This document shows, in pieces, positions 1-64,000 of a stretch of DNA of 64,000 nucleotides (the first letter of the stretch is position 1; each line of letters starts with the position of its first letter). The translations under genes were made by a program, and so were the position numbers. The notes beneath the pieces are model-generated. The model saw only the letters and a list, made by a program, of their open reading frames with translations, made no database searches and had not been told where the DNA came from. The stretch is from Bispira polyomma (Eukaryota): NCBI GenBank assembly GCA_965649765.1, contig OZ287751.1, positions 8,866,001 to 8,930,000 of the forward strand. The letters run 5' to 3'.

Positions 1-914
1 TTTATTTTATTAGAGCTTACTGTGCTGAATTCAGATATGGAATGACATATTATGTATCTTCCATCTTGCCAGAGAAGTAAGACATTAAATGTATCCCCCT
101 GCAATCGGTCTTGAGTTGTGGTTTGCTTTGCTATTTACCATCTGCCCCCCAGTACTGACACCAGCATCACGTGCTCTGGTCATCTTTCTCTGTCAATGAG
201 AAACAGAAAAAAAAATTGGAAAATGTGTGGGTGTTCCACTTATGGTGGAGGCTTAGTCAATGTTAGTGTCACAAATAAGCTGGATTAGAATATGTTTTAA
301 ATATAAGAAAGTATCTAAGAAGAAACATAATGTAAGTTGACCTGTTTGACATACATAAACATGTCATAGATAACTAAGTTAGAACAACAGATTAATATCA
401 CTCCTTCAGTGGAGTGATCAAATTGATGCCTAATCATCTGTATAACTCAGCCAATTAAAACACAAAGTGTACCAGCTCTGAAAGACTTCAGCTTCAGGAT
501 GTCCTAGTCAAAGGTACATCAATAGTTTTGGCGGAAATGACGTCACACACCCCACATGCTTATAAGTAAGCAATGTATGACATAGCTTAAACGAATAATT
601 TTTTGTGTACATCTCTATGCCCTATTTAATGATTTTCTTCAAAATGATCTGCATGGGCAATTGGAATAAATCAAAATGAGTAAAAAAAAAAGTCTCACTA
701 GGGATGTTTATTTTCTGTTCATTGTATCCTGGAATCCACATCAAGTTACAGAAACTGACAATATTATTACACAAGAAAAAACGTAAGTGATTCTGACATT
801 AATTATGACATTGATTCTGATTTAAATATAGAAGATCTGTTTCAATCTGTTTAATCAAGTTTTAATTTTAAATCCTTTTTGTGTCCCTAAGTATTTTTAA
901 TAGTTATGTTGTAT

Positions 915-1400
915 TTTTACTTCCCAGTCATCAATTAGCTCAGACTTTTGGATGTCCCCTCCATCAAAGTTTTAGCTTTAAGCCCAACCAAGGATCTAAG
1001 ACCTTGTTATACCCCTGTGTATGGTTGACATTTTAGTTTTAGGTCACCAAATAAGCTTAGAACTTTAGATATCCTCTCTGTCATTGTCTCAACTTTCAGC
1101 CCAACCACAGGTCAATGTACATGTATGCCCCTGGATATTTTTAAAATTTTAGTTTAAGGTCACCAAATAAGCTTAGAAACTGATGATATTTTCTCCATTA
1201 AAGTCTCAACATTAATTTTTACTTTTATGTCCCTGAATAGTTTTGACAGTAATATTTTTTTTTTGTCAAAGTCTTCACTTTGAAACTAGCACAGGTCTGG
1301 GTCCTATTTGAGCCACTGACTGAATACTTTCTGGCAGCCTGGTTTTATTTTAGTTTAAGTTCACCCATAAGTTTAGTACTTCAGGACATCTTCCTTACCA
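915..1400. repeat. Degenerate ~116-bp tandem repeat, 3-4 copies
   Basis: ttttagttt(t/a)aggtcaccaaataagcttagaa recurs at ~1031 and ~1147, with degenerate copies at ~915 and ~1348. Confidence 0.7.
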
Positions 1401-4400
1401 ATAGTCCAGATAGGGACAGACAGGGCGCATACACTCAGATGATAATGATTATAATGATGCTGTGTCAGATTGCATGTCAGGTCCTGTTTTAGGGGTCATA
1501 TGGTGCAGTATGACTGGTCAACTGTAAACAGTAGTAGTTGTATGATCATAGTGTTTGTGACATGGATAAGTCACGTGTGATGTGTGATACCAAGAAGGAT
1601 AGAAATTAGTCACTAATTATCTGTGGGAAATATATATAACAAGAACAACAGCCAACTGACCATTATCTAGTTATTTATTTAAAATGTCCCATATTACATA
1701 TCCATCTGATGGGTCAGTTTGTCCCCAAAGTAAACTCGGCACCAGTCAAACCTTAGCACACTCATAAATTTCATCATCTTTAAGAAGCAGAAAAAAAATT
1801 ACAATTAGAGTAAATATTTGTCTTCTTTATATGGAAGATAAAAGATGTGTTTATAAACGTAATTTAACACATACTGGTGACGAGTCTGTTTGGTGCTAAG
1901 TTATCCTTGGTGACGGTGAAGGATTTAACTATATATATATGTTACAAGCAAACTGTGTAATCAGGCATTTCGCGAAATCCCTAAAAAATTTCAGTAATTT
2001 CGCGAAATGCCTGATTTACTTACACATTTCATAAAAATGACTGAAAATTTCTAGTAATTTTGCAAAAATACTATTTTTCAATTAGGTATTAAATGATTTT
2101 TACTTATAAAAAAATGCACAATTTTTAATATCTGAAATAAAAAACTCACTCTAAACCCCATCCATCTGAATAAATCTAACAGTCTTTGTCTATCTCCACC
2201 CTACTCTCCTATTTCTATGTATAATGCACTCATATCTTGGAAACCTTTGTGGGTTTTTTTGCCTTCCATGTAATTTATAACTCTTATTGTCACAAAGTGC
2301 ACTCTCCAATGTAAGAGCTTCTTCACTGTAATGAAATATAAATAGTAGAACCTTTTTGAGAAAAAGAACAGCAAACATTTATTTCATAACCCTTCCTTGT
2401 TACATCTCTGAACAAAAAAAAAATGTAAACTAGAGTTTGATTGATATTTGATATTGAGGTAAAAATAGCAAACCTCCTCATGGAAATGAAGTGATCTTAA
2501 TAGGAAGAAACGATAAATAACAATTAGTAATCAGTTATAAACCAGCAGATGTTTATTTTCCTATTTATCTCTCAGTTTTTTTATTGTTAATGATAATAAA
2601 TCTGGTGGATTTTGTGACCAAATTAACTCTGATAATTCAATATTATTATATCATTTCTAATCTGCTATAATCAGTAGCTATTTGTCATTTTATGTCTCTT
2701 TTCAGAATAATATGAAAGAATGTTTCCAAAATCATTTTCCACCTAGCACACTCTTTGAATTGGGGTATGAAATAGAAGTTAAGAATTTTAGAGGGTTTTA
2801 GCTGGATATACAACTGAATTTATACACACGTCAATCTTTGTTAGATTTTCATCATTGTTCCTCTGCAGCTCTTTAAGGTGTGATGTAATTCAAATTGTTA
2901 TTCCTACATATTTAATTATAACACTCAGGATTTACACTATTAACATCCTTATGTAGAGAAAAAAGGTGACCTCAGAATATTTACGAATCATAAATTGAAG
3001 ATAGATGAAATTAGGCAGAAAATGTCCTTTGAATATTTCATGAATAAAAAAGATAAAAATATTTTTTTAAGTAACACGATTCACAAGCAATCAAGTTTCA
3101 GCTCAAACTACAAATTTCGAAACATAAGTATAAACATTGTAAAAAAATCTAAGGTTTGAAACAAATAATATTATTTAGCTCTTTTCACTTTTAACATTAT
3201 AAATATGCCCTTAATGGCTTTTTAAAAAATAATGTTTTGAAGATAATTACATACTCTGGTGTCAATTATCTTTTGCATCTTGTCTTTGCCCCCCAAAAAT
3301 ATTTAGGCTTAAGATTTTATAGGAAATATGTCTCACTGAGCTGAATTCCTGTTTCTTTTTGGGCCTCAATTTCTTAAAGGCTTTTAGCAGCCAATGAAGG
3401 GCGAAATTGAATCAGAAAATCTCTTGCATACTTTTGGCTCTATATATGAAAGTCCTTAAATCTAATGTGCTGTGAATTTTCCCCACAGGAAATGGGCTAT
3501 GAATTCTGGGTCCCCTTTTAAAACTATCGATTAATCTCTGGGTGGGCTTTCTTTTGACATAGTACTTAATCTAATATCCACAAGACGTATGGGAAACTGG
3601 GGTGCACTTAAAGTGTTTGTGGGTGTCTGTGTGTGTGTGACTTAAAGTCATCACTTTAAGGGATCATAATATGGGGGGAAAGAAAGCCCCCTAAATACAG
3701 CAGAATAGCTTGTTAGGGTGGTTTTATTTTTTACAGAAATCTAATTTGTATCAGCATAATTGGTAGACACAGTAATGCCAGATTTGTATAGAATATATTA
3801 TTGTAATTAAGTTCAAAATTATATGGTGATCCTATTTAAGTTGAGGCTGATTTCTAGGCTGACTGCTATCTCTTTATTGCTATTTACAGAAAGTCTTATT
3901 CCTCTCAGCAAGTGTTGATAATATTTCTTTGCAAATAAAAAAGAAATGAGGTTTACTAAGAAGCGGGAACCCTGCTATAATTAGAAAGTTTATCGACAAA
4001 TGTCTATTTCTAGAAATAGAAATACAAGAAGAAGAAGATATTATATATCCAAGTGTATAAATTCCAAAAAGAGCCTCACTAGAATACGATGACTCGATCC
4101 AAATAAGATTAATAGCATAGAAATGTCACATAAAAGGGACCCAAATTAGTCCTAAAAATAGTCATTTTACATCGTGGCTTGGTTGGCCTTTTGGTTTGAC
4201 ATTGATTTCTGCTTGGGTCAGAGATAAAAATGCAAACATTGGTCCACTCTAAAGATTCCTTCTATCAAGATAACAATTAATTTGTTGTTTTTTTTTAATA
4301 CGGGTACAAAGAGAAAGTACAGGATAATGCGTATCAAAAAAAAAATAATTGTGTCCGTAATAAGTGATCCAAATAATGTTAGGTAAAACCTTTTTGGATG

Positions 4401-5840
4401 CATCTTCGGTCATCAATATTTTTTTTAAAAGCATCAAATATCATAACGTACGAGAAACCATTTAGCCAGCTTCCAACCAACAACCTTTTGAAAAATATTA
4501 ACATTATCAGACTAAAGGGCTTACAGACTGCCCACGGCATGGCACGGCAAAACAGTTTTTTAGAGATTTCTCCAAGGCCAATTCCATGGCGTATGAATGG
4601 AACCAGTCTGAAATTTCAATATATATTGTCTTGTTTCTTTTTCTATGTAGTTGTCGTGTTGTGGGTAGTCTGTAATGCTCTTTAGGGGTGTATTATTTTG
4701 ATCTCCGCCAAGGAGGATATGTTTCCATCATGCTATTCATGCGACTATTTAAACAATTTAAATAGTTGTAGCACGACGTGTCCTACATATACAACATAAA
4801 GGAGTATTAAAACATTGCAGTAAAAAAAAGCCGAAAAGCCACCTTCCAAGAAATGTGTTGTTCCTCAGTTTTTGCCACAACCATAGAGGCAATATATCAC
4901 CATACAGAAAAAAACGTCTGGGGAGGAGGGAAATTTGTTTATTTATCAATTATTTAAAAAGGAAGGAGCAGGCTATTTAAAAAAGACAAAAACAAAGAGA
5001 TGAGAGAAGAGGAGTGAAGAAGCTCAGTAAGAAAATCAATGCCAAGTACTGGTCTCCCAGAAAGAAAATAATCGGTCACCGATGCACCTGGGTTCCAAAA
5101 TCACTAAAGGGGGAGAGGGTTATGGAAAAAGCATATTGTGTTCCAGCACTAGGTAAAGACCACCACACTAAGATCCGACAACCCACCAAAAAAATGCAGG
5201 AAGAGCCACTCTTCAAATGGAAAAAACAACAAGACAATCCAAAACAATAGTCCCCTATGTTTGTGCTGTGATATATGCAGTCATCACGTGAGTGATAATA
5301 GGGATGGGCAGAAAAAGAAAGCACTAGAACCCATTTGTGATATCTGTGTTTGAAAAGGAAGAAATCCCAGGGATAAGGCAGGTTAATCCTGGGAATCCCA
5401 GACTACAACAAAAGCCATGGGTATGGGCGGCCAAAATAACAGTAAAGTGGCTGAATGTCAAACTGGGAGGGCCCAGGCCATCTATTATTAAGACGTGTTC
5501 CTGTGTCCCTTTAAATTTGGACAAAAAAACCTGACTGCTATTTTTATATATGGAGGGCAAATGTTCTCAAATTTGTGGAACTAAAACTGCGGACAAAATG
5601 TGGTCATTTCTCACGACTTCTATGTTTCATAAACATACTCAGCTGACCACATAAATTTGATTTAGTTCAATAACTGAAAGAATATTTGGGTGGGAGAAAT
5701 ATGTTGACAATTAACCCGCATTGTCATGCAAAAGAAGGCATAGCAAAAATTATTTGAAAAATGTGGGGTAAAGGTTACCGTGCCCTAAGTTTGTGCTTTT
5801 GTGTCCAGCTGTAGGTATGGACACTAGGTTATGTAATTTA

Positions 5841-5935
5841 GGTGGGGGTAGTGTGTGTGGGGTAGTGTGTGGGGGGGTAGTGTGTGGGGGGGTAGTGTGT
5901 GGGGTAGTGTGTGTGTGTGGGGGGGGGGGGGTTGT
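5841..5935 (+). repeat. G-rich simple repeat (GTGTGn GGGGTA)
   Basis: Direct reading; it produces the PTHYP repeat of ORF 5838-6068 (-). Confidence 0.9.
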
Positions 5936-6589
5936 GAAAGGAAATGAGTAGTGCTAGGGACACATACAATGCCTTTCTCTGAAGCTGATGTACAACCTTC
6001 CTACTGATACTAGCAAACAAACTGTCTCTAAAAATAAGCAGTTTAAAGCAAGAGAGAGGGAGAAACAAAGAACTGAAAGGAATGCTGTCAGTTTCATGTT
6101 GACAGCTGACTTCATGACTTCAGCAGTCTGTCAAATCAAGTTTCATTGTAAATTTTAACATCCATTGTTTGGTATTTGTATCCATGCTGAATCCTGGCAG
6201 TGTTTCAGTAAAACCACAAAAGTACTTGTTTTTGAAAAGAGTTCCCATATAGAAAAGATTGAATATTAGTGTGTATTAATTGTTGCGGTATTTAATGTTT
6301 GACATGTATGATTATCATTTGGATTTGCGATGTACTTAATAAAAATACATTTATCGTAAAATATGTACAAAGTTAATGTTGTACAGCCAATAACTCCATT
6401 GCGCTGAAAACATGATGCATGACCATACCAAAGTACATGTACCAAAATATTTTGACAGCTGAAGTTGAAACATATAAAAATAATATTTTTGCTGCAGTGA
6501 ATGTGAGTGTTTTCTCTTTTTCATACAGACCTGCACACTTGTTTATGTCTACAGATGTTTTATTTTATAGTTTACTTTCTCATACATAT

Positions 6590-7163
6590 ATGTGAGGATG
6601 TTCATTTCTGTGTTGGCTGTGTCATAAAGATGTGAACAGATTTTCATTTTTGTGTTTGCTCTATCATACAGATGTGAACAGATTTTCATTTCTGTGTTTG
6701 TTCTGTCATACAGATGTGGACAGATGTTTATTTTAGTGTTTGATGTGTCATACAAATGTGAACAGATGTTCATTTCTGTGGTTGGTCTGTCATACAGATG
6801 TGAACAGATGTTCATTTCTGTAGTTGGTCTGTCATACAGATGTGAACAGATGTTCATTTCTGTGTTTGCTCTGTCATACAGATGTGAACAGATGTTAATT
6901 TCTGTGTTTGATGTGTCATAAAGATGTGAACAGATGTCTATTTTAGTGTTTGATGTGTCATACAAATGTGAACAGATGTTTATTTTAGTGTTTGCTTTGT
7001 CATACAGATGTGAACATATGTTTATTTCTGTGTTTGCTCTGTCATACAAATATGAACAGATGTTTATTTTAGTGTTTGATGTGTCATACAAATGTGAACA
7101 GATGTTTATTTTAGTGTTTGCTCTGTCATACAGATGTGAACAGATGTTCATTTCTGTGTTTGC
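6590..7163. repeat. 42-bp minisatellite, ~13.5 copies
   Basis: Unit ttcatttctgtgtttgctctgtcatacagatgtgaacagatg. It explains the repetitive 14-aa-period ORFs on both strands (6549-7307 -, 6652-6921 +, 6934-7254 +). Confidence 0.95.
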
Positions 7164-8972
7164 ATTTGAGAAGAAAGGATGGAACCACTGCTTACCATTT
7201 ATTATAAATAATGTTAAAATTATAAATGTCCTCAAAATTATTGTACAAAAATAAATATGTACAACTATGAACAACAAATAAGTCACGCGAGGGCAAGTTG
7301 ATGTCATTTATTTGGTCAGGTCATATAACAGAGAAAATCGAAAACTTAACATGTTTTATTTACGGTTCTATCCAAAACACACAATCAACGAGGTTGTAAG
7401 TAGTATGTATATAATATATTTTAACTTTTTAACAGTTATACTCAATTATATTAAGCTGTAATAAAGAAGAATTGATGTAGAGTAATTAAGATTATACAAT
7501 TACATTTTGCAAAAAAAAAAAAAAAAATTAAATGCAGCAGCAACAAAGTGAATGATTGAGGTATTAGATTATTCTGGTTATTTTGCAGTATTCTGTTTTA
7601 CCTGCAATTATCGAAGTCAACGGCTAGACAATTTCACAGCTTTAACAAAACTCCTTATCAATCAACAATGCAACTCATTTTTGTCCAATTAGTTGCTGCA
7701 GTACCCAAACCTGATTGTGCGTTTTTTTGTCACGCAAAGGTCAGGTCATGTAGGCTATTAGAAGTAGACAGAGCTTACCTTTCAACCAAAACCTAACACA
7801 AACTTAAATCATACAGGTATTTCATATTTTATATTTGGAGTCAAAAATATTATCTTCATCCCTAAAAGTAGTATAACCTGTATAACAAAACTAAGATATA
7901 CAATGAAAATCTGCAGTTTGTCTTTTATTTTGAATTAGAGACACTGAAAATAATACTAAAGCTCACCACTTCTAACTTATGGTGATTTGTACTTTAGGTC
8001 AGTGTAATTATAGTTCAGGTGGAATGTCCTTAATGACCCCCCGGATGAGTAGAAGTGTGCAGCTTCATCTTTACTGCATGTGTCACGCCCTAGGGAGAAA
8101 TGGGCACTAGTAATGTGCACCTATAGGAGATTAATGATGCCAGGCAGCAATTCATTTGTATCATATTTTATGAAGTCAAGAAGGCTATTTGTTTTTTACA
8201 AATCTGTAGCCAACAGAAATCAGATAAAGGAAATTAGCAAGTAATTTCATTCTAGATTATTTTTTTTCTTATGTCTGTAAGCAACAGTTTGATATTTGAT
8301 GTACATAAGGTAATACAAAATTTGCAACACCGCAAATAATTCCATTTTTATATTAAAATTTGTAATTAGGGTTTGGACCATTAAGCTACAGTTTATTTTT
8401 TAGACATTGGGTTCGTATTAATACATTCTATGGTGACAGGAAAAAAACAGGCAAGAAAACTCATGTTGCAAAATTCATGTTGCAAAGAGAAAATGCATGT
8501 TGGAAAATGACCTAATCACTATTGATGCTAATATATTGATGAAGCTACAGAAAAAGTGACATAAAGCTACAAATCCCTAAAATAAGTAAAACTACCAATT
8601 CACGGTTGATTTTAGTACAATATTCTACTACATTTAGCAAAGCAAAGCTAAATCTTTATCAGTGGTAACTGTTAATAATGCACATGTTGAGTTACCTATG
8701 AACCTTTTCTGTTAATATCGCCCTAGGCACTACACCATAAAAAAACCTTTCTACAGGTAATTAACCTTGCTTGTTACCATTAATGACTCGGTCAAATGAT
8801 AAACCCTCTGTGTTCTATAATGTGGGATAAACATCCTCTCACTTTCAGAAACAGGACTTACATACAGTCAAACTTGTATGGGAGACCAACTATATTTCAT
8901 CATCTTGTTAGTTGTCGTTCTAAATCAATATATTTTGATCCAATGTAATAAGTTTCTATACATATTCTGATC

Positions 8973-9092
8973 CTTGGAGATCGTGTGGTTAGCACAGCAG
9001 CACCACGATTGTGGAACAGTCTGCCAATCAATTTGAAATGTTGCAATACAGTTTTGGACTTTTCAAAAATAATTAAAAACATACATATTTAA
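8973..9092 (+). mobile_element. L2/CR1-clade LINE ORF2 3' remnant
   Basis: Translates GDRVVSTAAPRLWNSLPINLK..., matching the G.R.FS.AAP.LWN.LP C-terminal motif of CR1/L2 ORF2. Confidence 0.75.
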
Positions 9093-12000
9093 TTTACTGT
9101 TTGACATGGTCCTCGTCTACAAGACAAGAGACAGTCTCCATTACATTAAGTACCACAAATATCTACAGAGACATGTCTACATTAGGCCTATTTAAAGCTT
9201 GTGGCTGTCAAGGGGAGTTCTGAAGACATTATAATCAAGCTAATGTTACAAACTATAAAACAATCTCCTTGGAAGTTTGAAAGTCAAGAAAAAAAAACAC
9301 TACTCCTTTTCTATTCCTCTTATCACAATTACACAGTGTATCCTCTCTGCAGCAGTTGTAGGACTCCCATTGACCCAGTCCAATATATCTCCCCACTACA
9401 GGAGTAAGCAGTGCCATTGTCATCTTCGCCCAAAGTCTACACCATTGTGTTGGTGGTGGTATTAACTAAACCAGACGTTGTTGTAGTATATGCTGTAGTT
9501 ATTGTGCAAAATATTTACCTCCATTCATCTGTTTTAATTAGATTTAGATGGAAAACTTAAATTTTTCATGCATACATCTTGAATAAATACCTTTTACCAC
9601 ACAATTTAAGTCATTTATGAATAATTGACAAGTAATTTAATTAACCAGTGTGTGGTCTTGAGATTGTAGTGTGGTTGTACTAGTGTGTGTATTTTTTTTT
9701 TACTTATGAATATTGCAAGAAACCACTGTTCATTTGTGGGTGGAAATTTATAACTTCGGTAAAGTTTAAGTATGGTTTTACAATTACACAGACATTGCAC
9801 AGACATTAGCGGGTATAATTAACTAAACCTTGCGAAAAAGGACCAAAAGCCTAAGGAATCTAAAAATCTAAAACCATGGAATTCAGAAATGAAAGCAGAA
9901 GTTATATTACAACAATATGACACCAGGAGACACTATATCAATACAAGAAGGATCCACCAAGCTTGTCTGGTGTCTATATTGTCTGGTGAAAAACCCTGAC
10001 ATTTACCTTGACTTTTTTTTATACTCAAGCCACATTTTTTTTTCTTATTTTAAAGAAAAGAGTTACTTGGTCTGTACATGACTTACATATGTATACACAT
10101 AGTATTTCAGGTTGCAATGTCTTGGCATTTGGGATTTGATTCATATCCAACCAGAAACTACCATCAGTGAATCAAACTTTCTTCGCAATTCTTGAGTGGC
10201 AAGAAAGAAATTGGAAAGCAGAAAGCTTGCAGACACAAGAAACCAATGAAGAGCCAGTCTCAAACTTATGCAAATGTATATGTGCTTATGATTATCAAAG
10301 TCATGTGATACAAAGTCATATGATCAAGTTTAATTTTAAATGCTTAAACTATGGAATAATTGTCACCTTTGCCGCTATCATAATTATTATAGCCAACCAG
10401 TCCTTTGATTACACTACATGTGGTCATATACTGCTTATGAACATTGCATCTATAGATTAATTTACATATAGAGCAATCAATAGATACAAAATAAATTAAA
10501 TTCATTTTGCAGTTTATAAAACAAAGCAAATTATATTTAACATAATTTCAAGGGAAAAATCAAAACTGTTAAATATATTCCTGAAATGCATATAAGACTA
10601 GTTTTTTCACAGCTGTTTTGAAATGTCTTTTGAAAGCTAAATTATTGTGAGCCATTTTCATATTATTAAATGACATCTAAATTTTAAGATTTTATAGCAA
10701 ACCACAATCAAGACTTTACTCCTCTTGACATAAAAGACATTTACATTGCTCTAATTTCCAGGGAACAGAAAAACAAGTAATCATATAAATAGAATTTAAA
10801 GAAAACCTGTTGAATAATTGAATGTTAAAATGGGTATTACAAAAAATCAATAACATATCCTTTGTATGGCATTTCATTCCAGAAAAACAAACGACTTAAG
10901 AAAGGATCAAAGAAATGCTTTGCTTCAGTTTATATTTGCTAAAGTGCTAGAAAAGATATTGTCGGAAAGTTTTTATTTTACTATCACCTTGCAAAGCAAT
11001 ACCAGTTTGGCAACCTCAAATTAGGAAAACCACTGTGTCGCAAAGAGCAAACAACACTCAGCTTTGGTTTTGGAATGGCATGAACCTAACCTATCAATTG
11101 ATGTCCTGTTTGGGCTTGTTTTGATGAAAAACAGAAGCAATTCTCCAACAAGTATTTAAGATACACTGCCAGAGACTTTAGATAAATACAATAAGGGTCC
11201 TGGATTCTGGATGTTGGGACTCCTTAAAGTACTTATTGCCATGGTAGTGTCGATCTTTAAGGCCATGGAAAACAATATCAAGCTTCAACAAGTGTCGTAT
11301 AGAAGGGAGGTGATAATATTTAAGTGAAGTACATGTCTCGATAAATTAAGGTCTGAACTTGCTTAAAAGTAAATCGTAAACTAAATCCCCACAAGGGCTT
11401 TTTTCATTAATTTTAATAAATTTCAGTACCATGATAAGTGAGGTCAAACATGCCATAGTTATTTTTGTTATGACTTGGTAAATAACTAGGCCAGAGGCCA
11501 ATAGATTATTTAAAATATTATTTTTAGCCAATCAAATTGGCTGAAACAAAAATTTAAGAATAAGAATATTTGAAAGTGCCAGCCCAGATCATTTTGGTAG
11601 TACCACTACGACACTGTCGTTGTTAAAATACTGGACAATTCATGTGAATATTTAACCATGACACAAAGTATGGTTCTTGTTTTCTAAAGCCTCCCCCCCC
11701 CTCCCGCCCAACAAACTTGAATAAAAGCAGTGATCCATCATTCTATTGTCATTATTTCTACAGCACAACAGGTACAATGGAGATATATCCCCCGTTTGTA
11801 GGAAACATATATTCAACAGACAAGTTAACAAGTTGAAGCCACATATTAACAGGGAAGAACCGTGTTAATAAACTCATTTGAAATCAATGCCTGGCTGCCA
11901 AGAACAAGACCTTCCCTGGAAGAAATGGATGGATGGAAGTGCTAATCTTTAATCTCCATCTTCACTTACAAACAAGACATCCAATTAATTAGGCCATCCT

Positions 12001-12944
12001 TACAGTCCTATCACCTTATTCATTTATAGCCTTCTGATAAATTGTAACCACCACCAGTTAATTAACACTGGCAATGAAGTCGGTCCTTTAGAAATGAAGA
12101 TGCCCATTAATCCTCCAATACACACCTGACAGAGATTGTTAATATACACCTGTGGGTTGTTTGGCTTCCTATATGCATGTGACAATTAATGCAATTTAGG
12201 GAAAGCTCTGGGGTACATTCATACTCTTCAAATTAACCCAATTTCTGCAAAAAAAAAGATTATGTCAAAACTGCCAAATGTAATCTTTACCTGTACTTTT
12301 GATAGTTCCTTTGAACCACGCTTTCAATGCTGGAAAGAGATACCCTAAGTCAGATTTGATAAGTTTGTCACTATAGGCCACTATAGGTAATACCATAAGC
12401 TGTTGATTCTTTTGAGGAGGGGATATAGACTCAAAGTTGTCCCGGATATTAAGTGTAGTAATGACTGATCATAGATCACCGTTAAAAATGCATTTTACCT
12501 GAGCAGAGTTAGCTGTGCCAATTCAGAATATCTAGAGTATCAACACTATAAATATATATGTATTTGGACCTTAATATTAAAAATGTTTACACTTTTAATC
12601 CTTGCTTTTACCCATATACATACATTTCACTAAGCTTATTCGTGACAAGAGAGAGGCTGAATCGGAAGCTCATTCTGACAAGTTGATTATTTTAAGTTTA
12701 AAAAACCCTCCAAAGATGGAGAGATTCATCGCTTTCAGAAATACCCAAGAAACTTCCAATTCTTTGAGCCACTTCAAAGTGACACTATATTATGGAATTT
12801 TTTTCTCCTCTTCTAACATACAACCATCACACTCTATTCTATTGATTACCAGTATGTCTGGCTTTCTCTCTCTTTATCGCCCAACACCAATAGATGCCCA
12901 TAATACGTGATCCTCCTCCCCTACCCCCTTTTTTCAAAAACCAG

Positions 12945-13235
12945 AGTCCTATATTCACCAAACCTCTCAGCTCAGAGTAAAATTCAACTGTAAGGACTCC
13001 CTGATATCTGGCAAGAGGGCAGATACATCCAACATGACTGTAAATTTTGAATTTAGTGTTGAAAGCTCTATTAAAATGAATGGTCACAAGTAAAGGTTAT
13101 TTCCAGGTACAGGGACTTCTATATAGTCTTCACTTGGTCTTAATTACAGGTTATTTCTACACACAGAGACTTCCACATAGTTTTCACCTGAGTGTCATCT
13201 TAGTTGAATTTGAGTTTATTTGGAGAATACTGGCC
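12945..13235 (-). mobile_element. Older inverted copy of the same Harbinger-like MITE family (another fragment at ~1-75)
   Basis: gctctattaaaatgaatggtcacaagtaaaggttatttccaggtac matches the reverse complement of the 21815 MITE interior. Ends in ggagaatactggcc+CAG. Confidence 0.7.
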
Positions 13236-14589
13236 CAGGAAAACACCCCTGTGTTTCTCTAAATTTAAGACCAACCTTATCTTTAATTTATTTTAGATAA
13301 AACCACAGCAAAAAGCATATACAATAAACTCTGCTAACCATGTTCCAGTTGTTTCAAAGTACAATTAAGGTCTTTGAATCGTTCTAATATTTATTGTTCT
13401 AAGAACCGTGGGCATGCACCCTGTATTTATGATATAACCCCAGTCAATTGTTATAACTGAATGTATCCAGTTGGAACTAGATGCTTCTTATGATGTACTT
13501 TATAGATCAACATCCTCTGTTTTAATATCACATTTTGTGCAAACCTAGAAAAAAAAAAACCACATAAAAAACTGTTTCCTTTTTATGTGTTGTTGTTCTA
13601 TTGTAAAATACAGGACACAATCTCACAGAGGAGCAGCATTTAATTAATGAATTTTTATTACAAGAAGAGATAATACCTGTTGTTTGGTGGCTAGAAGGGC
13701 TAAATCGTTTTATCTAATCTATAACAGGGAACCAAAATTACCTGTTCCCCCATTGTGTTTTTGAAATGTGCCATCCCGAATAACAAGGCATTTGTTTGTT
13801 TATAAAACAAAGTTTACCCTTTATTCTCATTTGGGTTTAATGAATAGGCCCTCTTTTGTTGCTGACCTGAACAAAATATCGATTTACAGTTTGATGCACT
13901 TTCAACCGTTAACTATCTCCACTTACACGTTTGAAAAAACTCAGACAGACTGGTTTGAATTAAAGTATCAATAGGAGTATTGTTAATAATAATTTTTGTT
14001 TTAAAAAAAAACCTTTCTTGTAGTTTGTAAAGTGGACTGAACCACTAAGGATGTATCAATAAAATGGTGACTGATTCTTAATCATTTATTGGACTTAAAT
14101 ATTTTACTATTACTTTCAACACTTTACTCCCCTCTACTGTTTTAATACAAATTTTAAAATGTTTTCTGTTTATTATTAATAATACACATTACCTATAGTT
14201 TTATAACAGTATACAATTACAACAAGGGCAGCAGACCAAAACAACCGGTCACATGACACAATGCATTGAACAATAAGTACAAAAAAACCACATTGGTACA
14301 ATAAAATTTTGGTACAAAACTGATTCTTTTTCCAAACTAAAACTATCTACACATCTACATGTATATTTTACAACATAATATCACATAAATCAACTGAACC
14401 ATGTGTATTTTTTTTGTATTTTTTTAAAGAAAAAACCTTCCTCAATACATAATTTACTTGCTTTTATTTTTTTTTGTCCCCATGTTTACTGGATTCTAGT
14501 TCACTCAATGAATATTACATCAACTGTCACCGCATTTATTCACCTCAGCGCAGATAATTTAATGTCCTGATCGTTAAAACTCCAAGAAA

Positions 14590-16294
14590 ATGCGTCCTGA
14601 TACCCCCCCCCCCTCCAATACCTCCTACTTGCCCCCCCCCCCCCCTCAATCTTCCCGGATTTATTTTTAACAGAAATGAGGAGGGGGAGGGGGGCTACAG
14701 GTTTCTACAGCCATGATTCCCTATGACGTTCATAATAGACACTTGTAATGAGGTGGACATATGCACACACAACACGTGGGGACTGGAGATTTGACTCACC
14801 TACCCCCCCCCCCCCAACACCCCCCCCCCACGTTTCCTTCTGGCAAGCATGCAGCCATGTGAATGAGAGGGTGTATATATGCGTGCATGTGTGTTTGGTA
14901 TTGCTACACCCCCCTGCCGCCACCAACCCACTCACCCACCCCCATTTTCTTGCTGATCTAGTGTGAATTGGAGGGGGAGAAGGTAGTAAAAAAGGAAGAA
15001 GGCAAACTCCACAAACTGCAAAGACGAAACGACGGAGGCAGAAAAAAAAATTATCGAAGAAAAACAGAAGGATGGAAAAGGAGAATGCGAGAGAGAGAGT
15101 GAGAGAAACCAGTTAGATCTATAAGGAGGTAAAAATTAGTGGCGTGTGGCCCCCACCAAACAAGGAAAACGGGTTCAGTTTGGACGAGAAGACTTTCGGC
15201 TGTGGCATAATTACTACTACATTTCTGTGATCATAAGGAGTGTGAGGGCTGGGGGTTTTTTGCCGCCAAATTGTCTTTGGTGTAAGAGATATTACATAGG
15301 GAGAGACAGCACCACAACACACACATGTGTAAGGAGTGTGTAAAGAAATACTGAGCTTAGGACAATTACATCAAACTAGACAAGCTTGTTAACTCTTTGT
15401 CAATATTCATACAATAACCCGTCTCCTCTCTCAGAGATTAGCAAGAAACAGTTGTGAGAGAGAGAGAGAGGGATTTGTATAGTGTTTTTTTTTAATTTAT
15501 ATTTTTCTACTTGTGGGCTGCTGGTGGTGGTGCTGGGTTGTTTTTTTTGTGTGTGTGAGAGGGAGAGGGTGGGCAAAGTTGTTTGTGTGTAAAAGGACAC
15601 ACACACATGTCCATATATGTGTCTATGGCGGAAAGGTGAAATAAAAACTGTATGAAACCAAAGCAGCAGCAGAAAAAAAATAAGGAGACAAGCAAGAAAA
15701 GAGAATCATGGAAGGAGTGAGGGAGTGAGGGAGAGCCAATATGAAAGTCATAGTAAATCACTGTAAAAATGTCAATATGGATATATGTGCTATTGTCACA
15801 CACAACGGCAACTTCAATTCCATGGGAACTGAACAGTGTTTAGCTAGCAAATTGGTATTAGAAGACTAAGAAGCTATCGGGACAGTAGCAAACACAAAAA
15901 TCATATAGACAAGAGGCGATGGAGAGAAAGCGATGAAAGAAATGGAACGTTTGTTGTTGCACAAGTGGGGCTGCTAAGAAACGAAAAAATATACCCAAAT
16001 TAAAAGGGGACTTATATATACACAGGCAAAACCAATACTGCTGTATAACAGCTAGAAGTATATTTAACTGACACAATATAATACACACAAAAACATAGAA
16101 GGAAAACAAAAAACAACAACAGCAATTTTTGTATATAATGTATATAAAATAAACAAAAATATGCATGTTAACACGTTTAGCTGCCTTTGATTAAATCAGA
16201 AAGAAAAAAACTGTTTACCTTACAAGTATTGCAAAACAGCTCATTGTGATAGTAGTAGATCCAGTAGTTATCCCCCGGGCAGTGTGAAGCAAAT
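14590..16294 (+). promoter_or_regulatory. Putative innexin promoter and long purine-rich 5' UTR region
   Basis: Poly-C tracts and CACCC motifs (14600-14945) give way to strongly A/G-biased sequence with GA and CA repeats running to the ATG. The TSS cannot be determined from sequence. Confidence 0.4.
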
Positions 16295-16488
16295 ATGGAT
16301 AGGCTCTTCAAATCTATTTTGGATATCAATGAAATCAAGTCCAAGCTTGACGATGATTTCACAGACAGGTTAAGTAGACAGAGGACAGTGATTGTCATGA
16401 TTGTTATCACCTTTGTGCTGGCTGCTAAGCAGTTTGTCGGGGATCCGCTGACCTGCTGGTGTCCTGCCTACTTCACCAAAAGTCACAT
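16295..16488 (+). CDS. inx: Innexin (invertebrate gap-junction/pannexin family), coding exon 1: N-terminus, TM1, start of extracellular loop 1
   Basis: Translates MDRLFKSILDINEIKSKLDDDFTDRLSRQRTVIVMIVITFVLAAKQFVGDPLTCWCPAYFTKSH. It carries the innexin motifs DDxxDRL and KQFVGxPIxCWxP. It ends AT|GTAAGT (donor at 16489, phase 2), matching the phase of exon 2. Family-level symbol only; orthologue not assigned. Confidence 0.95.
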
Positions 16489-18314
16489 GTAAGTCATGTC
16501 GTCAAGTGTTGTTTGTGTCTTTACTGTCAATGAGTTTGGTGTTAAATATATTTACAAAAAAAAATAAATAAACATAAAAAAATTAAAAGGTGTTTTTGTA
16601 TCATAGGAAATTGCATGTTTTTCCCTTGCCCTAAAACGAAGCATTTACTGTGCATTGAATATTTTTAATGATAAAGCATTAGGTTAATTATGTTAATGGC
16701 ACAAGGCATAAGCCTATTTTGCAGACATATAAACTCTATAACATGAAATAGATATATTACTCATTTTACCACACAATAATAATATGAAAGCTTGTAAATA
16801 GGCAAAATATGTATTGTTTTTTTTTATTCCTGATTCTTAATGTCCCTTAAAGTGTGTGAATCTAATTGCAAATTTGAATATTGAATTGAAGACTTTGTTT
16901 TAACTTAACCTCTAGACATAACAGTAGTATCTGACCCATATGCTGCTTTTGTGAAAGTTGACTTACCTGAATTATGCATGGGATCTGCATCAATAGCACT
17001 ATGTCTGTGTACATTAGCCTTTATACTTGAATGAATACTCCTTTATTGAAAGTTTTTGCAGTCAACATAAGGGAATGCTCCTTAAATCTATAGTTAGTTA
17101 GTGCACTCGAATTTGTCAAGAACACACAGTGCATGGAATTAAATTACAATAAAAAATCTGGCTGTCGTTTGCTTGTTATATATATATTTCTGAAAAAATG
17201 GTGACGAAGCACAATTTACGTAAATTCCAGCCCAGGCTGGCCATGTAAATACATTTGAAAATAAAGCCACAAATCCCCATTGAATGTTTGTCAAGTGCAT
17301 TTTGGGATCAGTTGAAACCCCTGCATTAATTATCATTTCAAACTTACTTTCTATTGGGCAGTAATCATTTGAAAAGCAAGTCAAACCGAGAAGGCACCAT
17401 GTATCATTAAAAAGCTGAAATAAACTGAAATTTACCGTTTGCACTCATATATGACTACTGTGTGTCTACATGAAAGCTAATTTGCTTTTCTCTATAAATA
17501 TACTACAGAGATAACTTTCACTTCGATACTTAGTGAAGGAAAAGCACACTAATGACTTAATAGAAGAAACATAGTTTCTAGAATCCATTTAACTACCTTT
17601 AGGGTGCTAGACCATCAAATTCCATGACTTTTTACCAAAATTTACGATATTTGTCAATGAAATTCCATGATTTTAACATGGCTGCATTTTTTTGGACATT
17701 TCTTAGGTTTTTGTGTGGCCGGCCTGTACCTGGTACTACTGGCTTACTGTCATGTGAGTCCCGATGAGTCCTATTTCTTTATACACATGGCATAAACAGG
17801 ACGTTACACCAGTCTTATTAACAGCAGCAACCTTCGTTTTCTACATGTGACCGTGTATCACTTATCTGCATTAGTATAAATATTTCATCACTGTGGGGCA
17901 GGCAGGTGACATATATGTAAAGTGGCGACTTGGTGCTATTAACAACAACAGTAACCGTTGGTTAATTCATAGAATCACAATTAATCAAACATTTGTTTTC
18001 AAAACCTCCTCTTATAATGTTCTAGCCAGAGGCTGTATTCACATACAGTCTCAGAATGCAATTATTGGATTTTTTGTAGTTTAAACAATATTTTGAGCCA
18101 ATCAAATTTGTTAAGACGAAAAATATGTCAATTTTTGTGTATTACTATATATTTGAGTATACAAATACTTAACATAATCAAGGATATCAAAATATATTAT
18201 GAATATGTGATGTAATATACATTATTAGCGTGATTAGACATTTCAGTTAACACATTTGTATATGTAAAGCACACTAACAATAAAAGCAGACTAACAGGGA
18301 AAATACTACTTATA

Positions 18315-19165
18315 AGGGGGGTTCCACTATCAGGATTTGGTCTCCGACCTTCCCTACTTTGTGATCGATAACAGGAAAATCGGCAGAACGTATAGGTCAG
18401 GGGCAAAAACAGGGTGGTCGGGAAGGATATCAAAAAAGTTTGATGTTTTGTAAAAGTGTTCCGACTTGTGTCCCTGACCTCTAAAAACTGGAAGGTCGGC
18501 TTCAGCGAATAAGTTTGATCCTATTGGCGATACATACTGTCTGATAGGTCTTAATATCACTCCCGGCCTGTCCTAATGCTGGCCCGTCAAAACGTATAGG
18601 TCGGGGGCGAAAACGTGGTCTGGAAGGTCGGGAAGAATATAGACACATATTTTAAGCCTAGTTTGTCATTTTGTCAGTCCCGATAACGGAAATCAGTTAA
18701 AAAGCTGTTTAGCTTTGCGACATCAAACCCACTTTCGGTGCAGTTCATGTACGCGAACGATGAATTTATTTGCTGTTATTTACAACAAACTTTTATCAAA
18801 AATGAGGTCTAAACAGGTATTATTTCTTTTATTTCATAAGGTCATCTCATTTTGTCATCTAGATTATATACCATAACAGTACCGACTTTCCCGTCTTATA
18901 CGTTCGATCTTTATGGTCGGGGATCTAAATCCGTCAGATCCTATTGGCGATACGTTCGATCCTAGGGCTATACGTCAGATCCTATCACTAGTAAGTTCGA
19001 TCCTATCCTGGTTCAAGTAAGATCAGGGTCAGCGTCCCGTTCGATCACATTATAATTTTCCCACCCAAAAATGGATTTTATTGATTTTTTCGCCCCGACC
19101 TTCCCGACTGTAAAATCGGGCCCATTTTGCTGATCGAACTTGGATATGGAACCCCCCCCCCCCCT
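18315..19165. mobile_element. ~850-bp non-autonomous DNA transposon with poly-G/C TIRs and internal repeats
   Basis: Ends ta|AGGGGGGTTCCACTATC and GATATGGAACCCCCCCCCCCCCT|ta. CpG-rich relative to flanks. Internal repeats: cgtataggtc(a/g)ggggc..ggtcgggaag, gatcctattggcgatac x2, and a ~20-bp tacgt..gatcct periodicity. Confidence 0.75.
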
Positions 19166-20670
19166 TATCTTCGTCAAATTAACCATTAAAACCATTAACC
19201 AAACCTGATCAGGTTATGCCAGGTAACCAGATGATGATTCAATCAGAATACAGATGTACTGAAAATAAGGCCCTTTTAATAATGATCTACAGTACAGCAA
19301 ATATTTGGTGTAATTCTGATAAAAAATTATTTCTTTGGATATGTCTCTAATTCTGAATTTTTTTTACACATTTTCAGGCAAATGAAAAAGGCAACATATC
19401 TCAGGAAAGAATCAGTTATGCCCTAATATAAGACTTTATAAACCAGTGCTTTAATACAAGATGCAAAGAAATTCAAAGTGTGTGTCTTACGGCCTAGTTT
19501 TCAAGCCATACATGTCATAATACCAAGTGGAATAATAGCTCTAATTTTTTTTCTGACTGATGTCACATCAATAGTTGTATTTTTTTATTTGTACTGACTT
19601 TAAGGATATCTCTTATGCACTGACACACTATAACACCAGTTTGCATGAAGATGTATTATCCATGTCACATGCTATCATTTAGGATCATATGTTATTGTGG
19701 TAATTTGATTTTACAAGCAGTCATGCAAGTTGGTTGTTTTGATATTTCCGGTTTGTGACAGTTATCTATTATTGAATTATAGATGTTTCATAAAAAATCC
19801 TAGTTGAAATTGTAGCTTCTTCTGATCCCCTAAATACTTGGAAAAATTCCTTAACAGAGAAAATATATTAACAGCTTTAAAAACGGATAAATATTTATTT
19901 AATATTAGATTCACCATGTCACCTCAAAGAGCACAATTCTATCTCACATTGACCTAAAATAAGATGACTATATAAAATATTCACTATCCAGTTCATTCAG
20001 TGGAGGATAAATCGAAGAAATTTTCTCACAACCTTTACATCTGATCAAGGACTTTTTTTAATAATACAAACTTGCACTGTACTTTGTCCTTTTACCCTGG
20101 ATCATCTTAGGTGATGTCTGTTAAGGAAAGACATAATCAGTCTAAACATGTTTTATATTTCCATCAATAGTATTGCGGCTCCAAAAAGTCTTTTCCAAAA
20201 CATTGATCACAAAGTACATAAAAAACTAAGGAGATCTGCAAAAAGGAAGATTCACTCAGTGTCATTCTGAACTGAGCCAATCCAGACAGTCATTGTCTGA
20301 AGAAGGGATTGATGCAATGTAACTGTCTTATGTTGACATCAGATTGGCTTTGAGAAAAGAGGTAAACTTATTTTTTGTCATATTAGCAAAATTTTACACA
20401 GCAAATCTGGTGCTATTTTTTATGCAGATAAATAATAAAATTAAGATATCTCACACAAAATTAAATACATCTGAACGCATCCATATTGTAGGATAAACTG
20501 ACCAATTGATGTTGCTATTATTATATATCAAGGCATGATGCCTTTGAGAAAGACAACAGTCACTAGTTAAACATACTGGAAATTATAGCCGACTAGTCAG
20601 GTTTCGCAACATTCTAATTTTCGTCTAAACAAATATAAAATAGCCAAAGATGTCATAGAAATGTCCAATA

Positions 20671-20865
20671 TGCCATGCAAAAGTACCAGACCTCACAATA
20701 TACAACATTATACTTTACTAAAGATTGAATTCGTCAACCTCCATGTTGTACAAGTTGTACATCTATGTCATATTGTTGGCATATGTACTTTGAAATAAGT
20801 ACATTGTGCCATGCAAAAGTAACAGACCACACAATATACAACATTATATTTTAAAAGTTTGAATG
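20671..20865. repeat. ~58-bp direct repeat, 136-bp period
   Basis: tgccatgcaaaagta(c/a)cagacc(t/a)cacaatatacaacattata at 20671 and 20807. Confidence 0.85.
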
Positions 20866-21737
20866 TTTAGTTCCAGCATCTAGTTCTATAAGTCTTTGCA
20901 GACACAATATCATCCTCCTCAAACACAGGAACTCAATCAACCGAAACTTGCAATTGTTAAACAAAAGTAGAAAAGTGAGCGACACAAAGGGGTCAGTAAT
21001 CTCGGGAGATATGACTGTGGTTAAAGGAAGGGGGAATTGGTATATAGGCTTGTACAAAAAGGTAACTTTTTCAATTACTTTCTGAAGGAGCTAACATAGG
21101 GGTTTAAACCTAATATGAAAAAGTAAAGAATCCTCCAGCAAAGAAAGGGAGCATATTAGCTTAAAGACTGGGTGAACTAGTTATGGAACCTTAAGCTTTG
21201 GACTACTTTATCTGACGTTCCTGGCAGGGTGTCATCCATAAGACAAGCCATAAATTGAAGCAGCCAACTGACCAGTGACCTTGTTATATTTAAGTGCTGT
21301 TTTTTGTTATCTCCACACACTGACCTTGCTTGTTAATCTGCTGTGACAAACAGTCTTGGATTTTACGACCCTCCAAACAATAAGGCTCTAGCCATGTGAC
21401 AAATTGGTTTGACTAAAATTATGGGTAAAGCAAAGAGGATAGGCTTCTTGCTTTAACATCCATAAATTTGATGATAAAAAATCTAAGGTATTGATTATAT
21501 TATTTGTCAGCGTTGGGGATTTTAAACCTTCATTGGTATTCACTCTGGTTCCTTGACAGTAAAACTGTCCCATCATCGATTATTAATTGGTTTCAGAGTG
21601 TGGCTATCATCATGGATATAAAAATTATACATTAAATATCTTGGTTAATACATTTATATTAGGAGTTTTAAATAAAAACATTAATAACTAGTGTTTTCTG
21701 ACTTTCTTTCAACATAAGATAAATAATTAGTAAATAA

Positions 21738-22381
21738 CCTGGTTCAAAACCACATCTCCTTTATTTTATCTAAACAACATTACAACTTCATTTTCATTAT
21801 TAAAACTATATCAGGGCTGGTATTCTCGAACGTAAACACAGCTTAAACTCATACTCAACTCAAATATAGACCATGTGGAAATCATTATACATGGAAATAA
21901 CCTATACTTATGACCATTCATTTTAATAGAGCTTTTAACCCTGAATTCAAATATCAAGTCAGATTTTAGATATATTTACCGTATCTAGAGATATAGAGAT
22001 TCCATATTTGAGTTGAGTATGAGTTTAAGGTGAGTATACGTTCGAGAATACCAGCCCAGATGTTCATTGGCAACAGCAACTGATGACAAAATTCATAAAT
22101 TACAAAAAAAGTATTTAACTTATTTATATAGAATATGACTTAGAAAGATAATATCAGACAACATGACATCTGTCAGACTTGAAACTTTCTCTGAAGAATT
22201 TATAAGGATGACCCATTCAAAGAGAGCTCCAAAATAGAGCATGTTTTATTCAGACTGCAGCTTCTCTCCTATTACAAAAGTGATCACTAAATGGGTGATA
22301 GTACACCCTAACTGCTCGGGTTTCATGGCTGTAAACTGACAAAGTTGATGGCAAAATTTAATTACCTCAAGTTCCCTTCTT
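21738..22381 (+). repeat. Local segmental duplication, copy 1 (module B); copy 2 at 26700-27120, diverged partial copy 3 at 29641-29806
   Basis: Long co-linear similarity, e.g. gacccattcaaagagagc(t/c)ccaaaataga(g/a)catgttttattcagactgcagc and aaatgggtgatagtacaccctaactgctcgggtttcatggctgtaaactgacaaagtt. Confidence 0.92.
21815..22056. mobile_element. 242-bp MITE, PIF/Harbinger-like, with CAG target-site duplication
   Basis: ~55-bp TIRs GGCTGGTATTCTCGAACGTA...aaactcatactcaactcaaatat / atatttgagttgagtatgagttt...TACGTTCGAGAATACCAGCC. Flanked by CAG (21812-14 and 22057-59). The empty site tatatCAGatgttcat is present in the paralogous segment at ~26770-26785. Confidence 0.9.
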
Positions 22382-22452
22382 GATAGTTAAATATTAAACA
22401 TCCTTGTTAATTAAACATTCCAAAAAGACAGCAACGTTTAAATTAAATCATC

Positions 22453-22592
22453 CCCGCTTACTATACCGAGAACTTACACAAACTTTGGAGAGAGATCCTT
22501 TGCTGTTGTTGGCCCCAAACTGTGGAATGAGCTTCTATGAAAAAATTTAAGACTGTTTTAAAAACACATCTTTTTAGAAAAGACTTTCCTTA
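22453..22592 (+). mobile_element. L2/CR1-clade LINE ORF2 3' remnant
   Basis: Translates LTIPRTYTNFGERSFAVVGPKLWNEL...FKTVLKTHLFRKDF. Confidence 0.8.
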
Positions 22593-25500
22593 GGATGTCA
22601 TATAATTGTCTTTGATAGTATCAAAAGTTTGTGTGTGTCTCTTTCATAAAATGATATAAACCAGAAAGGAAGAATCTTTTGTCAGACAAATGTAAATGAT
22701 AAAATCCTAACTTTTTAAATAATATACTATCTATACAATAATTCATATATATAATGCAATGGGGAGCTACATGCAAATTACTGCTAAAATGTTATCATTG
22801 GAAATTTATTTAGACTTCACTGTCTATCCTTTTTATAAATGTTTAACAAACAAGCTTTTCTATATGACCATTTGATGTGGTAAAGGGGTGCTGAAAATGG
22901 TTTAAATTGAAGGGGTCAGAGCAATGGGATATTTTGTGTGCATAGAGCCTCTTGTGAGAGTAGTGGAGGGTGGGGTTTTATGGCCCACCCCCTAGGACTA
23001 GCTTAAAGAAGAAAGAGTTGGGAAGAAGACAGTTGTGATATTATTCCAGATTATTAAACCAGGACTGATTTACCGCTTCTATTGATACTTGCCCATGTCG
23101 TCTGATTCTAAGTTTCATCTCACCGTTAGAAACAATTTAAAAGAGGTTTTCCTCCTAACTCAGGTTCTTAGTTCTTATCTTTTTAAAAATCCCCAAAAAT
23201 CCAAGCACAGTCCAAATACAAATTTAATGTTTAACGCCACTTGTTGTAAAGGAAACAAGCCTGGCGATTATGTACTTAAGTTAATGTAAACGCTTAAGAC
23301 CAGAAAGTTTGTAGGAACAACACCCAGATCTGGAGTCTTTCCCCAGGGCAATATCCAGTAGGCAATTAGGGTGAGGATCATTGGTCCATACCTCTTTCCC
23401 CATTTATGAGAACCTTTTCCCAGTAAGGGGTCATACAGTCTTCCCTTTCGCTTTTGCCCCCAGGGGTAAAACCCCTATTTGGGACCCCAGTATTTTATGC
23501 TTAAAGTAATTTAGCTGCAAGTAGAATGGGGAACATTTATTTTTTTTTTACTGTGTTAAGTAGATTTACCAAATGTAGTATCCTTTTTTCTTTTTATTTT
23601 GATTGCTCTTGACCAATTTTCTGCACAGTTTTATGCCTTCAATTTGTAAACAGCATGTAGTTGTACAATTTGTTAATAAGAATAACTACTTTAAACAAAA
23701 TACAACTGAGTGGACCATAAATGTTTGAATGTAACCAATTGGCATCAAGAATAACTCAAATCAATGCTCTATGGGATCAGTATGGTTTGATTTCACCAAG
23801 GATGATCTAAAGTTATTGTTGTCTGGTATATATGCATAAAGGGGTACAAGGTTTTATGTAAATCCATTTCAATCATAGCCATAAATAAATGAAATACAGG
23901 ATATAAGCTGTCATGCTTTGTTATGCTTTAATAAATGTACAACAAATACCCTATGTATCAGCATATTCCCATTAACTAGTTTACGATTCTCATTTCAGAT
24001 AGATTTTGATTAGCTTACCATTATGTAAATAATGTTCGTTTCAGCTATAAATAGAAATACTAAATTACTATTTTTTCATGTGTTCTGATGTAGAATATAA
24101 CTTACCACTTTAAGAAAGTATTACAACATCAGTTTTTGAATGCCAACACAGATATATGTAGACAAATAGAACACATAATCTGACTATTAAACTTACAATA
24201 ACTAAGATATGGTCATTAATCGTCCAGTGTTATATGTCCCACCGTTGTGAGGGTGTAACAATTTTTACACAGTAGGAAATTTTCATTTTTCATGTCGTTC
24301 CATATTGTAGCAATGTTGAGGCACACAATAAGGATTCAATAAGATTTCTGATGATAGGACTTTAGTCATGGTGTGACAGAGACTCTTTTAACATAAATAC
24401 ATCTCTAAAGAGGATGTGGTTGTAGAATATCTATATTCAGGATATACCTTTTCTCCTATAATAGAGTCATATGGTTGACCACGCAGCCTAGCTGCATATG
24501 TATCAAGGAAGAGCTTATGTAAACATTTCATGATTACAACAAATTGTACAGCTGACTTTTTAATTTCACTAAGTTGATATTGACAGTGACTTCTGCTTAT
24601 TGTACTGTGGATTATTGTACATTTAGTTTGTACATTTATTTTTCACAATTAATAAATACTAACTATTGGAATTTCACATACCATTTAGAGTAAAAACATG
24701 ACTGAATCATAACTAATAGACTTAAAAGTTTAAAATAATTGGACATATTGAAATATGAAAGCACAAAAATCAAATACAAGTAGATGTTGCTTTGTTGTGG
24801 ACAATCTAAAAGTGGTAACAATTTCTTGTTTGAAGATCAATAACTTTCTGTTAATTATGCATAAGTTCTGAAAATTCTTCACAGCTGCCTAAGACAACCT
24901 CTTGGGAGGGACATACCACGTAAAAGCATCATTTATTAGGTCTGGATATCTGTACAGTAACCACAGACCCCTGCCTTAATGACATAAATTCCCTACACAA
25001 AATGGCTGTCTTCAAATTTTAAAGGCAGCAAGAAATTAGCTTCTGCATTCTCTGATTTAAGGTATTACACAATGCACTAAACTAAATTACCAAGGTTTAC
25101 AATTATAACATGTTCAGGTTATATAAATAAAAGGAAAACTAAAATCTTCATTTTTTCTTCAGTTTATGATCAATCCCTATTAAAATGATGAAGAGGTTTG
25201 ATTTATAAAAAGATGCCAAAAGGTAAATCAATGATACCACCTCCCTGAAGAAACACTTCATTTACGTTTTTGAGATGTTTTCTTTGAACTCTCACTTCAA
25301 AAGAAATAAATTGGTAAAACATTATAAACCAAACTCATTCTCGGTGGAAAAGCAGTGCCTCATGGTATTAGAGTTGAAAAAGAAGATCACACAATTTATA
25401 ATTCACTTTTTATATCTCTGTTTTGTTTTGTGTTATCGGAAGAAGTCATGGCAAAGGTTATGCATACATCTTTACAGTTTTATCAATGGCTGAGTTGGGT

Positions 25501-28384
25501 GTAATCCTTTTGGATCGGATAAAAGAACAAAACTAAGTCTGTGTAAATATCAAATGTCGATTGGACTGGATTGGCAGATAAGCCGGTTATTTAACACTTT
25601 GACACATAGATCATTACAGGAAATGTGGAATTATGGAAATGTCTTATGGAACGACCATCAATTCCTTAATTGAAAGGACATAAAAACTCGTAGATTAATC
25701 ACCCAACCATGACATTGCACTTGTTATATTTAACACCAAGTTTTACGTAATTAAATATAATGTTAACATTGATCCCCAGTACTGGCCGCTCGTTTCATTT
25801 GGTGGGATAACAACTTTAGGCAAGATGTGAATACCATTAAACCTACACCATTTATGAAGGTAGTCTATCTTACCTATAATTTAGTTTAGCTGTAGTAAAT
25901 AAAAACCAAGAAAACAGAAAACAAAAAGACCTTTTGAATAGAGCCAAATGGCATCATGTATTTCAAGGTGGCCATTCATCTTAACTTCTATTATCTTAAC
26001 AAAAATACATGATCTATAAAAATGCAAAACTTTTCAGATATCTGTCCCAAAAGTAATATTCACAAGCACTAGAATCACTGGTCCATGCCTTTTCCCCCAT
26101 TTAAGAGAATCATTTCCTTGTAAGGCGGCAGCCAGTATTCCCTTTTGTTTTCCCACAAGCGTTAAAAAAAGTGTGAAGATATTTTTGGTTCTTTTGTTGC
26201 TCTTAAATGGTTTGAATGAATGAAAACTTTGTGTGCCTTTTAAGCATTAATAGTATTTTCTAGCAAGCCCGATGTCAAATTGAGATACTAGTCCATATTT
26301 TATCAAAGTACAATATCCTCAAGTAAGTTGATAGTGATGTTGATTTTGGAAACAATTGGTGTCAAATATTTTATACCTTTGCCAAAAGTTGCAAAAACAC
26401 AATAAATTGCAGTAAGTGTAATTTGACAGCTTTTGCTACAAAAGGTCATATAAGTTAACACATACTGGACTTATATAATAGTAATATATAAGGTATTGAA
26501 TTAAATATTACTTTTAGTTTTAAGGGTAGAAATACAGTTATATACATGGCTACATAGCTTTTTAAAAGAGAAATTTGCTTGGCTGTTAAAGTTGTAACAA
26601 ATGTTCATTTCTATATGCATAAGATAAGTAAATGGTAGCTGTTGAGATAATAACAAATATATTTATTCTGCCTTCATAAGATAGATAAATTGTAAATGTC
26701 CTGGTTCAAAACTAAATCTTCTTTATTTTATCTAAACCACACTACAACTTCATTTTCACCATTAAAACTATATCAGATGTTCATAGGAATTTAATTATTG
26801 TGGTACTGGCAACAACAACTTATTATAAAATTCATAAATTGCAAAATTACAAAAAACAGTATTGATTTACAATATGACTAAGGCTGATAATATCAGACAA
26901 CATGGCATCTATCAGGCTTGAAACTTTCTCTGAAGATTATACAAGAATGACCCATTCAAAGAGAGCCCCAAAATAGAACATGTTTTATTCAGACTGCAGC
27001 ATCTCTCTTATTATAAAAGTGGTCACCAAATGGGTGATAGTACACCCTAACTGCTCGGGTTTCATGGCTGTAAACTGACAAAGTTTATGGCAACATTTAA
27101 TTACTCCAAGCTCCCTTCTTGCTGTTTAACATCCCTAGCTTATTGCTGGCACATATTGCACATCTGCCTTTGCCGTTCCACTAAGTCTAGTTAAGGGTTC
27201 TTACTCTTGGCATAGGGCTTTTATAAGGCTTTTTTTATGGCTTTTAACAAAAACAGGAAGTTCACGTTTGAGATTCCATTGAAAACTCTGTGTTGATGAA
27301 AGATGACAAAACTCAAAGATAATACATATTTAACAATAATTTAATTCACGCATGTCTTACTAATGAAACAGATATATATAAGGCTATACATCTTATAACA
27401 TAACTATTTCACGTATTTGTCAGTAAATTGTTGTTTTAATTACATATCAAACAGTGATATACTTATAATATCACACTGATTTTATATAAGTGGCTTCCCC
27501 AGAGGGATAAACAGGACCCTTGAATATGTCTTGATACATTGTAAAGATAAATGGTGTCTTTAAAATAATATGTTTGACATCCATGATTACAACCAACAGA
27601 AAGAGCTCAGGTAAGTTTTTACAAATAAAACTTTAAATTCTGTCTTTGACCCTAACCTGTAGATAAATTTGGTAAATATTGTAGTTTTCATTGTCATGCA
27701 TTACTTTAATAAACTTGATTATTACTATCGATATAAAAGTGCTTAAATCAAGTTTATCAACTGAATTTTTGTAAATTGTCTTTGTTCATTAGACAAAAAT
27801 AAGAAACACAATTTTGAATCAGGATCAATGATCCCCTCCTAAAAGAACCAGTGCATCACCAGATGAGGGAGAAAGATTGTTTGAACTTTCATGTCAAAGA
27901 AATAATACAAAAATCTTTTGAATTTATTTGACGTGCAAAAACTAAAGAGATGTTTTTTTGATAACGCAGAGTTTGTTAAAAGTACAAAGCCATTTTTACA
28001 ACTCCCATTTCCTTTTGCAAGGCCATTAAGAATCATGATGAATATTGTGCAAAAATCTTTTGAGGTTCCATCAATAACAGCGTGGGGAGTAATAGTTCTC
28101 TCTGGTGTAAAGGTAAATAAAAAGTGAAGAAATGTGAAAGAGGTCGCAGCAAATTACATGCATTCCAATTTTATATTAATGTAATCAGTGTGTGAAATGA
28201 AAGGTCAGCTTCTTTGTTAACACTTCTGGGGTGGATGGATTTGGTTTTATAGTTATTGGAGTTATGGGTTTGGGCATATTTGCTTCTTGCCATGCTAAAC
28301 TGGTAACTTGGTATGTAATCTGAAATATAGAGAGTAATAATCAACAACGACATTCCACTTGGTATATGTAAGGTTACTTCTGCC

Positions 28385-28545
28385 AGTGTCACCTAGTGAG
28401 AAAACACTAACTTAGCAACACAGAGGACCTAGTTTGATTCAAGCCCAGCGTTCTTGGGTAAAGCCAAATACATAGATGGCCACTTAAAATGGCGGTCCTC
28501 TGTCATTTGGTTCTATCCCCAGAAGCCGGGTTAAAACCTTGAGTA
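28385..28545 (+). mobile_element. tRNA-derived SINE, family 2
   Basis: Head cacctagtg...gaggacctagtttgattc plus the 26-bp exact match to the 56223 copy. Related heads occur at 44606-44683 (-), 47290-47368 (-), 59300-59413 (-) and 60508-60570 (+). Confidence 0.68.
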
Positions 28546-31500
28546 CATGGGCAAAGAATCATTGAATAGATTAATCAAACATTGTCTCTAAAGTGTTTAA
28601 CAGGTATGAGAAAATATAGTAAAATATTTTGTAAATAAAAGTATTCACTTGTCGTTAATCGTACATTTATTTCAAATTATGCCACTTTCAACATCTTAGA
28701 TCATATCACGACCGAATTGTTTGGAACTATCCGTTTTAATATACGCATATAGAGTTTCTTTTAAAAAAATGCCTATCTAGGTTTTCTAGTGTAAAATAAA
28801 AAGCAGTCTAGAAAAATAAGTCTAGAATCTATAAGAATACAAAACCTTGCCTGATATCTGTCCCCAGAGCAATATTTATTTGGCAGTTACAGCGAGATCA
28901 TTGGTTCAAACCTCATTCTCTATTTTTGATAATAGCTTTTTCTGTAAATGGGTGATGCTATTGCTATGGCTATCCTACCAGGATTTGCTTCTTCTTCCTC
29001 ATGTTACAAAGTAAACTAAGGTTTGCATTCTCTAGGTTAACTTACCCCATCTCTCCTCTTATCTGTGATTCAAAGTGTCAACCTTTTACAGCCAACATAT
29101 AGTTTTAATCAGCCCCTAACCCTTCACCTGGATAGAACCCAGACCGTCTGCATTACATAACAAGTTTATTATCCAGTAAATCACACTCTGACCATAGTAT
29201 TTATATTGTTTACATTAATATTTAAGAAATATTATACTGCCTTTTGATATTCTCAATGGTGTCAAACCGAAATAAAGTCACATATCTCCATGTTTGGGGT
29301 TTGCTTTGAATTTGCTCCCTTTAAATGACCTTTTTCTCAGTATCGCTGTAAGCTGTTAGTTATGCATCAGTATAATGAAGCTGGGGTTTTGAAAGAAAAT
29401 CTAGACCCCCTTATTGTTTCCTTTCCCCAATGTAATATACTGTATGGCAGCATTAACAAATCTGACTTAAGTGTTAGTAAAATACCTTCACCCTTACCCA
29501 GCATAGTTGCCTTGACAGACTTTTTCAATCAACCCCTACCTTCCTAAGGACATCCATTCTACAACAACAGCAAAGTCCTCTTTACAGCATATAAATATAT
29601 GTATAACTCAGGCTTCTAATCCCCTCCCTCTATTGCAACAAGAAAAGGTGATCTGCCAAGGGATGAAAGTGTTTCCTAACTGCTTAGTTTTCATGGCTGT
29701 AATCTTCCTGCTATTAATGGCTACATTTAATTACTTCACACCTTTCTATTGCTGTCCTCTAACATCCCCTTCTTTATGACTGGCATATATTGCCACTGTG
29801 CCTTTCTTTAGCTGCATATAGGTAGTAATCTCAGTGACACTTATTGTCTTCCCATACAACCTATATGCCATATTCTAGTGTTTGTTAAAACCATAAAAGA
29901 AGGATTCTGTTTTACCATAAAGAGGGAATTTTTTTTTTGCTATCAATAGAACAGGATATATTAGGACCAGTCATATTAATTGTATGGAAAAAGTAATACT
30001 GTTACTTGAGTATTAAATTAAATTGAAATTAGTATATCTCCTTTGTAAACAAAGTTTATGTTTTATTTTCCGAGTAAATTGACATCAATAGCAGGTAAAG
30101 TGATAAGTTCAATTTTTATATAAATATAATGTTTACTGTTACCTTAGACACCCTCTTTTCTCTCTTGGGGAGAAAACAGCTCACATCATAGTGTCATTTA
30201 TTCTCTTACAGAGTCTCTATTTTAAAAAGAATTGCATCAGCAACCTTTTTTTCACAGCAGCCACCACATCAATTGTATCACCTACATAAAATGGCTGACA
30301 TCTATTATTAGAGTTCAGGGGGACAGGCTTTTCAGTGGGCTTAACATAGGAAGTGAGCTGTGGACATGCTCTGAATAAAACCGGTGAGCTGTGAATAGGG
30401 ACCCATTGCAACTGATGCTAAATACAACAGCTTGATTGTCTAATATACTATGCTGATTTTAAGGTATTCAAAGCCTAATCGTTTTCAGTGTTTTTTGTTA
30501 CTAAATTTATTGAAGAATTCTATTTATATGGGGCTTTGCAGTCAATATATCCTTTGTAATATTAAATGGTAAGGTTTACATGCATGCAAGTAGAAACTCC
30601 ACGTTTTTTGTGTCCAAATTGTTACCATTTCTATGGACTAAGATAATGAACATACAAAGATGACAGCAGAGCCTAAAATAACAAAGGTGTTTAATTTGCT
30701 ATATGATGCAATAAGTTCTGTTCAGAGAAATAGTGTGGTGTTAAATGTGCTTATTGACGTTTTGTTATTACTCTTAAAAATAAAAGTGAAGTAAAGGGTA
30801 AGGGGGTTTGCTTGGCTAAACATTGTTGGTCTGTCTATTTTATGTTTTCAATGTGTGTGTTCTTTTGTGAATTACTGTATAAATGGAAATGTAAGGGTGG
30901 AAGCTATACCTTTCAAAACAATATTTAAAAGACATAGGTCAAATGGATGGTATTTATCTTAACCATAACATTATTTCTATGTCATTTCATCCAAGAAGAA
31001 CCCATGTGTATGTCAGATGCAGAAGAGTGATGGGGCTAACATTTCATTTAGTTGACCAGAATTCTGTAAAAGAAGAAGTAGCACATTACCGTCACAGAAT
31101 AGAGGCCCACACTAAATGCCTTCTTACTGATTGTAAACACGACACAACTGACACCGAACAATCTATTTGGATTCCATTGAAATATTATTCCAAGAAACTA
31201 TTCTTACTTTGAATATATGTAGGTATCAAAAGCTATAAAATGTTCACATATTTGGCATTCCTTTCAAACATCTTCGTACTTTTACATGCATTTTTAAAAA
31301 TTTTGATACTTACAGTTGAAAACTCCTAATTACTAACCCAAAGTGTGAATAACATATAATTGTAAAACAACTGGAAATAATCTTAGAAATAAAACAGCTT
31401 CCAACAAAAATAAGACTAAAATCTATTGATCAACTAATGCTTTACAGGATATGAACCAGTTAGACATTGCTAGCCTAAATGTCCTGAGCTCAATAGAATG

Positions 31501-34500
31501 ATTAAGCCTAAAAGCCAGACACCTCACATCCATCATAAAAAAAATTTACCAAAAATGACTAATAATACAGAATATCCCTTGTGTTAATCATTCAATTATT
31601 TGTGGCAAGTCTTCTGAATGTAATATGCCTTGAATGAGGCAACACACTCCCACACTACAATTAGGTTACCGAGGGTGGATAACGGAATCGGCTTAACATA
31701 CACTTACTTTGATTTTAAATAGGCTTAGTGCTTTTGGCAGTAGTTTCAAACTTATAATCATATACCATGTGCACAGGTAACATGTGTAGATAAAGTTTAT
31801 CGTGAAGTTGAGTCATTGTGCCAAGTAGCTACATCTGTTGGCTCATATCTTCCACTTTATTCGACACTGACAAAAAGCTTTGAAATCAGAATTTGCAGGT
31901 GTAAAAAAGAATACTTCAACATTCTCTACTTATTCCTCTTCTGTTTCATAGATTATTAATGCACCATCAAGGAAAAAAACCCAGCAAGTATATGTGATGC
32001 CATTAAGATGGCTCACTGTGGTTTAGTAGAAACCCTAAAACAACTGTGCTGATATTTGCTGTCTGGTGTTTAAGGCCATATCTCCCTCACACCCAGATAC
32101 TGTCCCACATTACACCCAGTCAGGGGTGTAGTTGGGGGGGGGGGGGTGTATAGGGAGAGAAGGGGCTAACGGGGGGCGGAGGGGGGGAGGGGGGTTGTAG
32201 TGTCTACTGAGTCAAAACACACACACCAGATAAATCAGGGCTAGCTTTTCCCCAGCACCAAGGCTTTTTCCCTCCTATTTGATATTGCAGTCATAAAGTT
32301 TGGTGAAATATCAGATTTATCAAAATAATTCACAGAGCCAGTGATACTGTGACTTGGCCCACCATTAATAACCCTTCCCAATAACTCTAGTGGGGTCTGA
32401 CTTCCCACAACCCCACAACTGCTGATTTTTTTGGTAGTTCACTGTACCAGTTTCCTTTTGGACATTATTACATTTGGGCTATTTCTCTTGGTTGATGTGT
32501 GTTTTTGGGGGTTACACATTATCATGGTGATTCTCTGATTCTAACTCTTCATTTGTTAGAATTTAAAAAATTGGGTGATTTCATAAAAAAAAATATACCA
32601 ATGAACTTATTATGTACCGTCATTTCAGCATTTAATTGATTGTATTATATTTACACAGAAGAAAAAAAATGGTAAAATGTAAATTTGACTTGTGAAACTA
32701 CATTTTACTACCTTATTTTAAGTTTCTCATGTTTACTTTGGATGTAATCGTTATTTTATCATGTCGATAACAATAGACTTAATTGTTTCTCTTACTTAAT
32801 AATTAACTTTGGTAGCCTTTTTTGAAATACAAAACCAGCTGTTATGTAATTATTTGTATGCTGTTTTGTTATTATAGTGTTCTGTGTCTAGTGTTTTAAT
32901 CTAAGGATGTTTGCTGTCAATGTTGGGGTCCAATAAATGATAACCTATTGTATAACCTTTTTAAACTAAACCAGAGATGTATGTGTGTGGGCTTTGGAGA
33001 TATGCAAACAGTCCTTTGGGTTTTTCTATAATATTGAGTTTTTTGTTTGTTCAGCTAGATTTTCAACACCCACAAATTATATCACGCCGGGCAGTTTAAT
33101 GGTGCTGGAAATTAGGTACAGGTTAGTTGGCCAGCATTTCTTCACTCCATGCCAACTTTTGGCAAGTCTACTGCAAACTGTCCTACATACAAACATACTT
33201 TACTGCATACATACCACAGCTGACTGCCAGGATGGGAGGCGAACTTGTTTTTTCATTAATCACCAAAATCCTGCATTTTTACAGGACCATAAGAATTCTC
33301 TAATATATTGACATGCTAAAGCTTCTTTCAAGCAACTTTTAAAAAACATTAACAACCCCAGCAAAAGTTGCAGTTACATCCCAAACTTCTGCAAATACAA
33401 TAAAATGGCAGTTGCTGAAAGTTGAAGATTTGCTGAACAAAAAACATTGACCAAGTACCATGTTGCGATTTTCGCCCCAGTGAACTACCCACCCCATGTG
33501 ACATGTTTTGTTGAAAGCGATGTTTCTTTAAGCTCAAACTACATCTAAACTAACAAGAAATGAAAAATCTGAATGTTAATTAAAGCCTCAGTGCCCAAGT
33601 TTTTCATTTAGTGTTTTCAAGCAATCAAAGGCATGGTTTCCATGGTGCAATGATAACAGCATCCCTTGGGGAGTCATTCCTCTGAAAAGCTGCTGCAATT
33701 CCCGGCTTAATGGAAGTGATTATGCAATCATGTATGACAAATATTTACCAGGCCTCTTAGACTGAAACTGCATCATACTAATGAGCTTTGCAAACACCCC
33801 AAGCTTTATTGCTTACACCGCTCTAAAAATAGTGTCCGGATGGTGCGAGTAACACTCCCTGCAAAAAGTAAAAGGAATTTCTTCAGAAGAAAATACAATA
33901 AACCCAATAATACATAGAAGACGTTGACCCACTGGTTCACAATGAATACCCATTTACCAAATTAAATTTTTATTAAAGTTTTCTATATATAGAGATTATA
34001 AAAGTTCATTTATTGTTTCATTTTCTATAAATTATCACACCTCATATAACCATTGTGGAGTTGTCCCTTACATTTCTACAGAATTTAATTGCTCAGAACA
34101 GTCTCTTTTAAAAATTTAACATGATGACATTTTTAGCTATAATGCATTTATTCACAGATAATGCAAATGAACAAATAATCGTGATGAATAATGATCAGAG
34201 AAATAACAACAAAAAGCACAAATATATCTTACAAGTTAACACAAAAAACTTGTTAAGAATCTTAAGCAGATAACCTAGCTGCAAATGTCTATAGGTATTT
34301 GTATTTGGTAGCATATTAAATAATATTTTCTACAAATCCTATGTAAATATGACAAATAAGTGTCTCACCAAGCAAGTTTCATAAATGGGCAGTATATTAT
34401 ATGAGCTCATAACCTTGCTGCAAATGTCAAGTTTCTCACATATTTCCTTACAGCATCGAAATCATTTGTCAACTAACCAGTAATATTAGGAAACAATATA

Positions 34501-36094
34501 TTGATGGATTAAAATAATAACATAGTATCACATTCACACACAAAAAAGAAAATCCAGTTAAGCTAATATTAATAAGAAGGAATGTCAGTCTATCTGACAA
34601 GAGCACCTGTTCTCATAAAGAACCAGCTATTTCAGTATCAACTAGAGACGATTGACAGAACCTGTGGTTGTGTGTGGTGGATAACGAAAGGTTCTGTGTG
34701 TCTGTGTGGTGCATTTTGACAAGTCTGTCCTTGGGGGGAGGTCCATATTTCATCAGAAGGTCAAGACCAGATATCATCTAGGGGGTAGTCTGGATTTAAG
34801 TGGCTGTTTTTCAGAAGCCTTTAAAAATACATCTAGCCAAAGCAAACATTGGTCAAAGTTGGAATAATATCCCATCATCTGGGTTGTTTTTGTTTGATCA
34901 CATTCATATCCCAATAACTGAAAGCTATATATGAGTATCTAATAAATAACTGACAGACAGATGTGCTTTTGGTTATGTCATCAATGATTTGAGTTAGTTA
35001 CTGATGTCATGTTACTTGTCTGTCCAATCCAATAACTGCAGTTGCAGTTCTCTAGAGTAGAAACATCTCCCTTCTAAATTACATATTGTGAGGCTAGAAT
35101 GCCACTAGTTGGTTGGTGACACAAATCTCCCTCGGGCTTTATTGTCAGTAAAATCAAATAAACTAATGCCAGCCTACCCCCCCTATCATTTTGCAGGAGA
35201 GGACCAACAACATGAGATGAACAAAAAAAAGAAGAATTGCTTTTATTCTGGTCTCTCTTTGACAAAGTATCTCTTGGGTGGAGATATATAGACGTCCCCT
35301 TGGGTCTATTTACTTCAGTACACACATTTATGATAGGCTTCCTGTTCATAATGGTTTAATTACACTTGTAATGACCCTTAAAAGCATGACATACCAGAAT
35401 TCCACATGGCCTTAAATGCATATCACTTTTCACTCTCCTGTGCACTACAAAAGGTTACCCCAAAAGGATTTATTGTTGTCCATTTACACTCATGTAGTGC
35501 TTTGAAGGTATTTATGTGAACATGTTGGATTGTATTAGTATTAAATGGTGACGTCATTCTATTGTTCAAAGTGTAGATTTCATTTACAGATTTTAATATT
35601 CGAAAGCTTTTTGCACCATCAAAATATCACGACATAAAAGAAAAACCCCAACAATATGCATTATTAAAATACACTCATTCATGTTGAAGCCCCAGAAAAA
35701 AACAACTTACTAATTTCTATAATGTTTTGCTTTCTAATGGATACAGGATCCATTTTGTGATAAATGACTGAGGAAGATTAGACTATCAGATACTAATTGT
35801 ACTCAGACATTGAGGCCTTGTACACTACTACATATGGATATACATTTATTTGTCCAATTTTCCCCATGAGTTGATACTTGACATGTTATACCTATAGCTC
35901 CCATTATATATGTCCTTCCTACTGTGTGTCCATCTTGTTCAAGTGATGGTATTGACCTGTGTGGGTAGTAAGCTATCATCTCTTAAAACATTCATTCTCA
36001 ATTCTCTTCCTTTGATTTTGTCCATGCTATCATTAGTTTGGGTTTCACGTCTCTTTCAACACTTTTGGTCCTATTATTTCGGCCAGTTCTATTG

Positions 36095-36247
36095 ATTTAC
36101 GGCAATCGGTGTCATTTCTACCCATCAACCAAAAGCAAGCAAAACTTGGCAAACTTTCCCACACAAAGAAAGAAGTAGGGAGTCAAACCCACTGTCCTCA
36201 CAGGGATATTGAAGCGGCCACTTATATAACCACTTGGCAATGGGGAC
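36095..36247 (-). mobile_element. tRNA-derived SINE fragment
   Basis: Minus strand: A-box ttgccaagtgg, B-box gggtttgactccc, then gtgtgggaaagtttgcca. Confidence 0.5.
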
Positions 36248-36366
36248 ACCTTATATCCAATCAGGATCATTTATCGAGGTGAAAGAACATTTTTGGCGGG
36301 TGTAAACATTTGCCCTTTCGAAGTAAGTTTTTCAATGATTGCTGAATCAATGAAAAAAACAAACTT

Positions 36367-36458
36367 TACATGCAGAAAATAAAATACAGTTATTCACAGT
36401 CTATAATTGGTGTACATGCAGAAAATGAAATACAGTTTTTCACAGTCTATAATTGGTG
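36367..36458. repeat. 46-bp direct tandem duplication
   Basis: tacatgcagaaaat(a/g)aaatacagtt(a/t)ttcacagtctataattggtg x2. Confidence 0.9.
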
Positions 36459-38217
36459 ACAAGAATAATTTATGGCAGTAGAAATAGACAAAGGCTTTTA
36501 ATGACTTATTTCAGTCACTTATTGTTTGTATTGTTAAACTAATCAAAAATGTATGGCAAAACCTTTTGTTAACTTTTTATCCAGATTAATTCATAGAGTG
36601 TAAAATATTTTTTACTGATTATCCCGAACAATAAGCATGTGTTTCCTTGTAGTCGACAACCATTCACCGAATTACACTGATGCTATCACTTTCTAGGGTT
36701 TCATACAATGTCCTGCCGTGTTCGCCATTCCGATGCTTGATAGCTGATCCTGGTGGATCCTATCTGCCTAAGCAGCAAAAAAGGTCTGTCATAGCCATAT
36801 TTTGGCCTGTAAATCAGGAAACCCTAGTCCATTTTTCTGATGATTATTTTCCTGTGACACAATCTACCAGAAAGGCACAATCTACTCAGTTGCCTGTGTC
36901 AGCTATCAACAGTCTGTCATATAGGCTAAATGTAGGGAATCGACAGGTGTATATCTTTACTATTCAAAAAGATAAAAACTATAGTCAGTTGAGGAAGTAG
37001 TCACCAGAAATGTATGGCGAAGAATCAATTATATATGATCTCAGTCCCTCCCCCCCCTCCAATAAATGAGGTCATTGGCGGCCAAATGCTAATGGAAAAT
37101 CATAATATTGCCTAAAACAAAAGGAACTTTTTTTTAATCTGGATAAATTAGATTATCTGAGTTATAAACAATATATCATTTTTTCTTGCACGTCATTATT
37201 ATGTCTTTCACAAGTCTTTCGCAAAATTTTATTTCTGTTATGATCTAGAAGAGACTAAAACTACTACTTGACTGTAAATGAGCTTTGTAGGTCCACCACA
37301 ATAGTCTTGTTGTTATTGCAGCTTAGCTTGCAACAGACGATTTTATATGAAACTCTAACATGCAAAGTTGTTTTAAATGACTTTCAGTCACGCCATGATA
37401 AACTCCATTAAGGCAATAAAGATTAAAACATAGAGGGGGCCCTTTTCCCCTCCTCCTTAGGTAACATAAAAAAGAATTCCTTTGTTTTCAACTTTTTCTC
37501 CTTTTTAAAAGCCATTTTCCAATGTTCTATTTCTTTTTATTTCTCTTTGAAAAAGAAAGTCTTTTGTTGTTCCTGTTTTACCTCATCTCAATAAAGTACA
37601 TTAAATTCTGTAACTGTCTCCCTGGAAACAATGACAAATGACTAAAATATGATCTTGGCAGCAACAAACAAAACATCCACTGCCGATATTGTTGAAGTCT
37701 ATCCTTATACAATGACAAAGAGGGGGTCTGTTTTTGTAAAAAAAAAATCTTGCTTTCTAGACTTGAAACAAAGTGTATTCAGACTCTGTTACCCTTAGAT
37801 TGCATGTATAGAGCCAGTAAAACAACCATATATCAGCTTTGTAAAGCAGTGTGCCTGACTCAAGCCTGTGGTTTTTTTTCTGTCTTAGAACACAAAACAC
37901 AAATGTAACACAGAATATAGTTAGTTGTCTTTGTCTCCCATTTCTGATGTTTTGACACATAATAATATATAATAACCCTTTTTATGATACTGTTGTGTCG
38001 GATATTCATGTATGTTTTTGTGAACATATATTTCTGTTGGAAGACGTTTATTTAATGTTATATTATACACTGCTGATTTGACTTCCTCTCTAACAATATT
38101 TATCATCTAGAAATAAACAGAGTACATTCAAAGGAACATTTATGTAGCACCCTATTGGTATATCATCCTCTAAGGCACGCATTCTCCTAAACGGATATAG
38201 TCCTACAACACAGACCA

Positions 38218-38328
38218 ATTGGTCGTCATCTGTATAGCAATGGCATGTTTACACCTTTACTTGTTACAACATAGCCATTGGTCGTCATCAGTATGGCAAT
38301 GGCATGTTTACACCTTCACTTGTTCACA
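38218..38328. repeat. ~59-bp tandem duplication
   Basis: attggtcgtcatc(t/a)gtat(a/g)gcaatggcatgtttacacctt(t/c)acttgtt x2. Confidence 0.88.
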
Positions 38329-38611
38329 TGCCCAAGGATGTTATCACCCAATGGACTTTGTATGTCCCAGAACCGGGAGTTGAACCATGAGATCATGTGT
38401 GTGACAACTTTTTCTCTTCGGTACATGGGCCCTGCCCTCCTCGTCTACATATCACAATTGCCTTACACCTTAGCATAGATGGCTTCTAATATATCACCTC
38501 TGGTATTTAAGTAAGAAATTGGGCAGACATTGTGTAGACCAGTGGTTCGAAGTTTTGAAATCTTAACCAACTTAACTGTATGTGGTTAAGAACCTGTTCT
38601 GCCTTCCAACA

Positions 38612-38795
38612 CCGCTGCCTTGGTCTGGTGTTTAGAAGCACTTTCTTCACAATCATTAGCCTCTTACCAATGTGGGTTTGAATCCTGTTCATTCCTTACT
38701 GTGGCAGTTACTTTCCATAGGTCAGCGGTTCACAGTGCTTCAGAACTGGTTTCTTTTACCATTGAATCTGGCCATCGTGAATGTATCCAAAATCG
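38612..38795 (+). mobile_element. tRNA-derived SINE, family 1 (older copy)
   Basis: aatcattagcctcttaccaatgtgggtttgaatcc and taggtcagcggttcacagtgcttcagaactggtttc align with the 55527 copy. Confidence 0.7.
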
Positions 38796-40595
38796 AACAA
38801 AGTTCAAATTCGTTCACCGATAAACTGCCCTTTCAATATAATGCAAGTTGTTTATTAGGAGGTGAAACCCAATCTGAATCTGAGTTCTCTACATTTACAC
38901 TGATAAAGTATTATGACTAAGTACACTTCCAAATGCAGTGTATGTTTTGATTATCTTAACTATTAACTGCTGCGATGGTGAACTAGCTTCTCTGGAATTA
39001 ATTTCTCTTCAGCTTAAAAATAGTTTTCTTGTGCAAAAACGTACATAATCCACTCTATTCTGATGTCCTGAAACCAAAAGAAAAGTTCAAGCATGTTTTT
39101 TGCCATTTGTGTTAACTGCAATATCCTAAAAGTCCCATTAGAAAGTCTCACCAAATGAGAGTGTCGGTTTTTTACATTGAATAAAACTGACACATCATCA
39201 TAAAATAAGATTCTGTACTATCCGTTTTTGATGTCCAAGACTTTGGTGTAATTAGTTAATGTCCTCTGATAAATTGTCTGATTGTCTACTGGTTTTGACA
39301 TTGAGATAGACAAAATATGGAGCTTTTATATATATTTTTGCTTTAGAAATCTAACCTAAATATTGGTAAATTTGACTCTTGACCCCTTAATTTAGCTTAT
39401 ATACATCGATACATAGATAACAAATTCTAATCTGAATAAAAATATAATAGAAGTAATAGGGTACTCAATAGAGTGCATAGCTCCGCAAAACCCTACAGCC
39501 CAAACAAGTGATGAAAAAGAAATCCTGGATCCGCGGATCTTAATGATCTGCTCCAAAATTCACCGCAGTCTTCCTTAGCCCATGCCCTATCTTTGCACCG
39601 AATTGCAAGTAAATTGGTTTAGGATTGTGGATGCCATCCCGGTAACAACTAAAAAATGATCGCCTTTGCAGAGATAACTGTAGATTCTCTAAGCCCATCT
39701 ACAAAATTTGTACTTTCCCAATAATTTAATGACAAACTTTCAAAAATATATTACAAATTATTTAAAATAGGAATATGTATATGCTATTAGCCCAATAACA
39801 ATGACAAGATAACATTTGGAGGCCGCCATTTGTCTGGTGAGCAATATAAGCCAAACAACTTTTTGCTCATTAAAGTTTGATGCTGCCTTTCTCCCTGGGA
39901 GGAGTAAAACTTACTGATTGAAATCTTTGCAGGTGTCTTCCCCCACCACAACAACAAATACCCTGACATTCAGAACCCAAACTGAGTAGTCTGTAATGAG
40001 ATTTTATTACACCACAGAAATCTAATTAGGGGGTCATTTCGTTAGGTGTCGCCCATAGAAGTAAATTTGGTGTTTCAGGAAGACAGATTTCAGTCAGGGA
40101 GAATTGGGTGTTTTCCCTTGTGCAACACTGTATAGCTATTTTAGGGTAGCTAAGGGGACAACGTTTCCTAGTTATTGAAAGGGGAGGCAATTTATATACA
40201 AAGCAGAAGCTTTAAATTTCCTTTTTCTATTATATTTTGCTGGCAAAAGGTCAAATGACTTTCCTCGATTTATGTATTCTATGTATTTTAACAGGATGAG
40301 TGTGCAGAATAGCAGCAATCAGTAGCAGTAGCATTAGAATTCTAACTGGTTATTACTACATAAAACAAGATTTTCTCTTTTCTTCGTTTTGTTTTAATGG
40401 CCAACATTTGAATAAAGACAAATGTCAATAATGTTGAGCATCAGGATGTTATTGCAGGGTTATTATCCACACCATACATATTATTACCTCGGTGTTACAA
40501 TATTCAAATTTTAGATGTCAACTCTGCAACATAAAAGTGTATGGTATTCTACATAGATTTCCAGAACAATCAGTAGCAGTTCATTACATCTACGT

Positions 40596-41010
40596 AGTTA
40601 TTCTGACCATTTCCCCTAATGCCTTGTACCATATGTTGCTTAAACGTGCTGTTTAATTTTTCTAATTTATATCACTACACTTTGGTAAGATTCTTCTAGA
40701 AAATGCAAATAGTTGCTTACTTCTCAGTAGCCATTCTGACTATTTCCCCACTTATCTTATACCAGTCTGTTGCTTAAACATCTTAAAAAGAGATACAAGC
40801 TGCAGGTTTCTTCATACTATCTGTCCAATTTATATCTCTAAAGTTTGGTAAGGTTGTTACAGAAAATATCAATTGTTTCGGACTTCTCAGCAGCTATTCT
40901 GACTAAATTTTCCTATTTGTCTTGTAACAATTTGTTGCTTAATCCTCTTATAAACAGAACTACTTCCTCTTTTTCTCTATCATCTCTGTAATTTATATCT
41001 CCACAGTTTT
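40596..41010. repeat. Degenerate tandem triplication (~135-165-bp units)
   Basis: attctgac....ttcc...ttgtacca...gttgcttaa...aatttatatc.ct...tttgg recurs three times. Confidence 0.7.
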
Positions 41011-44000
41011 TGATCAGGCTGATGGTTTGAAGCTATGGCTTAAAATGGCCTTTATAATCCCAGCAGAATACCCCTCATCTAATCAACTCTGGTACCCTGT
41101 GTGATTAGTATAAATGACCTCCTTTATTAGTTCAGACATAGAGTGGACCACTGATTAACCAGTCTCCATGCTGAACTAACTGTTTCTGTAAGGAGATGGA
41201 TTTGCATCTCTTAGTAATAATTGCAAAGGGGGTGGGAGTGAGGGCTTTATGGAAAGCTAGTAAGTCTTAATGGGGTATGATTCCTTGGCTATCATTAATA
41301 TGAATTTAATTAATGAGTATGCATACCAGAATTGGAACAATTTTAGGTTAGACTTTTCCCTTTAAGTCCACATTTTATCAGAAAGGTTTTATTACATTGT
41401 CATGCCTGATTTTGTAAGTACAATGTCATTTGAAAGAAACTCTTACTTTGATAAGAAAGCGGTGGTGCCACAACTCACAGTATGTTATTCAATTATTATA
41501 GATGCAGTCCAAACCTTCAGGTTTCCCAGTTTGATAGAAGGAGGATGCAGATGTCTCATAAGTACTTCATCAGTTAATTTTGTGCAATTAGCAATGGTCC
41601 ATTAATTAACACGACTGACACATTCAGTAGAAAGTTAGCACTGGACTTGATGAAGCCTTGTGGTTTGCAGGTCAAAAAAAGCCTTGACCAACTAGCCTGT
41701 ACTGCATACCTGCGTATGGTGATTCGTCTGCAGAAAGTCACAAAATACTACCAATTTCCCACGGTAGGGCACAAACGTGTTACTAAACAGCCAAGGCATC
41801 TGAAATTTGCTGATTGTCTACAAGAGGTTTAAACATTTCAGAACTAATATAGCACAATGCTGGACAGGGTCAAACCTTTCAAGGATGTCCATATGTGCAG
41901 CCAAGGTTTCAATAACGACATTTCATGGCTCACCATGAATATCGGTTTGCACTCTATCACAGTACTCATTCTTGTTATATGTGTGCTTGCCATAGGGTTT
42001 AAGTTGAGTTGACTTTAGGTTTAAACCGCTCTCAACACATTCGTATCATATCAAGAATGGCACTTTATTTTAAAGGATAAAGTACGTAGTACAGAGTAGT
42101 TAGTCAAGAATTCCTGTACTGAAAACCACCAGCCTTTAATATTCTCTAGTTCCATGTTTCCCACATATATGCTGGGACCGAAATGAGTCACTGCTGCTTT
42201 CCTGCAAATGATGGACTCTAATTTACATTTTACAAAAAAAGATTCCTGAAAATGCATTAGCTATTAGCCATGGCTAATAAGACTACAAACATTTAAAAAA
42301 AATGACCACATGTTAATGATACACTGCTGGAACCACATTGAACTATGAATTTAACAAGTTCATGGTATATATGTCTCCAATACAATATTTCCCTTAAGAT
42401 CCACATGCAAAAATATGATAAATTAGTTTCCCTCCACAGTCTACCTAATAAAAATTTTCTGGGGCCAAAATTTCAGATATATATCCAACTTGTTTATGAG
42501 AAAGAAAACAAAATATATTAACTCTCTTTATACTAAAAAATATCACTGCTTTTAGTCAATTGTTTAAGACCACAGTTAGATGATGGATAGCAGATTTCCA
42601 TTATGTAATGGATTTTTGAAGGGAAGTGGCTTTTTTTTCAAATTTAAACATTATATCCCCAAGCGAAAACATGGGATATTAAAAAAAGGAGGTTGACATG
42701 AGGGGGAAAAAGACCCACTTCAAAAGATATTTCATAACAATTTATGAACAAAAAATAAAATCTCAAGAGACTTTTCCTAGTTAGATCTAGTCAATTTTCC
42801 ACGAAAAACAAGTTCCCACATCCCTAGTTGAAAATTTCAGTTATTTCCAAAGAAGTTTTTTTTTAAAATTGATTTGATCTCAGTAGGAGAGAAAAAGAAC
42901 ACACGAAAGATAATCCTTTGATTTGCTTAGACGGGGGTAAAGATGGTAATGATCGATACCCCCCCCCTCCCCCCTCCCCCCCCACTTCTTCTAATGTTGG
43001 AACTACACCACTCCAGAAAACTGTGACATTCATTATTTCATCTAGAATTCACTAGACCGGGTGTGGCCATGTTGGATTTTGGTGCATTAATACATTATTA
43101 ATAGTGAATCATAAGCCTAATACTAAACCCTCATACTGTGATAGTACATGTGGGGATCCAACCTTAAAATCAATAAAATAGAATGTGCTAGGTTAATCCA
43201 TCTTTTACCATGTCAGCGCTCCAGGCTAGTGAAATCTGGAATTTAATCGCCAAAAAAGTCAATCTCAATTCTATAGTTATTTCCGTATATATATTATGTG
43301 AACCTTCTATTACGCAAGCAACTTCATGCTCTCCCAACATGTTTGGATGATAGAGGTTCTACTGTATCTATGCAGTGCCTTCAAATAGTAGTTGGCTACA
43401 AATGTATACACAGTAAATATCAAACGATTAGTTTTGGATATTTGAAATTCTTGCGTAAAAATGAAGGCATTCGTACAAGAAATTGTTAAAACAACAAACT
43501 ATCTTCACAGTAATCATCCAAATGTACACATCCGCACCTACCCAAACATATATACAAAACAAAAAGTAGGGACCATGTGTTATTAACTGATTTATTTTAA
43601 ATAAAGCATTTACCTTTTACTGTTCTTACATATTGAACTTATTATATTTGGGGGAAACAGAAAATTAATTCTATTATTGTTCCTTTTTTGTGAGGGTTTG
43701 TTTTTGCCTGCAAAATGAGACCAACATGAATCTGATGCTGGAGGAGCCCATCATCTTTGTTCAATAGTGTACAAACATAAGCTGTCGTCAATAACTCTGA
43801 GGGTTTTTCGGGGGGATAGCAAAATAGGGTTTGAAACATGCAGTCATTGGGGTAGAAAACGTCCCTGCCCACTCTACACATTTACTTTCACCTGTAAATT
43901 AAATGTATTAAGGTCATCTTAAATATTGTTTGTACAAAAAGGTCACTGCCGAATATGTTGACTTACCAATTGTGAAGGCTTAATGAATGCCAATAACATG

Positions 44001-45368
44001 TTCCCTATCATTCCTATAGTTTCTTTCTTGATAGATTTACACAATGGACTCAATTTGTGAGTTATAATTTTCACATACTAAGGTGCTTATAGTCTTTGTT
44101 CAACAGTGGACAAAAATTGGCTGTCATCAATATCTCAGTGATTTTTTTGGGACAGCAAAAAACCTAAAGGGAAGGTTGGCTTTTAGGAACATGCAATCAT
44201 TTGGGTAGAATATCTTCACCTAAATTGTAGACAACACATAGACTCTCAGGAGGGTCTGAATACTCCCCAGATTGTTTGTGTGTTGGTGTGGGTGGATTGA
44301 ACAATTTTAAGTTATAGTTGAATATTGGAACAAGTCATCATGAGTTTATAAAATAGTGGGTTTTAAAAAGGTATCTTTTTTATGTAAGGTAAATATTTTG
44401 CTAAAAAAAAAAATAATCTTTTTTTATTCTTATACTTAATGCTCCTCACGTGAATTATGATTGCAAAAGAAAGGCCTGACTATTGATCAATATGCCCAAT
44501 GTGTCTTTAGTTTTTCTCAGTTGAGTAAGAGCCCATTAACAAGAAGGCTACCATTGTTTAACTGGTCATTTAAACCACTATGTACATCTGACTGTACCTG
44601 GTGACCCCCAGACTGGGATCAAACCCAGGTCCTCTGTATCCTGAAAAAAAGAGTGTGTTATCTACTTGGCCAAAGTAGCAGATGGCTTACGATTGCAGAT
44701 AACAGATGGTTTACTAATGTGTATCTGTGTATTGAACTGCACTGTACCAAACTGACACGCACTGACAGTTATTAATTTATTGACAGAAAGGGGGACATTG
44801 TCGTTGAAAGTTGATGCCAATAGGAGACAAGCATTGTCACTGAACATTTATGACAATAAAACTAAATTAAATAAAATTTCTTTCACAAACACAACATATT
44901 TCACTACTTCATTCAGATTTAATAAATTTTCTTTTAAAAAAAGACAACAAGTTTACTTTGAAGTTTGTTAGTGCTGTATTGCAGTATTGGGCCAGGTAGT
45001 CAGCATGCTAGACGGCCATTATCAGCATAGACAGGCCTCATATACTCTAGTATAGCTCTGTATTAACCTTTTTTGCAATTTAATTTCCTTTGGTTCCAAG
45101 GAAGGTAATTCATTGAGACACAGGGCCAAGGATTGTATTGGGTACCCCCCCCCCTACCCCCAACTCTCTCTTTGACAGGGCAGATTGTCTGCAGATATAT
45201 GCAGCCATCGTAATACTGCCTAAATTGGCGTCAATATATATTTTTAGGGGGACTTCTTGCAAATAATGTTACAAAGAGCATCCTTACAGATTTTTTTAGC
45301 AGTTTCATGGTCTTTCAAGTACCTGCTTAAAGATGGTTTAATTAACTTGTACAACTATCAATTGTAAT

Positions 45369-45522
45369 CATAGGCGGATCCGGGGGCGATGTCATAGTGT
45401 CAGGACCTCCCACTTTCTTTTAAAATCATATTTTGAAGCTGCAGCAAATATAAGCCATAAATTTTACCGTTTATATTCACAATATATTCTGGGAGTGCAA
45501 CAGAATCCTGAATCTACTTATG
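45369..45522. mobile_element. Degenerate MITE
   Basis: Imperfect TIRs cataggcggatccggg / cctgaatctacttatg; no clean TSD. Confidence 0.45.
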
Positions 45523-45752
45523 ATAATCAAGTAAATGTCAAATGTGATAACACAGCACAAATTACAAAGAGGTAAAATTAAGAGCCTTTACAGTGCAGAT
45601 CTGTTTTTGTCAATCACTGTGTGTTAATTAGCTTCAGGGATATCAGCCAACAATGGCTACTTCCCAATAAAAATGGTTTTCCAAGTTCATCATTTTACTT
45701 CTGTAAGCTTTGATTTTTTTTTTTGTAAAAGTTATGTTCTATTTTAGCTTAG

Positions 45753-45880
45753 NNNNNNNNNNNNNNNNNNNNNNNNNNNNNNNNNNNNNNNNNNNNNNNN
45801 NNNNNNNNNNNNNNNNNNNNNNNNNNNNNNNNNNNNNNNNNNNNNNNNNNNNNNNNNNNNNNNNNNNNNNNNNNNNNNNN
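45753..45880. other. Assembly gap (128 N)
   Basis: Run of n. Confidence 1.
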
Positions 45881-48800
45881 CATTGAAACAGCAACAAAAA
45901 TGATATTTGTGTAATTGCCCTGGTAAAGTCGGTGCTTTGTTGAATTGGAAGATTCATCTGGGTTGCTCTGAGGGATTAGGCCGTCACTGAACAAAATGTA
46001 CTATAGCTCAGCTTGATAAATATGTGTAGTTATTTTACATTTAAATGTAATTCTAATGTATAGCTACAATGAAATTAGATCTGTGCAACTCCTATCAAAC
46101 TATTAGATTTTTTTACAAAATAGTTCATTGTTTGACATATATATGTGGGATCCTCAATTATTTATGACCTAATACGTGTAGCATGTACATTATTTACAAA
46201 GTGATTCTAATATAAAAGAGACTCAGCAGAGGTTTTATTGAGTGATCAAAATAATAAACTTGCTGGTAAAACAGTCACATAAAACAACAAATAAAAGTCC
46301 TGAAGATTGACCTCTATCCTTATTAAAAAGATAAAGATTAACATATTCAAATGGTAAAGTAATATCATCATATAAACCTGATTGGATATTAATTATGATG
46401 TATGATTAAACTTTAGCCCCGAAAAATATAATTTCGGTAACTTATCAGTGCAATATTTTGAACACCAGAAAACCCCCCGCATATTTGGCCTTTAGATGTC
46501 ACCCATGACGTCATAAGGTGTCAGTGAGAACTCGACAGCTGATGTAGATGTAGGAAGTGTGTTTGTAATAAAACACAAGTCTGGCAAGATGGCCTTATTA
46601 GGGTGTAAAGCCTGGACAAATATTGGTTAAGAAAGCACTAAAGTTTGTCAACACCCAACACAGACTGAATTGTGGGGAGGAGTGTTGGTGGGGGTAAGGG
46701 TTGGCTCTGCAGGAAAGTAAATCATCTTCAATGTCAGGAGGAGATGAATAGAAAACAAATACTGATAGTGCAAAAAACACAACAACAAAAAAAAAAACAA
46801 CAACACTGGGTTATTTTAGTCCAAGAGTTGGTGCTATATATAGTAACATAGCTTGCCTTTTGTGTAAAGTAACTTAGAGATTGCTTCTCACCAGAGAAAA
46901 ATCCATGTAACAAGGAAAAAACCCCATGTAACAAGGTTTAAAACCCATGTACCAAGAGGTAGTAATATCTAAGGATATCTTCCAATGCTGAACGGATCTA
47001 AGCAAGAGATTGATGTCCATACTGGCATTCGTTTGAACCAGACATTAATAAAGCAATGTGCTGGAACTATTTTGTTTTGATAATATTGTATATTGTGGTT
47101 TTTTAACATGTCTTAATAATGCGCACAAACAATCAGAATTGAGAACCCAATAATGACTGTCATCATACATAAGCTAGTAGGCAAACACATGCTGGTTTAG
47201 ATCTTGACCAAAGGAACTTATCCCCTAATGATCATCCAGGTGGCATTAGGAGTGCCAACCATAGACCTCTGATGATCACCAGACCCAAACTCTATAGCTG
47301 AGAATCAAACCAGGGACCTTCTGATGACTAGAACAACGCCTTAACCACTGGGCCACAGGAGACACCACAGTCTATCCATAAAATTATAAAGTTATCAATT
47401 ATATTTAGTTTTTTCAACATCTCTTTTCTAACACGTCTGTATAACATGTTACACATACCTAACTTATTCACTACAATTAAGACCAAATACCCCTTTATAT
47501 TCTGTAGGTTGTTGATCCTCCAAACAAATCCCATACCAAACTCATGCTTTGGTTATTTTACTACTCTGGCCAGATTGAATGGATAGTTTAATTCCTAGAT
47601 AGGATCCCAGCTTTTCCCTACTGACTCCCACGCTCTACAACTAAACCATTTGATCATTACTTTTACACCTGACTTCACAGATACATTAGAATGCATCTTC
47701 CAATAAATTGAGGCTTTACTTTAAAATCCCACACCAATGCTCCCCAAATCTCCATGCTGTCATTTGTTTTTTTGTCCAAGCTACAAGTTTGGTCACGTGA
47801 CTTTTATACTTGAGTAGGTTAGGGTTTTATCAGCTGGAAAATATAATAGATAAAACCATCAATAAAATTGGCTGGTAGAAAAAATACCCTGCCTGAACAG
47901 AAACAGTCCCATCTGAATTGATCACTATGTTTATTCACTATTTTATATCTAACTACAGCCATTTGTGGTTGGGTACTTAATTGCTCAAAGAACAAACTGT
48001 AGGTTATCTCAATTCTTAAAGAATTAAAAATAACGAATAAAATATAGAATACTTACACATATTATATTGAATAATGTGTGTGTATAGACGAAAACAGTGT
48101 TTCTGCACACAGATGGATGAAGCTAATGGTTTGTTATTTCAACCTTATTTATCAGCAGAATATGATTTTCTGAAGAAGAAAAAAAAACACCTGCTGATGC
48201 ATTCAAACTAAATAGCAATCAAAAGACCCTGTAGTGCATATCAAAGGTGTATCCGCTGTTCCTGGTGTTAGAATGGTGTATATACATTAGTTTTGTAGAC
48301 AGGTGCTATAAGTATAAAAGGAAGTCCTGCTTCCTTTAGTTTAAGACACCCCACCCACCCACCCCATTGTGGAGTCAGTCTGGAGATAAATCAGTCACAC
48401 ACATACACACACACCTATAAAGATTTATGCCACTGCCAACGCCCACCCACACAATGTACCCATTGTATAATATCCCCTTGTCACACCCACATCATGTAGA
48501 CATTGTTAAATATCTACTTTTCTCACAGTCATGCAGTCTACAATGGTCACCACTGCCCATTGTGTTCTGTCATGAACCTTTGGAAATGTAGCCTGATGTT
48601 CAAAACCTATTTTGGAGAACTTGGCGGGACCATTGGCAATAATTGTAGTGTTCGCTAATGTAGCTGTATAACTAGTTTCACTATAGGTGTGCTGATTATG
48701 ATATTGCCCTTTACATGTGTCTTCCAATACATGGCCAATATAGACAAATTGCAGTCATTTACAACTGTATAATAACAAAAACTGTCCCCACTAAAACTAC

Positions 48801-51639
48801 TATGTGGAGACACGCATCCTTCATTCATAGCCTAATCAAATCACCCACCCATCCCATACATATACACGTAGGCACACACCTATAAATATTCAGACTTACC
48901 ACAAAGGGATTACACCATGGAACCATAGACCCAAGCATACAACCATCCACATATACCCGTCAACCATACACATACTCATATACATACTGATATAAACCCT
49001 AACCGAGAACAAGTCAATCAGCAACTCACCCATTCATAGATATTTAGTCACACACACATTCATTCATTCATACATAAAGGCAAGCATATCATCTGGAGAT
49101 TACTCCATGTTGCAGAGATACAGCAAAACAGCCATCAACACCCAGTCATACACCATAACAAATAGCCACACATCCAGCATACACAACCTAAGCCAGCCAC
49201 CTATTCACCCATACACAGCCATTAAGTTACACACATAAACTCATATACACACATACCACTTTCTCATGCAAGTTAGTGATTTCAGCAGATGAGTGAAGAG
49301 AGAACCTTCCAAATTGGGAAGCAGTTCAGGCCTCTGCTTCAATTATCACTGATTTATTTTAATGGAATTTCCTCTGGAGGAGACAGAAACATGGCAGACT
49401 GAGAGTCTGGGACTATTGGGAAGAAAATGCATGTCCTCTCTCCTTCCTAACTGCACGTTCTGTGGTTCTCATAAAATCTATACCTTAAATTTTCGCTTGA
49501 AGTCAAAGTTAGATGCTCCACAAAAGGCCTTCTGATTGCCAGTTAGGTTGAATGAACTACATGGGAAGAAGGTTTTTTCAGAAAATTTAATTCAGCTAAT
49601 AGTAAGATTAAAGTAGAAAAACCTAAAGCTTTATCCATGTGTAAAAATATGAGAAGATCAAAAAAGCAACCCTAAGCTATGTTGGATGGAATCTATCACA
49701 CCAAAAAAGACACTTTTTTGACATTGCAAAGTGTTTCCTGTAGTGAAGCAAGTGTATGACAAAAAAGTTATTGGATGTCGGTGAATAACTAGTAGAGAAT
49801 CCTCAAGTTTAGGTTACTTTTCAGTTTGCATATTGTTGTGGTTACTTTTCTGGAGATTCAGGAAATATGTGGCTGCCACGGGAATAGAGATTATTGAAAC
49901 AAATCATTTGTGGATATCATTTATTAACTTGGATCTACCAACAAGACTAGTGCACAGCAAAGCCTTGTGATGTCTGATATCCTAAAGGAGATAACACGCA
50001 AAAGAGAAGCTTGAACTCAAATTTGGCATAGCCAATCAACTCCAGAAACCCTCAGTAATTGCAACTCTGGCGATAAAAAAGGGAATGTGCCCTAAAGCTA
50101 AAATCACCTTGTATTGGAAACTGCAATAGCATTTTGAAATAGAATCCAGAAAAAAAGGAACAAAATGTATTTGAAAGCATTTAAAGTAAGTTTATCAGAA
50201 TATGGCTTACACAGCCTCTGCGAGAAAAATCTATGACAATGGGATGTGTGATTACACTAGGGAAACATTCCGTATGCAAAAATTACCCACAGAGCATTTG
50301 TGAAGTGATGGCCCCTCTTGATCAATTTTATGACAAAGGGCCACTGATTACCGGCAAAAGATCCCTCAGAGATCGACCATAACCCAATTACAATGTAAAG
50401 CAGAATTTTGGAAGCTCTGTGCTAAAAATATGGATTTATGTTGTTCAAGGGACTCGGATGCTGAACTTTTAACAGGAGAAAATGTGGGGTTTCTCCTTTT
50501 TATCTTACACAATTTGTATGTCAGGTTTATTATAAACAGTTTGAATATCTAAAAATGTATTGATATTTAATGCTAGAAACAGAACAAAGTCAGATGGTTC
50601 ATGTATAAACTGCTATTCCAATTGCAAATATCAGCCATCTCACCATATTTGCATCTCTGGCTTTGACATAAATACATGTATATATATATAGTATAATCTT
50701 TGAAGAAGCTTAACACTACTACTAGAACAACCAAAACATAGAATGTTCCATGTTGCTATTATACACATTGCCATCCCAATTGCAAATATTAGTAATTCAT
50801 GCAATCTGTTTTAGATATGTCTGTATCCGGGTTGATGTCGAATCCTTTTAAAAGGATTAAAGTCCCAAATCCAATTTTGTTTATTAAGCCATATGTTGTT
50901 GAACATCCCAGGTATAATTCATTTGTACATTTGCCAAACAATATGAACACAATGTGAGTGACACACAAAAGCCTAAGTAAACACACTGGTCAGTGTCCCA
51001 ATATGTTGCAGGAAGCTTTAGCTGAAGCAAAGAAAACTGCACTTGCTAGACTAAACAGAGTTATACAATGTCTAGTGTGGGATAGTTTGGATTATGGTAG
51101 TCTTTTAAACCCACAGATCAAAGAAAGCAACTAGCTATTTCTTACCTCTTTTGTATGTTCTATTATCTTCATAAAAGTCTCAAAAACCAATCCAGTGTTA
51201 TAACTATAACTAGAAAATAATTTGTTCAAAATACATGTGATAGAACATAATCAGTAGTGTAAAATTGACTAAATTATGCATAAATTCGATTTAAAAAAAT
51301 ACTTCAAATCCAAATATTTTCAGGATTTGACCCCACACTGATTTGTAACCCTACAATGTACACAATGTGACCTATATGTGTACATTATAAGCCTGGGTTT
51401 GCCATACTGTGACTGTTCCAAACCATTTGCTGTATAAAGTATACATCTACAGAAACTCAAATACAGATGATATAATCGATATTTCGTTTAGGCTTATATT
51501 TTATTTGTATATGCTGACCAGACATGTGCCCTCCAAATGCTGAATTGGAATATTTCTCCCTCCTGTACTACTGTTCAAATCTGTGTGTCATGCAGAACCC
51601 CTTTTTTATATTTGAACATTATCTGTAAGTTTAGTTTGG

Positions 51640-51713
51640 TTTTCACCTGAACAGCGACTATACAAACCCTCATCTGCTGGGCCTACACCATGTATTATAA
51701 CATTCCAGTGAAG
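51640..51713 (+). pseudogene. Degenerate duplicate of the innexin exon 2 acceptor and first ~55 nt (pseudo-exon fragment)
   Basis: ttttcacctgaacAG|cgactatacaaaccctcatctgctgggcc...tataacattccagtga aligns to the real tttttcctgaacAG|agactatacaaacctgatctgctgggtc...tataacatcccggtga, 153 bp downstream. Confidence 0.88.
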
Positions 51714-51807
51714 CATTCATTTGTACCAGTTTTAGGGTATCATCCAGAAACTCTATTCTATCTAAACATTAAACTGTCATTTTCTTTCTGTTTTTTTTCC
51801 TGAACAG

Positions 51808-52007
51808 AGACTATACAAACCTGATCTGCTGGGTCAGCCCCACGTATAACATCCCGGTGACTGAGCCGGTGCCTCGACCTGACCTCAACCAGAGCAATGG
51901 CAAACACATGGTGGCCTACTACCGCTGGATGCCCATCATGCTGCTTGTCCAAGCCTGCTTCTCCTACATGCCTTGTGTGGTCTGGAGGTTCTTGAACAAA
52001 CGCTCAG
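51808..52007 (+). CDS. inx: Innexin coding exon 2: rest of EL1 and TM2 (not in the ORF track)
   Basis: Acceptor ttttttttcctgaacAG|A. Reads (I)DYTNLICWVSPTYNIPVTEPVPRPDLNQSNGKHMVAYYRWMPIMLLVQACFSYMPCVVWRFLNKRS(G), with YTNxxCW and the YY(Q/R)WxP..L..QA..F..P...W signature. Donor G|GTAGGT at 52008. Length 200 nt; phases 2/1 fit exons 1 and 3. Confidence 0.95.
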
Positions 52008-52821
52008 GTAGGTACTATTTACACTGAAGATGAAGAGGTTTCTAGAGAACCATCATCTGCGGGAGTTTTTCCCACAGGTTTTAAACTCGAAGCCATAATT
52101 TCCTTTATGTATTGTGAGCTTATGGTGAGTTCAAACCTCACCTCACATGCTTAAACTCAAGTACCACATATAAATACATGCCCTTATTACTATAAATGAC
52201 CATTAATGAATGTTTCTTGTACAATCAAACCTGCTCGAGAGACCACCTTTATGTAAAGACCACATTTGTATTTCCCAAGCATAATGTTTAAATCATATTG
52301 AATCTCTTTATAAATACTACCAGTTAATAAAGACCATTTTTGGAGGGTTCCCTTGGGTGGTCTTCACACACAAGGTGTATTGTATTTACAGTTTGAATAG
52401 ACATGTTACTCTGTCTCTGTTATGGTTAAATTGAATAACATGCACAACTAATATGTTACATAAAAGTAATGCAAAAAAAGAAATACTTGCAAATTTCCTT
52501 TGTTTTCCTACTTAATAACTTGTAGTATCACAAATAAACGAATCAAGAGCTTTTTACATGCCTCATCATTATAGTAAAATCACGAAATAATTGCAATAAT
52601 TTATGACATAGTATTACCAATAGATTTAAATGCAGCCACCTGTATTACCAATTTAACATATACCCGAAAGTCAGTACTCAAACTTTAAGTGATACTTGTA
52701 ACTCAGAGACGTTTACCCTATTTCCTATGTATAGATGTCAACGATATCATGACAAGTTGACCCTATTTTCCCCAGGTATAAATGTCAGAAATATCATGAG
52801 AATTTGACCTTATTTTTCCAG
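52008..52821 (+). other. Innexin intron 2 (814 bp, GT-AG)
   Basis: GTAGGT ... tatttttcCAG, phase 1, restores the conserved SG-INI junction. Confidence 0.92.
52222..52382. mobile_element. Tc1/mariner-type MITE in innexin intron 2
   Basis: TA|caatcaaacctg...gaccacc ... ggtggtc...caaggtgtattg|TA, with internal aagacca repeats. Confidence 0.6.
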
Positions 52822-52846
52822 GTATAAATATCACCGATATCATGGA
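52711..52846 (+). repeat. ~46-bp tandem triplication spanning the innexin exon 3 acceptor
   Basis: Three units: gtttaccctatttcctAT|gtatagatgtcaacgatatcatg; gttgaccctattttcccCAG|gtataaatgtcagaaatatcatg; tttgaccttatttttcCAG|gtataaatatcaccgatatcatg. Confidence 0.9.
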
Positions 52847-53687
52847 AGCGACCAGGGCCGGACCAAAAGAAAGCACTGTGATGGTGCGAGAGCCGGGTTT
52901 ACAGTTTATGGCCACCAGAGTGCAGAAGTACTTACTGGCTCAGAGGAGCAACAGGAAGGGCACCTGCGCAAGCGCCATGCACACCATCTCTATGTACTGC
53001 TGTATGATTGGCGGTCGCCAGTACGGGAACTACCTGACCACATGCTTTGTGTTTACAAAAATCCTTTACATCAGCAACGCTCTGGGCCAGCTGTTTATGC
53101 TCGACAGGTTCCTGGGGATTGACTACCACTTCTACGGCATCCACATGGCCATGAAGTTCTTCAAGGGTGAGGAGAACTGGACGGCCACTGACAGGTTTCC
53201 CCGAGTCACCCTCTGTGAGTTTGAGATCAGGCAAATCGGGGAACGTATACACAAGCACGTGGTCCAGTGCGTGCTGGCGATTAACATGTTTAACGAAAAG
53301 ATATTCCTTTTCATCTGGTTCTGGTTTGTGTACATCGCCATTGCAACGCTGATGACAACATTCAAATGGGTGGGCACCTGCATGTATTGGCCGGTTCAGA
53401 CCAGATTTGTCTGGTCTCAGCTGAAAGCCGCCGACAGCGACCTACAGAAGGATTGCATCAAGCTGGATACCTTCACCAAGGAATACCTACGCAGGGACGG
53501 ACTGTTTCTCATCAGGCTGATGAACATGAACCTTGGCGAGAGCATTTCCAGCGAGGTGCTGTACAAGTTATGGATTGGATATAAACCAGACAAGACGTCA
53601 AACTTGTTGGAGAGATCAAACTATAATGCTAACTTGAGAAGACGGTATGACAAGCAAACTTCAACAAAGAAATTTGATGTTGTTTGA
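52822..53687 (+). CDS. inx: Innexin coding exon 3: cytoplasmic loop, TM3, EL2, TM4, C-terminal tail to stop
   Basis: Acceptor tatttttccAG|GT, then GINITDIMEAT in frame with ORF 52842-53687. Contains GNYL..Y/F...K.LY..N...QLF, FPRVTLCEF, QCVLAINMFNEKIFLFIWFW and F...YLRRDGLFLIRL. Spliced CDS = 194+200+866 = 1260 nt = 419 aa plus stop. Confidence 0.97.
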
Positions 53688-55526
53688 GCCTATTATTTTA
53701 CATAATATGATATTCAGTCAATTGTACATGTGTGTATTATTTGTACATGTTTGTGTAAATTAAATGTTTTCACTAGTAAAATCACTAGAGGATTTGTTAT
53801 TACTATAAATGTCCTGTTTCCATCTATATATATATAGTTAGTCTTCTTTTTTTCTAATGTTTATATACTAATTTGATTTAAACATATTTTATTGAACAAT
53901 TTGTGTCCACTAATTTATGTATATCACTTTATAAACTTATCCAGGTTTAATTGTATATCAGTGTTTTCTTGATAGTTGTTGTCAGGTTTGTGATGTATTA
54001 ACTACACAACTTAGATGTGAATTTACTTTATTAACTTTTAAAAAAAAAACTCACTTTTCTCTAAATGCAATTTGTGTATAGGTAAAAGATTATGCGCATT
54101 TGTATGTGATGTTCGCATTGTCCTGTGATAGTAGCACTTAAGTGTCAGCACTATAATGTCATATTATGCACAATGTATTAAGTGTAAATTTTGGATCTCA
54201 TTTTTGATATTTCATGAATATTTTCCATGATGTCTATAGAAGTGTGTATGGTTTATAACTTTGCTCAGAGTTGTATTTCTGTGAGAGTACTGTTGTTGTT
54301 TTTTTTGTTAATGTTGAAAAAAGTTAATTTAGCATCTCGAATGCACATGTTTTCTTTGTTTTGTTTTGGTATGTTATTGATAATAGAAGTATGGTGAAAA
54401 TGGTAACGTTTCTTTCTACTTTAAATGTTATTATCAATTGTAACATGTTGTATAAAGCATTAGTAATGTAGAGGTCTTACTATCTACGCAGGTTTTTAGT
54501 GCAACTTTTTAATCCTTTCAAATCCAAAAGAAAATATCGCCGGGAAGTGAACAAAAAATTTTCGATAACAGCTCACAGATAGATAGAGTCACTAAAACAC
54601 ACACTACAGACTACTTCCGGAATTTAATAATGACCTCACATATAATCTTGCTCTATGAGCAATTTCATATTGCGAGGAACTAGAGGAAAACAAAATTATA
54701 TTTTTTGTGGTGTCCACCCCTTGCGGACAGACGTAGGTTTTAAGAATAACAAGCAGACAACAAAGTGGTCGAAAAGGGTTAATTTTATGTTCAGTTTTAT
54801 ACAATTACTGTACTCTGTAAGAAGACATTCATAAAGAATAACATGACACTATCTGTTTTAGCTATATATCAGTGCACATCCATCACATTTTATACACACT
54901 CCAAGATATTGAATTGGCTTTTTGATTTACAGGTTTTTTGCAATCTGTGGTGCGTATTTTTTGGGTATATTACAATATTAAATTAAGCTGTTTTACATTA
55001 CCCTGAACAGTAGTTCAGTGGTTTGTTTTTTCAAACCTTTGTACCACAACTTAAAGCTGTCTTTGTTTATTGATAACCCCCTTAAAAAAATCAAGCCTCA
55101 TTTTGAAAAGAATACTGATTTCATCTGCAACTGTAATACTGCAAACTCTACCATCTGGATATTGTAATATATATAGTTTTCCTAAGTGACAAGATGTGAT
55201 AATTCCAGGTGCAAAAATCACTAATACTACATAACCTCATTTACTTCATATTTCTTTTCCCTGCAAATATTGTTCTCTGTATAAATATTGATGTTCTATA
55301 ATATTTCTCTTGTTACACAAATCTTTTGTGTCATATAAGGTCACATTCTTGCCTCCCATTGCTGCAGTTGTGCGCCTGAATGTCGACACTGGCAGGCATG
55401 AGAAAAAAGTTGGCAGTAAACTTGCTGAAGGCTGGTGGTCGACAATAACAGAGATCCTTAACAACTAAAACCCCTCCCCCTGGTCTGTTTATTTAGACTG
55501 CCTTTCATGTTATAATGGACACAATG

Positions 55527-55750
55527 GTGGGGGTTGTGGTGGCCTAGTGGTAATAAGGGTCTGTTTTAAAATCACTAGCCTCTCACCTCTGTGGATTGAA
55601 TCCCACAGATTCCTTCTTCATGTGAGAAAGTTAGTTAGCTACTTGCTGTAGGTCGGTGGTTTACAGTGCTTCAGTACTGGTTTCCCCCACCACTAACGTT
55701 GGCCGTCTCAATATGACCAAAGCTGTTAAAAGCGATTTAAATCCCAAATA
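55527..55750 (+). mobile_element. tRNA-derived SINE, family 1
   Basis: A-box TGGCCTAGTGG, B-box-like GATTGAATCCC, body atgtgagaaagtt...taggtcggtggttt...ggtttcccccacca. Homologous to 38612-38795. Confidence 0.75.
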
Positions 55751-56066
55751 TATTTAAATTACAATAAATTTAAGAATAGGATTACACCAAATCTGTCTAT
55801 AATCGTACTTTTTTACTTATTTTCCAGATTTGTCATTAAATTATTTACAAAAATGCTACCACTAACGGGTAATGTATGAGTTTTATTCTAGTCCGCCTTG
55901 AGTAAAAGTTTGTACAGACTGACAGAATTGTTTGTACTGTAGGACAGTTATATAGATCCCGTCTAAAATAATTAAAAAACAAGTTTGCATATAATTTTCT
56001 CAATGTTACCACTAATGTGCCAACTACGATTTACATAGCTTTTGTGTATGTTTTAATTTATGCTAC

Positions 56067-56072
56067 AATAAA
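56067..56072 (+). terminator. Candidate innexin polyadenylation signal (AATAAA)
   Basis: Lies near the end of a T-rich stretch extending from the stop codon and is followed by GT-rich sequence. An alternative AATAAA lies at ~55763. Confidence 0.4.
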
Positions 56073-56222
56073 ATTGTGTATGATGGCTAGAAAATCTAAA
56101 AGTGTGTTGCTTGAGTCATTATCTTATTCCCTAAAACCACCTTATCTACTGTGCTTAGTATAAATGTAAATACTTTTATAAGGAAAACTTTCTGCATCTC
56201 TGTATTAAATAGCAATTGATCT

Positions 56223-56460
56223 GGTGGTCCCCCATGGCCTACTGGTTAGGGAGTTGGTCTGATGATCAGAAGGTCCTGGGCTCTATTCTCGATACCGGTC
56301 GCTACTTTCATTGGTGGGATGACACCCTTGGGAAAGATGTGTACAGACATGGCTCCGATTACCATGGCTTTTACCACTTAAAATGGCGGTCCTCTGTCAC
56401 TGGGTCCTATCCTCCCAGTGGTAGGCTAAAGATCCTTGGGGACGTTGATGTATGGTCATC
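56223..56460 (+). mobile_element. tRNA-derived SINE, family 2, between the two convergent 3' ends
   Basis: Head tggcctactggttagggagttggtctg...cagaaggtcctggg. Body ccacttaaaatggcggtcctctgtca is shared exactly with ~28480-28505. Confidence 0.72.
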
Positions 56461-57171
56461 CTCAAGCTTCGCTCTTTAGTTAGAGGAATTACAGAAACTA
56501 ATGCAGTTGATTGGTGCAGTCAGGAAAGGGTTAATTATCGCTTCGAATACCAGATGAAGGTAGATATATGCGCTGAGTATAAATGTGATTACAATTACAA
56601 TCTAGAGATGATCCAGAGATGCACTGTATTGAGTGTCTTTATAGTTTCAACATGTTTTGAAACAATTTTGATATAGATTTCTTTATTGACTTCAGGCTGA
56701 TGCAAAAAGTATTATATCATCACTACAGGTTATAAGTTATACATCATGAATTATTTCCGCTAAAAAAATTTCACCAGCCTATTTCTTTTTAAATTATTAT
56801 TGCGACATAATAAACCTGGCTAATTTCAATTAAAACTAGTTTTTACATACAAATAAATTATTACTAGGCTTTGTTTTAAAAACTTCTCTCACATATCCAA
56901 TTATTAAATTTCAGTACTTTCTCTATCCAATACAATGTGTTACCATAGTATGTTTTGTCATCAGAATAATATATCAGGATAAAGTTCCTGGGATCTAGTC
57001 TGCTTTGGCAATAGATTTTACAAAAACCCATCTTTATCTGTGTAGACTTTTTCAGTGCAATGCATTTCTTACACAAGAGAATCTTGAGAGAATATATTAC
57101 AAGTGTTTACCACAAATAAAAAATTGAGGAAAACACAACACACAATACACAAAAATATGGCAGAAATATAA

Positions 57172-57177
57172 TTTATT
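57172..57177 (-). terminator. Candidate polyadenylation signal of the CUB-LDLa-TM gene
   Basis: TTTATT on +, followed on - by GT-rich sequence (tttttgtgtattgtgtgttgtgtttt). An alternative lies at 56682-56687. Confidence 0.4.
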
Positions 57178-57773
57178 CACAAAATATTAACAAAAGGCTT
57201 TGAGGAATACAAACTATCACAGAGAAAAAGATCTGATTTGGCCAGCAAGTCAGCTTACTCAAGACAATTAGTCATATATATACAATGGTCAAATGCATAC
57301 AAACATATTTTGCCATTTGTTTCTACAAAATAAACATTTAATCTGAATATCAGTAAATTAACCAGTTTAGAAGCATGATGCTGAAGATATGTAAACGCTA
57401 TTTGTAAATCACAAAAAAGTATATGAATGAGTATTTTTGAAATTGATTATTTCTCGACCCATCAATAGAATTGCTTTTCCAAAGCCAAAATTATTTACAA
57501 AATGTACTCACTGTTAATATTTTATATTTTTATTCCAATAATATAAACTACAAAATGTAACAGTGTATTTTGCTGGTATATTTATTTAATTCTGACACAA
57601 CATTTGTTTTTTCCATTGAAATGTAAAGTGTCTTATAAAATATCTGATATAGCCGATTGCTAATTAGCAAGAAATTTTAAACCTTTCTAATGGACTAAAT
57701 AAAGGTTAAAATTTGTAAACACCAAAAAATATTATATACACAAATATCATAAAACTCCATAAAAATGGTATAA

Positions 57774-58047
57774 GGGCTGATATTCACAACGATTCTTAGG
57801 CTGGGCTTCCTTCAAAATAGGACAGTCCTCTATTTTTGCTCTCTGACAGATAAAATATGTTGGCCCAACAGACGTCTACCGACGTCTGATCCGATCTGTT
57901 GCAAATATGATAAAAGGAAGCACTTGGTAGTATTGTGTAATGAGCCAAAAAAATCGGCAGAGATAAACATGCTGAAAGGAAGAATCTCTTTGGCTGAAAC
58001 TAAAATAATTCTCAGAATTGCATCCTAAGAATGTTTGTAAGTACGGC
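57774..58047. mobile_element. Degenerate Harbinger-like MITE in the putative 3' UTR of the minus-strand gene
   Basis: Imperfect TIRs gggctgatattcacaacgattcttagg / cctaagaatgtttgtaagtacggc. Confidence 0.5.
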
Positions 58048-58570
58048 GGCTACAAATCGAGTCTGAGAAACTTAGTATCTCCCACTCATTGATGGGGAAT
58101 GACAGAGTCTATCTGAGGCATTAAAGACAATTATAAAGACCGAAAGTGCGCATAGAACACAAAACCCATCAGTGCGCAAATAATAGCCATACTTTATCTG
58201 GGAGAATAAAGTATGAATAAATAGTTCCGTCAGGAAGTATAAAAATAGTTCACAGTAAGTTGGAAAATATCTTGTTATTTGCTTTAAAATAAACTATTGT
58301 CAGTCTTTATAATAGAAATAAAGTCCTCGAGTACTTTATTTGGGATTAGAGGACGGCCTTCCGGCATAATGGCATTATTTCGCCGGTAAAACCGTTGTTT
58401 AAACTCCAATAAAGTACGCACTCACAGACTTTACTTCTACAATAGTTCCACTATCACAGAATTTACTTTTAACAAACAAAGAACATTGATAAATCCTTAA
58501 AAGTTTCCCAACATTGCATTTCATGTCCTTCAAACACCACCTTTCTTCACCACTTCTTCTGAGGCATCTT

Positions 58571-58721
58571 CTACTTCTCATCCAGATACCTGGTCAGCTC
58601 GTCAGCCTTTATTGTCTGTTTGTAGTATGTCTTCTCTTGGCTGAAGTACTCGGACACCTGTGGATCTCTTCGTCCTTTCTTACCAATCTCATGGATTTGG
58701 TACTTGTCTGTCTTTGGATAG
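58571..58721 (-). CDS. CUB-LDLa-TM protein: probable last coding exon (cytoplasmic tail)
   Basis: Acceptor ttgcttttAG|C completes the phase-2 codon (AGC). Reads YPKTDKYQIHEIGKKGRRDPQVSEYFSQEKTYYKQTIKADELTRYLDEK* with coding-like composition; 151 nt. Confidence 0.75.
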
Positions 58722-59538
58722 CTAAAAGCAATTTGAAACTGTGCCGATGTAATGGCATGTATAAATACATGGTTACCGAAAAGAGTAGACACAGCCCCTA
58801 AGGGGTGTGACAAAATTTGAATGTATTTGTATTTGTATACATAATTGGTAGGCTGAAACATAATGTATAGGTAATGTTGGTTCCTAATTTTCAGAGGCAT
58901 TTAAAAAATGGTCTTTCCATTGTAGTTGTCATGGTTACAAAAAAGGCTGAAAGGACATTAAATAAAACAAAGTTTATAACTGTGTAAACCTAAGTTACAA
59001 AAATTAATTACTAATATATTTCACTGCAACTCATTTAAACTAATTATCAGTCAGTTAGCTCTAGTTAGGGGAATGGTCATTACTCGTTGGCTTATGAACC
59101 TTAAAAATTTTGTTTGAACTAAAACAAGCTCAACAAGAACAGTGGAGACATTTATTCCAAGAACCTCACGCATATTTATTCAGAGCATGCCTCAAATGAT
59201 GGCAGGTATTGTGCAAGGTAGATGCGGTTGTACCAAATACAGAACAGATTTACAGATGCTTAGGGATGGCCATTTATCAATGTCCCGAAAGTTCATGCCA
59301 CTGGAGATGGGCCACTGGGGATGGGTCCCACTGATAGAGGACCGCCATCCAAGGGCTCAAACCCAGGTTATCTGTGTTCCTAAGCGAGTGTGTTACTCTC
59401 TAGGCCACAGGGACATATGGAGTATAATTCATTTTAGATAAGTTTGAATGCAATACAATACAAATAAAGTATGGCTTTTTACCAAGCGAATTGTCAGTTC
59501 TGCTCTACACTCTGACCATACCCTATTTGTATACTAAC

Positions 59539-59731
59539 CTGTAGAGATCCCCATCATGTATGTCCAGACTGGAGCTGGTCTGGTTCCTCTGCAGCCAGTA
59601 CTTCCAGTAGTAGTAGGTGTAGACTCTCCAGATGACAATGGCCAGGATGATTAGCAGGATGAGTCCGGCCACAGAACAGCCAATGATCAGATCCAGGGGA
59701 AGCCCGCCTGTAGAGTCTTCATTGTCTGCCT
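59539..59731 (-). CDS. CUB-LDLa-TM protein: transmembrane exon
   Basis: EADNEDSTGGLPLDLIIGCSVAGLILLIILAIVIWRVYTYYYWKYWLQRNQTSSSLDIHDGDLY contains a single ~23-aa hydrophobic helix. Acceptor ctttaaCAG (phase 1), donor AG|GTTAGT (phase 2). Confidence 0.88.
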
Positions 59732-60004
59732 CTGTTAAAGTATGGCAGAACCTCAATTATCCAAACCTGTCTTATCCGAATATTCAATTTGATGAACACA
59801 TTTGCACTCTGATAGAATTATGTTTTCCTATGTTGCTATGCTAAAATGCATCTTCTATTTATGGACCTTCCATTATTTGAACAAAAAATTGCTCTCCCAA
59901 TTGGGCATTCACACAAATGTCACTCCATACCCCCAAAATTACATAGACTTTCTATTCATTAGATAATCTTGTTTTAATTTTATCCTTATCACCACTTTTT
60001 AAAC

Positions 60005-60146
60005 CACTTTCTAGAGTTTTTCTGCATAGCTGCCCCTATATTATGGAATAGCCTCCCAACTGAACATAGATCACTAGAAACAATTCTCAGATTTAGGAGA
60101 AAAGTTAAAACATATCTCTTCAAACTCACCTACACCTACACCTACA
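60005..60146 (+). mobile_element. L2/CR1-clade LINE ORF2 3' remnant with short-repeat tail
   Basis: Translates AAPILWNSLPTEHRSLETILRFRRKVKTYLFKLTY, followed by (CACCTA)3. Confidence 0.78.
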
Positions 60147-60154
60147 ATTTGAAT

Positions 60155-60340
60155 TTGGATATTTAACGTCCACTCTAGTACCTTTTAGTAGGTTATATTG
60201 GGACGGGTAGTTGGAAACGCTGGAGGAAACACTGCATACAGTCGGTCAAGGTTCTGCACTGAAACCAGCGGCTCACAGTAAGGAACTACCACCTTTCCCA
60301 CATAGGCATCGACGGGATTCAAACTCTCAGAGGTGAGAAT
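60155..60340 (-). mobile_element. SINE related to family 1 (5'-truncated)
   Basis: Minus strand reads ctcacctctgagagtttgaatccc...atgtgggaaagg...gtttcctccagc...aatataacc...gttaaatatccaaat. Confidence 0.55.
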
Positions 60341-62040
60341 TAAGTACCACAAAGTCTGACAGATAGATTATATGAGGGTATCTATGTTGTCATATAATAG
60401 CACACACAGTCACACACACACACACACACAGGTGTGTGATACATGAGGACATATATGTTATAAAGTATGAGGACATCTACATTGAGACATGCATGACAAC
60501 ATATACTGTCCCTGGGCTAGTGGTTAGGGAGTTGGTCTGGTGCTCAGCAAGTTCCCAGTTCGACTTATGGCAATACCATCATGGTAATTAGGAGATAACA
60601 TACTTTAGCAAAGAACCTGGAAAGGTGTGATCCTGTCCTTGTCTACTAATGACGGCCAGTTGCCAGTTGGCTATGTATTAGGATTATGATCGACAGTCTA
60701 TCAATTATATTGTCACGCTTTAGAAGATGCCCTCCTCAACAAGGTGCTTTGAAGATTCCCAATACAACATACTGACTGTTGTATTGTTTCAAATATATAC
60801 TCTGTTTATTTGTCTACCCTATATTTGTTCTTTGCCATTCAAATCACTAATTAGCCTTTCCTGAGCTGCTCAAATACAGCCAACCATGGTAGTAAGTGAC
60901 ATAATCCAAAATAAAGAGAAAGGCTAGGACAACCACTTTCAACGTCCACAAAGATCTTCAGCCTGTCACTGGAGATAGAACCCAATGACTGAGGTCTGTC
61001 ATTTTATGTGGTCATCCGGGCCACTATTTTTCTAATATTAATTTTTTTGTACTAGGTACATCAAAGTGTACAAACAAAAAGTTAAACTACTACTTACAAA
61101 ACATATAAGTAAAGAATTTACAAAAAGAGGGTAAAAAGGAGTAAAACAAAGTTTTACATATATATTACGGTTACTGCTTCTTTCTAACAAATTCAGTGCA
61201 CAGGGATTTTGACTATGATCCAACTTCCACAACAAATGCATTAAGTATTTTAAATATCTGACAATCAACAGGCAGGCAAGTTATTATCTAACAAAGGTAT
61301 GGATTTTGAGTGAGTCTGGTATGGCACTCTTGATGACTTTCTGAGATATATACGTCATGTAATGTATAAAAATATACAGTTTCACTGCTACCAAGATCCC
61401 AAAACGATCTACCTGCCTTACCTGGTTAACCCGACCTAAGATCAAAGTACTGTGTAAGTGATTGTTACTCACTGAGATACAGTGATAGATGTATGAGTGC
61501 ATGTGAGTCATGCATTAGGACATTTATGTTTCATGTATGGGCACCCACATAAAGTCATATATGAGGATATATATATTTAATGCATGAGCACACACATAAA
61601 TTCATATATGAGGACATATGTGTTTTTTGATATGTGACTGCAGAAACATAACCCTTACTTTGTAGATAAAGTATACTTAGAAGTCAAGTAAACCAATATG
61701 CTGACTAAGATAATAAAATATTTTATTTTAGCAAAGATTGTGAGTAGGAAAAATGGAAATTTATTAAAAACATTACAACAGATATTTAGAAATGCATTTT
61801 CCATTAAAATTAACTTTAAAAACTAGATTGAACCTTTAAAAGACTATGGTTGAATCCAAGTGAAATTTAAGTAAGCCGAGTTTTAAGAGTAACAAATTTC
61901 TTGTTAAGTGAAAAAAATCACACACCAAAGTAAGTGAGAAAAGAATAACTTGTTCGAAAATCACACCCCTGGCCTAAATAAGACGCTCTAGCTATCATCA
62001 ATACAATCTAGCTATCCTCAATACAATCTAGTATACTGAC

Positions 62041-62157
62041 CATCACAAGTGGCTTCATCAGACCCATCCCCACATTGGTTCTCGTCATCACACTGTAGGG
62101 AGGCATCTATACACAGCTCCCCATGACTGCAGGTAAACTCGTCCGAAGAACAAGGGG
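62041..62157 (-). CDS. CUB-LDLa-TM protein: LDL-receptor class A repeat exon
   Basis: [38 protein letters not shown] has six Cys and the acidic C.DGSDE motif. Acceptor tttgtttCAG, donor G|GTCAGT. A 117-nt phase 1-1 exon. Confidence 0.93.
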
Positions 62158-62413
62158 CTGAAACAAATATCGCAGAATATTTTTGGCTATTCAATTTTGG
62201 CTCATCATAAAACATTTTTACATATTTATTTGTTCAGAAAAATCAAACAATCATAGAAATAGGCCACAACATCTATACCAGGTCATGTTCAAACATCTTG
62301 CCTAGTAAGGCTGGCTTTCTAGTGATGTGGGTAACGTGTCTCCCTCTGTGTAAAAACAAACCAGCTAAACTATCTGGACCATTTCAAACACCTCCAGTTG
62401 GATTTGTACTTAC

Positions 62414-62636
62414 GTGGTGAGTATGCCACATAGACCACCTCAAACCCTCTATATACTGCACTGCTGTCTGAGTAGAAGTGGAAAGTGATCTGGTTCCCAG
62501 AAGATGTGATGTTGAACTCTCCATGGATGGTACCGCAGGTCTCAGCAAACAGCACCGGAGAGTTTGTGTTTGGACCATCGTGTAAAGTCAGAGCATCCAC
62601 ACATACGCCATCTACAGGCGCCTCTATGGAAAACCT
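62414..62636 (-). CDS. CUB-LDLa-TM protein: exon encoding the C-terminal part of a CUB domain
   Basis: RFSIEAPVDGVCVDALTLHDGPNTNSPVLFAETCGTIHGEFNITSSGNQITFHFYSDSSAVYRGFEVVYVAYSP matches the CUB consensus (C.D.L..DG, CG, SSGN..F.SD....GF...Y). Acceptor ctctactttCAG; donor C|GTAAGT, phase 1. The exact acceptor used is ambiguous because of tandem copies (see findings). Confidence 0.9.
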
Positions 62637-62935
62637 CTGAAAGTAGAGTTCAAACATTACACAACAGACACCATCTACATGTGCTTCTATGGAAAACTTC
62701 TGAAAGTAGAGATCAAACGTTACAGAACAAACTCCATTTACAGGTGCCTCTATGGAAAACTTCTGAAAGTTGAGTTCAAACGTAGTGAACAGACACTATG
62801 TACAGGTGCCACAATGGAAAACCTCTGAAAGAAGAGGTCAAACGTACATAACAGTGGCTATCTACAGACGCCTCTATGGAAAACCTCTGAAAGCAGAGTT
62901 CAAACGTAGTGAACAGACACTACATACAGGCGTTT
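62601..62935 (-). repeat. 62-63-bp tandem array (5 copies plus a partial) spanning the CUB exon acceptor
   Basis: Unit on +: ccatctacaggcgcctctatggaaaacctctgaaagtagagttcaaac.... On - each unit contains tttCAG|A(G/A)GTTTTCCAT; candidate exon starts are 62636, 62699, 62762, 62824 and 62886. Confidence 0.93.
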
Positions 62936-63129
62936 ATTGGAATATTGCTGTTACAATTGCTTGTAATAAAATAATTGTAACACTTAAACATTATTTAAGT
63001 AGTTTATTGTTCCTGTCTCTGTTTTTTATCTTTTTGTCTCTGTTTTTTTTCCACGTATTCATGTAGCTATGTTATTAGACAGTGTTTATACAATATAAAT
63101 TGTATGTACCTATAGTACGAATAAAAGAT

Positions 63130-63217
63130 ATACAACCATTTTAAGGAACTTTGATATCATACAACCATTTTAAGTGTCGTTTATATCCCACAACCATTTT
63201 CAGGAACTATGAAATAC
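63130..63217. repeat. ~29-bp tandem repeat x3 (a separate 31-bp duplication lies at 63586-63647)
   Basis: acaaccatttt(a/c)ag recurs three times; acacaagttct(a/g)agcagtttaagccccattt occurs twice. Confidence 0.8.
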
Positions 63218-64000
63218 CTTCATTTCCAGTCAATTAGGAAAGTACCTGTACTTAAAGCCATATCATAAAGGAAATGTGTCAGTGGAAAAATACATAAAAA
63301 ATCTTTGGTTTGACATTTTGTCAGGTATTTTATAAATTATACTTAATTCACAGTAAAATGTAGAAAGGTAAACTTATCTTTAATGTGCCATTCACAATGT
63401 CCTGTTTATACCGGATTACTTCCGATCATCAGAACTTGGCTGGTCGGGAGAGAATGGCGGGAAAATGTTCATTTGCAATTACATATTTTTACATCCCCCG
63501 TTTATGCTCAGGATATGCCCAGTTTTGACCAATTTATAACGTTTTATTCAGATTACACCAAATTACTCCAGTTCTGGCCGGATCACACAAGTTCTAAGCA
63601 GTTTAAGCCCCATTTACACAAGTTCTGAGCAGTTTAAGCCCCATTTATGCCCCGACCACAGCCTTTTTTCCAGTTATCTTAAGATGTGCTTTCAGAGCTG
63701 ACCACACACAGAAGTTTTGAACATGATCAAAATTTCCGGCTCTGCCTCCTATTCTTGCCGTTTATGCCCAGTTTATGCTCAGATGTTAGATGTTTAATCC
63801 AATTCACACATGTTTTCAGAATGGAGCTCGAACGGTCCAGAAAACGTGGCAGGTGTGATTGCTACATAATATATGTATAGATCAATCTGTCATTGGACTG
63901 TATGACCACTGGCAGGCTAAAAGAAGCTTGAAGATACCTGCACTGGTGCTGTTTCCGTATTTTTCAAAATTCTCAGAAGCTCTACTTTGGGGCCTCCCTG

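Follow-up and report, generated by a model that had tools for sequence, protein, structure and literature searches.

Why are some splice acceptors of Bispira polyomma preceded in the intron by copies of themselves? The original prediction, made on a 64,000-nt stretch of contig OZ287751.1 (the window), described such copies, which we call echoes, at three of the six coding acceptors of an innexin gene and a CUB-LDLa-transmembrane gene. It offered two answers: either a mutational process preferentially duplicates intron/exon junctions, or the copies are kept as alternative or decoy acceptors.

Acceptor echoes in the window

All seven copies were recovered, with the offsets and unit sizes that had been described, and none of the five coding donors in the window carries an echo. 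The features are listed in Table 1.

Table 1. Coding exons and echoes of the two genes in the window; for Pfam, each exon was searched singly.
Feature	Position	Strand	Basis and remarks
Innexin coding exon 1	16295..16488	+	Pfam PF00876; borders ATG to GT donor; donor without echo
Echo of innexin exon 2 acceptor	51558..51710	+	about 97 nt intron tail, CAG, about 56 nt exon head
Innexin exon 2	51808..52007	+	PF00876; ortholog L031 89% identical; functional acceptor AG 51806-51807
Array over innexin exon 3 acceptor	52711..52844	+	46-47-nt unit x 2.9
Innexin exon 3, last coding exon	52822..53687	+	PF00876; homologues; functional AG 52820-52821
Last coding exon, cytoplasmic tail	58571..58721	-	borders; comparison with relative; no echo
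Transmembrane exon	59539..59731	-	hydrophobic stretch in ORF, conserved in relative; no echo
LDL-receptor class A exon	62041..62157	-	PF00057; no echo
CUB-domain exon (second half of CUB domain)	62414..62636	-	PF00431; first base 62636
Array over CUB exon acceptor	62601..62930	-	62-63-nt unit x 5

The single copy in front of innexin exon 2 lies at -153 and keeps the CAG (AG at 51653-51654); its exon head has a 1-nt insertion, and its use would give a frameshift and an early stop. Exon 3 is preceded by two copies. The one at -46 (start 52776) keeps the CAG and would lead to a frameshift and a stop if used, and the one at -93 (start 52729) has lost its AG, which became AT. Four copies precede the CUB exon at offsets of 63, 126, 188 and 250 nt, all with CAG and 82-92% identical to the real junction. 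Those starting at 62699 and 62762 are in frame and open and would add 21 and 42 amino acids, respectively, while use of those starting at 62824 and 62886 would shift the frame.

The AG is kept in six of the seven copies, as claimed, and the three units are indeed mutually unrelated, each matching only its own exon edge. A single mobile element or Introner family is rejected; there is no shared sequence family. That the intact exon is always the most downstream copy is true but trivial, because a tandem duplication across an acceptor necessarily puts the full exon in the downstream copy.

Three minor observations belong to the window. The 5´ part of the CUB-LDLa-transmembrane gene lies outside it, a 20-nt repeat begins a few nucleotides into the intron past the donor of the LDL-receptor class A exon, and a run of N occupies positions 45753-45880. 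At L111, the analysis covered the part downstream of the innexin.

Echoes across the genome

A survey elsewhere in the genome covered 142 independent junctions on several chromosomes, chosen by Pfam rank from four gene families; protein-kinase matches, mostly long intronless frames, were used as background only. Within flanks of mostly 260-280 nt, so that more distant echoes escape the count (e.g. L074, at about 1050 nt), 22 junctions (15%; bootstrap by locus 10-21%) in 21 of 70 loci carry an echo. Housekeeping genes, e.g. those of CCT subunits, are among them. No echo towards the exon occurs among the 142 junctions. Donors have echoes in 13 of 64 cases and acceptors in 9 of 78 (Fisher p=0.17). 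Donors are affected no less than acceptors, so that "acceptor echo" is too narrow a name.

This genome contains one short tandem array per 3.5 kb, and the relevant question is whether junctions exceed this background. With the same algorithm, echoes were found at 13.4% of independent junctions versus 1.9-3.4% of non-coding positions (p=4e-7), and the excess still holds against a doubled background (p=0.004). Counted by array ends, the first 75 exon nucleotides hold 22 where 3.1 are expected (7-fold). The survey thus shows that echoes are 4-7 times commoner than tandem repeats at ordinary non-coding positions, not equally common. The GC fraction of the background arrays is just 0.30, so GC content by itself does not account for the excess. 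The predicted preferential duplication of intron/exon junctions fits this excess, which holds on independent genes, without the specificity for acceptors.

Units are about 25-170 nt long (median 75), of which 9-75 nt (median 36) are exonic. They are arranged head-to-tail: the intron part also aligns, with z>5 in 13 out of 18 cases, all three of the window among them. The splice site is repeated into the intron, and the authentic one, recognized by ortholog and reading frame, is that of the exon-proximal copy. These data show echoes to be local head-to-tail tandem duplications straddling the splice junction, independent at each junction and alike at acceptors and donors.

A possible model of echo formation

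We propose that local head-to-tail duplication is biased to exon edges, that its products are tolerated by exon definition, and that the extra copies decay without forming a regulatory device; we would put the probability of this at about 0.58. According to the model, a tandem duplication would straddle a splice junction, and some copies would later be amplified into minisatellites. By analogy with mammalian work, fully exonic duplications would be purged, whereas edge-crossing ones would survive, because with long introns exon definition presumably favours the site at the shortest distance across the exon, and leak products would be cleared by NMD. An exon-centric proximity rule for long introns has been described (PMC9225289). 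The extra copies, from then on non-coding, would decay as records of the junction as it was when copied. Candidate causes of the bias are slippage at the GC step or break repair there, the chromatin or methylation of exons, and breaks linked to transcription or splicing.

The echoes do look non-coding and decaying: differences from the real sequence are polarised G>A and C>T, with strong CpG decay. We tentatively consider a more far-reaching version, in which this lineage has a mutational process that is tied to exon definition and targets exon edges throughout the genome: breaks associated with splicing, transcription or exon chromatin would be repaired by local duplication, and some 25 to 33% of exons would bear an edge echo. 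If true, echoes would be a footprint that exon recognition leaves in the DNA, and would provide thousands of natural experiments on competition between splice sites.

Alternative explanations

Duplication might instead be uniform, with exon-anchored arrays merely decaying or being deleted more slowly, since one copy is constrained and the flanks near exons tolerate fewer indels. Arrays near junctions that do not cross them are somewhat enriched (18 versus about 10 expected within 250 nt, 8 versus 2 within 50 nt), and the position of the junction in the unit is compatible with a uniform distribution (KS p=0.18). Survivorship alone nevertheless seems unlikely to us. A pair of copies decays more slowly if one of them is constrained; by our reasoning this explains at most about 2-fold, and the excess outlasts a doubled background and reaches 7-fold by array ends. 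Duplication at or in exons is therefore probably itself in excess. Moreover, the alignment with the related species is confined to exons and a few short patches, so intron DNA near exons is not visibly long-lived.

Echoes could also be selected as decoy or helper sites, whose additional splice signals and enhancers would help the exon to be recognized, provide a backup for the real site or supply regulated NMD. In 13 of 22 cases the echo site equals or exceeds the real one in its score, and the human genes IFI6 and CBS do use their nearest pseudo-donors (PMC1557585). AG or GT is kept in 21 of the 22 nearest copies versus a neutral expectation of 0.82 (p=0.08) and in 67 of 73 copies overall (p=0.017, the copies not being independent), which hints at selection on the sites. 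However, the retention above neutrality that the original prediction proposed to look for is marginal only, and falls short of significance when independent copies are counted. Echo-bearing junctions are no weaker than echo-free ones (p=0.8 and 0.96), housekeeping genes bear echoes, and those of innexin, missing in the relative, appear lineage-specific. We regard selected sites as improbable, and the predicted maintenance of echoes as alternative or decoy acceptors finds little support in the random unit lengths, the rarity of open frames and the GC-to-AT decay.

Protein-coding alternative splicing, by which echo sites would yield longer isoforms such as those extended within the CUB domain, is very improbable. 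The two nearest CUB echoes would permit it, and differences at third codon positions (21%) exceed those at first and second (9 and 7%). Unit lengths modulo 3 are, however, random (8/9/5, n=22), with multiples of three not enriched (8 of 22), most echoes contain stops, an open in-frame insertion being possible in 4 of 22, and both innexin echoes would lead to early stops. The third-position excess is accounted for by the functional exon 2 of innexin, which changed while its echo kept ancestral synonymous bases: two synonymous states of the echo are those of the related species.

That the echoes are artefactual, produced by the assembly or by a window that happens to be full of repeats, is already largely refuted. 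Although short tandem repeats abound in the genome, the excess extends over several chromosomes and four gene families, the CUB copies are diverged, and the innexin stretch is one contig, unbroken and with 0 differences in three public runs.

These runs belong to one study and possibly to one individual, and no length variants were seen in them at the innexin echoes, the stretch covered. They show even intron coverage, behave like DNA and may derive from the source individual.

Comparison with other animals

The original prediction suggested a comparison with related species, and both innexin echoes are missing in the relative. Its compared junctions, which exclude the CUB exon, show echoes in 0 of 16 (Fisher p=0.13), and those of a sea cucumber in 0 of 6; both samples are too small to establish lineage specificity. 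Innexins of the other animals examined are intronless and hence offer no control junctions.

Relation to known systems

Tandem whole-exon duplication with mutually exclusive splicing is a known arrangement in which, as with echoes, exon sequence is copied into the adjacent intron. Echoes comprise one edge only, are without the partner site and in most cases disrupt the reading frame; with just 9-75 exonic nucleotides, random frame and 4 of 22 open, whole-exon duplication or mutually exclusive exons are rejected. Internal gene duplication was reportedly treated by Gao and Lynch in 2009. Like the Rogers model of intron gain by tandem genomic duplication (PMC3265369, PMC4974935), it resembles echoes in that a short tandem duplication within a gene makes copies of splice signals. 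In the Rogers model, duplication of an exonic AGGT creates a new intron, whereas in echoes an existing junction is duplicated and the old intron becomes longer. Birth of new introns is rejected here, as the relative has both innexin introns at the same positions.

Internal tandem repeats at exon-intron boundaries are also known from primate segmental duplications, where they can alter splicing (De Grassi and Ciccarelli 2009, PMC2812944). That study describes a small set of 27 intron modifications, located in recent paralogues and associated with the formation of new introns; echoes occur in housekeeping genes present as single copies, and no new intron was seen. Close counterparts are human minisatellites whose first unit spans an exon-intron boundary: F7 IVS7 (37 bp), CBS IVS13, IFI6/6-16, LMNB2 (100 bp) and PDGF (81 bp), with pseudo-sites silent in F7, LMNB2 and PDGF (PMC1557585). 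Here as well, the unit contains the junction, pseudo-sites are repeated into the intron and the exon-proximal site is the real one. These are, however, a few single genes, all with the repeats at donors and with near-identical copies, whereas echoes affect about 15% of junctions, donors and acceptors, often with one or two diverged copies and 4-7-fold above the background repeat rate. The original prediction knew of no named system of this kind. The objects were already known from single human genes, and a report of their genome-wide enrichment was not found in a limited literature search.

About one in six exon edges has been copied into the intron next to it, where the copies persist as decaying imitations of splice sites, and the excess over background raises the question of exon edges as mutational hot-spots. 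The data point to hot-spots of duplication rather than to a purpose-built splicing device. By way of echoes, introns may grow, junctions slide and new micro-exons arise. If some 15% of junctions carry equally strong competitors 25-230 nt away, many thousands of natural tests of spliceosome choice (scanning versus exon definition) would be available. On the practical side, gene predictors and exon-primed PCR will be misled by echoes in this animal.

Echo arrays in the window

The genome of Bispira polyomma comprises 1.035 Gb in 75 contigs. Two genes of the window (table below) carry echoes, i.e. head-to-tail tandem copies of a splice junction (intron tail plus exon edge) inside the adjoining intron. 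The three acceptor arrays of the original prediction are present at three of the six acceptors, with seven copies, six of which keep AG. Innexin exon 2 has a single copy 153 nt upstream; it takes in about 97 nt of intron and about 56 nt of exon, retains CAG and contains a 1-nt insertion. Exon 3 is preceded by two copies, at -46 (CAG retained) and at -93 (AG lost). Upstream of the CUB exon lie four, at 63, 126, 188 and 250 nt, each of which retains CAG. None of the five window donors is echoed. The intact exon is indeed always the most downstream copy, but this has no value as evidence, since geometry dictates that order.

Genes and repeats of the window, with their positions
Feature	Position	Strand	Basis or description
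Innexin, three exons	16295-16488, 51808-52007, 52822-53687	+	PF00876; single open frame, 419 aa
CUB-LDLa-transmembrane gene, 3' part	62414-62636, 62041-62157, 59539-59731, 58571-58721	-	Pfam (CUB, LDLa), frame
42-nt array, 13.5 copies	6557-7166	+	Acceptor-like pyrimidine tract and CAG in unit; adjoins no coding exon
20-nt tandem repeat	61987-62031	-	Begins few nt past LDLa exon donor, donor excluded
Short high-copy interspersed repeat	52218-52360		Innexin intron 2; summed contig depth ~30x flanks

The top named relatives of the innexin are annelid innexins (42-47% identity). At least one further innexin gene lies upstream of it, in a local cluster (G000:C4:8728851-8919573, same contig), and its intron 1 measures 35 kb. 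The 42-nt array may echo an untranslated exon.

Echoes at independent junctions

Test exons outside the window were picked by Pfam rank (CCT chaperonins, myosins, aldehyde dehydrogenases, innexins), and 78 acceptors and 64 donors were assigned manually, with reading frame and splice consensus as guides. When a junction-spanning copy 12-230 nt into the intron is counted as an echo, 22 of these 142 junctions are echoed; no such copy was found towards the exon at any of them. Resampling by locus gives an echo rate of 10-21%, with 21 of 70 loci affected. The pattern had been described as acceptor-centred. Acceptors are echoed (9/78), but so are donors (13/64), and the two rates do not differ (p=0.17). 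One innexin exon end (L030, contig C6) has an apparent GC donor, and its echo 72 nt downstream reads GT.

The same seed-based algorithm detects arrays at 13.4% of junctions and at 1.9-3.4% of non-coding positions that lie 400 nt or more from any known exon (p=4e-7 against 3.4%, p=0.004 against a doubled background). Array ends fall within the first 75 exon nt 22 times, with 3.1 expected. With a median of 75 nt, junction units exceed background units in length (median 34 nt, p=2e-5), and they extend a median of 36 nt into the exon. Their intron parts align too, and they are therefore head-to-tail duplications; some have expanded to 10-17 copies. The echo pattern is real and genome-wide in this species: local tandem duplications arise across junctions independently, at both exon ends, at 4-7 times background, and they are non-coding in character. 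This fits the earlier alternative of a process that preferentially duplicates junctions in this genome. Arrays not reaching the junction are also somewhat enriched within 250 nt (18 versus about 10 expected). At several test loci, arrays terminate 12-50 nt from the junction.

Proposed origin and tolerance of echoes

We suggest that echoes result from biased duplication combined with tolerance, a reading to which we assign a probability of about 0.58. Duplication would be more frequent at or within exons, wholly exonic events being purged. Mammalian splicing prefers the sites that lie nearest to each other across an exon when introns exceed about 250 nt (PMC9225289); echoes in introns of such length could be tolerated for the same reason, and NMD would remove leaky products. 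GC content as sole cause is rejected, because background arrays are AT-rich. It is unlikely that survivorship alone accounts for the junction excess: the one-copy constraint at most doubles the time a pair remains visible, and part of the excess would therefore reflect more duplication.

Selected decoy splice sites are a distinctly doubtful alternative. With the splice site masked from echo detection, 21 of the 22 nearest copies retain AG or GT, for an expected fraction of 0.82 (p=0.08); when every copy is counted, 67 of 73 retain it (p=0.017), but these copies are not independent. The proposed retention beyond neutral expectation is thus reduced to a hint, a slight excess. In 13 of 22 cases the echo site equals or exceeds the real one in strength, and real sites at echoed junctions are no weaker than at other junctions. 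Echoes are probably not a regulatory system.

That they encode isoforms is very improbable. Unit lengths modulo 3 are random (8/9/5), and only 4 of 22 echoes would, if used, insert an open in-frame segment. Both window innexin echoes would bring an early stop; of the four CUB echoes, the nearest two would insert 21 or 42 aa within the domain and the far two would shift the frame. Echoes differ from the real exon mainly by G>A and C>T and decay fastest at CpG positions, as expected of sequence released from constraint. Mismatches by codon position (9%, 7% and 21%) could suggest translation. However, at two synonymous positions where the functional innexin exon 2 has changed, its echo matches a related species (ENA ERZ22147071), and at three the echo matches its own exon and differs from the relative. 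The echo is therefore a snapshot copied after the species split, and much of the third-position excess is drift of the real exon.

An artefact is hardly credible, the innexin stretch lying on one contig with no differences in three public runs (one study, possibly the source animal) and the CUB copies being diverged (82-92% identical to the real junction), a divergence that assembly error would not create.

Acceptor echoes occur in both of two aldehyde dehydrogenase paralogues that share 82% identity (L074:273-484 and L075); those of L074 lie about 1050-1100 nt upstream of the exon, apparently moved by an insertion. Echoes can therefore be old, and the junction count is a lower bound. In the relative, innexin exons are 83-89% identical with introns at the same positions, and both innexin echoes are absent. 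None of 16 junctions there carries an echo, a difference that is at most suggestive (p=0.13). Intron 2 of the innexin measures about 245 nt in the relative and about 810 nt in the window.

Relation to known systems and other loci

Minisatellites starting across an exon-intron boundary are known from human F7, CBS, IFI6, LMNB2 and PDGF (PMC1557585), and boundary repeats from duplicated primate genes (PMC2812944). Judged by structure, echoes appear to be of the F7 type, and their tolerance may parallel that in F7, LMNB2 and PDGF, whose pseudo-donors are silent (PMC1557585). They do not fit a mobile element, duplicated mutually exclusive exons or intron gain by duplication. The kind of object is already known; scale, donor/acceptor symmetry and excess over background are apparently undescribed, as far as a limited search of open-access literature shows. 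The finding matters mainly through this enrichment, which is open to direct test.

Among other loci, an innexin (L015:1265-2298) has two overlapping Pfam matches in different frames; this frameshift marks either a pseudogene or an assembly error. Near-identical kinase frames that lack introns and measure about 411-418 aa are numerous and dispersed across chromosomes, with a tandem cluster at 97.6-99.1 Mb of contig C4, and are possibly carried by a mobile element.
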